Translations under genes and position numbers: made by a program
Shown here: positions 1 through 64,000 of the stretch, piece after piece
Layout: the number at the start of each line of letters is the position of its first letter
How positions within the stretch are numbered: the first letter of the stretch is position 1
Source of the DNA: Promethearchaeota archaeon
GTDB taxonomy: Archaea; Asgardarchaeota; Lokiarchaeia; Sigyniarchaeales; SOKP01
Direction: 5' to 3'
Length of the DNA stretch: 64,000 nt
Assembly: GCA_016840085.1 (NCBI GenBank)
Contig: JAEOTA010000056.1
Location: 35,717-99,716 of the forward strand
The notes under the pieces: generated by a model
What the model was told of the DNA's origin: nothing
Seen by the model: only the letters and a program-made list of their open reading frames with translations
The model's database searches: none

Positions 1-7
1 AAAACCG

Positions 8-340
8 ATGGAACTAAAAATTTTTAAAACTTCTGACGTTCCTCCAAAACCTGTAATATTTTCTAAAGATAAAGAAGAGAAAATCGAATTGGATGAATCA
101 AAAATGCCAATTAAATTGTTTCCCCCTCATGATGAATTGACAGAAGAATTAAGTAAACCAAAAGCTATTGAATTCATACAGGATTTACAAAGCATGATTA
201 TGGAAAAAGGAAGCACTTTAAGTTTGAAATTATGTGAACAATTAGTTTTAGATTTAGAACAATCTCTCGGTAGACCTTTATCAATTGAAGATATAAAAAT
301 AGCAGCGGATTTTTTTGTGAAACAAGAACAAATTACATAG
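8..340 (+). CDS. Hypothetical protein, probably the 3' part of a gene starting upstream of the window
   Basis: 110-aa ORF at the window edge, charged, helical C-terminus; no recognised motif. Confidence 0.55.
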   Translation: MELKIFKTSDVPPKPVIFSKDKEEKIELDESKMPIKLFPPHDELTEELSKPKAIEFIQDLQSMIMEKGSTLSLKLCEQLVLDLEQSLGRPLSIEDIKIAADFFVKQEQIT

Positions 341-501
341 TTTTAATAACTTCTTCTACATAGTTCAAAAAAAGTTCACAACATACTTCTTTTAAAGCTA
401 TTTAATATTAGAAATTATGAATAAAGAATTGGTAAAGCTTTTTTGTAAAAGCTTAACTAATTCACTTAAACTTTAGTTAAAAATTCAAATATTTAAGAAA
501 A

Positions 502-2007
502 GTGTTAAAAATGAGTGCTATAAAAGAACTTCGGGAATATTTTGGCGAAATCATGACATTACATTATACACAAGCTGCTTTAGGATGGGATCAAGAAGTA
601 AATATGCAAAATTATCGTACACTGGAAGGAAGGTCTAAACAAGTATCTCTACTCGAAAAATTAATTCATAAACGAGTTACCTCTGAAAAAGTTGGTAAAT
701 TAATTAGGGAAGCTCAAAAACTTACTAATCTTACCGAAATTGAGAGTGCTATGTTGCGAGAAATAACCAGAGAATATGAATTAGAAACCAAATTACCCGA
801 AAAATTAGTCATAGAAATTGCAGAAACAAGTATATTAGCCGCAAAAGAATGGAGAGAAGCCTACACTAAAAGTGAGTTTTCAACTTTTCAAGAACTGTTA
901 GAAAAAACAGTTGAATTGCAAAAGGAAAAAGCTACTAAACTGGCAACACATCCTGATATATATTCTACCCTTATTGATTTGTACGAACCAGGTGCTACAT
1001 ATGGTTGGATTGCGAATATCTTCAATCCCATAAAACCAAAAATAATTGATTTCGTAAAAAAGTTAAATTCATCTTCAGATAAACCTGATGATTCTATATT
1101 ACATAAAAATTATGATATCAATAAGCAATTTGAACTTAGTTTTGAGCTTATAAAAAAATTACATTATGATCTAGGAATTGGGCGTCAGGACAGATCAACT
1201 CATCCCTTTACATCATCTTTAGCTTCAATGGATATTCGTATTACTACACGAACACGAGAAGATTTTCTTAATGAATGTATTTTTGGCACGATACATGAAT
1301 GTGGTCATGCACTGTACGAGATGGGTATTAAGAAAGAGCTTCATAATACTATTTTGTGTAATGGTACTTCGATGGGAATCCATGAATCACAATCAAGAAT
1401 GTGGGAAAATATCGTCGGGAGAAGTAAAGAATATTGGTCCTATTGGTATCCGACTTTTCAAAAATATTTCCCCGAAAATTTGAAAGAATATCCAATGGAA
1501 GAATTTCACCGTGCGGTCAACTGTGTTCAACCATCATTTATTAGAGTCAATGCTGACGAGGTCACATATGGTTTACATGTAATTTTAAGATTTGAAATAG
1601 AAAAAGACCTAATTGAAGGCAAAATCCAAGTAAATGAATTGCCAGAAATATGGAATTCTAGAATGGAAGAATACTTAGGAATTATACCGGCTAATGATAA
1701 AGAAGGAGTTCTCCAAGATATACATTGGTCAATGGGAGCTATAGGTTATTTCCCGACCTATTTCTTGGGGAGCTTATATGCTTCGCAAATTTATTCAGAT
1801 GCTATTAAGAAGATGCCACATCTTCCTGAAGATTATAAGAAAGGTGAATTTTCAAACCTATTAAATTACTTAAGAGAAAATGTACATCAATACGGGAAAA
1901 TTTACAGAGCCAATGATTTAATAAAGAGGATAACTGGAGAAGATCTAAATCCAGACTACTTTTTCAAATACATTGAGGAAAAATTTTATCCAATCTATAA
2001 ACTCTAA
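502..2007 (+). CDS. Carboxypeptidase, M32 (Taq) family
   Basis: HECGH zinc motif plus HPF, DIRITTR, HESQSR, IRVNADE and GYFPTY motifs; start GTG 502 or ATG 511. Confidence 0.95.
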   Translation: MLKMSAIKELREYFGEIMTLHYTQAALGWDQEVNMQNYRTLEGRSKQVSLLEKLIHKRVTSEKVGKLIREAQKLTNLTEIESAMLREITREYELETKLPEKLVIEIAETSILAAKEWREAYTKSEFSTFQELLEKTVELQKEKATKLATHPDIYSTLIDLYEPGATYGWIANIFNPIKPKIIDFVKKLNSSSDKPDDSILHKNYDINKQFELSFELIKKLHYDLGIGRQDRSTHPFTSSLASMDIRITTRTREDFLNECIFGTIHECGHALYEMGIKKELHNTILCNGTSMGIHESQSRMWENIVGRSKEYWSYWYPTFQKYFPENLKEYPMEEFHRAVNCVQPSFIRVNADEVTYGLHVILRFEIEKDLIEGKIQVNELPEIWNSRMEEYLGIIPANDKEGVLQDIHWSMGAIGYFPTYFLGSLYASQIYSDAIKKMPHLPEDYKKGEFSNLLNYLRENVHQYGKIYRANDLIKRITGEDLNPDYFFKYIEEKFYPIYKL

Positions 2008-2079
2008 TCTATTTTTTTATTTTTTAAAAATTTTTAAAATAGACATTCTTTTATTTTATATTTCATAAGGATAGAAAAA

Positions 2080-2694
2080 ATGCTCTTACAAGTAAAAAAA
2101 TTTTCAGAAAAACTTTTACTCCCCCTAGGTAAAAAGGTAAAACGAGTACCTGCAAATTATTTTACATTTTTTGGAGTAATTACCGCATTTATAACTTTCA
2201 TAGGTTTTTTATTTCAATTTCTGTTATTAGTCATAGTTTTCTTGTTTATTACTGAATTTTTTGATCAACTAGATGGAGTAGTAGCCCGTCTTCAAGGTCC
2301 TACAGAATTGGGCGCATTTTTAGACTCAATGTTAGATAGAATAGGAGATTTTTTCATATTTGTTGGTGTTATTCTTAGTGGATATACCACTTTTGAGATT
2401 GGAATTATAGTGTTAATTGGCGCCTTTTTGACTTCATATTCTAGAGCAAAAATAGAAGTTTTAGGTATCGAGAATCTTTATGGTGTAGGCTTACTCGAAA
2501 GAACGGATCGAATACCAATCTTATTCATTGGAGCACTTTTGCAAATTTGGTTTCCTATAGCTATTTGGTGGACTATGATAATTTTAGCAGTTGGAACTAA
2601 TATAACAGTGATTCAAAGAATAATTTTTGCTTATCGAAACTTTTCAAAAAACCAAAAAGAACGTAAACTTAAAGCATTGAGAAACGTTAAATAA
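2080..2694 (+). CDS. CDP-alcohol phosphatidyltransferase (archaetidylinositol-phosphate synthase-like)
   Basis: DQLDGVVAR...GAFLDSMLDRIGD signature; SYSRAK; hydrophobic. Confidence 0.9.
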   Translation: MLLQVKKFSEKLLLPLGKKVKRVPANYFTFFGVITAFITFIGFLFQFLLLVIVFLFITEFFDQLDGVVARLQGPTELGAFLDSMLDRIGDFFIFVGVILSGYTTFEIGIIVLIGAFLTSYSRAKIEVLGIENLYGVGLLERTDRIPILFIGALLQIWFPIAIWWTMIILAVGTNITVIQRIIFAYRNFSKNQKERKLKALRNVK

Positions 2695-2715
2695 GAGAAT
2701 TTTTAATATTTTTTT

Positions 2716-3942
2716 ATGGGATTAAAAGATTTAGTTGAACTCAAAAAAAGAGAAAACCGTCTTATTCTAATTCTTGTGATTTGGCTTTTAGTTGGATTTA
2801 CAGCTGTTCAATTTAGAACAACTCGAAATATTGGTATTGTTATATTTTTACCACTTTTAGGAATTTTAATCATTTTATTATTAGCTTCAGTAATTTTTAA
2901 AAAGGATTTAAAACAAATGACATTTAAATCAATATTAAAATATTGCCTATTAGCTATTCCACTCTTTTTGATCTTTACTGCACTTGTTTTTTTCGCAGTT
3001 CTAATTTTAATAGTTATTTCTATTCTTTCTTACATATTTATAACATCATTATTTACATTACACAGTTGCTATAAATGGGGTGTAGATTTAGATGAAAAAA
3101 TATATAAATTGCCAAAACTTCTGAATTTTCTTTTAAGGATAATAACATTCGTAGGAGGCCTAATTCTTTCTATCATCATAATGTTATTAATTGCTAATAT
3201 CGGTTTTAATTGGGGTATCATCCCAGAAGAGGTATTAAGTGAATTAGGTCATATCCCATGGGTCATGATAACTTTTTTTATAATCTTATTTTTAGTCTGT
3301 TTATTATTTCTTTTTATAGGCAAATTTAACGCATGGTTTGGAGTCTTTCTCATTTATGTTTCGATTTATGCTTCTTATTTAATATTGAAAGCTTCTTTAA
3401 GTTTAATTAAAAGTGAAGAATCTGTATTAGCACTCCCAATACAAATATCTCTTTACTTTTTTGATTTATTTCTATTACTTGTAACAATGGGAAGTTTAAT
3501 TGGGAAAAAGGCTGAAATTATAAGTAAAAAATTGAAATTCATAAAATCTGAAATAATAATAATTTGGTTAATCTTTTCTAAATCAGCCTATGAATTTATT
3601 TTTGCTCTTCCTACTCCGGATGAGGGTATGCCTACTTCATTTTCATTCATAATGATTTCATTCATAATTTTTATCCCACTCTTTTTATTTATTGGCTTTT
3701 ATGGAATTTATAATTATTTTAAATTAAAAAAGCAAAGAAAAGAGAAAAAGAAAGCCAAGAAACTAAAGAGAAAAGATTTGGAAGAGATTAGGATTACCGA
3801 AGAAGAAAAATTTGAAGAAGAAAAGCTAGAAAATATTCCTATACAAGAGATTCGAGAAGAGCTTTTAACCTGTCCTTCTTGTTTAGCAATTAATAGGAAG
3901 GGTGCAAAATACTGTAGTAAATGTGGTTTTGAAATTAAATAA
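2716..3942 (+). CDS. Polytopic membrane protein with C-terminal zinc ribbon
   Basis: About 9-10 hydrophobic segments, Lys/Glu-rich linker, terminal CPSC...YCSKCG. Confidence 0.75.
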   Translation: MGLKDLVELKKRENRLILILVIWLLVGFTAVQFRTTRNIGIVIFLPLLGILIILLLASVIFKKDLKQMTFKSILKYCLLAIPLFLIFTALVFFAVLILIVISILSYIFITSLFTLHSCYKWGVDLDEKIYKLPKLLNFLLRIITFVGGLILSIIIMLLIANIGFNWGIIPEEVLSELGHIPWVMITFFIILFLVCLLFLFIGKFNAWFGVFLIYVSIYASYLILKASLSLIKSEESVLALPIQISLYFFDLFLLLVTMGSLIGKKAEIISKKLKFIKSEIIIIWLIFSKSAYEFIFALPTPDEGMPTSFSFIMISFIIFIPLFLFIGFYGIYNYFKLKKQRKEKKKAKKLKRKDLEEIRITEEEKFEEEKLENIPIQEIREELLTCPSCLAINRKGAKYCSKCGFEIK

Positions 3943-3989
3943 AATAATAAAATACTTTTTAAAGAATTATATAAAAAGATAATTACACC

Positions 3990-4649
3990 TTAAAATTGCA
4001 CACGGTTAAATAGAAGTATATTTATACCCATTATTACAGTAGTAATAGATATTCCCAAAATTAACGCTAATAATTCGGGATCTAAACCTGGTATAAAGAA
4101 TGTAGGTAAAATTATAATAGAAGATAATTGACCGCCTAAATATACTGCTAAAATTGCTGCTACTGCAACTGAAGATACTAATACACCAATACATATACCT
4201 ATAGAACATGTAATAGCCATTGAGGACATACTTATTATCAGAGAATCAAACATTGAATTTAAGTAATTTTCAGGAAATCCTATCGTACTGATATCAATTA
4301 ATAACCCAACTATAAGGGATATAAAAATGGCTATAATTAAACATAAGAAAACAGCAAAAAACTTTGCTAACAGTAAATTGTACCGCTTCACAGGTCTTAT
4401 CAGAAATAATTCATAAACGTGACGATTTTTTTCGCTTACAATTGATGTACTAAGCATAATAGAGGAAAGCGTTCCACCAATACTAGAAACAAGGAGGACA
4501 ACTAAAAATGAAATTGGAAAATCTTCAGTTGGAGGTTGAATAAAATGAATTAAGAATGATAATAATGGTAATCCAAACCATAAAACTATCATTACTTTAG
4601 ATTTTGCATATCCTTTTAATTCGTCAAAAAAAAGTAGTATAAAGCTCAG
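3990..4649 (-). CDS. ABC-2 type transporter permease (start extended to CTG at 4649)
   Basis: EK...YELFLIRPVKR..LLLAKF motif; frame open 19 codons upstream of the track ATG (4592) to a CTG overlapping the ATPase stop, preceded by GGAGGTG. Confidence 0.85.
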   Translation of the reverse strand: MSFILLFFDELKGYAKSKVMIVLWFGLPLLSFLIHFIQPPTEDFPISFLVVLLVSSIGGTLSSIMLSTSIVSEKNRHVYELFLIRPVKRYNLLLAKFFAVFLCLIIAIFISLIVGLLIDISTIGFPENYLNSMFDSLIISMSSMAITCSIGICIGVLVSSVAVAAILAVYLGGQLSSIIILPTFFIPGLDPELLALILGISITTVIMGINILLFNRVQF

Positions 4650-5650
4650 AAAGTTCCACCTCCGACATATTTTAAATATACATCTTCCAAACTAGGTTTT
4701 ACAAGATTGAAATTTCTGATTCTGCATTTCTGTTTTGCTAATTTATTCAAAATCTGAAATATAATTGAATCTACATCGGTATCAGATTTCAAATGGATTA
4801 ATTGGATGTTTGATCTTATTTTCTCAATATATTCAACATCCATTAAATCATCTAATCCTTCACATAAAGGAGTGTTTTCTGCAACTTCAATTTGTATTAT
4901 ATTTCCTATATGAAAGCTACTTTGAAGATCTTCAGGAGTTCCAATTTTCATAATCTGACCTTGATTTAAAATACCGATTTTATCTGCAATATTTTGTACA
5001 TCACTTAAGATATGCGATGAAAACAAAATAGTTATTCCACTTTTAGAAAGTTGTTTAATAATATTTTTGAATTGAAATCGACTTGTTGGATCTAATCCTG
5101 ATAATGGTTCATCTAAAACCAAGATTTCTGGTTCATGTAAAAGAGCTTGGCATAATCTTAATTTTTGGAACATACCACCTGATAAATAAGTTATCTTTTT
5201 ATATCTTACATCTGATAGATTTAGCAAATTTAAAACTTCTTGAATTCGGTTTTCAAGGTGATTTGAACTAAGTCCTGATAAACGACCAAAGGTTTTAAGA
5301 CTGTGATCGACAGTACGCCATTCTTGAAAACCAGCTTCTTGTGGATGATATCCTATTAGATTTTTTACCTCTTTCAAATTATTGTAAATACTCTTTCCAT
5401 TAACATAAACATCACCTTTGTAGTCCTTGATTAAGCCAACTAAAATTTTGATTGTTGTTGTTTTACCTGCTCCATTTGGACCAATATAACCAAATATATC
5501 TCCCTTTTGGATTGCAAAAGAGACATTATCTAAGGCTAATAACATTTTATATTTTTTAGATACATTACGGAACTCTATTAATGTATCTCTATTCGATAAC
5601 TTATTATTCTGTCTTGTAGTATTAATTTCTTTTTTTCCATTTAAAGCCAT
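4646..5650 (-). CDS. ABC transporter ATP-binding protein
   Basis: Walker A GPNGAGKTT, signature LSGG, Walker B ILVLDEP, SSH switch. Confidence 0.95.
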   Translation of the reverse strand: MALNGKKEINTTRQNNKLSNRDTLIEFRNVSKKYKMLLALDNVSFAIQKGDIFGYIGPNGAGKTTTIKILVGLIKDYKGDVYVNGKSIYNNLKEVKNLIGYHPQEAGFQEWRTVDHSLKTFGRLSGLSSNHLENRIQEVLNLLNLSDVRYKKITYLSGGMFQKLRLCQALLHEPEILVLDEPLSGLDPTSRFQFKNIIKQLSKSGITILFSSHILSDVQNIADKIGILNQGQIMKIGTPEDLQSSFHIGNIIQIEVAENTPLCEGLDDLMDVEYIEKIRSNIQLIHLKSDTDVDSIIFQILNKLAKQKCRIRNFNLVKPSLEDVYLKYVGGGTF

Positions 5651-5798
5651 AGTAATTATAGAATATTCTGATATTTTATATTATAATTAAGTTATCTATT
5701 ATCCACCTTAAACTTTTCCCGCCCAAATAAAATCTATAGTAATGGTTCTATTAAATTGAAAAATATTAGCAAACTCTTCTTTTTTTTAGCATTTATTC

Positions 5799-6953
5799 TT
5801 ACTTTCTTAATTTAGGTGGAGGTACATAGACTTTTCTCATACCTTCCAATAAAGATATAGCATTTTCAGGACAAAAATGAGCACACACTCCACATCCTAT
5901 ACACCATTCCGCGTTCCGAACGGCTATATTTTTATCATCATTAAAATGTATTGCTTTTGTTGGACATTTTTCAACACACGTTCCACACCCAGTACATTTT
6001 TCATTGTCAATTTTAGATAAATAATTTGTCCAATTCATCATTGGTAAAACACCTTCTCTCCATAGTTCGAACGTTGCACAGCAATCCTCACAACAATTGC
6101 AAATACTTGTCTCAGCTTTAGTAATATCTTCGTGAGGATGGAAAGCTTTATGAACTAATCCTGCTTCTTCAGATTTTTTCAAAATTTTTAATGCTTCATT
6201 TTTATCTATAAGTCTAGCAAAACCTTGTTCTGTTGTATAACGAGCAGATTTTCCGAATGTAAAACAATTTTCTCTCATTCCTGTTTGTTTGCAAGGAGTT
6301 CCTAATAAATCTTTATGATGTCTACAAAAGCAATGACCAACAGCGATATAATCAAACTTTTCAATAAGTTTTCCAACATTTTGAGTAGTCACTATGGATT
6401 CTTCTGGTATTTCTAATTTTTGGTTAACTGAAATCTCAATTTCATCTCCAGAAGCAGTTTTATCTAAAATGGGAACAGTTCTATCTAATGGAGGGAATTT
6501 TCGAAAAACAGGTTCTAAAACATCATATTTTGATTGAACTGTGTCTTTTACTTCATCAAACAATTTTTTGAATAAATGTGCAATCCTCTTTTCTACTGGA
6601 CTATATTTAAGCTTTTGCATAAATATATACTCAAAAGGTCCAACCATCATTAATGGGAGCAGTCGATAAACCATTATACCTTTCGAACTTTGTTGATTGA
6701 AGATTACACCTTTTTTAGCAAGAGATTCCACGTTATTTAAGATTTCCTCTTCAGATAATTTACTAGTTTTCTGAAGTTCTTCTAATGTTTGAGATTTCTT
6801 AAGTTTGAAAGCGTTAATAAAATCTAACTCACTCTCATCAATAAGATACTTTAGAATTTCTATTAAAGTATCATTAACAGGAAATGGGAGACGGCCAGCT
6901 TTTACTATTATTCTTGCTGCTCTCTTGTACTTTTCCTCAGACATTTTTATCAA
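5799..6953 (-). CDS. 4Fe-4S dicluster protein with N-terminal wHTH-like region
   Basis: CTGCGTCVEKCP and CIGCGVCAHFCP; ICNCCEDCC cluster; paralogue of 53851..54969. Confidence 0.85.
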   Translation of the reverse strand: MIKMSEEKYKRAARIIVKAGRLPFPVNDTLIEILKYLIDESELDFINAFKLKKSQTLEELQKTSKLSEEEILNNVESLAKKGVIFNQQSSKGIMVYRLLPLMMVGPFEYIFMQKLKYSPVEKRIAHLFKKLFDEVKDTVQSKYDVLEPVFRKFPPLDRTVPILDKTASGDEIEISVNQKLEIPEESIVTTQNVGKLIEKFDYIAVGHCFCRHHKDLLGTPCKQTGMRENCFTFGKSARYTTEQGFARLIDKNEALKILKKSEEAGLVHKAFHPHEDITKAETSICNCCEDCCATFELWREGVLPMMNWTNYLSKIDNEKCTGCGTCVEKCPTKAIHFNDDKNIAVRNAEWCIGCGVCAHFCPENAISLLEGMRKVYVPPPKLRK

Positions 6954-7050
6954 TCATTTTTACAAGATTTTTTTATTGTAGTTTTGATTAAAAACTATTT
7001 AACTATATTTGTTTACAATTGAGTAATTCTCACTGTAATTTTCATTTATT

Positions 7051-8421
7051 TTAATAAAGATTCTCAAATTCAGAAATCCCTTTTATAATACCGACTTTTC
7101 TAATCCTTAAAATAGTAGAAACACGTGTTTTTCTGAATTTTCGAAAGCTAACGCTTAATACGTGATAATCAGGTAAAATTGTTCTTTGTCTTTTTTCAAT
7201 ATAATTTTTCCATGAATTATAGAAACAAATTTTACCTAAATCCATTCTTGGAGTTGGTTTTGGGTAATTTTTTGCGTATCCAAAAATGGCCATACTTGGT
7301 ATATGCCAATCTTTAGGGATGTTTAAGATTTTCCTTAGATTTCCACGATTAAAAGCTCCAATCCAACAAGAACCAATCCCCAATGTATGAGCTCTTAATA
7401 ACACATTTTGAATAATTGAGCCTGTGTCGGTTTCGGCATAAAAACCTGGTGAATTATTAGAACAATCATATGCTACTACAATAATTAAGGGCACTTTTCG
7501 AACATGGCTCTGTTGTACAACTATCTTTGCACTTTTAGCGGTTTGTTTAAGTACTTCTTTATCATCAATAATAATTATTTTTAAATAGGGGTGATCTATT
7601 GTTAAGGGAATCATCATACCTGCTTTTAATAATTCTAAAATAATGCCTTTAGGAATGTCTTTATTCTCATCATATTTTCTTATTGATCTTCTATCAACAA
7701 TTGCATCAACAGCATCAATATCATAATTTTGATAATTTATACTTTCATCTTGTAAACTCCTTCCTTCTAAATTATTTCCCCATAAATTATAAAAATATAA
7801 ATCCTTGAAATCCTTTCTTTTATATTCCTTTGTATCGAATAATTCTTTTGCTTTCCCAATCACTAATACAGCATCAATGAATATTGATTGTGGAATATTA
7901 AATTTTTCTCTAATAAATTCCCTATCAAAAATCCTTACCCAACGGGTATGGTATCCTAATTCATATGACATTAGAATCATATTCGTAATCGCTGCACCCA
8001 TATCAGTAGATCCAAATATTTTCCCTGATATAGTGCTTTTATGAGTGCAAAGGATAAAAAATGACGCTGATTTAGCACAGTCAATATCATTAGAGTGGTG
8101 TTTAAATATAAAGTCCTTATATTTATCAGTCTTAGCATTGTAATTTTCAGTAGAGAAGACAAAATTACTCCTTAATTCAGGTGATTTAACATCCTGCAAT
8201 GTTGTTTTTAATCTGGGATCCTTTGCTATAATTGATTGGATGATAGTATCTTTACCTTTTTGAGTATTAATTACTAGAAATCTCCAGACTTGTTGATTCT
8301 CGGCAGAAGGAGCAAATCGTCCAGCTTCTAAGATCTTTAATATTTCATTCTTTGGTATTTCAAAGTTAGATTCAAATTTCAGTGGTTTTTTCCATGTTTT
8401 AATAATTTCTTTTAAATACAT
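7051..8421 (-). CDS. Tandem two-domain nitroreductase family protein
   Basis: Domain 1 AGRFAPSAENQQVWRF; domain 2 RRSIRKY...LGIGSCWIGAF. Confidence 0.85.
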   Translation of the reverse strand: MYLKEIIKTWKKPLKFESNFEIPKNEILKILEAGRFAPSAENQQVWRFLVINTQKGKDTIIQSIIAKDPRLKTTLQDVKSPELRSNFVFSTENYNAKTDKYKDFIFKHHSNDIDCAKSASFFILCTHKSTISGKIFGSTDMGAAITNMILMSYELGYHTRWVRIFDREFIREKFNIPQSIFIDAVLVIGKAKELFDTKEYKRKDFKDLYFYNLWGNNLEGRSLQDESINYQNYDIDAVDAIVDRRSIRKYDENKDIPKGIILELLKAGMMIPLTIDHPYLKIIIIDDKEVLKQTAKSAKIVVQQSHVRKVPLIIVVAYDCSNNSPGFYAETDTGSIIQNVLLRAHTLGIGSCWIGAFNRGNLRKILNIPKDWHIPSMAIFGYAKNYPKPTPRMDLGKICFYNSWKNYIEKRQRTILPDYHVLSVSFRKFRKTRVSTILRIRKVGIIKGISEFENLY

Positions 8422-8522
8422 AGAAATAATTACTTGGTTAATAATTAATGTTAAAATTATTTGTTAACCTAGTTAGTAAATATAATTAATTAAAATTGAT
8501 ACATTTTCAGTGTTGATAAACT

Positions 8523-9848
8523 ATGGGAAAAAATTCATGTTTAATAATTGGTCACGGCGCCAGAGAACATGTTATTGGTGAAACTCTTGTTGGAGATGGA
8601 GTAAAATTATTTTCCTTTATGAGTTTTAAAAATGCGGGATTAGAAGATTTAAGTAAAGATATCAAAATTCACTCTGAAACTGATTTTCAAGAGATTATAG
8701 ACTTTTGTAAAGAAAAAAATATTGATTTTGCTGTAATTGGTCCGGAAGCTCCATTAGTAGTTGGAATCGTAGATGCTTTAGAAAAAGTTGGAATCCCATG
8801 CGTTGGGCCAAAAATAGAAGCTGCTCAATTAGAGGGTTCAAAAGTCTTTACCAGAAACTTATTAGAAAAATATAAGATTAAATCAAATGTTAGAAGTAAA
8901 ATGTTTGATTCAATGGAAAGAATAGACAGCTATATCAAAGACATGGGTGTCGAAAACATAGTTGTGAAACCAGAAGGGTTAACTGGGGGTAAAGGAGTTA
9001 AAGTTTATGGTGATCACCTTTTTTCGACACAAGACATTTTAGATTATTGCCAAGAATTAGTAAGCAAAAAAAGTAGATTTCTTTTAGAAGAGAGGTGTGT
9101 GGGTGAAGAATTCACATTGCAGACTTTTGTTGATGGTAAAAATGTAATTGGCTCACCCTTAGTTCAAGATCATAAAAGAGCATATGAAGATGATAAGGGA
9201 CCAAATACAGGAGGGATGGGGAGTTATTCAATGGAAGATCATCTTATGCCTTTTTTTACTCAAAAAGATGTTGATGAAGCTCTCGAAGATATGAAAAAGA
9301 CGGTAGCAGCAGTTAAAGCTGAAACAGGAGTAGGATATAAAGGATTTTTATATGGGCAATTCATGAAAACAGCGAAGGGATTAAAACTAATAGAATTTAA
9401 TTCTCGATGGGGTGATCCTGAAGCGATGAATGTTTTACCACTCCTTGAAGGAAATTTTGTAGATATCTGTTGGTCAATCATAAATGGAAATTTATCACAA
9501 AATATTGAATTTGAAAATAAGGCTACGGTGTGTAAATATTTGGCTCCAGAGGGATATCCTGTGAATCCTAAAAAAGATGAGCAAGTAATTATAAACAAGG
9601 AGAAAATTAACAAAACAGGGGCAAAATACTACTATGCTTCGGTTTATCGAGAAGGTGAAAAGATATTTACTACTACTTCGAGAGCAATGGGAGTATTAGG
9701 GATTGCAGATTCTTTAGAAGAAGCTGAAAAAATTAGTGAATCCGGAGTTGCATGTATAGAGGGTAGACTCTTTCATAGAAAGGATGTAGGTACACGGAGG
9801 TTATTACAGAAGCGAATTGATCACATGAATTCCCTTTTAAAAAAATAA
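8523..9848 (+). CDS. purD: Phosphoribosylamine--glycine ligase
   Basis: GHGAREH, GPEAPL, QDHKRAYEDDKGPNTGGMGSYS, EFNSRWGDPE. Confidence 0.96.
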   Translation: MGKNSCLIIGHGAREHVIGETLVGDGVKLFSFMSFKNAGLEDLSKDIKIHSETDFQEIIDFCKEKNIDFAVIGPEAPLVVGIVDALEKVGIPCVGPKIEAAQLEGSKVFTRNLLEKYKIKSNVRSKMFDSMERIDSYIKDMGVENIVVKPEGLTGGKGVKVYGDHLFSTQDILDYCQELVSKKSRFLLEERCVGEEFTLQTFVDGKNVIGSPLVQDHKRAYEDDKGPNTGGMGSYSMEDHLMPFFTQKDVDEALEDMKKTVAAVKAETGVGYKGFLYGQFMKTAKGLKLIEFNSRWGDPEAMNVLPLLEGNFVDICWSIINGNLSQNIEFENKATVCKYLAPEGYPVNPKKDEQVIINKEKINKTGAKYYYASVYREGEKIFTTTSRAMGVLGIADSLEEAEKISESGVACIEGRLFHRKDVGTRRLLQKRIDHMNSLLKK

Positions 9849-9946
9849 ATAATAATTTTTTATATAGTAATTTATCTCATTATTAGATTATTATATTCTA
9901 TAATCATCATATTATAATAATATTATAATTAAATTCTACTTGAATT

Positions 9947-10429
9947 ATGGATTGGCATGAAAAAAACGCTGAATTTAATGCTTTAATTAGACAACTTTTT
10001 CACGATGATGATTGGCAAAAAAGAGCTGATGCTGCGAGGCATTTAGGTATATTAAAGGACGGAAGAGCAATAAATTTATTATGTAGAGCACTTAGAACAG
10101 AAGAAGATCATATCGTTATTAACAAAATAATCGAATCATTAGGTAGAATAGGAGATGGAAGAGCAACTCTGAGAATTATTGAGAAACTGAGGGAGGAAAA
10201 AGAAAGAATAGAGCCAGATAAATATAGAATAATATATATCTTAGAAAGTTTAACAAGCATTAAAGATAAACGCGCATTAGCTTATATTGGGTCGTTCTTA
10301 GATTCCTCAGATAATGAAGTAAGAGAATTAGCTTATAAAGCTTTTGATATAATAGAGCCTAATTGGAGAGAAATAATAAAGAAAGAAAGAAAGAAATCAA
10401 TTCAGGATATTTTTAAAATTAATGATTAG
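9947..10429 (+). CDS. HEAT-repeat (PBS lyase-like) protein
   Basis: Repeated RADAARHLG / IIESLGRIGD / VRELAYKAF helical units. Confidence 0.85.
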   Translation: MDWHEKNAEFNALIRQLFHDDDWQKRADAARHLGILKDGRAINLLCRALRTEEDHIVINKIIESLGRIGDGRATLRIIEKLREEKERIEPDKYRIIYILESLTSIKDKRALAYIGSFLDSSDNEVRELAYKAFDIIEPNWREIIKKERKKSIQDIFKIND

Positions 10430-10568
10430 GTAAATCTCTTTTTCTCTATACTTTTGTTTAGTTTTAATTTATAATAAAGACTTAATAAGTAGATTATTAT
10501 GATTCCTTTATACTTTTTATTTTAAATTTATGAGTAAATTTGTATAAAACTAAGTAAGGTGTCATAAT

Positions 10569-11675
10569 CTGAAAAAATTGTGCGCATGTTGGGATTTAGA
10601 AGGACCTATTAGTATACTTGATTTTGCAGCAGAATTGGGAAAAGAATTAAGCAAAAAATCTCAATTAAATCTAAGAAACTATAATATGGGAGATTTTTTC
10701 AAAATGATTTCAAATTATGATGATTACATAATTGATATTCCAGGAGTTAAAGAAAAATTAAACATTCCTGATTATCAGCCTGGTGATACGCTTAGAATTA
10801 TGGCTCCTTTGTATGTTGCTAGTTATACTGATACGGAATTAATTAACCTTGCTAGAAGTAACCTTGGATTATTACCTGGATGTAAAGAATTGATGAAAAT
10901 TTTACATAAAGATTGGGATATCTATGTTATTTCTACAAGCTATACTCATTTTGCTCACACGGTAACAGCAGCTTTAGATATTCCAAAAGATCATGTGTAC
11001 TGCACAGATTTTAATATTAAAAAATTAACAGAAGGTTTGAACGATATAAAAAGCTCTGTAGATGTTTTAATTCGAGAAATATTTCAAAAATATCTTAATA
11101 ATAATAAGGACCTTAATACTGTTATTGAGGATTTGAATAATTTCTTTTGGAAAGGGGAAGAATCTGATTTTATTAAAGTGATGAATAAAATAAAAGTTAG
11201 AGGAGGAAAACGTAAGGAATTAGCAGTAGAAGAGATATCCAAAAAAATAGGTATTCCTATTTCAGAGATGATTGCTTTAGGCGATTCAATTACAGATATT
11301 GATATGCTTCAAAGATTAAAAAATGAAGATGGTATTGCTATCTCTTTTAATGGAAATAGATTTAGCTTAAAGAGAGCTAATGTCGCAGTAACCAGTCCAA
11401 ACAATCTAGGAACTTTACCCATTTTTCAATTTAAAAAAGATATATATAATTTTTTAGATAGTTGGGAATTAAAATATGAAACTTTTAAACATGATCCAAA
11501 AAAAATCTCAAATGAATTAATTTCAAATGAGTCCAAATACTACTTTATTAAATATAATTTTATACCAGATCTAAGAGATTTGACAAATAAATCAAAAGAA
11601 CAAATAGAAGAAATAACGTTAATTCAGGAAAGAATGAGGAAAAAAGTCCGTGGTTGGGGAGGTACTTTAGGATAG
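10569..11675 (+). CDS. HAD-superfamily hydrolase (archaeal EhaR-like)
   Basis: WDLEGP motif I, ISTSY motif II, LGDSITDIDML motif IV, SFNGN; start CTG 10569 or TTG 10578. Confidence 0.8.
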   Translation: MKKLCACWDLEGPISILDFAAELGKELSKKSQLNLRNYNMGDFFKMISNYDDYIIDIPGVKEKLNIPDYQPGDTLRIMAPLYVASYTDTELINLARSNLGLLPGCKELMKILHKDWDIYVISTSYTHFAHTVTAALDIPKDHVYCTDFNIKKLTEGLNDIKSSVDVLIREIFQKYLNNNKDLNTVIEDLNNFFWKGEESDFIKVMNKIKVRGGKRKELAVEEISKKIGIPISEMIALGDSITDIDMLQRLKNEDGIAISFNGNRFSLKRANVAVTSPNNLGTLPIFQFKKDIYNFLDSWELKYETFKHDPKKISNELISNESKYYFIKYNFIPDLRDLTNKSKEQIEEITLIQERMRKKVRGWGGTLG

Positions 11676-11911
11676 AATAATTAAAATTTACGAGATGGAA
11701 TCTATTTGCCATTTTATGTATTACAATTGAGAGCTTTTTTTTAACTATATTAAAATCTAGAACAAACTCCAACGTAGAGAAAAAATATATTTTTTAATTC
11801 CTATATTTTTATTTAAGAAATGATTAATTTAATCTTTCAAAATTTATATATTGACAAATAATCATTTTTCTTAAATTAATATCATAATCTAATAGATTAA
11901 TTGAGGTATGA

Positions 11912-14900
11912 TTGAAAATGTCAACCGCATTTGAAGATAAAAATAGATTAAATCGAATTATATCTGAAAATATCGATGATCCAATCTTTTTGTTAAATGA
12001 GAAATTTACTTGTGAATATACCAATTCTAAAATTTTAGGAGAAAATAAACTTTTTATTGATTTTATTCACCCAAATGAAACTAAGCATATAATAAAATTA
12101 TTAAAAATTGTTTTGAAAATTGGGAATGGGATTGGGGAAGCAAGGATGAAGCTCGAAGTTAATCAATATGATTGGTTTGAAATTAGAGGTAAACGAATTC
12201 AGCTTGATAATAAAACAAAAAAAATATTTCTCATTTGTAGGGATATTACAAATTATAAAAAAAAGGAGGAATATTATAAAGAAAGTCAGGAAAAGCTCAA
12301 TAAATTGGCGGATTCATTACCAGAAATTAGATATTGGAAATTTCTTCAATCGAAAGAAGGAATCAAAATAGTTCAAAAAACTCGGGAAATGTTAGAGCTT
12401 GTAATTGATAATATACCTCAATTAATTTATTGGAAAGATAAAAACTTGGTGTATTTAGGGTGTAATAAAAATTATGCTCAAATAAATGAGATTCAAGAAC
12501 CCTCTAATATTGTTGGCAAGACAGATAACGATTTAATCTGGTTAAAGAATAATTCATCGCACATCCAAGAGAGAGAGACACAAGTAATAAAAACTAATAA
12601 AGCAGATTATGATGTTACTGAATTATTAAGTACTCCTGATGGCAATCAGGCTTGGTTTGAAATCAATAGAATCCCTTTACACGATTTAGAAGGTAATGTT
12701 GTAGGAATCCTCGTTACTTATGAAAATATCACTGGTCGAAAAACTGCTGAGCAAAAATTAAAAGAATCTGAAGAAAAATATCGTGGAATACTTGAAAATA
12801 TAAAAGAAAGTTATTTTGAAGTTGATTTAAGAGGTAATATCACTTTTTTTAATGATTCATTATGTGACCTTATTGAATATTCACGAAATGAACTTTTGGG
12901 ATTGAATTATAAATATATTATGGATGAGGAAAATCGAAAAGAAATTTTTAGAGGATTTAATGAAGTTTATAAAACTGGTGAACCTTTAAGTCATTTTCAA
13001 TATCAATTTAAGATAAAATCTGGAAAAACTGTCATTTGTGAAACTTCAGTTTATTTGAATTATGATTCTAAAGGAAATAAAATTGGATTTAGAGGTATAA
13101 CAAGTGAAATTACGGAAAAATACATCTTAGAACAAAAGATTAAAGAGTCAGAAGAAAAATATCGAACAATTTTCAATGCAAGCCCAGATTATATTTTTAT
13201 AACTGATATCAATGGAAATATTTTAGAGATGAATCCTATAATGTTAAAAAGAATTGGCGTGACTTTAGAAGAAGTTCGTGGAAGAAATTTTTCTGAATTT
13301 TATACAGGTGATAAACTTGATGAATTACAAAAAGTTGGTGAAAAAATTAGGGAAGGAAAAATGGTCAAAGGAATTGAATTTAAATCTAAGTCTAAACTTG
13401 GAGAAATTATTGAATATGAAATTAATTCTGTCCCTTTAATGGAAGATGGAAATGTGACCAAAATATTGAATTTAGCACGAGATGTATCATTTCGAAAAGA
13501 AGCTGAAAAACGATTAAGAGAATCTGAAAAACAATATAGAAATATTATCGAAAATACTAAAGATACAATTGTTATTATAGGTTTAGATGGAAAATTTAAG
13601 TATATTTCCCCCCAACTTACTACGATGTTAGGTGGTCGCGAGGTTAATCTTCAAGCTGAATTGTTTTCAAATATTCATCCTGATGATATTAAAAATCTTG
13701 TAGATTTGTTTTCTAAAGCTGTAAGAGAAAAAAATGTCTTAACCGGAGAAGAAGTTGAATTTCGAGCATTACATCAAAATGGTCATTACATCTGGTTATC
13801 GAGTTCATCAAAAAATTATCAAGATGAAGATGGAAATATGATTGGTTTTATTACTTTAATACGCGATATAACTGATAAGAAAATTGCTGAACAGAAACTA
13901 AAAGAATCTGAAAAAAAGTATCGCCATTTATTCAAAAGTTCTCCTTACGGGATTATCTTAGTAAATAGAAAAGGACAAATTATAGATGCGAATCCCGCAA
14001 CTGAGATTTTATTTGGGAGAAATATGGAGGAATTAATAAATGAAAGCTTTTTAAATATAAGAATAAAACCCGAAAAGATTTTACCAGTATTTAAACAAAG
14101 GTATGAAGCAATTCTCAAGGGAAAAGTACCAACACCTTTAGAAATACAAATTACTAGATCTCAAGATAGAGGAAAAATATGGATAAACATTGATGATTCA
14201 TTAGTGGAAGTTGGAGGTGAAATGCTTTTTCAAGTCATAATACAGGATATAACTGAAAAAAAAATTGCTGAACAGAAATTAAAGAAATCTCAAGAAGAAT
14301 TGCAGATTTTAAATCGTGAGTTAGAACAGAAAGTCAAAGAAAGAACTAAAAATTTAATAGAATCTGAAAGACAATATCGTACAACGATAAATTCATTAGC
14401 AGATCCTCTTCATGTCGTAGATAAAGATTTAAGATTAATTTTAATCAATAAAGAACTTCATAACTGGCTTAAAGAACTCAATTTGAATTCAAACATATTT
14501 GGTAAACAGGTCTTTGAAGCGTTCCCATTTTTACCCCCTAAGGTTCATGAAGAATATATGCAAGTATTTGATACGGGAATACCTCTCATTACTAAAGAAA
14601 CCACAATACTGAACAATTTTGATGTCATTACTGAAACTCGAAAAATCCCGATCTTTCGTGAAGGAAAAGTTGAGCAAGTAATTACAATAATACGAAATAT
14701 CACTGAAAGTTTCAAATTAGAGCAAGAATTGCGTCAATCTGAGAGGAAATTAAGAGAGCAAAATATTGAGTTAATGAAAATGGATAAAATAAAAAATGAT
14801 TTTATAAGTATGGCGGCGCATGAGTTAAAGACTCCTTTAATTTCAATTTCGGGATACACTGATTATATACTTTTGAAACATAGAAATCATCTAAATCCAG

Positions 14901-15481
14901 AAATTACAGAAGATTTAAGAATTGTGCAACGAAATGTTAACAGATTGGAAATATTAATGGATCAATTACTTGATGTAATGAAGATTGACGAAGATAAATT
15001 AAAATTGCAGGTAGAACCTACTAATATATGTAAAATAATTAATAACTGCCTTAATGAATTAAGTTATTTGATTAATGAAAAGAATCTTGAGATAATTCTT
15101 AATATTGATCCTGAAATGATGTTGAATGTAGACCCAACTCGAATTATGACTGTTTTTTCTAACTTGATCTCAAATGCAATAAAATTTACACCTGACTATG
15201 GGTGGATTGAAATATCTACCAAAAAAGATAAAAATAAATATTTTTTTGAAATAAAAGATAACGGGATTGGATTAACAGAAAGCGAAATTGGGCGGTTATT
15301 CAAAAAATTTGAAAGGATTAAACAACCGATAATAAGTAAAAGTAGTATTATAAAAGATACTGGAACTGGTCTGGGTCTTTATATTACTAAAGGTATAGTT
15401 AATGCACATGGCGGAGAAATCTGGGCAACTTCTGAAGGTGAAAATAAAGGATCTACTTTTATCTTTGCATTACCATTTTAA
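11912..15481 (+). CDS. Cytoplasmic multi-PAS sensor histidine kinase
   Basis: Repeated PAS/PAC units (DIT..K.AEQKLKESEEKYR); H-box AAHELKTPL; N-box NLISNAIKFT; DNGIG; GTGLGL; no TM segment. Confidence 0.95.
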   Translation: MKMSTAFEDKNRLNRIISENIDDPIFLLNEKFTCEYTNSKILGENKLFIDFIHPNETKHIIKLLKIVLKIGNGIGEARMKLEVNQYDWFEIRGKRIQLDNKTKKIFLICRDITNYKKKEEYYKESQEKLNKLADSLPEIRYWKFLQSKEGIKIVQKTREMLELVIDNIPQLIYWKDKNLVYLGCNKNYAQINEIQEPSNIVGKTDNDLIWLKNNSSHIQERETQVIKTNKADYDVTELLSTPDGNQAWFEINRIPLHDLEGNVVGILVTYENITGRKTAEQKLKESEEKYRGILENIKESYFEVDLRGNITFFNDSLCDLIEYSRNELLGLNYKYIMDEENRKEIFRGFNEVYKTGEPLSHFQYQFKIKSGKTVICETSVYLNYDSKGNKIGFRGITSEITEKYILEQKIKESEEKYRTIFNASPDYIFITDINGNILEMNPIMLKRIGVTLEEVRGRNFSEFYTGDKLDELQKVGEKIREGKMVKGIEFKSKSKLGEIIEYEINSVPLMEDGNVTKILNLARDVSFRKEAEKRLRESEKQYRNIIENTKDTIVIIGLDGKFKYISPQLTTMLGGREVNLQAELFSNIHPDDIKNLVDLFSKAVREKNVLTGEEVEFRALHQNGHYIWLSSSSKNYQDEDGNMIGFITLIRDITDKKIAEQKLKESEKKYRHLFKSSPYGIILVNRKGQIIDANPATEILFGRNMEELINESFLNIRIKPEKILPVFKQRYEAILKGKVPTPLEIQITRSQDRGKIWINIDDSLVEVGGEMLFQVIIQDITEKKIAEQKLKKSQEELQILNRELEQKVKERTKNLIESERQYRTTINSLADPLHVVDKDLRLILINKELHNWLKELNLNSNIFGKQVFEAFPFLPPKVHEEYMQVFDTGIPLITKETTILNNFDVITETRKIPIFREGKVEQVITIIRNITESFKLEQELRQSERKLREQNIELMKMDKIKNDFISMAAHELKTPLISISGYTDYILLKHRNHLNPEITEDLRIVQRNVNRLEILMDQLLDVMKIDEDKLKLQVEPTNICKIINNCLNELSYLINEKNLEIILNIDPEMMLNVDPTRIMTVFSNLISNAIKFTPDYGWIEISTKKDKNKYFFEIKDNGIGLTESEIGRLFKKFERIKQPIISKSSIIKDTGTGLGLYITKGIVNAHGGEIWATSEGENKGSTFIFALPF

Positions 15482-15610
15482 TTTTATTTAATTAAGAGTT
15501 CAATTATTTTTTATTTAATAACAAACAGAAATTTATTTACCTGTTATATTATATTATTGATTTTTCATAAACTAGAGTATTGAAATGTCTTATTTGTTTA
15601 GAAATTCAAA

Positions 15611-17764
15611 ATGGCTACATTAATTATTACTGAAAAAAATAAAGCAGCAGAAGCTATAGCAAAAGCGTTAGGTACCGCTAAAGTAATAAAGAAAGCCAAA
15701 TCCTTAAATATATATATTATTCCTTCGAAAAATATATATGTTGTCCCACTTCGTGGACACATTCTTGAATATAAAAATACTGATAGCTATAAAAGTTGGA
15801 CAAAGACAAATCCAAGGGAAATAATTACAAACCCAAAAGCAATTAAGAAAATTCCTATAAGTTATGCTTACCCCTATATTAATGCTTTAAAGGAATATTC
15901 AAAAATTTCAGATCATTGTGTTATAGGGACGGATGCTGATATTGAAGGATGTAACATTGGATTATTTGATGCACTTCCGTTTGTAAGACAGGGAAATCCT
16001 CATATAAAACTATCACAAATGTGGCTTAGTTCTCTTCAAAAAACTGAAATAATAAATAAGTATAATAACCTTATAGCACCAAAATATAGTTGGGGTGAAT
16101 CAGGAGAAACAAGAGCTTATATAGATGCATTTATAGGGTTTTCAGCTACTCGTGAAGTTACTAACACTCTTCGCCCACTTTTAAATAAATTTAGAATTCA
16201 ATTTACTTCAATTGGTAGAGTTCAAACCAGCCTTCTATATTTAATTTATTTAAGAGAACAGGATATAGTTAATTTTATTCCTGAACCATATTTTTTAATT
16301 GATGCCATTTTATCTCATAATAAAGGAACTTTCATTGCTCATCATCAATTCAATCCTTTTAACAAGAATGAAAAATCCAAAGCAAATCAAATTTTTCAGA
16401 AGATTAAAGATGAGAAAAAAGGGAAAATTATTGATAATTCTAAAAAATCAAATAAAAGATTCCCTCCTCCTCCATTGAATACTTCAAAAGCTCTTGTACT
16501 TTTAACTAAAAATCTAAAGATTACCGCGAATACTGCATTGAGAACTATGAATACATTATATCTTAATAAAATAATTTCCTATCCCAGAACGGATAGCGAT
16601 GTATACAAATCAAGTTTTAATCATCTTGAAATTTTAAAAAAGATCTCTTCACATTCTCAATTTGGGAATTATACAACAAATTTATTAAAAAATAATCGAA
16701 TAAATCCAACAATAGGAAAGAAAGATGCAGGAGATCATCCTCCAATAACGCCTCTAGAAAGTTTAGAGATAAATAGTCCAAAATTAGAAAATGATTTGCA
16801 GAAAAAAGTTTATGCTCTGCTAACAAGGCATTATCTCGCTCTATTTGGGGAAGCTGCGATAGAATCAAAACAATTATTAAAAATCCTGATTAAAGAGGAG
16901 CTATTTCAAGCTCAACTTGTATACTTGATTTCTCCAGGATATCTTAAAATTGCTCCTTTTCTTAAACCTAAATATAACGAGATTATTCAAATTTTTGGAA
17001 ATGAAATTCCAATAAATGAAATCTTATTTCTAGATAAAGAAACCAAACCTCAACCAAGATATACCGATACTTCTCTACTTAAATTAATGGATAAAAATCA
17101 TTTAGGTACAAAATCAACAAGACCGATAATAATTAGATTATTACAAACTCGCAATTTGATAAAAAGAATCAAATATACATATTCCATAACCGATCTAGGT
17201 AAATTTTTAATTGAACATCTAATAAAGATATGGATGCCGTTTTTAGAGCCCAATTTTACTAAAAGAGTAGAAGAAAAACTGGAAGACATTAAAAATAAAA
17301 GAAGAAAAATGTACGATGTTGTAAATGATATAAGAACAGAATTTTTGGAATTATTTGACAAGTTTATAGCTAGTAAGAAAGAATTAATTTCTAACGCTAA
17401 TAATTATAAAATAAATTTTACTATACCTCTTACTACTTCAAATTGTCCTTACTGTAAAACAAGTCCAATGAAATTCATAAATTTAAAGAACAAAAGATTT
17501 TTAGTTTGCGCAGATGATAATTGCAAAAAATATTTATCATTACCAAAGAATGGAAAAATAGAGTTATTAGAATCAACGTGTTCTATTTGTAAATTCAATA
17601 TTTTTAAAATTTCTCTTAAAAAGAATAATAAATTTTACAATTATTATTTATGTCCTCAATGTTGGAATGAAGGCTTTAAAGATAATTCAGGTAAAGGTTT
17701 TTGTTCAAATTGTAAAGAATATAAAATATTTAAGGATGATTGCATAAAAAAAAATAAATCATAA
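15611..17764 (+). CDS. topA: DNA topoisomerase type IA with C-terminal zinc ribbons
   Basis: TOPRIM ITEK and GTDADIEG; SIGRVQT; catalytic ISYPRTDS; GDHPPITP; LGTKSTR; several C-terminal CxxC. Confidence 0.93.
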   Translation: MATLIITEKNKAAEAIAKALGTAKVIKKAKSLNIYIIPSKNIYVVPLRGHILEYKNTDSYKSWTKTNPREIITNPKAIKKIPISYAYPYINALKEYSKISDHCVIGTDADIEGCNIGLFDALPFVRQGNPHIKLSQMWLSSLQKTEIINKYNNLIAPKYSWGESGETRAYIDAFIGFSATREVTNTLRPLLNKFRIQFTSIGRVQTSLLYLIYLREQDIVNFIPEPYFLIDAILSHNKGTFIAHHQFNPFNKNEKSKANQIFQKIKDEKKGKIIDNSKKSNKRFPPPPLNTSKALVLLTKNLKITANTALRTMNTLYLNKIISYPRTDSDVYKSSFNHLEILKKISSHSQFGNYTTNLLKNNRINPTIGKKDAGDHPPITPLESLEINSPKLENDLQKKVYALLTRHYLALFGEAAIESKQLLKILIKEELFQAQLVYLISPGYLKIAPFLKPKYNEIIQIFGNEIPINEILFLDKETKPQPRYTDTSLLKLMDKNHLGTKSTRPIIIRLLQTRNLIKRIKYTYSITDLGKFLIEHLIKIWMPFLEPNFTKRVEEKLEDIKNKRRKMYDVVNDIRTEFLELFDKFIASKKELISNANNYKINFTIPLTTSNCPYCKTSPMKFINLKNKRFLVCADDNCKKYLSLPKNGKIELLESTCSICKFNIFKISLKKNNKFYNYYLCPQCWNEGFKDNSGKGFCSNCKEYKIFKDDCIKKNKS

Positions 17765-17812
17765 ACTTCTATTATTATCAAAATAAAAGATCTATATTTT
17801 TGGTTTTACAAA

Positions 17813-18313
17813 ATGAATAAATTTGGATTTATCTCTTTATTACTTACATTTGTTCTTTATTTTCTTCAGTTTATACCTATGGGGATTTCCTTCCAATTTG
17901 AAACTCCATTCATAATCACTCTGGTTAAAATTCCAATTCATATTTTTGCTTATGAAAATAATGAAATCTTTTTTTGGGGGATAATAGCAAATGGAAATTT
18001 CCAATTCTGGTTTAATATTAATATTTTAACTGGTATTTTTTTATTAATTCTCACACCACTTGCAGCAGTTTTAAATATTTTTGGCTTTTGTAAAGAAAAT
18101 AAAACTGGAAAAAAATTAATGAATGCGAATTTCGTCATATTATTGATTATTTTTTTATACATTATTATTGGGATTCCTATATACAGTGAAGAAATTTTTG
18201 GAATTCAATTTGGATATTTTGATATCTTTCTTTATCTCAATTATGGATTTTTTATTCTGTTAATTAATGTTATAATCGCTGGAATAGCTTACTTTACACA
18301 CCCAATTAAATAA
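17813..18313 (+). CDS. Four-TM membrane protein (paralogue of next gene)
   Basis: Four hydrophobic segments; F.FWG...NG loop motif shared with 18330..18806. Confidence 0.7.
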   Translation: MNKFGFISLLLTFVLYFLQFIPMGISFQFETPFIITLVKIPIHIFAYENNEIFFWGIIANGNFQFWFNINILTGIFLLILTPLAAVLNIFGFCKENKTGKKLMNANFVILLIIFLYIIIGIPIYSEEIFGIQFGYFDIFLYLNYGFFILLINVIIAGIAYFTHPIK

Positions 18314-18329
18314 GTGGAGGATCTTTTAA

Positions 18330-18806
18330 ATGGCATTAAAATCAGGTATTTTTGCTGGAATAATCGCATTTATAATTGCTTTCATAGCTGAGTTCCCTAT
18401 ATATCCCCCTGAAAATTGGGTAATCAACTTTAAATTATTTTCTTTACACAAAACTAATTTCTATTACTGGGGCTATACAACTAATGGTCACGGTGTATTC
18501 ACGCCCCTTTTAGGCTCTATTCCTGAATGTCTTATTTCTGTTTGTTTTTGGTCTTTTATCTTTATTATTGGATTGAATTCTATAATGGCCTCAACTTCTA
18601 AAGCAAATCTAAACAATTCTTTAAAATTATTTAAGTTAAATATTTTATTACTGATTTTAATATTAATTATATTTAGTTGGATAGCAGTAACATTAATTTT
18701 AGAAGATTTTAGCTCTTTTTTTGATATTATTGGATTAGGTTATTACTTAACTATTAGTGTTTTGATTCTTAATATAATTGCAGTAAAGAAAGTAAAAAAA
18801 TTATAA
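18330..18806 (+). CDS. Four-TM membrane protein (paralogue of previous gene)
   Basis: GGAGG upstream; four hydrophobic segments; FYYWG...NG. Confidence 0.7.
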   Translation: MALKSGIFAGIIAFIIAFIAEFPIYPPENWVINFKLFSLHKTNFYYWGYTTNGHGVFTPLLGSIPECLISVCFWSFIFIIGLNSIMASTSKANLNNSLKLFKLNILLLILILIIFSWIAVTLILEDFSSFFDIIGLGYYLTISVLILNIIAVKKVKKL

Positions 18807-18819
18807 CACGTTCTGCCTT

Positions 18820-19158
18820 CTAAAAGAAATTTCTCGTCTCGAATCTATATGCTGCTCGCGTTAAACCTACATAATTATCTGAGATTTTATAAAACATTTT
18901 ACCATTTACAATTTTCTTCTGTAAGTAATTATTTTTTAGAGTATGATTGAGAGCGCCGATCATAGTCCCTAGCGTGACTGCTCCTATAAACCCATGCTGT
19001 TTTTTAGTTACTCTTATTAATTCAAGCTCAGAATGCCACTGACCATCGAGTAAAGCTATTAGAATTTCGTTTTTAATTGGAGTTTTAATATCCTTAATTT
19101 TATTAAATAAAATTGAATAGCTAGGTTTATAGTATTTATTTTCCTCAATTCCTTCCAT
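18820..19158 (-). CDS. Winged-helix-like small protein
   Basis: EILIALLDG..HSELEL..., C-terminal beta-wing KKIVNGKMFYKIS. Confidence 0.6.
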   Translation of the reverse strand: MEGIEENKYYKPSYSILFNKIKDIKTPIKNEILIALLDGQWHSELELIRVTKKQHGFIGAVTLGTMIGALNHTLKNNYLQKKIVNGKMFYKISDNYVGLTRAAYRFETRNFF

Positions 19159-19270
19159 TATTTAAATTACCTTTAAAAAAGAGAGTTTATAATATTAAAT
19201 AATACTAAATTTTGTTATTTAACTAAATATATTATCACAGTATTATGAAAATTCAATTGGATAATATTCA

Positions 19271-20392
19271 TTATATCAAATCAGGTGTGATGCCCTCTTT
19301 AAAATATCTGGCTCGAGTTATCCAATTGTCTGAGAATTCTGGAATCATGGCCAGAATAGAACCACCAATCCAAACGGAAAATGTCCTTTCTTGAGGAGCA
19401 ATAATTCTGAGGGACTGATCTTTTTTCTTCCTCCTAGCCAACTCCAATTCTAATTCTTGATATATACGTGATTTTAGATTAGGGAACATTGAAGATCCTC
19501 CAGATAGAAATATGTTGTTTAATAATTCTGGACGAATATCTAAATCACAAGCTCCAATCACATCTATTATAGCAACGGGTAATGAGTCTTCCTCTAATTC
19601 TGAAGAAGGGTTAAATAAGAGCTCTGGTACAATAAATCTTTCTTTATTCAAAGAAATAGTGGAGCCATCGGGTAAGGAATATTCCTTTTCATACTGTTCA
19701 CTTCTTCTTAGGTCTTCTTTATAATCTAGCGATACAAAACAAGCCTTTTCCTTTAATACTCGAACTAGTTCTCGTCTTATAGATGAATCTACAGACCATC
19801 CAATTGATTCTAATGTTTGTTCCATATACCGAGTTAAGACTCTTCCTCCTATGTCCAAAATCTTTACTGCATGTTCTAATTTATAGCCTTCATAAATTGG
19901 AACAATTCTGGTATTACTATCACCAATTTCAATAATTAAGCCTGTTTGAAATCCTCCTGAATATAGAGTCAACATAGAATCAAGTACAGGATAAAAAGCC
20001 ATGCATTGATACTGCTCTAAGAAAAGTTCAAAAATTTTTTTTAAATCTTTATACGGAAATAAAGGGTGTACAGCAAATAATACATGCACCAAAGTGGGAT
20101 CTACTCTCAAATTATAAAAAATATAATCAATAATGTTTTCAAAACGTGCCCAATCTATAATCATCCCTCGTTCTATAGGATGAGAAATCTTATATAAACC
20201 AATTGATTGAATTTCATCACCAACATAGATTTCATTTTCTCGAGATTCATTTGTTACATAATCAATCCCTACACTTTGGTATTTGGGCTGCCCAACCATC
20301 GTTAAAAATACTTGGCTAGGTGAATCTTCTCCTGCAAATCCGATCTTTGAACTAAACTGACCTATATCTAAAACAACAGTAAGATTTCCCAT
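19271..20392 (-). CDS. Actin-family protein (divergent Asgard actin / Arp-like)
   Basis: VVLDIG..SKIGFAGED.P, YVGDE, PIERG, VPIYEG, YSLPDG, ERF.VPELLFNP, LSGGSSMF, SVWIGGSILA. Confidence 0.96.
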   Translation of the reverse strand: MGNLTVVLDIGQFSSKIGFAGEDSPSQVFLTMVGQPKYQSVGIDYVTNESRENEIYVGDEIQSIGLYKISHPIERGMIIDWARFENIIDYIFYNLRVDPTLVHVLFAVHPLFPYKDLKKIFELFLEQYQCMAFYPVLDSMLTLYSGGFQTGLIIEIGDSNTRIVPIYEGYKLEHAVKILDIGGRVLTRYMEQTLESIGWSVDSSIRRELVRVLKEKACFVSLDYKEDLRRSEQYEKEYSLPDGSTISLNKERFIVPELLFNPSSELEEDSLPVAIIDVIGACDLDIRPELLNNIFLSGGSSMFPNLKSRIYQELELELARRKKKDQSLRIIAPQERTFSVWIGGSILAMIPEFSDNWITRARYFKEGITPDLI

Positions 20393-20484
20393 AATTTATA
20401 TTAATTCAAATTTCTTTTTTGTTAAATAGCCTAAAGACCAATATTTAATATATTATTATACTAATTCAAAAATATTATTTACTT

Positions 20485-21231
20485 TTATACTAATAAAATT
20501 TTTAGTGGAGTATATGTAGTTTCCGGCATGAATGCTTCCCCATATTCGCTATTAATCTCATTCCCTCGTAAAATAGCAGTGTCTTTTGCCCAATCTAAAA
20601 CGCGTTCTAAAACTTCTTTTTGAGAAATATATACACGATTAAAAATTTCTTTTTTACGTTCCCAGGTCTCAGTAATATCTACAATTACAAATACAGATCC
20701 TTCAATATATTGAAATTTGCATGATGGGGATTCATAATAATAAACTCCATAAGGTTTCCATTCTCTTCCATGACCTCCGTAAGCTTTCCCGGTAGAACAA
20801 TGATAAATTGCTTCTCTTACTACAAATGATAAATTTCGATGCACTCTATGAAAATCTGTATAATGAGGTAATAAAATTACTTGAGGTTTGTAATCTCTTA
20901 TCAAATTCGTAATTTCTGCAATTTTTTCTCTTTCTCTCTCTAAATTTGAATAATTTAATTCTATAATTTCACATTTTAAAATTTCCTTTATAAAATCTAG
21001 TTCTTTTTCTCTCTGAGATGATATTGTTTCTTTATCCCGTTGTTTAGCATAACCACCTAATCCCCTAGTAGCTATAACAATAACAATTTCAGAACCAAGA
21101 TCTTGATATTTTAAAATTGTTCCACCACAAGAAATTAATTCATCATCAGGATGTCCTGCAAAGACAATTACTTTTTTTGGTATAATTACAGGAAGCTTAT
21201 CTTCACATATCAAAAATGAATTTTCTGGCAT
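20485..21231 (-). CDS. PIG-L / LmbE family deacetylase
   Basis: AGHPDDELISCGGT; later DFHRVH; terminal YGEAF. Confidence 0.9.
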   Translation of the reverse strand: MPENSFLICEDKLPVIIPKKVIVFAGHPDDELISCGGTILKYQDLGSEIVIVIATRGLGGYAKQRDKETISSQREKELDFIKEILKCEIIELNYSNLEREREKIAEITNLIRDYKPQVILLPHYTDFHRVHRNLSFVVREAIYHCSTGKAYGGHGREWKPYGVYYYESPSCKFQYIEGSVFVIVDITETWERKKEIFNRVYISQKEVLERVLDWAKDTAILRGNEINSEYGEAFMPETTYTPLKILLV

Positions 21232-21432
21232 TTAATATTAATTTTATCTTAAATATAAAAAACTTTGTTGAATTTCTATTTGAAGTTCATATTGAGAATT
21301 TAGGATCTACTTCTTAAATTTTAAAGCTACAATAATAAGTAATAAAAAGGAAGAGAAAAAGTATCTTAAGTTTCTATTCTACAATTTGATTCTCTCAATA
21401 GAATGTATAATTCTACCCAATTAAGGATTTAG

Positions 21433-22155
21433 CTATTCTCCTCTCATGATCTTCTTCAATCTATTTAACTCATCGAGCATTTCATCTCTAAGAGATCCTA
21501 AACCACCGCCTACTTGAGGAGCAGCTGCAGGTGCTGTAGGAGCTGCTGTGCCAGGAGGTCTTGGCGGTCCGCCACTAGGAGCTGTGGCAGGTGGTGCAGT
21601 TGGAGCGACAGGTCTTTTTGCAAATGTTGGTGCTTTTGGTGGACCACCACCAGCTGGAACTTTAGGGGGACCTCCACCTGAAGGAGGTAGTTTAGGGGCG
21701 GGTGGCAAATTACCACGCTTAGGGGGACCGCCACCAGGAGGTGCTTTAGGAGGACCTCCACTAGGGGGTGCCTTTGGAGGACCACCACCAGGTGGCGCTT
21801 TAGGAGGACTACCACCACTTGGAGGAGCAGGGGTAGCTGTCAGACTGGGGGGAGGTGGAGCTGCTGCTGAAGCCTCAGATGGAACTCCTCCGCTTAATAA
21901 GGAAAATAATGTGCTAGCTGCGGCTGTTTTAGCAGTATCAGGGGTTGCTGCTGCTACTATTTTTTTAGAGGAAGTACTTACTGTTTGAACTTCTTCTACA
22001 GTAATATCTTTTAAATCCTTCTGGGCTTTAGCTAAAGACTTGATAAAATCATTAATTCCTTTTACAGACTCCTCAAGATCATCAGCTAAAGAAGTTAGAC
22101 CTTTTTTCATAAAATTAATAACGCGTTCGATTTTTTTTTGCTCTTTTGAAACCAC
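21433..22155 (-). CDS. Coiled-coil + proline-rich protein with C-terminal WH2-like helix
   Basis: GTG start after GAGG; N-terminal heptad helix of about 50 aa; GGPPKAPP repeats; C-terminal SLRDEMLDELNRLKKIM. Confidence 0.85.
   Translation of the reverse strand: MVSKEQKKIERVINFMKKGLTSLADDLEESVKGINDFIKSLAKAQKDLKDITVEEVQTVSTSSKKIVAAATPDTAKTAAASTLFSLLSGGVPSEASAAAPPPPSLTATPAPPSGGSPPKAPPGGGPPKAPPSGGPPKAPPGGGPPKRGNLPPAPKLPPSGGGPPKVPAGGGPPKAPTFAKRPVAPTAPPATAPSGGPPRPPGTAAPTAPAAAPQVGGGLGSLRDEMLDELNRLKKIMRGE
21721..21830 (-). repeat. Coding tandem repeat, ~27-nt units encoding PP(S/G)GGPPKA
   Basis: Four consecutive units plus degenerate copies; synonymous differences between units; local GC far above background. 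Confidence 0.85.
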
Positions 22156-22548
22156 GTCTTACTCAATTCCTCTAATATTATTGAAAGTTTGATAAAAAGT
22201 TATTATTACTAGTAATAATCTAATATTTTAATTATATAATAAATTAATATGTATTTATATTTTTATTCCATTCTTGAATGAACTTTTAATTTGAACTAAC
22301 CAGTATTTCTGAAAAAACGTTAATTATTAAAAAACCTAAACTAATAATATTATATAACATATTTCATTAGTAATTTTTAAATTAATTACATTATAAATTC
22401 AAAAAAAAAATAAGACATAACTAAAATTTTTGCATTGGTGATTAAATATTCCTAAAAGAGAGCTCTTCATAATAGACTTAACACTCCGTTAGGTTTGTGA
22501 AAAAAGGGTATATGAAATAGTAAACGAGCTCAAAATACCACTGTTCCA

Positions 22549-22782
22549 TTGAGATCTCCTCATTTTACATTTGGAGTGGACATTGACGAGCGCGTTTATG
22601 ATAAGGTTACTTTCAGTACGGGATCGGCGATCGCATCCGTCATTTTCAAATTTGAAGAGGATGAATCTGTAATCCGAGGATTCCTCGGTCTTGCTGAATA
22701 CTTTCATACTGTTGTAATTAAGCGTAAGGACGAGTTTTTCATTCCTCATGCGTCTATATTGTTCCGTTTGATTAGCGCTTAA
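22549..22782 (+). CDS. Small hypothetical protein with uncertain 5' end
   Basis: GC-richer reading frame followed by a T-tract; frame open back to 22516, with an out-of-frame ATG at 22512. Confidence 0.65.
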   Translation: MRSPHFTFGVDIDERVYDKVTFSTGSAIASVIFKFEEDESVIRGFLGLAEYFHTVVIKRKDEFFIPHASILFRLISA

Positions 22783-22840
22783 AATTTATTTTTTTTTACT
22801 TTTATTTTATAGATTACTAATTTTATAAACGTACTACTAA

Positions 22841-23557
22841 TTAAGTCTCATTTATACTGGAGATATAATAATTTGAATTATTAATCATTTCCAATACTTC
22901 AGTCTCAGGCACATCATACCAATTTTTATAGGCATCTGCGACAGCAAACCATAGAACATCCCTAATATTAGGACAAAATAAATCATCAACTCCCTTCTCA
23001 ACCACCCTCACAGTTCTCAGAGGAGCTGTCGGAACTGCAACAAAAACTTTCGAGGGATTATATTTTTTTATCATATTAAGCGCTGCTAACATTGTAAAAC
23101 CCGAAGCTAAACCATCATCAAGAAGGAATATATATTTATTTTCAATATTTTTTTCGTAAAAATCCTCTGAAATCGAAGTTTTATCATAGAACTTTAACCT
23201 ATCACTTATTTCTTCCTTAGTTAAAACAATAGAATCTTTTATTGCTTTTCCCGATAAGCTAAGCTGATTTAATAACGGTTTATTAATTAAAATTGTACCA
23301 TCTGTAGTTACAGCTCCAAATCCTGCTTCTGTATTATACGGAATCTTAATTTTTCGAACTATTAAAATATCATATTTAATGTTAAGTTTAGAGCAAAAAC
23401 CCTCTGCAACAGGCACACCACCATTAGGAATCGCAAAACAAAAAAATTGAATATTATTTTCAAGAATACGATCTTTAAAAGAATTTCTTTCTTTTAGCAC
23501 AAAATCCGCTAAAATTTCTCCTGCTTCAAATCTAGAGTCATATCTAATGAATTTCAT
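22841..23557 (-). CDS. Phosphoribosyltransferase (type I) family protein
   Basis: IPNGGVPVA; PRPP-binding FLLDDGLASGFTM; VAVP. Confidence 0.9.
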   Translation of the reverse strand: MKFIRYDSRFEAGEILADFVLKERNSFKDRILENNIQFFCFAIPNGGVPVAEGFCSKLNIKYDILIVRKIKIPYNTEAGFGAVTTDGTILINKPLLNQLSLSGKAIKDSIVLTKEEISDRLKFYDKTSISEDFYEKNIENKYIFLLDDGLASGFTMLAALNMIKKYNPSKVFVAVPTAPLRTVRVVEKGVDDLFCPNIRDVLWFAVADAYKNWYDVPETEVLEMINNSNYYISSINET

Positions 23558-23749
23558 TATTATTAATAGTTATGTTAAACAATAATATAAAAATTATAGT
23601 TCTAAAAATCAAACACTTGAAATTATAACAGTTTTTGTGTAAAAAACTGAGCGTAGAAATATAAAATAAATTTAAATAGTTGAATTAGAATAATTAATAT
23701 AAAATTGTATTTCTAATAACAAGGATAAAAAAATAAAATTGAGGAAAAC

Positions 23750-25468
23750 ATGAAAAAAGCTAGTTTATTTGCTGCTTTAATATTAGTTACATTATTTTTA
23801 ATTCCTTTTGGAACTTTAACTGTAGCACAACCAACTAGTTATATTGGAATAGAAGAAGATAAAGAATACGAATGGAGAATCAATTTAAATATAGACGGTT
23901 TGAACGCATACATGCATAATATTGAGGGGTTATTAACTGACTTACAAACTAAAGTATCAGAATTGAACTTATCCGGCTACGAATCCCTAACTATTCCAGA
24001 AGCTATGGAAACTTTTGCTCATGAAATGCTTTCAAGTTTATTGCCTTCAAACTGGGAAGCTTTAAACATATCAACATTATTCCACAAATCTGTTGAACAT
24101 TTCATAATTGAATTTAACTCAACATTTCTTTCGGGAATGATCCCTTCTAATTGGAAATCACTAGAATATGATGCGTTTATAGATTATATAATTGATGGTC
24201 TTAATAATACGTTACCTTCAGGATGGGAAGAGTGCCCAGTTCCAGAATTAATCAAGCTTGCTGTAAATGAATTTAACAGTTCACTTTTATTCGGACTACT
24301 GCCTACAGGATGGGAAGATTTCACATTAAAAGAAATATTTGATCATGTAATACAAGAAGCAATTCCCGAATTAAAAAAGAGTTTCATAACCTATAAGATG
24401 ATATCTCAGATGATAGAAATGATACTAATGGATTTACCATCTGAAGTAGTAGATTATTCAATTGACGACCTTCTACCCATAGTTTTACCTAGCAACGTGA
24501 CAGATTTAAATCTTACATCCTTACGTGAATCTATTTGGTATTTTTTCAATAGTACTATGCCAACAGGTTGGGAATCTAAGAATATTTCTACATTAATTGA
24601 TTATCAAATTGAAGCAATTAATTACACTTTACCTCCAGGGTTCGATGAAGCAAATATATCAACCATTATAACATGGGGGATAGATGGATTAATGGAAAAT
24701 GCTACAAATAGCGTGCCTCCAGAATTATTACCTTATGGTTGGGAGAATATGACAATATCAGATTTAGCTATTGCATTGATTGAGGAGGGTAAAACCCAAT
24801 GGACAGATATAGTTTTACCACAATGGGAAACTCTCAAGCAAACCTCTGAGTTTGCAGATTATTTTCCCGATAAAATTGGTTTAAGACTCGCTATTGATCA
24901 GATCGGATCAGAAATAGAAGCCTATGTGGGTGGGCCAAAAGCATCCCCTATTGAGATGACAGCTTATATCAGTATTGATATGGAAAACTGGATAACTCTT
25001 GAAGAATTGATTTCTAATCTTACAGGACCAGTTTCTACATCTGAACCTTTAAATTATGAAGAAAATTATACATACACATCCCCTTTTGAATTTCTTCTTA
25101 ATTTTTCATATATTCCATACATAGTGGATCCATCGACTTATTCAGATGGGCAATTAGCATTATTGGATCAAGTAGTATTTACAGGAGGTTTCATCGTAGC
25201 AACAAATTATGATTGGGAAAATATTACAACTGATACGGCAATTGAAATCCAAGGAAATGTAGATGCGTTTGAGTTCTCAGCAGAATGGAATGATTACGGT
25301 CTTCTTAAACAAGCAACTTTAAAGGCAGATGGAAAAACTGCAGTTTCTATTAATTTATTTGAAGAAGTAACAGAAATTCCGGGATATGAAATGACAACAT
25401 TTATTATAGTTATTCCAATAGCTATTGTCGGTTTAATTTATTATATAAGGAAAAAAAACATTAGGTAA
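23750..25468 (+). CDS. Secreted, C-terminally anchored surface glycoprotein with LPxGW repeats
   Basis: N-terminal signal peptide; C-terminal EIPGY-TM-RKK (PGF/Loki-CTERM-like); many N-x-S/T sequons. Confidence 0.85.
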   Translation: MKKASLFAALILVTLFLIPFGTLTVAQPTSYIGIEEDKEYEWRINLNIDGLNAYMHNIEGLLTDLQTKVSELNLSGYESLTIPEAMETFAHEMLSSLLPSNWEALNISTLFHKSVEHFIIEFNSTFLSGMIPSNWKSLEYDAFIDYIIDGLNNTLPSGWEECPVPELIKLAVNEFNSSLLFGLLPTGWEDFTLKEIFDHVIQEAIPELKKSFITYKMISQMIEMILMDLPSEVVDYSIDDLLPIVLPSNVTDLNLTSLRESIWYFFNSTMPTGWESKNISTLIDYQIEAINYTLPPGFDEANISTIITWGIDGLMENATNSVPPELLPYGWENMTISDLAIALIEEGKTQWTDIVLPQWETLKQTSEFADYFPDKIGLRLAIDQIGSEIEAYVGGPKASPIEMTAYISIDMENWITLEELISNLTGPVSTSEPLNYEENYTYTSPFEFLLNFSYIPYIVDPSTYSDGQLALLDQVVFTGGFIVATNYDWENITTDTAIEIQGNVDAFEFSAEWNDYGLLKQATLKADGKTAVSINLFEEVTEIPGYEMTTFIIVIPIAIVGLIYYIRKKNIR

Positions 25469-25540
25469 ATTAAAAATCTAAAAATTTTTTTTTATTTTTG
25501 CTTTCTTAAAATTGATTAGAATTTAGAGTTTAGAATTTAG

Positions 25541-25819
25541 ATGAATTTCGCAGAATCAATCCTTTTTTTACTTATGATTGTACTATTTTTATCATCTTTG
25601 AAATCAAATACCTTTTTTATAGTTTTTGGAGCAGCTATTTATTTATTTTTTATTCTGCAATTGGCTTCATTCGACCCCATTGAAATTCTTGAAAAAATTG
25701 CTAAATATATTGTATTTAATCCTCTAGGTATACTAATATTGTTTATTCCATTAATGCTAAATGCTTTCTTTAACTATTTAAAATCGTCTTTAAAGAAGAA
25801 AAAAGAAGATACTAGTTGA
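25541..25819 (+). CDS. Small membrane protein
   Basis: Three hydrophobic segments, basic tail. Confidence 0.6.
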   Translation: MNFAESILFLLMIVLFLSSLKSNTFFIVFGAAIYLFFILQLASFDPIEILEKIAKYIVFNPLGILILFIPLMLNAFFNYLKSSLKKKKEDTS

Positions 25820-25822
25820 TTT

Positions 25823-27475
25823 TCATTCAATTGAATTTAGATTGCGAATTCCGAAAATAAACATAACACTAGCTATAGCTGATGATATTCCTAAGCTAAT
25901 CAAAATAATATAAATTAGTCCTAAATATGGATTTATTATATCTGGCACAGTTGGGATAAATATAAAAAGAGTGAGCAAAAAAGAACAAATATGTAATAAA
26001 AGAATTAAATAATTATTTGTAATTAGATTTTTTCGACGTTCTTCAAATAAGGGTCTAATACACTGAAATCCTATAGCTTGAAGAAGGATATTGGTGCTAT
26101 TTACGATATAAGTAAAGAAAAATAATAAAGAAATAAAGATATCTAATTGAAAAACAAGAGAAAAAAATAATGTCAATACTATATCAAAAGAAATTAAGAT
26201 ATACAACATAGAATACAAAAAAGAGTAAAATAACGATTTGGTTCCTTTGGGAGTCTTTTTATAAGCAAATAATAATTCTTTTGATCCAATAAAATCATAC
26301 ATTCCTACTAACAAGCCAAAGATTAATCCTCCCATCCAAGCTATAATAATTGCTATAATGTTTTTATTAAAGGTAATTTGAAAAATTATGGGAATATTTA
26401 ATGGTTCTAATGTGAATGAGAAAGCTTGATTTTCAAAAGAAACCATAATAAATATACCAAGAATACTGATCGTTCCAATAATGTATATTAATTTTGTTAG
26501 ATTTTCTCTTTTTCTTAAGAAGGATTTAAACTGGACAACAACTAATTTTTTGTATTTTGTAAGAGTAATCTTTTTAATTAATTTATGCGAAAATTTTATC
26601 TTTTCAATGAATTTTGAATCTTTCTGTGTTCCCAATCTTAAATCATAAAAAATGTATGCTTTTTTATAAGAAAGATAGAAAACTAAGATTGGAATTAAAA
26701 TAGCTAAACTTAGATTTGCCCAAATATTTAAAATATATGAATTTATGTATGTTGGATTAATAGAATATAGAATTATATTTGAATACCAAAAAGAAGGATA
26801 AAAAAAGAACCAATTTTTAAATTCTGGATGATTTCTAATAAAGTCAAACACAAAATGAAATATATAAAATATAATAATTACTAAAACTGCGATTAAAAAT
26901 AGAGATATATTGCCTAAATTTTTTAATTTTTTGCTGGAAGTAAATTTATGCTCAACCCAATTAGATACAATTGCCCCTATCAATGAGCCGAAAATAGATA
27001 AGGTAAAAAAACAAAAATAAAAAATCAGATAATGGAAAATATTCATTTGAGGATTTATTTGTAATATTAAAGCTATACCAAATGGACCAATTATCAAAAT
27101 AAATACTAAATAAAATGGTAATTGTCCCATAAATTCACCTAAGAATATGTCTCCTGGTCTGGCAGGTGTAGCTAATAATAATTCTTTTTTATCAATTTCT
27201 GCTTTTCTAAAGAGAACAAAGAGAGGATATATTACAGACATAAAAAAAAAAGTTGTAAATGTATATTCAACTAATTGAATAATGAAATTTTCTAATTGAT
27301 TTGAAAAATCTTTTATTATTTCTGGAATAATTGCATCAATAATAACGGGTCCTAAGTAAAGTGCCCAGAATAAAGCTAATGAATAGATCAAAATGAAATA
27401 TAGTCTACGATTTGTTCTTAAACGACTAGATTTTAACCGAATTTCACACTTTGCGATTGTTCTCCAAAGATTCAA
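25823..27475 (-). CDS. Putative ABC-exporter-type permease (two repeated membrane halves)
   Basis: ELLLATPARPGDIFLG and ELLFAYKKTPKG loops, about 12-14 TM; no adjacent ATPase. Confidence 0.65.
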   Translation of the reverse strand: MNLWRTIAKCEIRLKSSRLRTNRRLYFILIYSLALFWALYLGPVIIDAIIPEIIKDFSNQLENFIIQLVEYTFTTFFFMSVIYPLFVLFRKAEIDKKELLLATPARPGDIFLGEFMGQLPFYLVFILIIGPFGIALILQINPQMNIFHYLIFYFCFFTLSIFGSLIGAIVSNWVEHKFTSSKKLKNLGNISLFLIAVLVIIIFYIFHFVFDFIRNHPEFKNWFFFYPSFWYSNIILYSINPTYINSYILNIWANLSLAILIPILVFYLSYKKAYIFYDLRLGTQKDSKFIEKIKFSHKLIKKITLTKYKKLVVVQFKSFLRKRENLTKLIYIIGTISILGIFIMVSFENQAFSFTLEPLNIPIIFQITFNKNIIAIIIAWMGGLIFGLLVGMYDFIGSKELLFAYKKTPKGTKSLFYSFLYSMLYILISFDIVLTLFFSLVFQLDIFISLLFFFTYIVNSTNILLQAIGFQCIRPLFEERRKNLITNNYLILLLHICSFLLTLFIFIPTVPDIINPYLGLIYIILISLGISSAIASVMFIFGIRNLNSIE

Positions 27476-27869
27476 CTGATCTATTCTCTTTAATTTTATT
27501 AAAATAGTCTTTTCTATAATAATAAGATTATTCGGTAAATAACTTTAATATTTAGATAAAGGTATGCATTTGATTATTCCCATCTAAAATTGACTGTGGT
27601 AAATATAAAAGCTTAAATAGTTAAAAAACTTAAATAGTTATCTAAAAAGCTATAAATTATAATTAAATAATAGCTAAATATTTAATTTTTTCTATACAAC
27701 ACACAAAATATATTGATAATTTAACAATAAAAAAAAAAAATTAGTTGCACCTAAAATTTAAATATGAAGAGAAATAATTTAATTAAGAAGTTAAATAAAT
27801 AATAAAATATCTTAAAAAAATGCTTCAAAAAGATAATATTAATTCAATGGATTCTGATGAGGATGGTAG

Positions 27870-28424
27870 ATGGAGTCTCAAGATTCTAAAGGAAAAATTG
27901 TTAAAGAGACCTTCCCATCAGAGATCATATCAATTATAGGGGATATTTTTGCTGGGATTATTCTTTCTTTTTTGATTTTACCTTTTGAAAGTTTTCTTAT
28001 TTTATTATTAATGATACCAGCCCTTTTATCCTTAAGAGGGAATTTAAGCGGTCCTTTCATTGCCAGAACTTCACGTGATTTTATTATTGGAGATTTTACA
28101 AAGAGATCATGGATTGAAAATGTGTTAGCAACATATTCACTTTCGATTATAACTGCTTTTTTTATTGGTATATTTACGATTCTTTTAAATATAGCCTTTT
28201 TTAAGATATTTATACTTCATATTGGATATCTTATTGCGATACCTATAATATCAATTGTTCTAACTTTATCTATATCAATTCCTTGTTCGACAGGATTAAA
28301 CTATCTAGCTTTCAGAAAAGGTCTAAACCCAAACAACATAGTTAATCCTATTATGACGGCAATTGATGATTTTTTTACCGTTTTTTGTTTTCTTTTAACA
28401 ATTATCTTATTGGGGGTTCCATAA
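27870..28424 (+). CDS. MgtE-family integral membrane domain protein (half 1)
   Basis: IPALLSLRGN, GLNPNNIVNPIMTAIDD. Confidence 0.85.
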   Translation: MESQDSKGKIVKETFPSEIISIIGDIFAGIILSFLILPFESFLILLLMIPALLSLRGNLSGPFIARTSRDFIIGDFTKRSWIENVLATYSLSIITAFFIGIFTILLNIAFFKIFILHIGYLIAIPIISIVLTLSISIPCSTGLNYLAFRKGLNPNNIVNPIMTAIDDFFTVFCFLLTIILLGVP

Positions 28425-28975
28425 TGAAATACTTTGTAAAAATTTTCAAGGAATCGATAATAATTGTGGTAATTTCCTCCTTAATGGGATTAATCTCTGG
28501 TTCCTTATTATCTTTAAATGAAGAATTACTTTATACAATTCCAATTATTTTATTAATTCTCCCTGCTTTAAATTCACTTATAGGAGATATCTCAACTGTT
28601 CTCGTCTCTCGATTAACCACACATCTTTATATTGGAACCTTATCTCCCACAATTCAAAATTCTGAAAGATTGAAAGAAGATTTTTATGGATTACTCATTA
28701 CTCTTTTGTTAAGTTTAGTTTCTTTAATCTCTTTAGGTTATATGATTGGGGTGATTTCTGGTATAGAAATTGTTAATCCATTTTTAATGATTTTAATTAT
28801 AAGTATTACTGTTTTATTGATTTTTTTTATAATGTTTATCTTACTCTTTACAAGTGCTATATTTTTGTTTAAGCGGGGGATGGATCCGAATAATTTTTTA
28901 ATTCCATTTGTTACCTCCCTAGCAGACTTTCTAACGCCTTTTTTCTTAATTTTATTTATAATAATATTTATATAA
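28424..28975 (+). CDS. MgtE-family integral membrane domain protein (half 2)
   Basis: LPALNSLIGD, GMDPNNFLIPFVTSLAD; ATG at 28424 overlaps upstream stop (TAATG). Confidence 0.85.
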   Translation: MKYFVKIFKESIIIVVISSLMGLISGSLLSLNEELLYTIPIILLILPALNSLIGDISTVLVSRLTTHLYIGTLSPTIQNSERLKEDFYGLLITLLLSLVSLISLGYMIGVISGIEIVNPFLMILIISITVLLIFFIMFILLFTSAIFLFKRGMDPNNFLIPFVTSLADFLTPFFLILFIIIFI

Positions 28976-29012
28976 AATCAAAGTATTATGAAAAGTGAGT
29001 GATTAAAACAAC

Positions 29013-30260
29013 ATGACTAAGCCCAGTAAAAAATTTAAATATAAGCCACTTTCTTTAAAAGAGATTATTCGGGAAATGAAACAAAATATTGATTTAATGA
29101 TTGATTTGACTTATAGTGCATTAAAATTCGGAAGCAAGGAGCCTGCTGATGAGGTCTATAATATTGAACAAAGAATTCATGAGCTTACGTTTTTACTAAA
29201 TTTTCAAATAATTCAAGCTCATCCAAGGGGTTTACAAGGTGCTAAAAAATTAGAACCTATAGTCGTTATGGGTTATGCTATTGATAAAATTTCTGACGCT
29301 TTATCTGATATCGCACGAGTAGTTTATATCAATAATGATATTTCATACTTTGTCCAATTATTCAGTGATATTAGTTATGTGCCTAAACCTATAGTGAAAA
29401 TTGTTGTAAATAAAGGTTGTGAGTTTATAGGTCAGATAAGGAAAGATGTCCATTTTAGATCTAAACACGGAGTTGATCTCATCGCAATCAGAAGGGGAAA
29501 CAAATGGTTTTTTGAAAAAGACGAAAGAGTGCAATTAGGAGATATTCTAATCGTTAAAGGAGAAATCACACCAATAATGGAACTGAAAAATCTATGTATT
29601 GATCAAGAACCCTTTTCTTTTGATATAGAAAAACAAAAGGAAAAACCTTTTTTCGATCTTGAAAATCCAGATATTTGTGAAAAATTTGAAGAACTCCAAG
29701 GAAAATATGTATTAATTACTAATATTTCAGAAACTATGATCGAATTATCTTTGGCTGCCTTATTCTTTAATAATGAAGAACTTGCTGAAGATATTCTTGA
29801 AATGGAAGAATTGATGGATGGACTAAATATTGCGTTTGAAAAAGATCTATTAGATTTAGTTCAATTAATAGAATCACCTCGAGATCTTACAGGAGTTATG
29901 CGAATTATTTTTTCCTGTGAATTGATATCAGATGCTGCTGCTAATATAGCAGAGAGCATCTTAAAAGGGTTTGAACCCCATAGAATTCTGCAACAAGCTA
30001 TTCGAGAGACTTCGGAAATTGTAGTGAGAGAAACTCTATCAGAGGATTCTTATTTCAAAGATAAAACTTATGATGAACTACAAGATAGCCGTTATAAACG
30101 TGGTTTCCATATCATTGCTCTAAAACGAGAAGATAAATGGGTTTATAGTTTTAAACCTGATTTCAATTTTGAAGAAGGAGATCTACTGATAGGGTTAGGC
30201 CCTAAAGAAACGGTCTTAGAATGGAGAAGATGTGTAAATCCTGAAAAATATAACGAATAA
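29013..30260 (+). CDS. Duplicated PhoU + TrkA_C (RCK-C) domain regulator
   Basis: Two MIDL.YSAL / MIELSLAAL helical bundles, each followed by IAIRRG / IALKRE...GD.L.V.G. Confidence 0.85.
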   Translation: MTKPSKKFKYKPLSLKEIIREMKQNIDLMIDLTYSALKFGSKEPADEVYNIEQRIHELTFLLNFQIIQAHPRGLQGAKKLEPIVVMGYAIDKISDALSDIARVVYINNDISYFVQLFSDISYVPKPIVKIVVNKGCEFIGQIRKDVHFRSKHGVDLIAIRRGNKWFFEKDERVQLGDILIVKGEITPIMELKNLCIDQEPFSFDIEKQKEKPFFDLENPDICEKFEELQGKYVLITNISETMIELSLAALFFNNEELAEDILEMEELMDGLNIAFEKDLLDLVQLIESPRDLTGVMRIIFSCELISDAAANIAESILKGFEPHRILQQAIRETSEIVVRETLSEDSYFKDKTYDELQDSRYKRGFHIIALKREDKWVYSFKPDFNFEEGDLLIGLGPKETVLEWRRCVNPEKYNE

Positions 30261-30284
30261 GAAGAAAGTATTGAGACAATAACT

Positions 30285-30872
30285 ATGAAAGAAAACAATG
30301 ACAGTAAAAGATTTCACAATACTATGCTTGAAATTGCAAATCAGATAGAAAATAATGCAGAAAAAATCAATATCAATGATATATTGAATACAATTGAATT
30401 AATATTACAAAAGCATAACCAAAATAATATGATTTTCATTTATGGTGCTGGACGTTCAGGATTCATTGGAAGATGTTTTGCACAAAGACTAATGCATTTA
30501 GGAATAAGATCATGTTTTATATCCGATACTGTGACTTATCAATATACAAATAAAGATCTTCTCTTTATTATTAGTGGTAGTGGAGAAACAACTTCCTCAG
30601 CCGCAATTGCACAAAAAGCAAAAGATATAGGAGGGATGATTGTTTTACTAAGCGCCAATTCTGAAAGTACAATCGGAAAATTATCTAATTGCATAATAAA
30701 AATTTCTGGTAAAAGTAAAGATATAGCAAAAACACAAAAATCATTAGCACCTTATACAAGTTTATTTGATATCTCAGCTTTAGCAGTTTTAGACTCAATA
30801 GGAGGGACTTTAATGAATATCTTAGATGTCACAGAAGCAGATATTGATAAAAGGCATGCCTCCATTGAATAA
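30285..30872 (+). CDS. SIS-domain protein, 6-phospho-3-hexuloisomerase-like
   Basis: YGAGRSG...FAQRLMHLG, ISGSGET, terminal RHASIE. Confidence 0.88.
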   Translation: MKENNDSKRFHNTMLEIANQIENNAEKININDILNTIELILQKHNQNNMIFIYGAGRSGFIGRCFAQRLMHLGIRSCFISDTVTYQYTNKDLLFIISGSGETTSSAAIAQKAKDIGGMIVLLSANSESTIGKLSNCIIKISGKSKDIAKTQKSLAPYTSLFDISALAVLDSIGGTLMNILDVTEADIDKRHASIE

Positions 30873-30951
30873 ATAATTATAAACTAGCAGTTAAAATTTT
30901 ATACTTAAAAAAATATAATTATTTTAAGTAAGAAAGTGTAAATTTAATGTT

Positions 30952-31149
30952 ATGATTCCAAGATCAACTTTAGAAAAACTAAAAGGAGAAAAAATTAGAT
31001 TTTTCATAAAAGATTTACCAGATCCTCACTGTATTCAATGTGGAAGAATTGAAGAAGTAACAGAACATCTTGTATTAATTAAAGATGAGGCCCATGATCA
31101 ACTAATTTACATACCTATTGAGAAGATAATGTTAATTAAAACAACATAA
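30952..31149 (+). CDS. Small Sm/Hfq-like fold protein
   Basis: Helix then beta strands: G.IEEV.EHLVLI...IYIPIEKI. Confidence 0.55.
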   Translation: MIPRSTLEKLKGEKIRFFIKDLPDPHCIQCGRIEEVTEHLVLIKDEAHDQLIYIPIEKIMLIKTT

Positions 31150-31216
31150 AATTACAGGTTATCCTCTAATTTGAAAATTCGGTTATTAATTACATATAAT
31201 CAATTTAGTAAATCTT

Positions 31217-31612
31217 ATGAATGACATATTAGAAGTTAAATTCATATCAGCAAAAAAAGGGAAAGGAGTATTTGCTAATAAGGATATCAGAAAGGATACG
31301 ATCATTGATGTTGCACACGTTATTCCTTTACCAAACAAGGATTATAAAAGAATATTTAAAACTATTTTATATAATTATTGTTATATATGGGAAGATCCTA
31401 AGCACAATCCAGAATATAAAAATGCTATTTCCTTAAGTGTTAGTCAATTTATAAATCATTCTTATAATCCAAATGTTAGATATATTTATGATTACGATAA
31501 TAATTGTATTGAATTTGAAACATTACGAGATATTTCTAAAGGGGAAGAAATGTTAGTCAACTATAATGGTTTAGTTGATGATAAAAGTCCAGTTTGGTTT
31601 GAAATCGAATAG
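31217..31612 (+). CDS. SET-domain protein (stand-alone lysine methyltransferase type)
   Basis: KGKGVFA, FINHSYNPN, LRDISKGEEMLVNY. Confidence 0.92.
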   Translation: MNDILEVKFISAKKGKGVFANKDIRKDTIIDVAHVIPLPNKDYKRIFKTILYNYCYIWEDPKHNPEYKNAISLSVSQFINHSYNPNVRYIYDYDNNCIEFETLRDISKGEEMLVNYNGLVDDKSPVWFEIE

Positions 31613-31613
31613 T

Positions 31614-32483
31614 TCATTTTTTCCTTAAAGATTTAAGAGTGGTTAAATTCATAATGTCTTCCTTCATATCCTTGCCCTTGGGTGTTTCCAAAATGCCTGG
31701 CATATCTTTAAATCTTTCATCATTAATAAAAAACCCAAAGGGTTCTTTTCCAATTTTGCCTTGACCGATGTGTGTATGTCTATCAACTCTTGATCCACAC
31801 TCTTTATCAGTATCATTTAAATGAAATGCATATAAATATTTTAAACCAATTTCACCATCAAATTCATCCCACATTTCATTATATTTTTTTCTAGTAGTAA
31901 AATCATATCCTGCCGCAAAAGAATGGGCTGTATCAAAACAAATTCCGATCCGATTTTTTTTTTGTATTTTGTCTATTATAGTTTTAAAATGGTGAAATTT
32001 ATTACCTAAACCTTTACCTTGTCCTGCAGTAGTTTCAAGTAATATTATAACTTTTGATTGTTTCGTTACTTCCATCAGCTTATTTAGTTGTTCAGCGATT
32101 TGAATAAGAGCTTCTTCCTTATTTATTTCTTTTTTATTGCTTATTGGAATGACTCCAGGGTGCATATTTTCGTATTCTATACCTAATTGGTCTACTTTTA
32201 TCAACTCATCAAGCATTGCATTATATGATTTTTCTAATTTCTCTTTATCTATACTTGCGAGGTTTATTAAATAACTATTATGAGATATTACTGGCCAAAT
32301 TTCATCTTTTAACTCTTTCTTTTTGTCTTGAAAATCATCGATTTCTTCTTGTTTTAAAGGTCCAGAGGACCAACCTCGTACATTTCGAACAAATACTTGA
32401 ATTGCTTCGCATCCTAATTCTTTCCCTCTCTCAAAAGCCAAATATTTACTTCCAGATACGCTCATGTGGGCTCCAATTCTCAT
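31614..32483 (-). CDS. nfo: Endonuclease IV
   Basis: IGAHMS, HNSYLINLA, LLETTAGQG, CFDTAH, HLND, DRHTHIG, ILETP. Confidence 0.95.
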   Translation of the reverse strand: MRIGAHMSVSGSKYLAFERGKELGCEAIQVFVRNVRGWSSGPLKQEEIDDFQDKKKELKDEIWPVISHNSYLINLASIDKEKLEKSYNAMLDELIKVDQLGIEYENMHPGVIPISNKKEINKEEALIQIAEQLNKLMEVTKQSKVIILLETTAGQGKGLGNKFHHFKTIIDKIQKKNRIGICFDTAHSFAAGYDFTTRKKYNEMWDEFDGEIGLKYLYAFHLNDTDKECGSRVDRHTHIGQGKIGKEPFGFFINDERFKDMPGILETPKGKDMKEDIMNLTTLKSLRKK

Positions 32484-32583
32484 TTCAAATCACTTTTAAA
32501 TAATTGTTTTTTAAAATCATATTCTAAAACAAAATCTTTTTCAAATTTTCATAATATAAATAATATAATTTTTTTAAATTTCA

Positions 32584-33156
32584 ATGGTTAAAAAATATAT
32601 GGGAATTCTTGCTAAACGAGAAATGTTTTTTCGTTTCATTGGAGCAAGTATATTTCTATTAGGATTAATAATTTCAATAACTCTTGATATATATCTAAGA
32701 AAAGCATTATTATCCTCTATTGCACTTATCTTAATAATCTTGTTCTTATTTTCGTTTATATTATGCTTGAAATTTGAGTTAAGGTTTATTCGGGAGAATT
32801 ATACAATAAGTTCAATAAGTATAGTTATATGTTTAATTATACTCATGACAATTGGATTTATCGATAGTTTTTTAAAATCACGGGACTTAGTATTTTTATT
32901 CATTTCAAGCTCTAATATCCTAATTATTATAAGTTGGCATTACTCTTTGGCTTTATATAAAAAGAAGAAATTGATTTCTATAGTGGGATATATCCTATAT
33001 AGCACTATAACCACTTTTTTAAGAGTGAGAAAATATTATTCCCAATCTGGGTTAATTTTAAGCTTTTTACCACTTATTTTGATAACTTGTGGAGTGTTAA
33101 TTATTTTAATTACAGAAATAAGAATGAAAAGAAAGGGTTTATTGAATTATTTATAA
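32584..33156 (+). CDS. Hypothetical membrane protein
   Basis: About six hydrophobic segments. Confidence 0.6.
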   Translation: MVKKYMGILAKREMFFRFIGASIFLLGLIISITLDIYLRKALLSSIALILIILFLFSFILCLKFELRFIRENYTISSISIVICLIILMTIGFIDSFLKSRDLVFLFISSSNILIIISWHYSLALYKKKKLISIVGYILYSTITTFLRVRKYYSQSGLILSFLPLILITCGVLIILITEIRMKRKGLLNYL

Positions 33157-33242
33157 CTAAATTTATCCCACACTTTACGCGGCTTTTTCCAATTGTAATT
33201 CACTGTAAGTTGGTTTAGAATTTTTTAATTATTAATTAAATA

Positions 33243-34958
33243 TTAATCCATTTTTTTCCAAAAATTTTGCAAATCTTCTTTGGTAAATGTAAATTTCAAG
33301 CCAGTGGGTTCTGAAGGCTCTGTTCTAAAAAATTCAGGTAAATTATTCATAGTTTGACTAATTCCTGCTTTTTCGTTAAATTCTAATTCATTTTTTATGA
33401 TATTTTTTCCAATACTAATTACATCTTTTCTACTCAATTCGATTCCATACATGGCATTTAAAGCACTTGCTACTAATTCCATGTTTTCCCAACTTGGTCC
33501 TATAAAATAACAACATCCCATAGAGTCTAAAACTGCTGTATAAATTTGCAACTCATAAGATAGTTCAAGTTTTCCTTTATTTTCAGTGAGTTCACCATAA
33601 TCTTTTGTTTGACTTGCTACTCTTCCTGCAATAGCAGCACCTGAAGTATGATCTGCTCCCATGGGGGAAGTAGCATATGTTACACTCATGGCTTTAAATA
33701 CTCTTGGATCATAACCAGAGATTCCTTGACCTTTAACATGTGGGATTCGTTCAAAGTTAATTTCTCTTCCAAGGTGATAAACGCCATTTCCATAAAGTTT
33801 GCCGATTTGGGAACCGTTCTTAATTTCTTCTAATATTTCAAACACTTTCTCAGCATCTCCCCACGCAATTTTACCCGCATCCATTGCAACACTCATAGTG
33901 ACGCCAAATTCAATTGTGTCAATGCCGTTATCATCACAAAAGTGGTCTATTCTTGCAATTTTATCAAGATCATCAATCAATAAGAGAGACCCATTAGCAA
34001 ATATAGTTTCATATTCAAGACTAGAAGTAATATGTTTACCATTTTCATCAACAACTAAATTTGAGCATTTTATAACACATGTAGGAGAACATGGTAATCT
34101 TTTTTTACCACCTCGTTCTGTAACCATTTCATGAAGTTTCTCTCCTGAGATCTCCATTGCTTTATCATATGAACCCATTCTAAAATTCTTTGTAGGCAAA
34201 CCTCCATATGTGCTCATTGCTCTCACCATTAAGGAAGTCCCATAAATAGAAAAAGTTTCTCTTGATTTTGCTAAACTTTTAGCAAATGGTTTTGATATTT
34301 CTCTAAATTTTTTAATATCATAAATTTTAACTTTTGAGCTCCTAGTAGGAAATACTATAATTGCCTTAATCCTTTTTGAACCCATTACCGCACCTAAACC
34401 ACCTCGAGCAGCATGACGACTTGGATATCCTTCTAAATCGTTAGTAGCAATACTCGCTGCTTTCATCATATACTCCCCTGCAGGGCCTATAGAATAAATT
34501 CCTATTTTATCCCCAAATCTTGCTCTTAATTTAGAATGGAGTTCATAATTCCCTAACCCTCGATAGATATCTGCAGATTCAAATTTAATACCTTCTTGAT
34601 CAACTAAAATTATCTTTAATTTAGATGATTTTCTTGTTAATATTAATGCTCTTATACCCAAAGATGCAAGGATCATTGCAGGACGACCACCAACATTTGC
34701 TTCTTTTATTCCATTAGTTAATGGACTTTTAGCGCCAATTGAGGTACGAGCTGAACAAGGAAACGGACTCCCAGTTAATAAACCGTTACCAATAATTAAA
34801 ATATTTTCTATACCTAGAGGATCACACATGGGAGGAACCTCGTTATGAATAATATGAGAACTTAGACCTCTACCCCCAAGTAAGAAGTATTTTGAATCAG
34901 GAGTTATTTCTTCAAATTGAATCTCTTCATTCTCGACATTTATTCTTGCGATTTTCAT
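33243..34958 (-). CDS. aor: Aldehyde:ferredoxin oxidoreductase family (W-pterin)
   Basis: AKSPLT, IGPAGE, ARGGLGAVMGSK, CSPTCVIKC, EYET, GIDTI, YDPR, GADH. Confidence 0.92.
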   Translation of the reverse strand: MKIARINVENEEIQFEEITPDSKYFLLGGRGLSSHIIHNEVPPMCDPLGIENILIIGNGLLTGSPFPCSARTSIGAKSPLTNGIKEANVGGRPAMILASLGIRALILTRKSSKLKIILVDQEGIKFESADIYRGLGNYELHSKLRARFGDKIGIYSIGPAGEYMMKAASIATNDLEGYPSRHAARGGLGAVMGSKRIKAIIVFPTRSSKVKIYDIKKFREISKPFAKSLAKSRETFSIYGTSLMVRAMSTYGGLPTKNFRMGSYDKAMEISGEKLHEMVTERGGKKRLPCSPTCVIKCSNLVVDENGKHITSSLEYETIFANGSLLLIDDLDKIARIDHFCDDNGIDTIEFGVTMSVAMDAGKIAWGDAEKVFEILEEIKNGSQIGKLYGNGVYHLGREINFERIPHVKGQGISGYDPRVFKAMSVTYATSPMGADHTSGAAIAGRVASQTKDYGELTENKGKLELSYELQIYTAVLDSMGCCYFIGPSWENMELVASALNAMYGIELSRKDVISIGKNIIKNELEFNEKAGISQTMNNLPEFFRTEPSEPTGLKFTFTKEDLQNFWKKMD

Positions 34959-35012
34959 AATTTATCATTAATAGATGAAAATATTTTATCTTCTCTTTTA
35001 TTTCTTTTATTT

Positions 35013-35192
35013 ATGGATGAAATTGATCTTAAAATTATTCTACTTTTAATGAATAATTCAAGATTAACATATAGAGAGATTTCAGATTATTTAGGATTAT
35101 CTGTTAATGCTTTATATAAAAGAGTTCAAGGATTTTTTGTGAAAACAAATATCTCTATTTTTTTATTTCTATTTAATAATTATTTATTCTAA
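35013..35192 (+). pseudogene. Truncated Lrp/AsnC-type HTH regulator
   Basis: MDEIDLKIILLLMNNSRLTYREISDYLGLSVNALYKRVQ, then an abrupt low-complexity AT-rich tail. Confidence 0.75.
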
Positions 35193-35479
35193 AGTTCTTA
35201 TTAGCGTAGTTTGTATTTTATAATATTAATCAAAAACTTTTTTCATTTTTTTTATTCATTTCTAATTATTTAATAACTTCTTTAGCTTTTATAAAATATT
35301 TTTTAAAAATAATTTGTCTGCTTTTAATTATTAATTAAACATTTTCAAATTCGACAAAAACATTTATATATACAACTATGATCATATTTTTTATATCAAC
35401 CTATTATTAAATAACGAATAATATGTGTTTATGATATTATTTCTTTATTTCTTCTCAATTTAGTATTATGTGATCGACT

Positions 35480-36406
35480 ATGAATGAACAGTATCGTTCT
35501 CTTTTGAAAAATAACAAAATAGATGAAAATACAACATCTCGCGCTAGCTGCTGTGATAATCCATTCGTAGAATCTCGAGATGGAAATAAGGTTTGTCTCA
35601 ATTGTGGGGTAATTTTTGAAAGGACATTTGTCGGAAATGAAAGAAGAGCCTATACCATAGAGGAAATCCAGAACCGTAGAAGAACTGAACCCCGGTGGAG
35701 AGATTTTGGGCCTAGAACAATGCTGCCAAACACGAAGACGGACAGTAAAGGCAAATCAATTGGAGCAAAGGAGCAAGCACTTTTTTCTCGTCTTTCTAAA
35801 ATTCAAAATTCCTTAATTTCAAGCATAGAAAGAAATTTCTGGGAAGCAAAACCCAAGTTAAAAATGCTTACTTCTAAATTAAACATCCCTGAATATATTG
35901 CAGAAACAGCATGGAAAATATATAGTATTGTGGCGAAAAAGAAATTAACAATGGGAAGGTCAATTAATGGTTTTATTTCAGGTTCATTATATGCTGCTAT
36001 ACGTGTTCATGATTTTCCACGATTATTAGATGAAGTATGCGAAGCGTCTTTAACACCAAGGAGAACAGTTCATAGAAGCTTGGCTATGATAATTAGAGAA
36101 GTTTTACCCGAATTAAAATTAAGATATCAACCAATCACCGCAGAGAGTTTAGTTTTTCGTTTTGGAAATGAGTTAGAATTACCAATTGCAATACAAAAGA
36201 ATGCAATCAATATGTTAAAAAATGCTTCGAAGAATGGGTTAAAAAGGACAGGGAAAGATCCAAAGGGTTTGGCAGCAGCGTGTATTTATATTGCGGCTAA
36301 GAAAGGTTGTATTCGAAAAACACAATCTAATGTAGCAGATGTGGCTAAAATTACTGAAGTTACCTTAAGATCTCGAGCTAAACAAATAAAAAGCAAATTA
36401 TCATAA
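35480..36406 (+). CDS. tfb: Transcription initiation factor IIB (TFB)
   Basis: Zn ribbon CC...CLNCG; cyclin repeats GRSING and GKDPKGLAAACIYIA; TQSNVADVAKITEVTLR. Confidence 0.93.
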   Translation: MNEQYRSLLKNNKIDENTTSRASCCDNPFVESRDGNKVCLNCGVIFERTFVGNERRAYTIEEIQNRRRTEPRWRDFGPRTMLPNTKTDSKGKSIGAKEQALFSRLSKIQNSLISSIERNFWEAKPKLKMLTSKLNIPEYIAETAWKIYSIVAKKKLTMGRSINGFISGSLYAAIRVHDFPRLLDEVCEASLTPRRTVHRSLAMIIREVLPELKLRYQPITAESLVFRFGNELELPIAIQKNAINMLKNASKNGLKRTGKDPKGLAAACIYIAAKKGCIRKTQSNVADVAKITEVTLRSRAKQIKSKLS

Positions 36407-36433
36407 AAAAATAATTTTAAATTTATTATTTCT

Positions 36434-37009
36434 TTATTCTTTTGATGTTTTTTCTTCTTCTAATAGCAGTATCCATTTAACCCCAAGCGCAGTAATAACT
36501 AATCCTGAGATTAAAATATAACAATTTAATGAAATAAAATAAATCCAAAACACTGCCGGCATAAATGATGTAATATCAAAATCATACAAAGCAGTTTGAA
36601 ATCTGATTGGTTCTGTTAATGTAGTAATTCTTATTTTACCTAACAAAACCAAATAATTCATTTTAACAAAACCACCTAATAATATTATCATTCCTATAAC
36701 AATCATTAATTTTGCTAAAGGGATAGTCTCTAATTTTTTTTCTTGACCGATTTTGAAGATTATTAATTCAAAAATTAGATAGGTAATAACAGAAACATTT
36801 ACTAATAACCATAATAATGTTCCTGAAAGTGGTATTATATTAGATGAATAAATAAATTCTGCTAAAAGTATTGAATTATTATCAATATTAAATTCTGTAA
36901 AATTTAGTATTATAATAAAAATAAATTCTAAAATCGACAGAATGATACTTAATAAGCCAAATATTTTAAGAAATTTATTAACTTTTTCATAATCCATATG
37001 TTTGTTCAC
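36434..37009 (-). CDS. Hypothetical membrane protein
   Basis: About four hydrophobic segments. Confidence 0.6.
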   Translation of the reverse strand: MNKHMDYEKVNKFLKIFGLLSIILSILEFIFIIILNFTEFNIDNNSILLAEFIYSSNIIPLSGTLLWLLVNVSVITYLIFELIIFKIGQEKKLETIPLAKLMIVIGMIILLGGFVKMNYLVLLGKIRITTLTEPIRFQTALYDFDITSFMPAVFWIYFISLNCYILISGLVITALGVKWILLLEEEKTSKE

Positions 37010-37156
37010 TTCTTTTCTTAAAAAGGTAAGAAAAATTTTTTATTTCATTATTTTTTTACTTATTATTGTTTTTGAAATTTTTTAAAAATTTTTAATATTA
37101 TTGTTTTTAATGAAAATCTAATTTATAATAAATAATAGATAACGATTGATTTATTA

Positions 37157-38119
37157 GTGAAAAAAAACGAGAAAACTAAGCCAGAAATCTCACTTTGTCC
37201 TCATAAGAATGTAAAACAAGAGGGAGGACATATAGTTTGCCATGATTGTGGTTTAATTTTGGAAGAAAAAGCTTTTTATAAAGCAATACCTCGAAGTGAA
37301 TTCTATACAGATTCCCAGAGGGATTATGAAAGAAGAATAAAAATGAGCGATTCAAAAGCTCTGCAAGATCCTAAAATAAGAGAAAAATATGAAAGAATTA
37401 AGACACTTGAGAAGTGGTTCCGGGATTATCAATCAGACTTCTCAGAGCAAAAGAAAACAATCGAATTACTAAAAAGTCATGGAATAGGATTAAATATTGA
37501 TACCGTAAAATATCAAACAATAAAAGATCGGTATCTTCGATTTAACAAATATCATAGACACACATATCAAAACATGGTTATTATCTTTTTAGCTATTGTT
37601 TGGATGGAGATTAAAGATACAACAAATATCCGACTAGAAGAATTCATCAAGGTTTCAAGAGAGCTAGCACATAAGATTAATAAAAAAATGTTGTATAATG
37701 CGATGTTAAAAATAAAAAGAACAGAGAAGATGTTAAAAGATAAGAAAGATACAATGGATTTGGAAAAAGAAATCAAAGCTCGAATAAAAATTGTATTTCA
37801 AAAAGATTTAAATAGTATTCCATTTGAAGCGGTTAAAAATTCTGTTTTAAATAAAGAAGAATTTGTAAAATTAAAGATCAAAATGCAACTTTTAGCCGAC
37901 AAAATACTAAATAAAATTTCCTATTATCAAATTCAGAATTTTAATTATAAAGCATTTACAGCAGGGTTAATCTATTATATAGGACAAACTTTAGATAATA
38001 GAAAGATATTTACACAAAACCTTATCGAAAAATATAGTAAATTCTCAAGTACTACAATTAGAAAGAAATATCACACCTTAAAAGAGATTTTAGGTGAACC
38101 TGAAATCTTCACACTCTAG
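37157..38119 (+). CDS. Divergent TFB-like protein
   Basis: CPH...VCHDCGLIL Zn ribbon; C-terminal FTAGLIYY...FTQ..I...SSTTIRKKY cyclin/HTH end. Confidence 0.75.
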   Translation: MKKNEKTKPEISLCPHKNVKQEGGHIVCHDCGLILEEKAFYKAIPRSEFYTDSQRDYERRIKMSDSKALQDPKIREKYERIKTLEKWFRDYQSDFSEQKKTIELLKSHGIGLNIDTVKYQTIKDRYLRFNKYHRHTYQNMVIIFLAIVWMEIKDTTNIRLEEFIKVSRELAHKINKKMLYNAMLKIKRTEKMLKDKKDTMDLEKEIKARIKIVFQKDLNSIPFEAVKNSVLNKEEFVKLKIKMQLLADKILNKISYYQIQNFNYKAFTAGLIYYIGQTLDNRKIFTQNLIEKYSKFSSTTIRKKYHTLKEILGEPEIFTL

Positions 38120-38216
38120 TTTTATTTGATATTTAGAGTTTTTTTTAGGTAATTATTAACACTTAAAAAGCTTTAGATCTATATAATTAATTATTAATTA
38201 TGTTTACAATTCAATA

Positions 38217-41093
38217 ATGAAATCTATGGCAGTCCACATAACTACAGATAACACATACTATTCTCAACCGATTGATGTATTGATAGAGTTTTTTAAAACC
38301 GATCAAGACCACGGATTGAATTCTTATGAATTAAATGAAAGATATCGAAATTCTGGATACAATGAGTTACCTAAAATTAAAAAATCGATTTGGAAGATAT
38401 ATCTTGCCCCTATTTTTAATTTTTTAATTGTAATTCTTATTATAACTAGCATAGTTATTTCTATTTTAGGATCTCCAGAAGAGACCGTTATAATTTTTGT
38501 AGTTATTATAATTAATTCTGCTACTGTTGTTATTCAGCAATATAGAGCACAAAAGGCTTTAGAGTCTTTAAGACAAATTGCTGCATTAAAAGCTAAAGTA
38601 TTAAGAGATGGAGAACAAAAAGAAATATCTAATAGAGAATTAGTTCCGGGAGATATTGTTATATTGGAACAAGGTGATAAGATTCCTGCCGATGGTAGGA
38701 TCATTAATTCTGTTAATCTAACTGTTGATGAGGCTCCATTAACAGGTGAAAGTGAGCCAGTAGAAAAAATAAATAAAACCTTAGAAAAAAATGATATTCA
38801 TCTTCAAGAACAAACTAATATGGTATTTATGGGTACATATATCCATACTGGACGGGCTAAATCATTAATCACAGGTACAGGTGTAAACACAGAGATAGGA
38901 AAAATCTCAGTTACTCTAAATGAAATGGGTAGTATTGAAGATATTCCACTAACAAAAAAATTAAATCGTTTAGGATTTATTTTAGGAACGATTGTCATAA
39001 TAAATTTAATTATTTTAATTGCTTATAAGCTTAACATCTTAATTCTTGAAGAAAATTTTATTAAATCTGAAATAATTGATGCTTTAGTTAGTTCTATTCT
39101 AAGAGCTACTACTGTTATACCATTTAATTTACCTTTATTATCAACATTAGTTTTATTGACAGGAATTCTTGAGATGGCACAGAGTGGGGTAATTATAAAA
39201 AATTTGTCAGCTATAGAATCTCTTGGTCGTGTATCCGTTATTTGTTCCGATAAAACAGGAACTATAACGAAAAATGAGATGGCTGTGGAAAATATTTGGA
39301 TAAATAATGAGGAATATAATGTCAGTGGTTCTGGGTACGATGCAGATGGAGTAATATCCAAGGACGATCATGTAGTTATCTTAAATGACAATCCTACTTT
39401 CCAAAAATTCATTGATTCTATAGTTCTGAACAATAATGCTAAACTTATCTATGAAGATGTTAAAATAAAGGCTAGAGATAGAAAAGAAATAGCAGTAAGA
39501 CGATCATTGGGTTCTCCTACAGAGGCAGCATTACTAGTATTAGCAGAAAAAGCTGGTTATATTATCTATGATATTAAAAAAAGATATGATTTAATTACTG
39601 AATTTTCTTTTAGTTCTGAATTAAAACGTATGAGTTCAGTATATTTATTTAAAGAAAAGGAAGAGGTAATTTTTGTGTATACAAAAGGAGCCCCTGAGAG
39701 AATTATTGATATATCCTCTCAAATGGAAATAAATGGTGATATCAAACCTTTTAATAAAGATTTGAAAGATGAGATTACAGAAAAAATCAAGAATCGTGCA
39801 GTCCAAGGATATAGAACATTAGCCATTGCTTATAAACACTTTAATAACGTTAACACTCCTAATAGAGAAGAAATTGAAAGTAATTTAATTTTTTTAGGAT
39901 TTGTATCAATTATGGATCCACCCCGAATTGGTGTCGAAAAATCCGTTGAAGAATGTAAGGCTGGTAATATAAAAGTTATTATGATAACGGGTGATCATCC
40001 CGCTACAGCAAAAACAATTGCTACTCAAATGGGTATTTATAAGGAAGGAGATATTGTAGCAGAAGGTAATCAAATAAAGGATCTGAAACCAAATGATTTT
40101 AATAAAGTATCTGTATTTGCTCGTGTAGAACCTTCTGATAAAGAAATTATTGTCGAAAATTATCAAAGTGAGAACCATGTTGTGGCTATGACAGGAGACG
40201 GAATTAACGATGCTCTTGCTCTAAAATTAGCTAATGCAGGTATAGCAATGGGAATAACAGGAACTGATGTAGCTAAGGAAACTGCCGATATGGTTATTTC
40301 AGATGATGATTTTACTTCAATCGAAAAGGGAGTTAGAATAGGACGAGGTATTTTTTCTAAAATTAGAACAATAATCTATTTTTTTATATGTTTGAATATA
40401 GTGGAGGCAATTATATTTTTTGGATATGAATTTTTACCTACATTTGAGCTATTTAGTTCAGAATGGCAACATATTTATATTTTCGGCATTGTTCATTCTC
40501 TTCCTTCTTTAGCATTAGTACTTGACACGCGTCCTAAAGATATTATGCATGAATATCCTAGAGACGAGGAGGAATTATTAAATAAAAATATTTGGATTCT
40601 ATTATTAATACAAGCTTTTCTAATGGGATTAGGTTTAGTATTGGCATTGCAATTAACAATAGGTGGGTTGATTCCCTTGAATGAATGGAATTTAAATCCG
40701 CACATTAGTTATATTATTCCAGATTCTACAACTGAAGAATTAATTGCTCAAAAAGCTAGAACAATGTTCATAACTACTTTATACATTATTGAGACAAATT
40801 TTATTTGGTCTATTAGAAGGCCTAATAAATCAATTATTAAGAGCTTAAAAGAGGAATTAAGTTTTACTATCTTAGTTGTAACTCTATTTACATTAGGACT
40901 CCATATAATGCATATTTGTTTTTCCTTTGTTGTAAATTACTATATTAATGATGTTAGTGGTTTAAATTTCCAGATAAATTTCATGTTTCTTAGCGGTACA
41001 GATTGGTTAATTTGTATACTTCTTGCTATACCAGGAATAATAGGAATTGAATTTGTAAAATATTTAGCTAGAATCAGAAATATAAGATTTTAA
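38217..41093 (+). CDS. P-type ATPase (P2-like scaffold, atypical TM motifs)
   Basis: LTGES, CSDKTGT, KGAPE, DPPR, MITGD, TGDGIND; TM4 reads IPFNLP. Confidence 0.95.
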   Translation: MKSMAVHITTDNTYYSQPIDVLIEFFKTDQDHGLNSYELNERYRNSGYNELPKIKKSIWKIYLAPIFNFLIVILIITSIVISILGSPEETVIIFVVIIINSATVVIQQYRAQKALESLRQIAALKAKVLRDGEQKEISNRELVPGDIVILEQGDKIPADGRIINSVNLTVDEAPLTGESEPVEKINKTLEKNDIHLQEQTNMVFMGTYIHTGRAKSLITGTGVNTEIGKISVTLNEMGSIEDIPLTKKLNRLGFILGTIVIINLIILIAYKLNILILEENFIKSEIIDALVSSILRATTVIPFNLPLLSTLVLLTGILEMAQSGVIIKNLSAIESLGRVSVICSDKTGTITKNEMAVENIWINNEEYNVSGSGYDADGVISKDDHVVILNDNPTFQKFIDSIVLNNNAKLIYEDVKIKARDRKEIAVRRSLGSPTEAALLVLAEKAGYIIYDIKKRYDLITEFSFSSELKRMSSVYLFKEKEEVIFVYTKGAPERIIDISSQMEINGDIKPFNKDLKDEITEKIKNRAVQGYRTLAIAYKHFNNVNTPNREEIESNLIFLGFVSIMDPPRIGVEKSVEECKAGNIKVIMITGDHPATAKTIATQMGIYKEGDIVAEGNQIKDLKPNDFNKVSVFARVEPSDKEIIVENYQSENHVVAMTGDGINDALALKLANAGIAMGITGTDVAKETADMVISDDDFTSIEKGVRIGRGIFSKIRTIIYFFICLNIVEAIIFFGYEFLPTFELFSSEWQHIYIFGIVHSLPSLALVLDTRPKDIMHEYPRDEEELLNKNIWILLLIQAFLMGLGLVLALQLTIGGLIPLNEWNLNPHISYIIPDSTTEELIAQKARTMFITTLYIIETNFIWSIRRPNKSIIKSLKEELSFTILVVTLFTLGLHIMHICFSFVVNYYINDVSGLNFQINFMFLSGTDWLICILLAIPGIIGIEFVKYLARIRNIRF

Positions 41094-41173
41094 TCATATT
41101 CACATACTTTAAGAATTTTAGAAATTTTTTAACCGACTTGAGAAAATGTTATATATAAAATTTAAAACTCAAT

Positions 41174-42019
41174 ATGAGAGAAGAGAAAAATATGTCTGAA
41201 GAAATTAAATATTTATCTGAGGATAATAAAGTTTTCATAAAAAAATATAGTGGAGTTATCTTTATAGGGTCAATACTCGTTTTATTCGTAGTCTTAGCCC
41301 TTTTTAATATTAATTTTGGGCAATGGCTTGCGGACACCATTATGTGGTTTTATAGGAATTACGGAGTATTTGGGATTTATCTTGGAGTTTTTGTCATAAG
41401 TATTTTTGGAAATTTCACAGTAATTTTTCCTGTACCATATGTAATTGCTCTTATTGTGATTTCTGCTGTCATTGGTACTGTTAATCCAATTATGCTGGGT
41501 CTCTTTGGAGCTCTTGGAGCGAGTATCGGTGAAGTATCTGCCTGGTTAATTGGACGGGGATCCCAAAAAATGTTTGGAAATTCGGAGAGCATTGAACGCA
41601 TGAAAAGATATGTGGAGTTAGGTTGGGCTCCAGTTTTAATTTTTATATTTGCAGCAACACCGCTTCCTGATGATGCTTTTCTAATTGTTTTAGGAATTAC
41701 TGGCTACAGTATCATAAAAACATTAATATTTACATTTATTGGAAAGTTCGTTCTTTGCTTTATATGCAGTGCCCTCCCACTTTGGTTTGCAGATACGGCC
41801 TTTGGAAATTTTCTATTTAATTTATTCGGAATTAATCTTGAAGCTGCTAAAACTGGAGTTATTCCGCCTAGTTCCCCTTTAGAAATTTTAAGAAGTTCAT
41901 TAGTGTGGGCAGCAACAATAATTATTATGTTCTTGTTGGTATATGTTGATTGGGGAAAAATTCTAAAAAAGAAAAAAAAAGATTCGAATAATTTCAGCGA
42001 GGAAATTCAAAATCAATAA
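41174..42019 (+). CDS. DedA/VTT (SNARE-associated; VMP1/TMEM41-like) membrane protein
   Basis: FPVPY, GASIGEVSAWLIGRG, FAATPLPDD, F.GK. Confidence 0.88.
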   Translation: MREEKNMSEEIKYLSEDNKVFIKKYSGVIFIGSILVLFVVLALFNINFGQWLADTIMWFYRNYGVFGIYLGVFVISIFGNFTVIFPVPYVIALIVISAVIGTVNPIMLGLFGALGASIGEVSAWLIGRGSQKMFGNSESIERMKRYVELGWAPVLIFIFAATPLPDDAFLIVLGITGYSIIKTLIFTFIGKFVLCFICSALPLWFADTAFGNFLFNLFGINLEAAKTGVIPPSSPLEILRSSLVWAATIIIMFLLVYVDWGKILKKKKKDSNNFSEEIQNQ

Positions 42020-42169
42020 AGGAGAATTAAAACATCAAAATTTTTTTTAAAATATCTAGTGAAAAAGTAATAAGTTAAAAATTATGATTATTATAGGTTA
42101 TTTATTATATTGAGACAATTTCGATTTTAAATCTCTTTAATCAATATTAAAAATTAGAGAAGACCCACT

Positions 42170-45085
42170 ATGAAATCTATAGAAGAAAATTTTTATAATC
42201 TTGGTCTAGAGCAGATTTACAAAAAATTAAAGACCGATCCTGATAAAGGTCTAACTGAAAAAGAAAGCATAAAGCGTTTAGAAGAATTTGGTTTAAATGA
42301 AGTTCCAAAAGTATCTAAAGGGTTCATCAAGATTTATTTAGCACCTTTATTTAATTGGTTAATCGTTATATATCTTATAGGGGCTTTAATACTATTTTTA
42401 GCAGCTATTTTTGGTGGAGAGGGTAATCTAATGTTTATTCTTTTAACTTTATTTATTGTCTTTCTAAATTGTATAGTTGCAATTATTCAACAGTATAGAG
42501 CAACTAAAAAATTGAAAGCACTAAGAGAATTATCAGCACCCACTTCCACGTTGATCAGAGATGGGCAGAAAAAAGAAATTCTGACTAAGGAAATTGTTGT
42601 GGGCGATTTATTAGTTTTAAATCAAGGTGATAAAATACCCGCAGATGCGAGAATAATCGAATCTAACAACCTAGTAGTAAATGAGGCTTCACTAACAGGA
42701 GAAAGTGAGCCTGTGAGAAAGGATGAAAAGGGAGACAAATTGGATAAAAAGGATATTACTATTGGGCAACGGAGCAATATGGTATTCTATGGTACTTATA
42801 TAACAACGGGAAATGGCAAATCAATTATTGTTAAAACAGGAGGAGAAACTGAAATCGGAAAGATCTCACATGGCTTAGAGGAAGCTGGAACCAGTGAAAT
42901 TCCTATTAGAAAAAAAATGAACAATTTTGGGAAGTGGTTAGGACTAATTATTTTTGGTTTCTGGTTTATAATATTATTAATTCTTTGGGCTGTAAGAGGA
43001 GAAGCCGATGTTGTCGAAAGTTTGAATTCTGCGCTCGATCTTATGCCAATTAATTTACCTTTACTCACAACTATTGTTTTGATTACAGGGGTTGTAGCTA
43101 TGGCACATCATGGTGTTATAATAAGAAATCTGGCGTCCGTTGATAGTTTAGGGAGAGTAAGTATAGTATGTTCAGATAAAACTGGTACATTAACCAAAAA
43201 TCAAATGGCAATTCAACATGTTTGGACAAATGGTTCAGTTTTTAGAGTTACGGGTAGTGGGTATTCTCCTGAAGGAGCAATTATTTTAATGGATGATCCA
43301 AAAAATCCTGTCTATGTAAAACATATTGATGATTATCCTCATCTTAAATTATTACTCACTACGGGATTTTTAAATAATAATTCTGCATTAGTAAAAAATG
43401 AGATTGAAATTTCTGGTAAGGCAATTCCTAAATGGAATGTTATTGGATCGCCAACAGAAGGAGCTTTAATGGTGTTATTTCAAAAGGGAATGGGAGATTA
43501 TCTATTAGATGATTATAAATCTGTAAAAGAATATCCTTTTGATTCTTCAGTGAAAAGAATGACTAAAGTCTATGAAAAAGATCTCTCTTACTTTTCATTT
43601 ACAAAAGGAGCAAGTGAAGTTTTAATTCCATTATGTTCAAAAATAATATACAATGATGTTGAAGTTGATTTTAGCGAAGAAATTAAAACTAAAGTTATGG
43701 AGATCGTAAATCTTTACGCTAATCAAGGATATAGAATATTGAGTTTATGTAATAAAAAAATGGAATTCATGCCACCTAAAGGAGAGGAAGGAAGAGAAGT
43801 TAGTGAGTCAGACTTAGTATTTATTGGTTTTGTAACAATATTGGATCCTCCAAGAGAAGGAGTCAAAGAATCTGTAGAACAATGTCATGAAGCAGGTGTA
43901 GATGTTGTAATGATTACTGGCGATTCTCCTTCAACAGCTCGAGCAATTGCAACTCAGATCGGTGTCGTATCAGATGAGAATGATATAGCAATTGAAGGAA
44001 AAGATATTAAAAATTTCAAATCGTATGATGAGTTTAGAAAAATCAAGGTATTTGCTCGTGTTTCTCCAGAACATAAGGAAGATATAGTTGAGAAATATCA
44101 AGAACAGAAAAAAGTAGTAGCTATGACAGGTGATGGTGTTAACGATGCATTGGCATTAAATATGGCCGATGCGGGTGTAGCTATGGGAATAATGGGAACA
44201 GATGTTGCTAAAGAGGCATCTGATATGGTAATCTCAGATGATTCATTTAACTCAATTGTAACCGGCATTCATCATGGAAGGGGGATTTTTGCTAGAATTC
44301 GCGCAATAGTATTTTTTTATATAGTTACAAATGTATTCGAAGGAATAGTTCAATTTATATTAGCTATTATTTTAGATTTACCTTATTTTTTAGATGACGC
44401 ATTTTATTTACAATGGATCTTCTTATCAATAACTCTACATGTATTTCCCGGTTTAATACTTACTTTTGATACTACTTCTAAAGAGGTTATGGAAGAGAAA
44501 CCTCGTGATTCAGAAGAAATTCTTTCAAAAAACATTATTGCACTTCTTTTTGTGTTTGGAATTTTATTAGCAATTAGTATGATTATTGTTTATTTTACTA
44601 CTATTAGAGGTCTATACCCAGTTTTCCCTGAAAATTGGAATTTTGGTGGCTTAAATGAAGCTTATCTTTATTCTCCAGAAACTGAATCATTATGGCTTGA
44701 TATACTTCGTAATTTTTATCCAAATGCAACAGATCTGGAACTATTACAATATGGAAAAACGCTTACAATGATGATGGTTACATTATTTTTCTGTGAGTCG
44801 TTTTTAGTTTTTCAAATTAGACGCCCTAATAAATCTCTTATTAGAAGTTTGATTGAAGATAGTAATAAAAGAATGTACTTGATAATTGGCTTTCTTTTTA
44901 TAGTATTCCTTATGTTAATGTATATCCCTGGAGTTCAAGTTGGCTTAGCATCTGTTGGAATTAATTTTATGTTTATGTTTCTAACGGGTCTAGATTGGTT
45001 AATATGCTTTTTGATTTCACTAATCTGTATCGTTTCATTTGAGATTGTCAAATTTGTAGCACGTAGATATGGGATAAAATTTTAA
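42170..45085 (+). CDS. P-type ATPase (P2-like scaffold, atypical TM motifs), paralogue
   Basis: LTGES, CSDKTGT, KGASE, DPPR, TGDGVND; TM4 reads MPINLP. Confidence 0.95.
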   Translation: MKSIEENFYNLGLEQIYKKLKTDPDKGLTEKESIKRLEEFGLNEVPKVSKGFIKIYLAPLFNWLIVIYLIGALILFLAAIFGGEGNLMFILLTLFIVFLNCIVAIIQQYRATKKLKALRELSAPTSTLIRDGQKKEILTKEIVVGDLLVLNQGDKIPADARIIESNNLVVNEASLTGESEPVRKDEKGDKLDKKDITIGQRSNMVFYGTYITTGNGKSIIVKTGGETEIGKISHGLEEAGTSEIPIRKKMNNFGKWLGLIIFGFWFIILLILWAVRGEADVVESLNSALDLMPINLPLLTTIVLITGVVAMAHHGVIIRNLASVDSLGRVSIVCSDKTGTLTKNQMAIQHVWTNGSVFRVTGSGYSPEGAIILMDDPKNPVYVKHIDDYPHLKLLLTTGFLNNNSALVKNEIEISGKAIPKWNVIGSPTEGALMVLFQKGMGDYLLDDYKSVKEYPFDSSVKRMTKVYEKDLSYFSFTKGASEVLIPLCSKIIYNDVEVDFSEEIKTKVMEIVNLYANQGYRILSLCNKKMEFMPPKGEEGREVSESDLVFIGFVTILDPPREGVKESVEQCHEAGVDVVMITGDSPSTARAIATQIGVVSDENDIAIEGKDIKNFKSYDEFRKIKVFARVSPEHKEDIVEKYQEQKKVVAMTGDGVNDALALNMADAGVAMGIMGTDVAKEASDMVISDDSFNSIVTGIHHGRGIFARIRAIVFFYIVTNVFEGIVQFILAIILDLPYFLDDAFYLQWIFLSITLHVFPGLILTFDTTSKEVMEEKPRDSEEILSKNIIALLFVFGILLAISMIIVYFTTIRGLYPVFPENWNFGGLNEAYLYSPETESLWLDILRNFYPNATDLELLQYGKTLTMMMVTLFFCESFLVFQIRRPNKSLIRSLIEDSNKRMYLIIGFLFIVFLMLMYIPGVQVGLASVGINFMFMFLTGLDWLICFLISLICIVSFEIVKFVARRYGIKF

Positions 45086-45163
45086 ATAACATATTCTTTT
45101 TCGCTTTTTTTACTGTCCTTTATTTTAATTAATTTTTTATAGAAAAGCCGATTTGTATCTTTT

Positions 45164-45709
45164 ATGTTAAAGGGAAATAAAATAAAACTTGGACCTGTTA
45201 AGAGAGAATATATTGATTATTATATAAAATGGATGAACGACCCGGAACTCACCCAATATCTCATGATGTATCGTCCTCTAACAAGAGAAATGGAAGAAGA
45301 ATGGTTTAATAGTCTAAAAAATCGTGAAAATTTCTTTATTTTTGCAATTTTATTATTTAACCAAGATGAAAATGAGAAACTTCTTGGAAATTGTTCAATA
45401 GACGTTGATTGGAAAAACCGTATAGGAACTTGTGGAATTGTGATAGGAGAAAAAGAATATCACAGCAAAGGGTATGGAACAGAAGCAATGAAGTTGCTTG
45501 TTGATTATGGGTTTAATACACTTAATCTTAATAGAATACAACTTGAAACGTTTAGTTTCAATAAACGTGCTTTAAAATCATATCAAAAAGTTGGTTTTAA
45601 AGAGGAGGGAACTCGACGACAAGCTATATATGTGAACGGTGAATACTACGATGCCATTATGTTGGGAATCCTTAAAAATGAATGGCAGAAAATAAAATCC
45701 GAATCTTAA
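45164..45709 (+). CDS. GNAT acetyltransferase (RimJ/RimL family)
   Basis: SKGYGTEAM, N.RA...YQKVGFKEEG. Confidence 0.92.
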   Translation: MLKGNKIKLGPVKREYIDYYIKWMNDPELTQYLMMYRPLTREMEEEWFNSLKNRENFFIFAILLFNQDENEKLLGNCSIDVDWKNRIGTCGIVIGEKEYHSKGYGTEAMKLLVDYGFNTLNLNRIQLETFSFNKRALKSYQKVGFKEEGTRRQAIYVNGEYYDAIMLGILKNEWQKIKSES

Positions 45710-45839
45710 AAATTGCTATTTTCTTAGTTTTTTAGACCTTCATTTTCCTTTTAATAATTCATAATATAATACAACAAAATTTAAATTTCAATTTAATTAC
45801 TTCAAAATATCGTAACTTATTTAGAATAATAATATTAAA

Positions 45840-46955
45840 ATGACAGATATTAAATTTGGAACTAACCTATATTATTCTCAAAATTGGGATCTTCTTAAAA
45901 AGAAGGTTGTAACTGCTAGCCAAGAAAATTGGGATTCTATCTGGCTTCCAGATCACTTAAGTGGTATTCCGGGTAGTGCTATAGACGATTTTTTTTGTCT
46001 GTGGCCTGTATTTGGCGCAATTTCTGAATTAGCTAAGGGAAAGATTTTAGGCTCTGCTGTAACTGATCCTTACAGATTGCATCCGGCGTCTTTGGCTCAA
46101 ATGGCAGCAACACTTAACCACATGACTGGCGGTAATTTTATTTTAGGGATAGGCGCGGGGGAAGGAATGAATTTAAAGGCATATAACATACCATTTAACC
46201 ATGCTGTTACTAAAATGAGTGAATCTATAAGACTAATGAAGGAATTTTGGGATAAAGGAAAGGGTATAACTTTTAATGGGAAATATTACCAAACTAAGAA
46301 TGCCGTTATGCTCCCCAAGCCAATAACAAAAATACCTGTGTGGGTAGCCGGAAATGGACCTAAAACTTTAAGGCTTACAGCTGAACTTGCTGATGGTTGG
46401 ATGCCTTTAGGTGCATTTCCGGATTTATATAAAGATAATCGGAATAAAATTTTTGATATCATGAAAAAAGAAGGAAGAGATCCAATTAATTTCACTTTTG
46501 GATATTTTGCACGAATTTTCATAAATGACGATGAGGATAAGTTAAAGTCTTTTTATAATGGTATAAAGGCTGGTTTAAGTATACAACCAAGAACATTAAA
46601 GAAATTAGGATATTGGAAAGATGAATTTGAACAAATATTCCAAGAGGCTACCGGCTTTAGTAGTGATGAAATGAGTCTATTGGTATATGATAGAGAAGAT
46701 GTTGCAAAGTTTAATTATAAAAAATTAGCTCCATTAGCAGAACAAATTCCTGATAAATTAATTAGAGAAAGTGGTATGATCGGTACTAAGGAAGATATTA
46801 TAAAAAAGATCCAGAAATTTGTTGACGCGGGTGCGCAGCATTTCATTTTCGAGCTTCAACATGGAGTATCAAGTAGAAATGCCCCTTTTACTTATTTTGA
46901 TGTAACTAAAATTATAAGTGAAGAAATTATCCCGATATTTAAAGATTCTAAGTAA
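45840..46955 (+). CDS. LLM-class flavin/F420-dependent oxidoreductase
   Basis: DSIWLPDH, LGIGAGE, WVAGNGPK, ADGW. Confidence 0.9.
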   Translation: MTDIKFGTNLYYSQNWDLLKKKVVTASQENWDSIWLPDHLSGIPGSAIDDFFCLWPVFGAISELAKGKILGSAVTDPYRLHPASLAQMAATLNHMTGGNFILGIGAGEGMNLKAYNIPFNHAVTKMSESIRLMKEFWDKGKGITFNGKYYQTKNAVMLPKPITKIPVWVAGNGPKTLRLTAELADGWMPLGAFPDLYKDNRNKIFDIMKKEGRDPINFTFGYFARIFINDDEDKLKSFYNGIKAGLSIQPRTLKKLGYWKDEFEQIFQEATGFSSDEMSLLVYDREDVAKFNYKKLAPLAEQIPDKLIRESGMIGTKEDIIKKIQKFVDAGAQHFIFELQHGVSSRNAPFTYFDVTKIISEEIIPIFKDSK

Positions 46956-47054
46956 TGATTTTTTGTTTTTTATTTTTTCTTAACTATTCTTCATAACAAA
47001 TTAATTTTTAAGAGATATCCATAATAGAACAAAAAAAAGAAAATTAGGATAAAA

Positions 47055-48104
47055 TTATTTCTCTAATTCTTCAAAATAGGGTATTATTTTATCTCGAAAT
47101 ATCTCATAAACTTTATTTGGATCAGGTCCCCTATTCATGATACTTAGGTGGGTTATTCCAGCTACTTTATATTTTTCTATACTCTCAATAACATCATCAG
47201 TTGTACCTATACAGTTGAAATCTTGGAGAATTGTTTCAGGTAATCGATTTAAGTGACTGAAAACATCTAAAGCAACATTGCTGTCCATACCAAAATCATG
47301 CACGCTCATCCCTTCAGGTAAATTTAAACCAGGGTATGCTTCATTAGTAATCCAAGAATTTAGTAAATATGAAGTCTTAAAAAATTCACATCTTTTTTCA
47401 GCATTTTCAGGATTATCGTCATCTATGGCTACAAAACAATCATATACATAATCTATCTCATCTGGATCTCGACCAGCTTTTTTTGCCGTATCCTTAACTT
47501 CATTTATATTCTTTTTAATTACCCATGGTGGTTGATAAAGCGGATACCATCCATCTCCTAATTCTCCTGTTATTTGACGTGTTTTTGGCCCATTAGCAGC
47601 GATATAAATGGGTGGACTCTTCTGAATAGGGCTTATTTCAATGAAGGCATTTTTTATTTCTCCCCAGAAATCACTTTGATGGTTGATTCGTTTCTCAGTC
47701 CAAAACTTTCTCAATAAGATAATATATTCACGCAATTTTGAAACAGATCTCTTTCGACTTAACCCATACATGTCAATATTCATTGCCTCACCGGCTCCAA
47801 GTCCTATCATAGCTCTTCCATTAGAAATTTGATCTAATGTAGCTACTTTATGTGCCATTAATGCGGGATGAAAGCGATGGCAATCAGAGACACCAGTGCA
47901 TAATTTTACCTTTTTGGTTATCATTGCTAAAGCTGTTAAAAAGCAATACGCATCATAGCAAGTTCCTGTACCTTTTTGTGGCGACATTGTTGTATGATCT
48001 GCATAAAAAACTCCGAAAAAACCACTTTCCTCAGCCTTTTTAGTTCCTTCAAACATAAATTCTAGACGAGGGGTTGGAACGGGTATATGAAAACTAAATC
48101 TCAT
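47055..48104 (-). CDS. LLM-class flavin/F420-dependent oxidoreductase
   Basis: YADH, ATLDQISNGR, GLGAGE, YIAANGPK, GDGW. Confidence 0.9.
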   Translation of the reverse strand: MRFSFHIPVPTPRLEFMFEGTKKAEESGFFGVFYADHTTMSPQKGTGTCYDAYCFLTALAMITKKVKLCTGVSDCHRFHPALMAHKVATLDQISNGRAMIGLGAGEAMNIDMYGLSRKRSVSKLREYIILLRKFWTEKRINHQSDFWGEIKNAFIEISPIQKSPPIYIAANGPKTRQITGELGDGWYPLYQPPWVIKKNINEVKDTAKKAGRDPDEIDYVYDCFVAIDDDNPENAEKRCEFFKTSYLLNSWITNEAYPGLNLPEGMSVHDFGMDSNVALDVFSHLNRLPETILQDFNCIGTTDDVIESIEKYKVAGITHLSIMNRGPDPNKVYEIFRDKIIPYFEELEK

Positions 48105-48263
48105 TATAAATCAATCTCCTCTATTATTTGTCATTCTATTTCAGAAATTTTAGTCTAAAACTATTTTTTATTTAATTTATTTTAATAATTGTAGAAATTC
48201 TATAGGTTTATAAAATTTTTAGAATTTCTTTATAGTGTTCATAAAATATACTAAAGTGATAAG

Positions 48264-49385
48264 ATGGATCTTGATATAAAAATCGGAACAGAGGGAACAT
48301 TTATACCTCCCTTTGATAGAGGCATTGAAACTGTTAAAAGAATCGAAGCTACTGGCTATGATTCAGTGTGGTTTGCAGATCATCTAATGGGTTGGATTCC
48401 CGAATCAATCTGGACTCCTGATCTCATTCAAATGTCAACAATTCAGAATAGTCCTCATGATTTTTATGATGTTTATTCTGTGATGGCAATTGCAGCTTGG
48501 AGTACCCAAAATATTAAACTCGGTACTAGTGTTACTGAACCATTTAGGAGACACCCAGCTGTTCTTGCTCAAACCTTTTTAACATTGGATCAAGCATCAA
48601 AAGGACGAGCTATTCTTGGTATTGGAACAGGAGAAGGGGAAAATGTTATTCCTTATGGTATAAAATGGGAAAAACCTGTTAGTAGACTAGAGGAAGCAAT
48701 TAAAATAATTAAACTTCTTTGGAAAAATGAAGGAAAAGTTAGTTTTGACGGGGAATTTTGGAAATTAAAAAATGCTGTGATTTCTATAAAACCTTATAGA
48801 GAAGGCAAATTTCCTCCAATATGGGTCGCAGCACATGGACCCAAGATGTGCGAATTGACCGGTAGATTAGCAGATGGATGGTTACCAACGAACTTCAATA
48901 TTTCGACTTATAAAGAAAAGCTTGATATTATTCGAAATTCTGCTAAAAAAGCAGGGAGAAATCCAGAGGATATTACTCCTGGTCTCTGGCATAATATAAT
49001 TATTGATGAGGATCATAGTGAATGTGATAGATTATTAGAAACTGCATTTGTGAAAAACTATAGTCTTCTTCAATCAAATGAATATTTTAAACAATTTGGA
49101 ATTTCACATCCCCTTGGCGAGGATTTTTATGGTCTTCTTGAATATATTCCTACACAATATACTCGAGAAACAATGCTTGAAGCTTTTGGGAAAATTCCAT
49201 CAAAATTATGCGAGGAAACTTTTTTACATGGTACCCCAGATGAGATTATATCTAAAATTGAAGATTATGCAAGGGTTGGGTTAAAGCATATCGTCTTATA
49301 TAACATGACCTATTCTTGTGATATAAGCAAGATAAAAAGTTCATTCGGGTGTGTGAAGAAGGTTTTACAGTATTTTAAAGGTTAA
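48264..49385 (+). CDS. LLM-class flavin/F420-dependent oxidoreductase
   Basis: DSVWFADH, TLDQASKGR, GIGTGE, WVAAHGPK, ADGW. Confidence 0.9.
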   Translation: MDLDIKIGTEGTFIPPFDRGIETVKRIEATGYDSVWFADHLMGWIPESIWTPDLIQMSTIQNSPHDFYDVYSVMAIAAWSTQNIKLGTSVTEPFRRHPAVLAQTFLTLDQASKGRAILGIGTGEGENVIPYGIKWEKPVSRLEEAIKIIKLLWKNEGKVSFDGEFWKLKNAVISIKPYREGKFPPIWVAAHGPKMCELTGRLADGWLPTNFNISTYKEKLDIIRNSAKKAGRNPEDITPGLWHNIIIDEDHSECDRLLETAFVKNYSLLQSNEYFKQFGISHPLGEDFYGLLEYIPTQYTRETMLEAFGKIPSKLCEETFLHGTPDEIISKIEDYARVGLKHIVLYNMTYSCDISKIKSSFGCVKKVLQYFKG

Positions 49386-49471
49386 AGTCTTTAAAATTTT
49401 AAATTTTTTTTACTAATAAATCTCCTTTTTAAAAATATAATTAAAAAATAAGTAAGTTTAAATAATAAAAA

Positions 49472-50821
49472 TTAATTAATCTGAAAGAATTTCTCTTCAA
49501 ACTCAGGTTTACCTTTATATTTTCGCATTAAGAAACCTGCTCCTTTATCCATATTTTTAAATATCATTGGATTTATTTCAATTCCAATTTGACTAAATGC
49601 TTTTCTTACATCTTCCATAGATGGAGGACAACCTTTAATGGGGATCATCACATTGATATCTGGATGATCTTTATTTTTATCATATTGACACTTTCCAAGT
49701 AAGACTGTTTTATTCATTCCTGGAGTAGGTTCCATGATTTTACCATTTAAGACTTCTATATTATCAAAAGGCTCTCCCTTCCAAGCGTTTTTAATAAAAG
49801 TAAGTAATACCCCATTTATACCACTGCAATGAGTACATAAGCTAGCATCATATTTTTGATATTTTAAGCCTTTCACTCCAATTCTTTGAAAAGGAAGTGG
49901 AAGATCTCCTGCATCATTATATATAAAATCCCATTCATGATGTGAAGCTAATTCTTCTAAGTTTTCACCAACAATCGTAATATCAGATAAATCCATAGGT
50001 CTATGTCTATCTTTAGCTGCTTGTACTAAAAGGGGTACCTCAGAAGGCTCTATACCTAATAATTTTGTACCAACCATATCTGCTGATAACATATCAGTAG
50101 ATGCTACAAGAATATCTTTTCTATGGGCTTTTCCATCAATGGCAGGTCCTCGTTCAAGCGTATAGATACCATCAATAATAGTTAATACTTTTTTTAATTT
50201 GTTTGGTAAATGAGCGAGGTTGAAATGTAAATCTTTTATAGGATCAGCACTATGAATTTTTTTTCGAGATTCATTATGGGTTAAACCTAATAGATTCTTG
50301 AATCCTAGACTGGAAACTGCTTGCGCATGAGTTTTTAAAACTGGAATATCAATTACAACATCAGCTGCTAAAGCATCAGAACTGAAATCAACCTCAAAAT
50401 CACACCCTATATCAATTTTTTTAAATGGGCGTGTAAATGTGTTAATAAATTTTATATTATATTTTTTTTTAAGAAGATTGAATCCAAGTTTTTCAAACGC
50501 ATCTAATGCGAGATCATTGTCTTTTGTTTCGCCAATTCTAAATCCTTCACCAATCATAATATCGTTAATCCCTTGCTCTTTAAGTAGAATAATAGTATCT
50601 TCTATAACTCGGGAAGTAGTAATTACACCCCATTTTGGAAAGTTAGTGTGTTGATTCCAATAGACGATATTAGGTTTAATAAATACTTTGGTATCTTTTG
50701 TAATGCTTTCAAATAATTTTGATAATTCTACTACTTTACGAACAGATTCTAGAGGTTTTTCATATTTTACTATAGATACTATTGATTTATTTACATCTTT
50801 AGACTTCTTCATAATAAGCAT
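49472..50821 (-). CDS. DUF362 domain Fe-S protein
   Basis: VFIKPN, IPVLKTH, IIDG, CTHC, C-terminal GKC...KGCPP. Confidence 0.85.
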   Translation of the reverse strand: MLIMKKSKDVNKSIVSIVKYEKPLESVRKVVELSKLFESITKDTKVFIKPNIVYWNQHTNFPKWGVITTSRVIEDTIILLKEQGINDIMIGEGFRIGETKDNDLALDAFEKLGFNLLKKKYNIKFINTFTRPFKKIDIGCDFEVDFSSDALAADVVIDIPVLKTHAQAVSSLGFKNLLGLTHNESRKKIHSADPIKDLHFNLAHLPNKLKKVLTIIDGIYTLERGPAIDGKAHRKDILVASTDMLSADMVGTKLLGIEPSEVPLLVQAAKDRHRPMDLSDITIVGENLEELASHHEWDFIYNDAGDLPLPFQRIGVKGLKYQKYDASLCTHCSGINGVLLTFIKNAWKGEPFDNIEVLNGKIMEPTPGMNKTVLLGKCQYDKNKDHPDINVMIPIKGCPPSMEDVRKAFSQIGIEINPMIFKNMDKGAGFLMRKYKGKPEFEEKFFQIN

Positions 50822-50901
50822 TTCTTTAATATATTGTAAGATTGATATTATGTTATATTATGACTTTAATTAAGGATTTGTATTTCTTAAATATTCTTGA
50901 A

Positions 50902-50967
50902 ATGATAAATAAGATAATAAACTCTGGAAGACCTGAGTTTGAAGAGAAGTTCTTTCAAATAAACTAG
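50902..50967 (+). pseudogene. Micro-ORF / remnant encoding the C-terminus of a DUF362 paralogue
   Basis: MINKIINSGRPEFEEKFFQIN*; last 13 aa match the neighbour's GKPEFEEKFFQIN*. Confidence 0.7.
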
Positions 50968-51030
50968 TTTTTTCTTTCATCAAAATATTTATAAGTTTAT
51001 GTAGTCTAATTTTAATTTAACTTTTTAAAG

Positions 51031-52734
51031 GTGAGTTCAATCAAAGACTATTCAGATTGGAAAATTAATTTAGATTTTGAGAATGAATCGCCATATGTGA
51101 ACCCTAATAGGCCATGGTTAAAGTTTCGAGAGCCTGACGTGCCAAAATCAATAAAATTTGATCCAATTCCAATCCATGAGTTTATCAAATGGATTGCAAG
51201 ACAATATCTAAACAATGTATGTGTTTATTATAAACCAACTGACAAAAAATATACATATCGAGAATTGATTTATTATTCTGATAAAGTTGGAAATGCATTG
51301 TCTAATTTGGGTGTTAAGAGAGGAGATTCTGTCGCTATAATGTCAGAAAATTGTGCTGAATTTATCTTTTGTTGTATAGGGATTATGGAAACTGGAGCCA
51401 CTGTTATCCCTGTGAATCCATTACTCAAGGAATCAGATGTAACTCATATTGTCAGAGAAGCAGGAAATGTAAAAGCTTTTTTTGTACATAAGAATAATTT
51501 TAGAACAGTCAAAAGAGTACGAAAACAAGTTAATTTTGAAAATGTAATATTAATTGGTACTGAGGAAGAGAAAATAAATACAACTCTTTTCAGCGAATTC
51601 ATAAAGGATGTGAGACCCACTCCCCCAGATGTAGAGATTGATCCTGTAAATGATATCGCAGCATTAATGTTTACAGGTGGTACCACTGGACTTCCCAAAG
51701 GGGTAATATGGACACATGATGGACTGCTTCATAGTTGTATTTCTTTAGCTTATGCATCAGGTGATACATATGAAGAAAATGTTGGAAATTATGTTAATTT
51801 ATCAATTTTACCATTATGCCATGCTATGGGATTCGGTATATTGATTATTGCTTTATATCTTGCTGCTATGCTAGTGATGTTTCCTTTCAATCCCTCTGAT
51901 GTATTAAAAGGAATAGAGTATTATCATGTTAAGCTATTTGTAGGTGTTCCAGTAATGTACCAAATGATAATCAATTCTCCTGAATTTACAGAAACAGACT
52001 TTTCTAGTCTTGAATCTGCAGGATCTGGATCTGCTGCATTGGCTCCAGAATTTAATAAAAAATGGGAAAAGGTTGTTGGATTTAAAGTAGGGCAAGGTTA
52101 TGGTCTCACAGAATCATCCGCATTTGCTACATCAGCTGCATCATGGATGCCTGAAATTAAACCAAACAGCATTGGTGTTCCTAATATCGATACTGATGTA
52201 ATTATTGTAAATCCTGATAATCTAGAGGAGCTTAAACTTGGAGAAATTGGTGAATTAATAGTTAAAGGTCCAAACGTAATGAGAGGATACTGGAAAAATC
52301 CTGAAGCTACTAAAGAAGATATTGTTAATGGGTGGTTAAGAACAGGGGACTTAGCAAGAATGGATAAAGATGGGTATTTCTATATCGAAGGTCGTACTAA
52401 AGATATGGTGAAATATAAGGGCTATAAAGTAATGGCCAGAGAGGTTGAAGAAAGCCTCGTTAAGCATCCAGCAGTCTTAGAAGCAGGAGTAGTTGGTGTT
52501 CCAGATCCAAATATTGGTGAAACTATAAAGGCTTATATAGTAATAAAGCCAGAATATAAGGATAAAATTACCGAACGTGAAATTATTGAATGGTCAAAAG
52601 AAAACCTAGCGGGATACAAATATCCTCGACAGGTAGAAATCATAAATGTATTACCTCGAACTGCTGTTGGTAAAATTTTTAGAAGAAAACTAAGAGAAAA
52701 GCAATCGAAGAACAAGAGAAACAGAAACCTTTAA
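51031..52734 (+). CDS. Long-chain acyl-CoA ligase (AMP-binding)
   Basis: FTGGTTGLPKG, QGYGLTE, GWLRTGD, GRTKD, PRTAVGK. Confidence 0.93.
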   Translation: MSSIKDYSDWKINLDFENESPYVNPNRPWLKFREPDVPKSIKFDPIPIHEFIKWIARQYLNNVCVYYKPTDKKYTYRELIYYSDKVGNALSNLGVKRGDSVAIMSENCAEFIFCCIGIMETGATVIPVNPLLKESDVTHIVREAGNVKAFFVHKNNFRTVKRVRKQVNFENVILIGTEEEKINTTLFSEFIKDVRPTPPDVEIDPVNDIAALMFTGGTTGLPKGVIWTHDGLLHSCISLAYASGDTYEENVGNYVNLSILPLCHAMGFGILIIALYLAAMLVMFPFNPSDVLKGIEYYHVKLFVGVPVMYQMIINSPEFTETDFSSLESAGSGSAALAPEFNKKWEKVVGFKVGQGYGLTESSAFATSAASWMPEIKPNSIGVPNIDTDVIIVNPDNLEELKLGEIGELIVKGPNVMRGYWKNPEATKEDIVNGWLRTGDLARMDKDGYFYIEGRTKDMVKYKGYKVMAREVEESLVKHPAVLEAGVVGVPDPNIGETIKAYIVIKPEYKDKITEREIIEWSKENLAGYKYPRQVEIINVLPRTAVGKIFRRKLREKQSKNKRNRNL

Positions 52735-52981
52735 TCCCCTTATATTGTTTAAAAAAGAGATAAGATTTTCTCAAATAAAATTTTTTTTAAAAAACCTATA
52801 ATTTATTTCCATATCATTCTCTTCTTCTAAACTTAAAACTAATCCCTCCTAATATTTTCTGAAACTAAAAATATATTTTTTTTACTCTAAAAATATCTTA
52901 TTAAACCAGTTTATCTCATTGAATATATAAAACTTTTTCTTTATTAAATTATCCCTTATATCTTGGTTTTAATTCTATTAG

Positions 52982-53752
52982 TTATTTGAATCCTTGACAG
53001 AATGATTCTACATTCTTAGGTAATACCTCATGATTGTAACCTCCTTCTAATAGAGCATATCGTCTTCCTTTACATAACTTTTCAGAATAAATTTTCATTA
53101 GACTGCCCAATTCAAAATAATCTGCAGGGTATAATAGATGCCCCCAATCTTCAATTCCTTGATCAAATCCTGCGCTTGCTACAAAAATATCAATATCCTT
53201 TAAACTTTGCATATATGATTCAACTTCTTTGATATAATTAACATGACCACTTGAACTAGGATTAAGAATTTTTGCTCTAAAATTATCATCTCTATTTGTT
53301 AAAATATTAATAGTACCATCACCGGTATGAAGGTCAAAATCTAATATAAAAGCAGATTTAATTTTCCCTTCTGAATACAATTTCAAAAGACTTATACTAA
53401 TATTATTAAAAAAACAAAAACCCCAACAAGAATCTGCTGATGCATGATGCCCAGGAGGCCTAATAACAGCAAAGGTAGGGTTGCCAATATAACTTTCTTT
53501 TGCAGCTAGTATCGCTCCACCTGCAGCTAATGACGCCAATTCAAATAATAATTCATTTTTCTTTATATTCTGAAGATGCCTTTTAGTATGAGCTCGTAAA
53601 ATATCCTCTTCAATTGCGGGAGTGGGTGTTATTATTTCATATTCTTTATTCCTTGATAAAACATCCATAATTCCTTCCAATCGTCCCGGAGAAGCAGCAG
53701 GATCCCCAGCATATTCAGAATTATAATAACGTTCATGAAATACAATCTTCAT
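52982..53752 (-). CDS. Histone deacetylase family protein (compact)
   Basis: RPPGHHA, GFCFFNN, DFDLHTGDGT, SAGFD, LEGGY. Confidence 0.93.
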   Translation of the reverse strand: MKIVFHERYYNSEYAGDPAASPGRLEGIMDVLSRNKEYEIITPTPAIEEDILRAHTKRHLQNIKKNELLFELASLAAGGAILAAKESYIGNPTFAVIRPPGHHASADSCWGFCFFNNISISLLKLYSEGKIKSAFILDFDLHTGDGTINILTNRDDNFRAKILNPSSSGHVNYIKEVESYMQSLKDIDIFVASAGFDQGIEDWGHLLYPADYFELGSLMKIYSEKLCKGRRYALLEGGYNHEVLPKNVESFCQGFK

Positions 53753-53850
53753 ATTTTTAATATCCTCAATTATATTGATTTTGAATTACATTTAAAAAAT
53801 TATAAGACGAATATTATTTTAATAATTTTCTTTATTTTAAAATTATTATA

Positions 53851-54969
53851 ATGAAGGTACTATATAACATGACAGAAAAAATCTCTGATATATATAGAAA
53901 TCTACAACGACACCTAAATCAATTTCCTATTGGTTTACCCGCAACAAAATCTGGTATTGAATTAAAAGTATTAAAACATGTATTTACTGAAGAGGAGGCT
54001 TTATTAGCTACTAAGTTAGATTGGTCATATAAAGCTTTGGAAGAAATTTATGAGAGTGGTAAAAATAAAGAGATCTCGTTTCAAACTTTAGAAGAAATTC
54101 TTGAAAATATGGTTAAAAAGGGGACAATTAAGTACAAAATTGACAATGATAAGAAATTGTATAAAAATATTCCACTTGTAGTTGGAATATTTGAGTATCA
54201 GGTGAATAAACTTACAAAAGAATTCTTAAATGATTTTGAAGAGTATTTATTAACCGCTTTTGGAGCTGAAGTATTAGGTACAAAAATATTCCAATTTCGT
54301 ACTATACCTATAGACGAAAGTATTGCCCCAGAGCATCATATAGCTCATTATGATGAAATTGAGTATGTTATAAATAATGTTAAGCACCCAATTGGGGTAA
54401 CTAATTGTGCATGTCGGCAAGCTAAAGATCTATTTGACCAACCATGCAATCAAACCTCCTTACGTGAAACATGTATGTATTTTGGGAAAACAGGGCAATT
54501 ATTTATTGATCAAGGTTGGGCACGTTCTATAAGTAAAGAGGAAGCTATTGAGTTATTAAAGAACGCTGAAAAGGATGGTTTAGTCATTCAATCTGGAAAC
54601 ACGACAAATCCTGAATTTATTTGCTGTTGTTGTGGTTGTTGTTGTCAAATTCTAATGCGATTAAAAATGGTTCCTCGACCAGCAAGAATACTTGCAGCCA
54701 ATTATTATGCTGAAATAAATTCAGAATTATGCGGTGGATGTGGAACTTGCGTTGAGCGTTGTCAGTTAAATGCTATAAAAATTGTTGATAATTCAGCAAA
54801 ATTAACTCTTAAACGATGTATTGGATGTGGAGTTTGTGTTCCAACTTGTCCAGAACAAGCTATTCAACTTAAGAAAAGAGATACAATCTCAATTCCACCT
54901 CAATCGAAAAAGGAGCTTTACACAATGATAATGGATAAAAAACAAGAAATAAGGAGTAAAAATAAGTAG
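53851..54969 (+). CDS. 4Fe-4S dicluster protein
   Basis: CGGCGTCVERC and CIGCGVCVPTCP; ICCCCGCCC; paralogue of 5799..6953. Confidence 0.87.
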   Translation: MKVLYNMTEKISDIYRNLQRHLNQFPIGLPATKSGIELKVLKHVFTEEEALLATKLDWSYKALEEIYESGKNKEISFQTLEEILENMVKKGTIKYKIDNDKKLYKNIPLVVGIFEYQVNKLTKEFLNDFEEYLLTAFGAEVLGTKIFQFRTIPIDESIAPEHHIAHYDEIEYVINNVKHPIGVTNCACRQAKDLFDQPCNQTSLRETCMYFGKTGQLFIDQGWARSISKEEAIELLKNAEKDGLVIQSGNTTNPEFICCCCGCCCQILMRLKMVPRPARILAANYYAEINSELCGGCGTCVERCQLNAIKIVDNSAKLTLKRCIGCGVCVPTCPEQAIQLKKRDTISIPPQSKKELYTMIMDKKQEIRSKNK

Positions 54970-54995
54970 AATATAAAAGTACTATTTGGTAAAGT

Positions 54996-55940
54996 TTATA
55001 ATTTTTTAGTCAATTTCTCAATCATATCTTTAGTCATAGAATTCAGATCATAGGAAGGTTTCCAACCCCATTCTTCACGAGCAAAGGAATCATCAATTGT
55101 TTTAGGCCATGAATCAGCTATTTCTTGTCTAAAATCAGGTTTATATTTAATATCAAATTCTTGAATATGTTTTTTAATCTCAGATACTAGCTCTCCTGCT
55201 GAGAAACTCATACCAGTAACATTATATACATGCCTTTTTAATTTAGAGGCATCTGCTTCTAAGAGATCAATCATACATTTAATGCAATCAGGCATATACA
55301 TCATTGGTAAAATAGTATCTTCTTTAAGGAAGCATGTATATTTTTTATTTTTAATTGCTTCATAAAAAATCTCAACTGCATAATCAGTTGTTCCTCCACC
55401 TGGAAGAGTTTCACTACTAATGATCCCAGGCAATCTCATGGATCTAGTATCAAGATTGTAGTTTTTATAATAATATTCTATTAACAATTCTCCAGATACT
55501 TTTGTTATACCATACATAGTTGTAGGTTGTAATATGGTTTCATTTTGTGTATTTTCCCGAGGAGTAGTAGGCCCAAAAGCAGCTATAGAACTAGGCCAAA
55601 TTATTCTATCGATATTATATGATCTTGCAACCTCTAAAACATTAATTAATCCATTTATATTAATATTCCATGCGGTTTGAGGATTTTTTTCCCCAGTTGC
55701 CGATAAAATTGAAGCCATATGGAAGATAGTATCAATTTCATATTCATAAAAAGTTTTAGCTAGCATTTCTCTATTTAATGCATCTAAATAAATAACTGGT
55801 CCTGAATCTACTATATTTTTTGGTAAAGGTGTTCGCCTTCCAGTAGCTATTACATTATTATTTCCATATTTCTCTCTTAATGCGGGTACTAATTCACTAC
55901 CTATTTGCCCAGCAGCACCTATAACAATAATCTTTCTCAT
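54996..55940 (-). CDS. tdh: L-threonine 3-dehydrogenase (SDR/epimerase type)
   Basis: GAAGQIG, LSATGE, PSSIAAFG, YGITK, PGGGTTDY, MMYMPD, RQ.IADSWP. Confidence 0.9.
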   Translation of the reverse strand: MRKIIVIGAAGQIGSELVPALREKYGNNNVIATGRRTPLPKNIVDSGPVIYLDALNREMLAKTFYEYEIDTIFHMASILSATGEKNPQTAWNININGLINVLEVARSYNIDRIIWPSSIAAFGPTTPRENTQNETILQPTTMYGITKVSGELLIEYYYKNYNLDTRSMRLPGIISSETLPGGGTTDYAVEIFYEAIKNKKYTCFLKEDTILPMMYMPDCIKCMIDLLEADASKLKRHVYNVTGMSFSAGELVSEIKKHIQEFDIKYKPDFRQEIADSWPKTIDDSFAREEWGWKPSYDLNSMTKDMIEKLTKKL

Positions 55941-56119
55941 TTTTTATATCCACTAACTTCTGAATCTTTGGTATTAATCATAATTTTGTCAATAAAAAAA
56001 GTTTTTGTGTATTTATTCCCATATATTTCCCCCCCTCGATTGGTAAAACTAAAATATATAATAAAATACCTTTAAATTATTGAGTTTTTCAATTGATCAA
56101 ATAAATTTTAGGTGTTAAA

Positions 56120-57307
56120 ATGAATAGAGACCCAGTTGCCTTTCTTAATGAGGATATGATCGAATTAAGAAATAACAATCTTGAATGGATAATAAGATAC
56201 CTCGAAGACGCATCAAAGCCACATTCGAGTGTAGATGGAAAGAAAGTATTAATGTTAAATACAAATAATTATCTTGGACTTGCAACACATCCAAAAGTCA
56301 TACAAGCCGCTATTGATGCTATAAAAAAATATGGTGTTGGAGCAGGAGCAGTACCAGTTATTGCGGGCTCATTTGAATTAACTAAAGAATTTCAAGAAAA
56401 ATTTGCTAAATTTAAAGAAGTAGAAGCTTCTCTTTTATGTCAAACAGGATATGCAGTTAATTCTGGATTAATCCCTATGTTAGTCGGTAAACCAGATATA
56501 GTTGTATCTGATGAATTGAACCATGGATCTATTATTGATGGAGTACGATTATCTGGAGCTAAAAGAATAATTTATAAACACACCAATGTTGGTGATCTTG
56601 AAAGACAGCTAAGAGAAGCTGAAAAGGTGGGACCAAGAAGAATTTGTATTATCACAGATGGGGTATTTTCAATGGATGGTGATATAGCACCACTAGATGA
56701 TATTGTGAAAGTTGCTGAAGATTTTGGAGCAATGATTTTTGTAGATGATTGTCATGGTGAAGGTGTTCTAGGTAATGGTCGAGGAATAGTAGCACACTTC
56801 GATCTACAAGGTAAAGTTCATGTTGAGGGCGGATCGATGAGTAAGGGATTTGGAGTCTTTGGAGGCACTGTAGCTGGATCGAAGGATTTAATAGAGTTTT
56901 GTGCTAATAAAAGTAGAACATATCTTCTAAGTACAGCTCATCCCCCTGGTGTGGTAGCTGCTAATATAGCTTCTATTGAAGTTGTTGAAAATGAGCCACA
57001 ACATGTAAAAACACTATGGGAACATACTAATTACTTCAAAAAGGAAGTTCAGAGTATGGGATATAACACAGGAAACTCCCAAACACCTATCATTCCCTTG
57101 ATAATTGGAGATCCTGGTAAAGCTCAAGAACTTGCTAGAATCCTTTTTGAAGAAGAAAACATCTATGGTACACCAATAGTATTTCCAATGGTTTCCCGAG
57201 AGTTATCACGAATTCGAGTACAGATGAACGCATTACTCACTAAGAACGACTTAACCATGGCATTAAGTGCTATAGAAAAAGTTGGAAAAAAATTAGATAT
57301 TCTTTAA
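56120..57307 (+). CDS. kbl: Glycine C-acetyltransferase (2-amino-3-ketobutyrate CoA ligase)
   Basis: NNYLGL, SDELNHGSIIDG, DGVFSMDG, DDCHG, PLP Lys in SMSKGFG; divergent from tdh. Confidence 0.87.
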   Translation: MNRDPVAFLNEDMIELRNNNLEWIIRYLEDASKPHSSVDGKKVLMLNTNNYLGLATHPKVIQAAIDAIKKYGVGAGAVPVIAGSFELTKEFQEKFAKFKEVEASLLCQTGYAVNSGLIPMLVGKPDIVVSDELNHGSIIDGVRLSGAKRIIYKHTNVGDLERQLREAEKVGPRRICIITDGVFSMDGDIAPLDDIVKVAEDFGAMIFVDDCHGEGVLGNGRGIVAHFDLQGKVHVEGGSMSKGFGVFGGTVAGSKDLIEFCANKSRTYLLSTAHPPGVVAANIASIEVVENEPQHVKTLWEHTNYFKKEVQSMGYNTGNSQTPIIPLIIGDPGKAQELARILFEEENIYGTPIVFPMVSRELSRIRVQMNALLTKNDLTMALSAIEKVGKKLDIL

Positions 57308-57330
57308 TTTTTCTTTGTTTTTTTTTTTTT
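57308..57330 (+). terminator. Oligo-T archaeal terminator after kbl
   Basis: Long T tract immediately after the stop; similar tracts follow many genes here. Confidence 0.55.
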
Positions 57331-57365
57331 GTTATTCAATTTTGTTGTGTTTCTACTTTTCTATA

Positions 57366-57950
57366 TTATAAGGGCTTACATAATATTGCTTTAACTCTTA
57401 AATTTTTAAAATTACTTGTTGGTGCGGGTTTTATTAGACAAACAGTATCTGCACCTCTTCCTGTACCTCCCACAGCAATAATATCTCTCTCAAGGTCAGG
57501 AATCAATCCTGCATCACAAATAGTAGTTGAAATTTCGATACATACTTTAACACCTTGAGAGAATTGCAATCCTAAAATTTTCGCTAACATATCTATAAAT
57601 ATCCATGCTTCTTTCTGTATTCTTAAACCTCTTTCAATTCCACTCATAGCATGAGTACCAATATGAAATTTTAATCCCTTGCTTTTTAGAATTTCTAGTT
57701 TTTCTGTGGGAAATTCTTGTCTAACAGTACTATTAACAAAGTAATAGGCATGGGTTACGATCATTATATTATAATGTTTGGTATCGAAAATTTCAGATGC
57801 TTTTTCGGCTACTGTACCAGTTGTACTAGCAAGTACAATATCTTTTATGTTAAAATGATCGGCATATTTTTTAGCAATTTCTAGAGCTTTATCAGTATTA
57901 TGCGGACCTGTTTTTTCAAAATAAGTAACTTCAAGATTTAAATCACCCAT
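57366..57950 (-). CDS. Pyruvate kinase alpha/beta (PK_C)-like domain protein (MTH1675 type)
   Basis: YFEKTGPHNT, VLASTTG, QGVKVCIEI, GGTGRGADT. Confidence 0.8.
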   Translation of the reverse strand: MGDLNLEVTYFEKTGPHNTDKALEIAKKYADHFNIKDIVLASTTGTVAEKASEIFDTKHYNIMIVTHAYYFVNSTVRQEFPTEKLEILKSKGLKFHIGTHAMSGIERGLRIQKEAWIFIDMLAKILGLQFSQGVKVCIEISTTICDAGLIPDLERDIIAVGGTGRGADTVCLIKPAPTSNFKNLRVKAILCKPL

Positions 57951-58210
57951 TTCACGTCGAACCTTTTCTTTTTTAATATATTATACATTAATTTTAAGTT
58001 AAGTTAGAAAATATTTCTAAGTAAATTAAGTGTATTTATTTAGATTTATATAAAAAATTTAAGACTTTTTACTTCAAATTAGTCAATTATACGGTATATT
58101 AACGAGATTTTGTTTTTTACATTAATTATGATATAGTTTTAAAGAGATCAAAAGTTTAATACATTTAATTATTATTTAATCTAAATTTATTTTTCATTAA
58201 GGGATATTAA

Positions 58211-59626
58211 ATGAGTGAAAAACGAGATAAAAATTTAAGAAGAAAGGCAATCTTTGGACTTTCCGCCTTCCCGGACCAGTTAACCTATCAAGCTTTTACT
58301 ATTTATGTTTTTACTTTTTATTTTTCAGTTGTTGGGCTTTCTATGCTTGAAATGTGGATTGGTTTTATTCTTTGGGGATTTTGGAATATGATAAATGACC
58401 CTCTCTTAGGAACATTAAGCGAAAGAACTAAGCAGAAAGGTAAATTTGGAAAAAGAAAATTTTATTTAATAATTTCCTTTGTCCCTTTATCTTTAATGAT
58501 GATATTTCTGTTTACCACTCCGACTAATTTCAAGTTTCTTTATTTTATAATTATAATTTTTACTTTTGAGTTCTTTTACACAATGTTTTCAGTAAATACT
58601 AATGCTGTTTTCCCCGAAATGTTTCCAACCGAAAAAGAAAGAGCTACTACGAATATATTTATAAAGATATTTACCATGATTGCGGTAATAATAGCATCTC
58701 TTATTCCAACATTTATTATTGATCCTTTAGTACCAACTTCTGATCCTCCCGATCCAGCAGAAGCAGCGAATATCCAATCAATGTACATTACTGCGGGAAT
58801 AGTTCTCTGCCTTATTGTAGGTTTAATGGCATTTTTCTTTATCTTTTTTGCGGTGAAAGAAAAAGGTGAAGATGTTTCTGATTTTGAAAAAAGACCTGGT
58901 TTTTTTGAATCTTTGAAAATTACATTTTCAAATAATACCTTTATAAAATTTACTTTAGGAAATATGCTTATCTGGTTTTGTTTTAATTTGTTGTTAACTA
59001 CATTTCCACTATACGCAGTTTTTGTACTTGGCAGAACAAAAGGGTCGTTACTAATTGGAATAACATTAATGCTTGCGCTTCTTTCTGCTGCAATATTTGT
59101 CCCGATTCAAACTAAAATTAGGTCAAAAGTGGGTACACGCAATGGATTAATGATTGGATTAGGAATCTGGATTATTACATTGTTCCCTTTAATTCTCTTA
59201 TCTAACAATGAAATAAGTAGAACAATGTCATTTCTGATATTTACTAGCTTAGGTTTTGGAATATCAGCTGCGTTGTTTTATATTGATTTAATTCATGGAG
59301 ATGTAATTGATCAAGATGCGCTTAATTTTGGAGTAAAAAGAGCTGCTAGTTATTACGGAGTAAACGCATTTATTCATAGATTTTCCACTATACTTGCTAT
59401 AACAACTATCGCTATTGTATTTTCAGGAACTGGTTGGAGCGAATATGTGCCTGTTACTGCCGATCCCGCTTTAACGATTCTTGGTTTGAAATTATTAATG
59501 TTTCTTTTTCCGTCAATAGCACTTATTGGCTCAATAGTGTGTTTCAAACTTTACGACTTACATGGTGAAAAACTTGAAAACATGAGAGCAGAATTAGAAA
59601 AACATCCAGAATTAAAACCAAAATAA
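58211..59626 (+). CDS. MFS transporter, glycoside-pentoside-hexuronide family
   Basis: NDPLLGTLSERT...GKRK, PEMF...ERA, DVID.D...G.KR. Confidence 0.9.
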   Translation: MSEKRDKNLRRKAIFGLSAFPDQLTYQAFTIYVFTFYFSVVGLSMLEMWIGFILWGFWNMINDPLLGTLSERTKQKGKFGKRKFYLIISFVPLSLMMIFLFTTPTNFKFLYFIIIIFTFEFFYTMFSVNTNAVFPEMFPTEKERATTNIFIKIFTMIAVIIASLIPTFIIDPLVPTSDPPDPAEAANIQSMYITAGIVLCLIVGLMAFFFIFFAVKEKGEDVSDFEKRPGFFESLKITFSNNTFIKFTLGNMLIWFCFNLLLTTFPLYAVFVLGRTKGSLLIGITLMLALLSAAIFVPIQTKIRSKVGTRNGLMIGLGIWIITLFPLILLSNNEISRTMSFLIFTSLGFGISAALFYIDLIHGDVIDQDALNFGVKRAASYYGVNAFIHRFSTILAITTIAIVFSGTGWSEYVPVTADPALTILGLKLLMFLFPSIALIGSIVCFKLYDLHGEKLENMRAELEKHPELKPK

Positions 59627-59665
59627 ACTATTTTTTTCTTTTTTTACATTTGATTATACTCTTAA

Positions 59666-59908
59666 AGAATAATTAAAAAAATTGAAATCGATAAAGGAGT
59701 TGTTATAAGTCGATTATTATCATTTACTTGTATTTTAATAAATTTATTATTGCTTATTTTTAATCTCATATATATAACATGGCTTAGTGGTCAACCCGGT
59801 GTAGGAGATGCTGAAATGGGTATATTTGCTCCTATTCTCATTTTTCGTTTAATTGACTTTGGATTATATCTTGTAATTTATCTTTTGATGACAATAAAAG
59901 TAGATTAA
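59666..59908 (+). pseudogene. 5'-truncated membrane-protein remnant
   Basis: 80-codon open frame with no start codon near its 5' end; two hydrophobic helices around WLSGQPGVGDAEMG. Confidence 0.45.
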
Positions 59909-60076
59909 CCTAGATAAATTTCAATTTTTTCTCATTACTTTTTTTTTGAATTTATTCTGAGAAAATAATTGACACTATGAAATTATATAGCTTTAAAAGA
60001 AGAGGTTCAAACTATAAGATTTTTAAATCTTGCCGCTAATATTTTACAATAGTTATATTAAATTAAATTAGAGAGA

Positions 60077-60319
60077 GTGTTAAAATTGACTTTATGTTTT
60101 GTTTTAATGAAAACTAAAGCTGGTTTTGTTGAACATGTGGTTAAAGAATTAGAAAAGTTAGAGGAAGTAAGAGAGACATATCCAGTTACAGGTGGTATTG
60201 ATATTATTGTAAAAGTAGAAGGAAAAGATGTTGAAACTATTGCAAAAACAATTTTAGCGAAAATCCATAAAATTGATGGTGTGAATAGAACTGAAACTCA
60301 TATTGTTGTTCCCCTTTAA
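60077..60319 (+). CDS. Stand-alone Lrp/AsnC ligand-binding (RAM) domain protein
   Basis: EVRETYPVTGGIDIIVKV...IDGVNRTETHIV. Confidence 0.88.
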   Translation: MLKLTLCFVLMKTKAGFVEHVVKELEKLEEVRETYPVTGGIDIIVKVEGKDVETIAKTILAKIHKIDGVNRTETHIVVPL

Positions 60320-60350
60320 AGTCAAAAATCAAAAATGAAGGTGTCTAAAT

Positions 60351-61091
60351 ATGGTTGACTATAACAAACAAGTTGATTATTCCATGCCACGACAATGTGA
60401 TCTTTATCCTCCACCGCCTATTGAGTATATAAACGCACGTGCTCTTGTTTTAATATTATAATGTTCCCCTAACATTAAAAAAAATTATATCCCGCCTGAA
60501 CTCGAAACTATAGAGGATGGTTTTGATATATTCATTATCTTAGAATATCCAAACACTTCAATTGGTCCTTATAATGAATGTATCATGTTATTGAATTGTA
60601 AATATAAAGATATACCTGGTGTTTATGCATTCAGCATCTATGTGGATGATGATGTAGCATTAACTGCGGGAAGAGAAATATGGGGTATTCCCAAAAAAAT
60701 GGCTAGAATTGAATTGTCTTCAATCCAAGAGAATAAAATAAAAGGAAAAATAAGTCGTAAAGGAACTATTTTATTTGATCTAGAAGTTGAAATCAAAGAA
60801 CAAGCCCCTGGAATGGACCCTAAAGCAATGTTTGAAGCTTTACCTTTTTATAATTTAAAATTAATTCCTGATGTTGCAGATAATACTAAACCTGCACTTC
60901 GACAATTAACAGAAACAGTCCTAAAATTAGGAGATATTCATAAACAAAATGTAGCTATACTAAAATACTTTAACACTAATCATTCTCAATATGACATAAC
61001 AGATGAGATATTAAAGGATGCTATTAAAGATTTAGGGGGTTTTTACGTTGAATATGATTTTATTCTACCAAATGGTAGAGTGTTAGAATGA
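60351..61091 (+). pseudogene. Acetoacetate decarboxylase family gene interrupted by an in-frame TAA (60459-60461)
   Basis: ATG 60351 after GAAGGTG; YPPPP.EY...*...IPPEL...IGPYNE in frame with GREIWGIPKK. Confidence 0.85.
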
Positions 61092-61175
61092 ACATGAAGA
61101 GAAAAAAGAATAGTTAAAAGAGTTGAAATTTAGCATTAAAAAAAAAATAAATTTACTTATTCAAATCTCTACTTT

Positions 61176-61751
61176 TTAATATATTTTGAAGATGACTTGT
61201 TCTAAGGAGCGTTTAGGCACGTGCATATGTCCTTCATCATCTCTCCAATATTTAAATGAATCTTTAAACATCTCCATAACAGATTCTTCATCAGGATATC
61301 CTAAACTTATAATTTGTTTTATATCGTAATAGTCAGGAATTTCGAATAGGGTTCTAATCTTTCTGAAATTGATATTGCCCATCCAACAACTCCCAATTCC
61401 AAAGTTTATGGCTCCTAGTAAAATATTCTCTGCTGCGGCACCGACATCATAATCAACATATACATTCTTTATATCTTTGTTTATAAGTATTATGATATAA
61501 GCTGTAGGCTCTCTCCCAAGCTCGGGAGTCCTTTGCTCTTGAGGAAGTGATCCTGCCCAATTAACCAATGGAAATAATTTTTCTCTAATTTCAGGTTTAA
61601 CAACAATAATGAATTCCAGAGCTTGAACATTTCTAGCCATTGGAGCAACGCGAGCAAAATCCACTAATTTCTTTAAAATATCTATGGATATAGGATCTTG
61701 TTTAAATCTTCTAATAGTTCTTCTTTTATATATAAGTTCTTCAAAATTCAT
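61176..61751 (-). CDS. Nitroreductase family protein
   Basis: RRTIRRF, APMARNVQ, DVGAA, GIGSCWMG, LGYP. Confidence 0.92.
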   Translation of the reverse strand: MNFEELIYKRRTIRRFKQDPISIDILKKLVDFARVAPMARNVQALEFIIVVKPEIREKLFPLVNWAGSLPQEQRTPELGREPTAYIIILINKDIKNVYVDYDVGAAAENILLGAINFGIGSCWMGNINFRKIRTLFEIPDYYDIKQIISLGYPDEESVMEMFKDSFKYWRDDEGHMHVPKRSLEQVIFKIY

Positions 61752-61767
61752 ATTATATTACTTCCTA

Positions 61768-62811
61768 TTATGGATTTTTTGATTTAATTATCGTATCTAC
61801 TACTGTATTAAAACTTGATTCTACATTTTTTCCTGTTAAAGCAGAAGTTTCAATATATTCAAGATTGAAATCTTTTGCGAGTTTTATTGCTTCTTCTTGA
61901 TTTATTATTCTTTCATCGGTAAGATCTTCTTTATTACCTAAAATAAAACCTATTAAGTCAGATTCACTTTTTATAAAATTTTTTATATCTTTATACCAAT
62001 TTGGTATACTTTCAAAAGATTTACGATCTGTTAGATCAAAAATAAGTATCACTGCTTCGAGCCCCTTGTAAAAGTGGTGCCGCATGACATCGAATTTTTC
62101 TTGACCAGCTATGTCCCACAGAATTAATTTTACTAAGCTATTACTGGTTTTTATATTTTTCTCTGAGACATTGACTCCAAGCGTAGGAATGTATGTTCTT
62201 GTAAAAGCGCCATCGGTGAAGCGTAAAATCGTAGAAGTTTTTCCGACTCCTGGATCTCCACATACAACTATTTTAAAATTGTAAAGAGATTCCACTTCTT
62301 TTTCAATTTTTTCTTCAGGAAAAGCTTCCAATTCTGATGTCGCTATCTCTTTTTCTTGTAGATCTTTTAAAATTTCAGATATTTTGATACGTAAGTTGTT
62401 TATTTCAACGTAAATTTGATCACTCTTAACTTTTTGAGTTTCTAATTCAATAATTTTATCGACACTCTCAGAAATCGCAGAATCAAGATATTCCAAATAT
62501 TTATAAAAGATAATGTCATGCGCTTCATTAAATAACAAAGCAATTGAAGATATAGCAACTTTACCACGACGATTTTTGTCTTCTCTTTCAATATATCTAA
62601 TTACACCTTTTAAATTGAATAAGGGAAAAGGAATAATTACCAAAGAGCTTGGTACTACTCCGTCATCAGCAGAAAGCATAGTTATTGTCTTAATACCCAC
62701 TGACATACGAATTTTTTCAGATAAATCAAGTGGATACCAAAGGTGAGGATTTGGACCCAAATTTTCCTCTAGTGTCGTATAAATTATTGCGTTAATGATA
62801 TCTTCCGACAT
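61768..62811 (-). CDS. Rab-like small GTPase with N-terminal longin/uDENN-like domain
   Basis: G1 GDPGVGKT, G2 YIPTLG, G3 WDIAGQE, G4 NKED, G5 ETSAL; about 175-aa N-terminal extension. Confidence 0.92.
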   Translation of the reverse strand: MSEDIINAIIYTTLEENLGPNPHLWYPLDLSEKIRMSVGIKTITMLSADDGVVPSSLVIIPFPLFNLKGVIRYIEREDKNRRGKVAISSIALLFNEAHDIIFYKYLEYLDSAISESVDKIIELETQKVKSDQIYVEINNLRIKISEILKDLQEKEIATSELEAFPEEKIEKEVESLYNFKIVVCGDPGVGKTSTILRFTDGAFTRTYIPTLGVNVSEKNIKTSNSLVKLILWDIAGQEKFDVMRHHFYKGLEAVILIFDLTDRKSFESIPNWYKDIKNFIKSESDLIGFILGNKEDLTDERIINQEEAIKLAKDFNLEYIETSALTGKNVESSFNTVVDTIIKSKNP

Positions 62812-62993
62812 TATCAGCTTTTAATATTATATATATCTAGAGAAAAGTTTTACCCCTTTTTGAATTTTCTTTATTGAATATGATAAATCTAGGACTCAAT
62901 AAAAATGGTAATTGTATTATTCAGATATAAATAATTCTTCGTAAAAGGTCTGTTTCACGGCAAAAAAAATGTAATTGATTTAACTTAACAAAA

Positions 62994-63323
62994 CTATTCT
63001 ATTTTTTCAATAATAGTTTTTAATTCAGGTATTCTTTGTTTAATAGTCATCCATACTAGTTTTAAATCAACTTCAGAATAAGCATGAATTAATTTATCTC
63101 TCATTCCAGCTATTTCTTTCCAAGATATTTGAGAATACTTCTCTCTGATGTTTTCAGGGATATTTTTAGTTGCTTCTCCTATAATTTCAAATTTTCTAAT
63201 CACAGCACTTGATGTTTTATCATCATTTATAAATTGTTCAAAATTCATTCCTTCTACGAAATTTTCTATGCTTATTATAGCATTTCTTATGTCATTTAAG
63301 AAAAGTGTATATTTTTTATTCAT
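62994..63323 (-). CDS. hepT: HepT-like (DUF86) HEPN RNase toxin
   Basis: EIIGEA, W..IAGMRDKLIHAY (Rx4HxY). Confidence 0.92.
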   Translation of the reverse strand: MNKKYTLFLNDIRNAIISIENFVEGMNFEQFINDDKTSSAVIRKFEIIGEATKNIPENIREKYSQISWKEIAGMRDKLIHAYSEVDLKLVWMTIKQRIPELKTIIEKIE

Positions 63324-63613
63324 ATATTGACCTCTTGAAGAATACTTTCTCTTAATTCTTCTTTTAATGCAGGTTTTGATATTACATCAACTTTCTTCTT
63401 AAAATATTCTTCTAAAAAAAGGGATAATCCAATATAATGGAATAAATCTGCATTATCTTCAAATTCTACTAAAAAATCGATATCACTCGTATCTTTTTGT
63501 TTATTATTAACGTAAGAACCAAATAAACCAATACTTTTTACCTTATATTTTGTTTTAATCTCATTTTTTAGCTTTTGAATTATAATAAAAACTTCTTCTT
63601 TACTCTCCACCAT
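63320..63613 (-). CDS. mntA: MntA-like minimal nucleotidyltransferase antitoxin
   Basis: GLFGSY...SDIDFLV, KVDV; 4-nt overlap with hepT. Confidence 0.92.
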   Translation of the reverse strand: MVESKEEVFIIIQKLKNEIKTKYKVKSIGLFGSYVNNKQKDTSDIDFLVEFEDNADLFHYIGLSLFLEEYFKKKVDVISKPALKEELRESILQEVNI

Positions 63614-64000
63614 TTTATTAACCTTTTTTTATGATATTATATTCGAGATAATTCATCATGCTCAAAAATTCTTATTCCCTATAGAAATATTATCAATTAG
63701 AATTAATAAATAAATTCAAATAGGATTTTAGCACTATTTGAATGCAAGAATTGTAAAAAGGAGCTTAATTTACCTAAAATATTATGCATTCTAAAATGAA
63801 TAATACAAAGATTTTTTAAAGTGGTATTTTAATTTTTATTAAAAATAAACGAGAATTCATAAAAAATAGAATAAACAGTATCAAAGGAAGTAGATCTCTA
63901 AATCCTATTGAACTCTGACTGTTTATATAAAAATTTAATTCTAATTTTTAATTTAAGATTATTCAGTTTTTCAATTTTATTTTTATTATAGATTACACAC

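Follow-up and report, generated by a model that had tools for sequence, protein, structure and literature searches.

A pan-Asgard protein family with a proline-rich arm and a conserved C-terminal helix as a candidate modular tether or adaptor

Main finding

In a 64,000-nucleotide stretch of an Asgard archaeal genome (the whole stretch analyzed, hereafter the window), we identified a gene for a protein, PRO, that probably belongs to an undescribed pan-Asgard family of modular tethers or adaptors whose end helix docks onto a conserved cytosolic partner (a reading to which we give a probability of roughly 55%). PRO opens with an N-terminal helix of 47 residues and closes with a near-invariant amphipathic helix of 19; it further has a disordered arm that varies between members and three short linear motifs that are invariant. 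An initial annotation of the same DNA had proposed a candidate WH2-like nucleation-promoting factor (NPF) or Ena/VASP-like partner of the neighboring Arp-like protein or of Lokiactin. As judged from its sequence and predicted structure, PRO is not a recognizable WH2/WASP/VASP actin regulator, and its end helix does not qualify as a canonical WH2 domain.

No relatives closer to eukaryotes are known than the Asgard archaea, and little has been described of how actin, ESCRT and small GTPases are wired to their membranes. The PRO family is phylum-wide, unmatched in Pfam, NCBIfam and the PDB, and carries an end helix that is among the most conserved short helices of these genomes. Membrane proteins and GTPase and zinc-ribbon proteins carry this helix as well, and its receptor would mark a conserved interaction hub.

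A conserved protein outside described families

The PRO gene is real and encodes a strongly conserved, undescribed Asgard-archaeal protein. A homologue search returned more than 240 sequences, and 155 of 400 Asgard genomes contained a match. The open reading frame begins with GTG, which is the genuine start codon because the homologues retain the N-terminus VSKEQKK. Scans of PRO and distant members against Pfam and NCBIfam produced just sub-threshold noise of the coiled-coil type, and the sole matches to alignment A1 in a PDB profile search were designed antiparallel coiled coils (E 0.045). The ESM Atlas had no usable match for PRO or for its genomic neighbor, cl1. Nor did we find the family described in the literature on Asgard WH2, NPF, VASP-like or Pro-rich actin regulators; the gelsolins of Thor archaea have a 'WH2-like motif' (PMC7444086), of another kind than the PRO end helix. 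The initial annotation had known of no characterization of this architecture in archaea, and the family libraries and papers searched contained no description of it.

An AF2 model based on an 86-sequence alignment predicted helices at residues 4–50 (pLDDT 89–98), 72–87 (62–73) and 219–237 (about 91), with the remainder disordered and no tertiary contacts (pTM 0.25). The N-terminal helix is near-invariant within Lokiarchaeia and is presumably an assembly or anchoring element. Downstream of it lie the TVSTSSKK motif, whose equivalent in f26 and f27 is TTSTSV/TTSTAV, and the second predicted helix, which spans AKTAAASTLFSLLSG (the STLFSLLSG helix) and has the phylum-wide consensus [LI]-[FW]-x-x-[LA]-x-G. 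Pro makes up 36%, Gly 17% and Ala 18% of residues 90–215, which include five GG(G)PPK[AV]P units. This arm differs among members in both length and sequence; within its R-x-N-LPPAPKLPP motif, columns R147, P151, A153, P154, K155, L156, P157 and P158 are invariant in alignment A1. PTAP motifs are present in the window protein yet unconserved in the family and are thus driven by composition. The three-part layout noted in the initial annotation was borne out by the AF2 model and the alignments: a long helix, a Pro/Gly arm of ~125 aa and a conserved terminal helix, kept phylum-wide. The positions of these and other features are collected in Table 1.

Table 1. Features of PRO and of the surrounding genes, with positions in the window.
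Feature	Position	Strand	Basis
PRO gene, 240-aa proline-arm adaptor (P0001)	21433..22155	-	>240 homologues, all unnamed
Long N-terminal helix, aa 4-50, MKKGLtSLsDDLeeTVKGINDFiKSLxKAxKDLK	22006..22146	-	AF2 H4-50
TVSTSSKK motif, aa 57-64, conserved	21964..21987	-	alignments
Short helix/linear motif AKTAAASTLFSLLSGG, aa 75-90	21886..21933	-	AF2 H72-87, alignments
Disordered Pro/Gly/Ala-rich arm, aa 91-215, GGPPKAP units	21511..21885	-	AF2, composition
R-x-N-LPPAPKLPP linear motif, aa 147-158, invariant	21682..21717	-	alignment A1
P-x-FAKRP motif, aa 176-182, conserved	21610..21630	-	alignments
C-terminal helix GGGLGSLRDEMLDELNRLKKIMRGE, aa 216-240, near-invariant, putative docking helix	21436..21510	-	alignments, AF2 H219-237
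Actin-family gene, divergent paralogue (P0002)	19271..20392	-	PF00022, 296 bits
PIG-L family deacetylase	20485..21231	-	PF02585, 5.5e-23
112-aa protein without family match	18820..19158	-	downstream of P0002 in every f1 case
cl1, roughly 90-aa protein, divergent to PRO	22448..22782	+	ORF 22549-22782 matches family A3

The end helix as a mobile and highly conserved module

Sixty copies of the end helix from 56 representative proteins share the consensus LRxEMLxELxRLKxIM, with variation confined to positions 2, 6, 9 and 13 and a conserved surface of about 280 degrees. Because just 4 of the ~16 positions vary, its likely receptor is a cytosolic partner under strong conservation, with a deep groove or a helical bundle into which the helix would dock, a role that we infer from conservation alone. 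The same helix also terminates single-pass and polytopic membrane proteins. In other Asgard lineages the arm and helix form a tail that follows either a polytopic membrane domain or a single N-terminal transmembrane helix with a coiled coil. Furthermore, two or three tandem copies of the helix alone occur in zinc-ribbon proteins, one of which (P0196) has a Ras-type GTPase domain. The arm-plus-helix tail is a mobile module, of whose helix the source genome has one full copy only.

A candidate anchor encoded beside PRO

The soluble forms of PRO are encoded beside cl1, an alpha/beta protein whose family matches the source genome at E 1.2e-26. The two genes are adjacent in ~80 f1 genomes and in f5 (1/1), f7 (2/2), f19 (4/4), f26 (3/3) and f27 (1/2), in relative orientations that differ between genomes; in f3 they are separated by 3 to 262 kb. 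Where the tail protein has a membrane anchor, cl1 is missing (0/31 in f13, 0/22 in f16, 0/12 in f18 and 0/5 in f28). This combination of gene adjacency and phyletic complementarity suggests a role for cl1 in anchoring PRO. The neighborhood also includes housekeeping genes, such as that for a tRNA-splicing endonuclease, so the adjacency may partly be inherited gene order. The AF2 model of cl1 is confident (pLDDT 90). It was compared with known structures to see whether it has a Roadblock, longin or profilin-type fold. Foldseek against the PDB reached a best E of 0.41 and VIA-align against 48,161 chains a best Z of 4.4; these matches assign it to no fold, which does not by itself prove the fold to be new. 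As it has no solved match, the cl1 fold gives no hint of function.

In the tether or adaptor that we propose, the N-terminal helix would assemble or anchor PRO, probably via cl1, which would stand in for the membrane anchor of other lineages, and the Pro-rich arm would be a flexible spacer that displays the linear motifs. Similar flexible tethers serve the bacterial cytoskeleton: in ZipA and in the C-terminal linker and peptide of FtsZ, a long unstructured spacer rich in Pro joins an anchor to a small binding element at the end, the arrangement proposed for PRO. They are unrelated to PRO in sequence, and the terminal element of ZipA is a globular domain.

Linkage to actin in one taxonomic family

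PRO lies two genes upstream of a co-oriented and true actin-family gene, as first annotated. The product of this gene (P0002) is 41% identical to the Lokiactin of its own genome, and its nearest solved relatives are actins, not Arps. The intervening PIG-L gene is an optional insert, missing from this place in 5 of the 12 f1 genomes sampled. Conserved linkage to actin genes was expected in the initial annotation, which had named its lack as grounds for refuting the proposal. The linkage held in f1, where all 12 genomes sampled have an actin gene 0.2–5 kb from PRO. It failed outside f1, at 0 of 11 loci from f3, f5, f7 and f19 (a twelfth non-f1 locus, L051 in f4, has no recognizable PRO ORF and is outside the 11). 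The distance from PRO covered without encountering an actin gene was 8 kb in f3, f5 and f7 and 1.5 kb in f19. Among the non-f1 genomes tested, a P0002 orthologue was present in f3 only, 44 kb from PRO. Proximity to an actin-like gene is therefore a trait of one taxonomic family (f1), while the PRO family spans the phylum. Going by these genome comparisons, PRO is not a specific partner of the neighboring actin paralogue.

The end helix and WH2 domains

PRO resembles WH2 proteins (WASP/WAVE, WIP, thymosin beta-4, Spire; PF02205) and Ena/VASP in the order of its elements: first a putative oligomerizing helix, then a Pro-rich region and, at the C-terminus, a short helix with an L-K-K-hydrophobic segment. 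The WH2 module is, like the PRO end helix, mobile and at times tandem. However, PF02205 did not match the window protein or four distant members (E<=1) and was absent from the families matched at E<=10 by the 86 members searched. The WH2 spacing (LLxxIxxGxxLKKV) occurred in 0 of 121 members. The distance from helix to LKK is three residues shorter in PRO than in WH2 domains, which suggests that its LKKI is helical rather than extended along actin in the way that the initial annotation had expected. The AF2 model places LKKI inside one continuous amphipathic helix (residues 219–237, pLDDT 91). Hydrophobic periodicity continues through the segment, and the amphipathic moment of DELNRLKKIMR (0.70) is the highest in that half. 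Conservation of the segment differs by position. Among the 60 copies, the first position is L in 59 and the second K/R in 57; the third, the second Lys of WH2 domains, is K in 28, E in 10, S in 7 and others in the rest; and the fourth is I in 46, L in 5, F in 4, V in 2 and never T. At this place f5 and f7 have LKSI, and f19 has IKEI or IKGM.

The comparison with Ena/VASP proteins and NPFs fared no better. Among the 121 members, Pro runs reach a maximum of 2 residues in 111, 3 in 8 and 4 in 2. No Pfam domain, including EVH1/WH1, was matched in 86 members, and the C-terminus (...KKIMRGE) has no acidic-Trp element. PRO also differs from WASP/VASP proteins in that it lacks both a central or acidic region and an F-actin-binding motif. 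Furthermore, Loki profilins have been reported to bind neither polyproline nor a VASP polyproline peptide (PMC8410842). The short Pro runs, the missing EVH1/WH1 and acidic-Trp elements and these profilin data make the analogy a weak one. A likeness to LKK and a neighboring actin gene are poor evidence for an NPF, and their tempting over-reading is corrected here.

An actin groove as a possible receptor

An actin partner could also be reached without WH2 ancestry. The end helix would then bind the hydrophobic groove of Lokiactin, functionally as WH2, thymosin or arcadin-2 do, and the family would be an anchored actin regulator (a sequesterer, membrane-actin linker or elongation factor). Such a protein would be a pan-Asgard actin tether or regulator, older than and unrelated to eukaryotic WH2/NPF proteins, membrane-anchored in Thor/Heimdall-type and cl1-anchored in Loki/Odin-type lineages. 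We regard both the groove binding and this fuller scenario as unlikely. A helix conserved to this extreme would suit a partner that, like actin, is itself very conserved, and in f1 the actin paralogue is close by. The module sits C-terminal after Pro-rich regions and in tandem copies, as eukaryotic WH2 domains do.

The crenactin regulator arcadin-2 of Pyrobaculum (PDB 5LY3) is laid out in the same way and offers a precedent from archaea. Its structured core is followed by a linker that is neither conserved nor structured; its only partner-binding element is a small conserved helix at the C-terminus, 17 aa long, which occupies the crenactin groove with a Kd of 31 nM (PMC5173319). The two proteins differ in that the arcadin-2 gene belongs to the actin (arcade) cluster wherever it occurs, while PRO is near actin in one family; in that arcadin-2 binding depends on a Trp, which the PRO helix does not have; and in that arcadin-2 has no Pro-rich arm with invariant motifs. 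The failed WH2 profile (0/86) and spacing (0/121) searches, the position of LKKI in a continuous helix and the lack of polyproline runs, together with profilins that reportedly do not bind them (PMC8410842), speak against the actin groove. So do the loci in f3, f5, f7 and f19 that have no nearby actin gene and the restriction of the paralogue to f1 and f3 among the genomes tested. A one-face groove binder would also need less than the ~280 degrees of conserved surface. If the receptor were actin, tethered actin regulation would have been invented here independently and before eukaryotes, and a tether in the Lokiactin groove would give a first way into the coupling of Asgard actin filaments with membranes.

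An MIT domain or self-association as alternative readings

Both ESCRT-III proteins of the source genome end in a helix of the same register as that of PRO (hydrophobic at position 0, E at 3, L/I at 4, K/R at 6, L at 7 and K/R at 8), and ESCRT-III proteins of f3, f5, f7, f16 and f19 have the same type of tail. The PRO invariants E225, M226, E229, R232 and K234 match shared positions of these tails, and the hexapeptide ELNRLK occurs just twice among the genome's ORFs of at least 80 aa, in an ESCRT-III tail and in the PRO tail. Because of this shared register, the MIT domain of Vps4 is a candidate receptor. The end helix would be a MIM1-type ligand of Vps4 or another MIT protein and PRO an ESCRT-linked adaptor following an IST1-like logic (head, Pro-rich linker, MIT-interacting motifs), a reading that we consider doubtful. 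The PRO helix is at the extreme C-terminus behind a flexible linker, as MIM1 requires and as in the amphipathic tails of the Vps2/24/46 class, CHMP1/2/3 and IST1. The Vps4 of the source genome (C2:94699-95934) contains an MIT domain, and Asgard Vps2/24/46 tails have been published as MIM1-like and modeled on the Vps4 MIT domain (PMC7240154). The invariant LPPAPKLPP is also loosely reminiscent of the Pro-rich MIM2 motif.

However, the strict MIM1 consensus (D/E)xxLxxRLxxL(K/R) was found in 0 of 121 members, and with an HMM built from 10 ESCRT-III tails only, PRO scored 7.7 bits and did not rank among the top 25 of the genome. All 60 PRO-type helices have Met at position 0, and every ESCRT-III tail examined has Leu there. 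The PRO helix is longer, with the extra invariants L222, R223, I236 and M237, and its conservation extends over more faces; outside the helix, PRO is unrelated to ESCRT-III. There is no genomic linkage of PRO to ESCRT genes. The pattern E[LIM]..E[LI].[KR][LI][KR], derived from ESCRT-III, had two C-terminal matches (ESCRT-III-a and PRO) in ~4,258 genes, a biased count because the M at its second position was added after PRO had been seen. Comparison of alignment A2 with 14 Asgard ESCRT-III proteins in hhalign gave a probability of 2.3%; with no Pfam match either, we rejected the idea that PRO is a diverged ESCRT-III/Snf7 protein (PF03357). An MIT receptor would mean that the Asgard ESCRT network reaches beyond ESCRT-III.

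Conservation on nearly all faces is also what is expected within a helical bundle, and the tandem copies in zinc-ribbon proteins fit the idea that copies or carriers of the end helix pack together, by self-association or hetero-bundling, without a separate receptor. The tetramerization helix of VASP is likewise C-terminal. Yet 19 residues are short for a stable coiled coil, AF2 leaves the end helix unpacked against the N-terminal helix (pTM 0.25) and the single full copy in the source genome implies few partners for hetero-bundling. We consider this the least probable of the alternatives. As candidate receptors, we rank the Vps4-type MIT domain and the actin hydrophobic groove about equally, both ahead of self-association.

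Transcription units and overlapping reading frames

Oligo-T runs lie ~70 nt past the PRO stop codon and AT-rich, TATA-like stretches precede both downstream genes. This arrangement suggests separate transcription units for PRO and the downstream genes, a signal that is weak in a genome of 29% GC. The CCN-rich repeat region also gives rise, as by-products, to two further ORFs that overlap PRO, one at 21510-21818 (-) and one at 21548-21988 (+).

A conserved family of proline-arm proteins in Asgard archaea

The window (G000 C51:35717-99716) comes from an Asgard genome of Lokiarchaeia type with a low GC content (~29%). Its proline-arm protein, PRO, starts at the correct codon, since homologs retain the N-terminus (M/V/L)VSKEQKK. 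AF2 modeling on an 86-sequence alignment predicted one long helix (residues 4–50, pLDDT 89–98), a short helix (72–87, pLDDT 62–73) and a terminal helix (219–237, pLDDT ~91), with disorder between them (pTM 0.25). Pro makes up 36% of residues 90–215, Gly 17% and Ala 18%. The initial annotation had accurately described the protein and a co-oriented actin gene two genes on. The CCN/GGN repeat composition of the Pro-rich region also produces spurious long ORFs and lifts the local GC content to 35%.

A word-indexed search retrieved more than 240 PRO homologs, all labeled hypothetical and from bins named Promethearchaeota, Lokiarchaeota and similar. When 400 Asgard genomes were searched in all six frames, PRO was present in 117 of the 134 genomes of the window's own taxonomic family (f1) and in 13 of 14 genomes of family f3; matches extended to f4, f7 and f5 (Helarchaeota-like, judging from the names of its neighbor). 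Weaker matches outside the class proved, on direct reading, to be true homologs of identical layout. The family conserves the N-terminal helix, TVSTSSKK, AKTAAASTLFxLLSG, an invariant R-x-N-LPPAPKLPP and P-x-FAKRP. The end helix, GGGL(S/G)SLRDEML(D/E)EL(N/T)RLKKIMRG(E/D), is almost invariant among ~120 sequences that are otherwise ~60% identical. No relatives were found in Pfam, NCBIfam, PDB profiles or the ESM Atlas, and a literature search found no published description of the family. The architecture is real, conserved and uncharacterized. PRO is best read as a pan-Asgard modular tether with a putative partner-docking end helix and a probable functional coupling to a ~90-aa neighbor protein, cl1.

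Coordinates of PRO, its neighbors and other features (no prefix, window; G000, window genome, C its contigs; L, loci)
Feature	Location	Strand	Details
PRO	21433-22155	-	ORF, 240 aa, GTG start
PIG-L family deacetylase	20485-21231	-	PF02585, 5.5e-23; follows PRO, same strand
Actin-family gene (actin paralog)	19271-20392	-	PF00022, 296 bits; second gene after PRO, same strand
cl1	22448-22782	+	last-exon ORF 22549-22782 matches cl1 family; gene interrupted in window genome
Spurious ORFs	21510-21988	-/+	102 aa (minus), 146 aa (plus)
Fourth actin-family gene	G000 C79:42980-43924		207 bits
Zinc-ribbon protein	G000 C49:121280-121726 = L061:9281-9727	+	149 aa
Sec23/Sec24-like protein	G000 C4:75549-77216 = L060:7547-9205	-	zinc finger, trunk PF04811, beta-sandwich PF08033
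Ras-family GTPase	L060:10065-10598		~0.9 kb from Sec23/Sec24-like gene
Rce1-like CAAX protease	L060:10736-11476		near Sec23/Sec24-like gene
tRNA-splicing endonuclease	L052:6201-6749; L054:9672-10244; L100:7426-8004		PF01974/PF02778; near PRO-type genes

Relationship to actin and actin regulators

The initial annotation had proposed the neighboring actin or Lokiactin as a partner of PRO. All 12 f1 genomes sampled (7 genera) retain the order PRO-(PIG-L)-actin paralog-112-aa protein-(two membrane proteins)-717-aa ORF, although PIG-L is absent from the block in five and the PRO-actin distance is 4–5 kb in two. A phosphoribosyltransferase gene flanking the block and the 717-aa ORF are likewise syntenic in f1, so the linkage reflects block synteny within one family. 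Outside f1 it was not conserved, an outcome that the initial annotation had itself named as counting against its model: no actin gene lay near PRO (within 8 kb; 1.5 kb for f19) at any of 11 loci of f3, f5, f7 and f19, a count that excludes the f4 locus L051, where ORF calls gave no recognizable PRO.

The actin paralog, previously labeled Arp-like, is 41% identical to both Lokiactins of the window genome, and the solved structures nearest to it are those of actins rather than Arps. Beyond f1, only f3 has a likely ortholog (51% identity), which lies 44 kb away from PRO; none was found in f5, f7, f19 or f27, where the best matches are at Lokiactin level (41–44% identity). Because orthologs are confined to f1 and f3, the PRO family is, by this distribution, older and wider than the paralog, and a tie to the neighboring actin gene is not supported. 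The window genome also carries a fourth, more divergent actin-family gene.

In a WH2 domain, a short helix has to lead into an LKKV in extended conformation. In PRO, by contrast, LKKI lies inside one continuous predicted helix: the AF2 end helix runs uninterrupted through it, as does the hydrophobic periodicity, and the helical amphipathic moment is highest (0.70) in that half. The second Lys is variable, and other lineages have LKSI, IKEI, IKGM or LKAL. The WH2 profile search that had been proposed gave no PF02205 match among the family members scanned, and none of 121 members has the canonical spacing LLxxIxxGxxLKK(V/T). Nor is the arm polyproline, since Pro runs do not exceed PP in 111 of the 121 members; EVH1/WH1 domains and an acidic-Trp element were sought and are absent. 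A VASP polyproline peptide is reportedly not bound by Loki profilins (PMC8410842). On these tests, membership of PRO in the WH2, Ena/VASP or WASP families is not supported. The initial observation is confirmed and its interpretation partly supported, with WH2/NPF membership among the unsupported parts.

These results weaken the claim that the helix is a WH2; PRO may still bind actin. By analogy, the end helix might occupy the actin groove, for which arcadin-2 offers an archaeal precedent. Arcadin-2 regulates actin via its C-terminal helix, a conserved element that follows an unstructured linker (PMC5173319), and PRO shares this layout.

The end helix as a mobile module

Among 1.84 billion representatives, searched exhaustively with a profile, 85 proteins matched. 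The soluble PRO form among them spans 200–250 aa. Its tail (LF-type motif, Pro-rich linker and ...SI(A/S)ELRGEMLKELRRLR(E/D)IFKEE) also terminates polytopic membrane proteins of ~550 aa (f16, 22/22 genomes) and ~300-aa proteins in which a single transmembrane helix at the N-terminus is combined with a coiled coil. Direct reading of one or two loci per family placed single-pass forms in f13, f18 and f28, where the tail was matched in 26/31, 8/12 and 3/5 genomes, respectively. Zinc-ribbon proteins carry the helix alone in two or three tandem copies; one such protein (P0196) has an N-terminal Ras-family domain (PF00071, 5.5e-10). In the window genome, the full end helix occurs only in PRO, and a 149-aa zinc-ribbon protein has one LRDEML helix copy (YLRDEMLIELSNLRNII).

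Some relatives of this zinc-ribbon protein in other Asgard lineages have an extra C-terminal alpha/beta domain. Within the C-terminal helical part of a Sec23/Sec24-like protein, GLKKEMMNELNRLRSV weakly matches the PRO end helix (E 0.034). In a metagenomic representative (P0160, 549 aa), a single ORF combines a complete PRO-type protein with a transmembrane helix and, at the C-terminus, a TIR domain (PF13676, 6.3e-18), a fusion that may be real or an artifact of gene calling.

The logo of 60 helix copies reads L0 R1 x E3 M4 L5 x E7 L8 x R10 L11 (K/R)12 x I14 (M/F)15 (R/K)16 G17. Only positions 2, 6, 9 and 13 vary and, by helical-wheel arithmetic, they share one narrow face, which leaves ~280 degrees of the helix surface constrained. 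Such broad conservation around the circumference is consistent with possible self-association of the helix.

Alternatively, the end helix might be a MIM1-like ligand of the MIT domain of Vps4. Both ESCRT-III proteins of the window genome finish in helices of the PRO register (...IAELEKELNRLKSDE and ...LQDEIEKLRKELEG), and tails of this type occur in five other lineages. Published work takes such tails to be the MIM1 of Asgard archaea, with the MIT domain of Vps4 as their docking site (PMC7240154). The PRO invariants E225, M226, E229, R232 and K234 match conserved positions of these tails, and ELNRLK is found only in an ESCRT-III tail and the PRO tail among window-genome ORFs of at least 80 aa. 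However, an HMM from ESCRT-III tails alone scores PRO just 7.7 bits, PRO fails the strict MIM1 consensus, and position 0 of the ESCRT-tail register (M226 in PRO; numbered separately from the logo) is Met in every PRO-type helix but Leu in each of the ESCRT-III tails examined. When compared with ESCRT-III proteins, PRO in its entirety was unrelated to them and was rejected as their relative.

A small protein adjacent to PRO

The gene for cl1 (alignment A3) is interrupted in the window genome; intact orthologs adjoin PRO-type genes in at least six Asgard families. The two genes are adjacent in ~80 f1 genomes, mostly 250–600 bp apart and divergent, and in f5 (1/1), f7 (2/2), f19 (4/4), f26 (3/3) and f27 (1/2, the other pair being 1.6 kb apart); f3 distances are 3, 24 and 262 kb. 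Their relative orientation varies by lineage. cl1 has no family-library match. AF2 models it with confidence (pLDDT 90), in the order helix-strand-strand-helix-strand-strand-strand, and no solved relative was convincing (best Z 4.4). The protein is absent from f13 (0/31), f16 (0/22), f18 (0/12) and f28 (0/5), the families with a membrane-anchored tail protein. Because cl1 is missing exactly where the tail protein is anchored, this phyletic complementarity suggests that it acts with the soluble N-terminal head of PRO, and it may take the place of a membrane anchor.

In f5, f7 and f13, PRO-type genes also have a tRNA-splicing endonuclease gene at a distance of 1–3 kb, often together with PhoU_div or RpiA and the gene for a PIN-KH ATPase. 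These surroundings look like an old housekeeping neighborhood.

Follow-up and report, generated by a model that had tools for sequence, protein, structure and literature searches.

The question raised by this locus is whether two P-type ATPase genes of a Promethearchaeota archaeon, separated by a DedA-family gene, form a lipid-translocation system related to the eukaryotic P4 flippases, as proposed in the first-pass annotation, or whether the pumps serve another substrate. The window, that is, the whole analysed stretch of 64,000 nt, contains here three uninterrupted open reading frames (A1, DedA, and A2), each encoded on the + strand. The relevant features are the following.

37157-38119, + strand: TFIIB-like gene, weak N-terminal Zn-ribbon match (NCBIfam PRK00423, E 2.6e-4)
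38217-41093, + strand: A1, P-type ATPase paralogue of the Asgard clade, 958 aa, catalytic motifs intact
39117-39134, + strand: M4 motif of A1, Phe303 at the SERCA E309 position and Asn304 at G310
40395-40496, + strand: M5-M6 site of A1, Asn727 (N768), Glu730 (E771), His752, Phe756 (N796), and His760 (D800)
40791-40793, + strand: Glu859 in M8 of A1 (SERCA E908)
41174-42019, + strand: DedA/VTT-domain membrane protein, 281 aa (Pfam VTT_dom, PF09335)
42062-42112, + strand: AT-rich element upstream of A2, identified by eye in a genome of ~30% GC
42170-45085, + strand: A2, intact P-type ATPase paralogue of the Asgard clade, 971 aa, with a predicted 10-helix P2-type fold
43037-43060, + strand: M4 of A2, Asp290, Pro293, Ile294 (E309), and Asn295 (G310), the motif itself at 43043-43060
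44330-44440, + strand: M5-M6 site of A2, Asn721 (N768), Glu724 (E771), Ser753 (N796), Leu756 (T799), and His757 (D800)
44795-44797, + strand: Glu876 in M8 of A2 (SERCA E908)
45164-45709, + strand: GNAT acetyltransferase, downstream neighbour in 11/20 family loci

Both A1 and A2 retain the motor motifs TGES, DKTGT, and TGDGxND, and the first-pass annotation had correctly reported the intact catalytic motifs and located the two divergent M4 motifs exactly. The larger change, beyond what had been noticed there, is found in M6, where D800 is replaced by His and N796 and T799 are lost, while N768, E771, and E908 are retained. Ca2+ site II is erased by the replacement of E309 with Ile or Phe, the loss of N796, and the change of D800 to His. 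From SERCA site I, N768, E771, and E908 are kept and T799 and D800 are not. Altogether, half of the Ca2+-binding residues have been lost.

In the 103 sequences of the clade, the Glu of M5 and the His of M6 are invariant (E724 and H757 in A2 numbering, 103/103 each), followed by N721 (101/103) and E876 (98/103). The M4 motif is PINI, or in one family also PISI, with Ile (89), Leu (7), or Phe (3) at the E309 position, and the N796 and T799 positions are variable and mostly non-polar. The E908 position is occupied by Ile in 5/103 sequences and some paralogues have no N768, yet the Glu-His pair persists; among further representatives at the 50% level, a single one (P0139) is devoid of the His. At the cytosolic mouth the acidic residues are neutralised, E109 being Gln in 103/103 and D59 being replaced by Asn, a state unexpected for a metal exporter and neutral for H+. 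Since A1 and A2 are only 43% identical yet have the substitution in common, and since the altered type of M4 is fixed in 103 relatives, chance or decay is excluded. The intact frames and the invariant site also rule out a pseudogene, and the recurrence of the motif in >100 relatives rules out a sequencing artefact. In the comparison of the paralogues, His752 is fixed in A1 only and Asp290 in A2 only; the fixed differences, which lie towards the outer ends of M4, M6, and M8, suggest that A1 and A2 may differ in affinity or substrate.

A1 and A2 are almost certainly two old paralogues of a single Asgard subfamily of P2-type ATPases. Members of this clade were found in ~2/3 of 251 Asgard genomes, including the cultured MK-D1 and Ca. 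L. ossiferum with three copies each. Outside Asgard they occur in 2/301 genomes of the phylum of a Bathyarchaeia bin and in 1/15 genomes of an Aerophobetes family, there on a Loki-like contig, counts that rule out a wide spread outside Asgard. The clade is old and vertically spread over 12 Asgard families. In the maximum likelihood trees, whose supports are SH-aLRT values only, it is supported with 100% and placed inside the P2/P3 group; the P3A references of these trees were three bacterial sequences, those of P4 and P5 came from metagenome contigs, and eukaryotic P2, fungal and plant P3A, and P6 sequences were not included. No usable sequences came from viral contigs that were scanned for P4 and P3A motifs. 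Among solved structures, LMCA1 and SPCA1 are nearest in sequence (best match E 6e-121), searches of the ESM Atlas returned generic cation ATPases only, and in the structure comparison P2/P3 pumps (Z 26.6-31.6) rank above P4/P5 pumps (Z 20.7-25.5).

Compared with the P2A pumps (LMCA1, PDB 6zhf/6zhh; SPCA1/PMR1; SERCA), the clade is similar in its motor motifs, 10-helix fold, N768/E771, E908, and position in the tree, but it differs in E309 to Ile/Phe, G310 to Asn, the loss of N796 and T799, D800 to His, and E109 to Gln. A1 and A2 score below the cut-offs of the P2A models TIGR01522 (461/482 vs. 798 bits) and TIGR01116 (458/424 vs. 703), both of which are passed by an ordinary Asgard P2A. The P3A model TIGR01647 gives 337/342 bits against a cut-off of 615.5. 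Membership in P5 was rejected, as there is neither an M4 PP(E/A)LP nor a grouping with P5 (256/242 vs. a cut-off of 618 bits). P6 is a prokaryotic clade defined by a replaced M6 Asp (PMC10654040); its member CtpE keeps PEGL and has Ile in M6, whereas the Asgard clade shows the reverse in M4 and His in M6. The transport site is unlike that of any characterised subfamily, and the earlier proposal of a P2-derived clade with a non-canonical site holds, both in the trees and in the site residues of the 103 sequences. According to a 2023 review, prokaryotes still harbour P-type ATPases that await description, P6 being the only new group listed (PMC10654040). No description of the clade was found in the pump literature, of which our coverage is incomplete, and it is apparently undescribed.

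The best reading, with a probability of about 0.5, is that A1 and A2 are single-subunit P2-type pumps whose substrate is a small cation but not Ca2+, that they use the Glu-His pair, and that DedA is unrelated to them. Each pump would follow the usual phosphoenzyme cycle, and the cation would pass through the former site I, with the Glu-His pair as titratable acceptor and donor and the Ile of M4 forming a hydrophobic gate like that of P3A H+ pumps. An inorganic cation of some kind is probably the substrate, and for H+ or a monovalent cation specifically the odds are about even; H+/H3O+ would be the first choice, and then NH4+, Na+, or K+. Since only Glu and His are invariant, an acid-base pair fits better than a four-ligand metal site. 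Export of Ca2+ is already covered, as ordinary PEGL pumps are also carried by the same genome, MK-D1, and Ca. L. ossiferum.

By analogy, A1 and A2 most likely work like P3A pumps, though outside P3A. They share with AHA2, Pma1, and bacterial P3A a hydrophobic M4 residue at the E309 position (Val in P3A) and a titratable M6 residue at D800, the H+ acceptor in P3A (PMC10654040). On the contrary, the M6 residue of the clade is His and not Asp, E771 and E908 are kept, the M5 Arg of P3A is missing, and the clade forms a branch separate from P3A, the last two points standing against the H+ reading. We know of no characterised P-type pump in which His is the H+ acceptor. The gene context offers no pointer to any ion. 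Neighbours vary family by family and no partner gene recurs near the pumps, by which a fixed beta subunit is ruled out.

A divalent-metal pump is possible but doubtful. In that case N768, E771, the His at position 800, and E908 would form one site for Mn2+, Fe2+, Zn2+, Co2+, or Ni2+ (or a weak single site for Ca2+ or Mg2+), the His favouring the softer ions. Three of the five ligands of SERCA site I are indeed kept, and a His, two Glu, and an Asn are a ligand set typical of transition-metal sites. Moreover, Ca2+ can still be transported when the M6 residue has changed, as in P6/CtpE (PMC10654040). However, two of the four proposed ligands are not invariant (the E908 and N768 positions, as given above) and it is the Glu-His pair that persists, the acidic funnel on the cytosolic side is neutralised, no gene for metal regulation or resistance recurs beside the 79 loci, and the genome already holds two P1B metal pumps.

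It is unlikely that the clade converged on an organic substrate. Here, a protonated His paired with the Glu would be a built-in counter-ion and phosphorylation would be spontaneous, and a lipid head group, a polyamine, or another organic solute would bind in E2P in the M4 cavity (Ile, Asn, and backbone carbonyls) and be moved inward, with no need of DedA. P1A, P1B, P3A, and P4 pumps are known to have built-in counter-ions, and His can be one of them, as in P1B-4 (PMC10654040). With a His in this role, the M4 cavity would be open to a non-ionic substrate. The non-polar side chains of site II and the closeness of PINI/PISI to the P4 motif PISL point in the same direction, as does our own P4 profile, with which the clade scores level with ordinary P2 pumps (medians of 113 vs. 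111), although it scores below them with the P5 and P3A profiles. Against this stand the absence of the P4 residues K873 and N905, the sites exclusively in common (6 for the clade and P4, 8 for P2 and P4, and 93 for the clade and P2), and the lack of recurring lipid-synthesis or amine genes nearby.

As for DedA, the gene between the ATPases on the same strand was correctly assigned in the first-pass annotation (PF09335, 37.3 bits vs. a cut-off of 33.9). It is one of three DedA genes in the genome, and its 20 orthologues have two conserved Pro-containing re-entrant motifs. Its product is probably a lipid scramblase or lipid-carrier flippase and may resemble VMP1, which with TMEM41B and bacterial DedA belongs to the same DedA/VTT superfamily. 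The undecaprenyl-phosphate flippases (COG0586) have acidic residues at the first and Arg at the second re-entrant tip (PMC10127716), residues which are absent from the conserved columns of the 20 orthologues, the tips having been mapped by eye. The order A1-DedA-A2 recurs in other genomes, and a link of DedA to the pumps is found in 13/55 genomes of the family, all from two genera, and in 0/59 clade loci outside it. In these two genera the orthologue, where present, is always at the pump locus. It is nevertheless missing from most of their members, the nearest relatives of the source genome included, and a further two genera of the family, as well as four other families, have it at a different location. 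No match to PF09335 was obtained in five genomes that carry the pumps, of which three are single-contig, and every clade pump of MK-D1 and Ca. L. ossiferum is >200 kb from the DedA genes there. An adjacency unique to this genome, which the first-pass annotation would have taken as a refutation, is not what was observed, as 12 other genomes show it. The linkage is confined to the two genera and patchy even there, which leaves the partnership with DedA unsupported. DedA is very probably not an obligate partner of the pumps, and the three-gene cluster is a local gene order. Under the best reading, DedA would be a separate lipid scramblase or lipid-carrier flippase whose gene entered the spacer between A1 and A2 in the ancestry of the two genera.

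Retention of the DedA position across the two genera might instead reflect an optional regulator, not essential, that modulates one pump and so keeps the genes together, as VMP1 does with SERCA in animals, where the interaction is physical and functional (bioRxiv 10.1101/2020.12.18.423352). This is highly unlikely, given the nearest relatives without the gene, one genome in which DedA is present and A1 absent, and two genomes with an extra ORF between DedA and A2. Two other neighbours are more constant than DedA at the family loci, so plain synteny explains its position. The most constant is the TFIIB-like gene (18/20 family loci), whose function is, as far as tested, unrelated to the pumps, and no functional link of the GNAT acetyltransferase with them is evident. 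The AT-rich element, with a T8 run ahead of it at 42041-42048, is probably the A2 promoter as judged from its sequence, and by eye it is alike whether DedA or A1 is the upstream gene, a further point against regulation by DedA. Scans for sigma-70 promoters and terminators, models unsuited to archaea, did not depart from chance (35 vs. 40 and 4 vs. 2.5, respectively). Modelling the membrane helices of A2 in a complex with DedA (score 0.00, mark 0.32) has no bearing either way.

It is very improbable that the clade is a prokaryotic lipid flippase and sister of the eukaryotic P4, in which the Glu-His pair would be the counter-ion, the head group would pass the Ile gate of M4, and in two genera DedA would be a scramblase partner that the pumps can do without. 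The likeness to P4 (ATP8A2, Drs2, and Neo1) consists of the Ile after the M4 Pro, an Asn before M3, and a fold general to P-type pumps. In contrast, the A-domain motif is TGES in A1, A2, and the clade and DGE(T/S) in 12 P4 references, a difference already recorded in the first-pass annotation. At the position of ATP8A2 K873 in M5, P4 pumps have Lys (9) or Arg (3) and the clade Ile, Val, or Leu; at that of N905 in M6, 9/12 have Asn and the clade Phe, Tyr, or Ser. Both are lipid-handling residues of P4 (PMC4937031). The E771 position is Glu in 34/34 clade sequences and non-polar in P4, and the M4 Ile or Phe is followed by Asn instead of the Ser of PISL. A hydrophobic M4 residue had been taken as a mark of flippases, a claim that is not supported, since P3A H+ pumps (PVAMP/PVALP), hydrophobic at the E309 position, and KdpB (PTT) also have no M4 Glu, as stated for P3 pumps (PMC4937031), and since the clade has neither the Lys nor the Asn of P4 and keeps E771. 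With the P4 model TIGR01652, A1 and A2 score 118 and 111 bits against a cut-off of 431, and an ordinary Asgard P2A scores 104. The genome has no match to CDC50 (PF03381; best E 0.71), in agreement with the first-pass annotation. P4B pumps need no CDC50, so its absence carries no argument against kinship with P4.

The maximum likelihood trees separate the clade from P4. In the AU tests, every placement of P4 inside the clade was rejected (p-AU <=0.015), and P4 next to P5 was the best placement (weight 0.84 vs. 0.011 for P4 as sister to the clade). P4 as sister of the whole clade was not rejected in two tests (p-AU 0.38 and 0.086), whereas a control in which P4 was joined to two PEGL pumps was (p 0.006). 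Such a sister relationship is unlikely, and the relevance to the origin of P4 once suggested is weak rather than refuted. Lastly, that the ATPases and DedA are a lipid-translocation unit, kin by descent to P4, is scarcely credible: the recurring gene order in two genera, with DedA always at the locus, and the survival of the clade-P4 grouping are set against the narrow linkage, the DedA orthologues placed elsewhere, missing, or distant, and the AU results.

The three-gene cluster in itself is of little weight. The substrate of these pumps would add a new chemistry to the P-type family, with His at the central M6 position, and would show something of how the prokaryotes most closely related to eukaryotes maintain ion or membrane homeostasis.

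The three ORFs of the ATPase-DedA-ATPase cluster, and every motif that the first-pass annotation had reported for them, were found at their positions. The window genes considered here are:

31217-31612 (+): small SET-domain gene (Pfam SET, E 3.6e-17)
35480-36406: full TFIIB, one gene away from the TFIIB-like gene
37157-38119 (+): TFIIB-like gene, weak Zn-ribbon match only
38217-41093 (+): A1, P-type ATPase
41174-42019 (+): DedA/VTT gene, over the Pfam VTT_dom cut-off
42170-45085 (+): A2, P-type ATPase paralogous to A1
45164-45709 (+): GNAT gene
45840-49385: three luciferase-like monooxygenase genes in alternating orientation, the first Pfam-confirmed
52982-53752 (-): histone-deacetylase-family gene

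Close homologues bear Lokiarchaeota/Promethearchaeota names, which places the source genome in Lokiarchaeia. Five P-type ATPases are present in that genome, i.e., A1, A2, one ordinary P2 pump with the PEGL motif in M4, and two P1B pumps. Though tandem, A1 and A2 are not sisters in the tree, and each has fixed residues of its own: Asp290 in M4 for A2 (21/21), a second His in M6 and an Arg in M8 for A1 (21/21 each). The TFIIB-like gene is kept upstream of A1 in 18 of 20 loci from the taxonomic family of the source genome.

Both pumps belong to an Asgard clade of P2-type ATPases, whose transport site was surveyed in 103 sequences, about 40 of them from one family and so not independent. Residues are numbered as in SERCA, the correspondence being fixed by the LMCA1 alignment and by ordinary P2 pumps aligned with the clade. 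The E309 position holds Ile in 89 sequences, Leu in 7 and Phe in 3, and G310 is replaced by Asn in 94. The N796 and T799 positions are variable and mostly non-polar. Three positions are invariant (103/103), namely Glu at E771, His at D800 and Gln at E109, while N768 and E908 are retained in 101 and 98 sequences, respectively. Ca2+ site II is thus lost, and site I has been remodelled about a Glu-His pair.

The M4 Ile had been read as a mark of P4 flippases, but it is not diagnostic, as the motif is PVAMP or PVALP in bacterial P3A pumps and PTT in KdpB; the same point has been noted for P3 pumps (PMC4937031). Compared with 12 P4 references drawn from metagenomes, DGET, the M5 Lys and the M6 Asn are all missing from the clade, which retains the Glu lost in P4. 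Its P4-profile scores equal those of ordinary P2 pumps. Columns common to one pair only number 93 for the clade and P2, 8 for P2 and P4, and 6 for the clade and P4. The AlphaFold model of A2 (pLDDT 82.8) first matches SERCA, SPCA and Na,K pumps, with P2/P3 structures ranking above P4/P5.

In the ML trees (LG+C20), the pumps form a single clade (SH-aLRT 100%) that falls inside the P2/P3 group, and P4 and P5 branch separately. When P4 was slid over all 76 branches (5000 replicates, below the advised 10000), its best place was beside P5 (weight 0.84) and every position inside the clade was rejected. Descent of P4 from an Asgard host's copy would predict P4 nested inside the clade, i.e., the positions rejected. 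Of the proposed relevance to P4 origin there survives a sister grouping: a tree forced to unite the clade and P4 is 8 log-likelihood units worse but escapes rejection (p-AU 0.38), as does P4 on the clade's stem (weight 0.011, p-AU 0.086), whereas a forced union of P4 with two PEGL pumps is rejected (p 0.006). A deep sister relationship is possible though unlikely, and the signal may be attraction between long stems.

Matches to the clade at E 1e-190 or better occur in about 165 of 251 Asgard genomes and 12 of 28 families, a hand count at a threshold too strict for the most divergent paralogues. Among 1.84 billion 50%-level representatives, a profile search picked out about 45 members, sharply apart from ordinary PEGL pumps. 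The 80 named genome matches listed for the M4 pattern are Asgard (Thor, Hod, Heimdall, Hermod, Atabeya, Odin and Loki) or unnamed archaea, except for one Aerophobetes and one Bathyarchaeia bin. The Aerophobetes contig (L327) is probably a misbinned Asgard contig, because its tandem pair is of the Loki type (69% identity in the C-terminal portion) and it is the sole carrier in its family. In the phylum of the Bathyarchaeia bin, 2 of 301 genomes (L494, L495) have true members with the full signature on DNA of 46-49% GC, by either transfer or misbinning. The cultured strains MK-D1 and Ca. L. ossiferum have three clade pumps each, beside ordinary ones.

Several neighbors and relatives were also recorded. 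Another P2 pump of Ca. L. ossiferum (L493) falls outside the clade, with PSGL in M4 and canonical M5 and M6 ligands. In seven Thorarchaeia-type loci, a 655-aa ORF with a weak match to UFL1 (UFM1 ligase, PF09743, E 1e-5) lies directly 3' of the pump. Elsewhere, a 208-aa fragment adjoins a full clade pump on the opposite strand.

L071:3683-5650 (-): 655-aa ORF with weak UFL1 match
L066:3963-4589 (+): P-type ATPase fragment

The proposed partnership of the ATPases with DedA was not supported. An orthologue of the window DedA occurs in 19 of the 55 family genomes. In 13, all in two genera, it lies at the pump locus, so that the adjacency is not unique to the source genome; in six, from two other genera, it lies elsewhere. 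Within the two linked genera it is present in 4/19 and 9/21 genomes, and A1 directly abuts A2 in the others examined. The linked state changes at least three times on the A2 tree, and the gene is absent from the nearest relatives of the source genome; a single insertion followed by several losses would account for this, as would a few transfers. Outside the family, no DedA match lies within about 5 kb of the pump at any of 59 clade loci, some flanks being short. Searches with the window DedA in four pump-bearing families gave 0/26, 0/3, 0/10 and 0/1, and five genomes from these families were also negative with the PF09335 model. The opposite, DedA without the pump, holds for several families, and in the closed genomes of MK-D1 and Ca. 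L. ossiferum the DedA genes are >200 kb from clade pumps. The AT-rich element upstream of A2 is similar with or without DedA, which suggests that A2 has its own promoter.

In one Asgard family (L157-L159), the DedA orthologue is flanked on one side by a probable sugar-nucleotidyltransferase (by motif) and on the other by a GT2 glycosyltransferase, a setting that hints at lipid-carrier handling (recycling) rather than pumps. In another family it belongs to a longer protein of 520-530 aa, fused to a further domain. In two genomes, DedA and A2 are separated by an ORF that matches no Pfam family.

L152:805-2403, L154:802-2379, L155:799-2370: DedA fusion proteins
L141:1-1369 (-), L142:1-1094 (-): ORF between DedA and A2

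The clade pumps thus combine an intact motor and P2 fold with the altered site, and have no constant partner. Each would be a single-subunit pump for a small cation. The favored putative substrate is H+ or another monovalent, for three reasons. Only the Glu and His are invariant, N768 and E908 being absent from some members. In P3A pumps, a hydrophobic residue in M4 goes together with a titratable one in M6 (PMC10654040). Finally, the genome already has pumps for Ca2+ and for heavy metals. Two readings are real rivals to a monovalent cation: the site may bind a transition metal, or the His may serve as a built-in counter-ion, as a His does in P1B-4, with an organic substrate moved instead.

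An Asgard transporter survey classes the pumps of these archaea as putative Ca2+ ATPases (PMC7997004). No description of the clade was found in the literature searched, outside which most subscription journals lie. By the residues that define those subfamilies, the clade is none of P2A, P3A, P4, P5 or P6; judged on sequence, it is a new subfamily-level variant of P-type ATPases. Of the flippase-like cluster first proposed, the conserved pumps with an altered site stand, whereas the M4 Ile as a flippase mark and the partnership with DedA are not supported. The clade is real and conserved, and its interest is that of an orphan pump family, not of a three-gene cluster.
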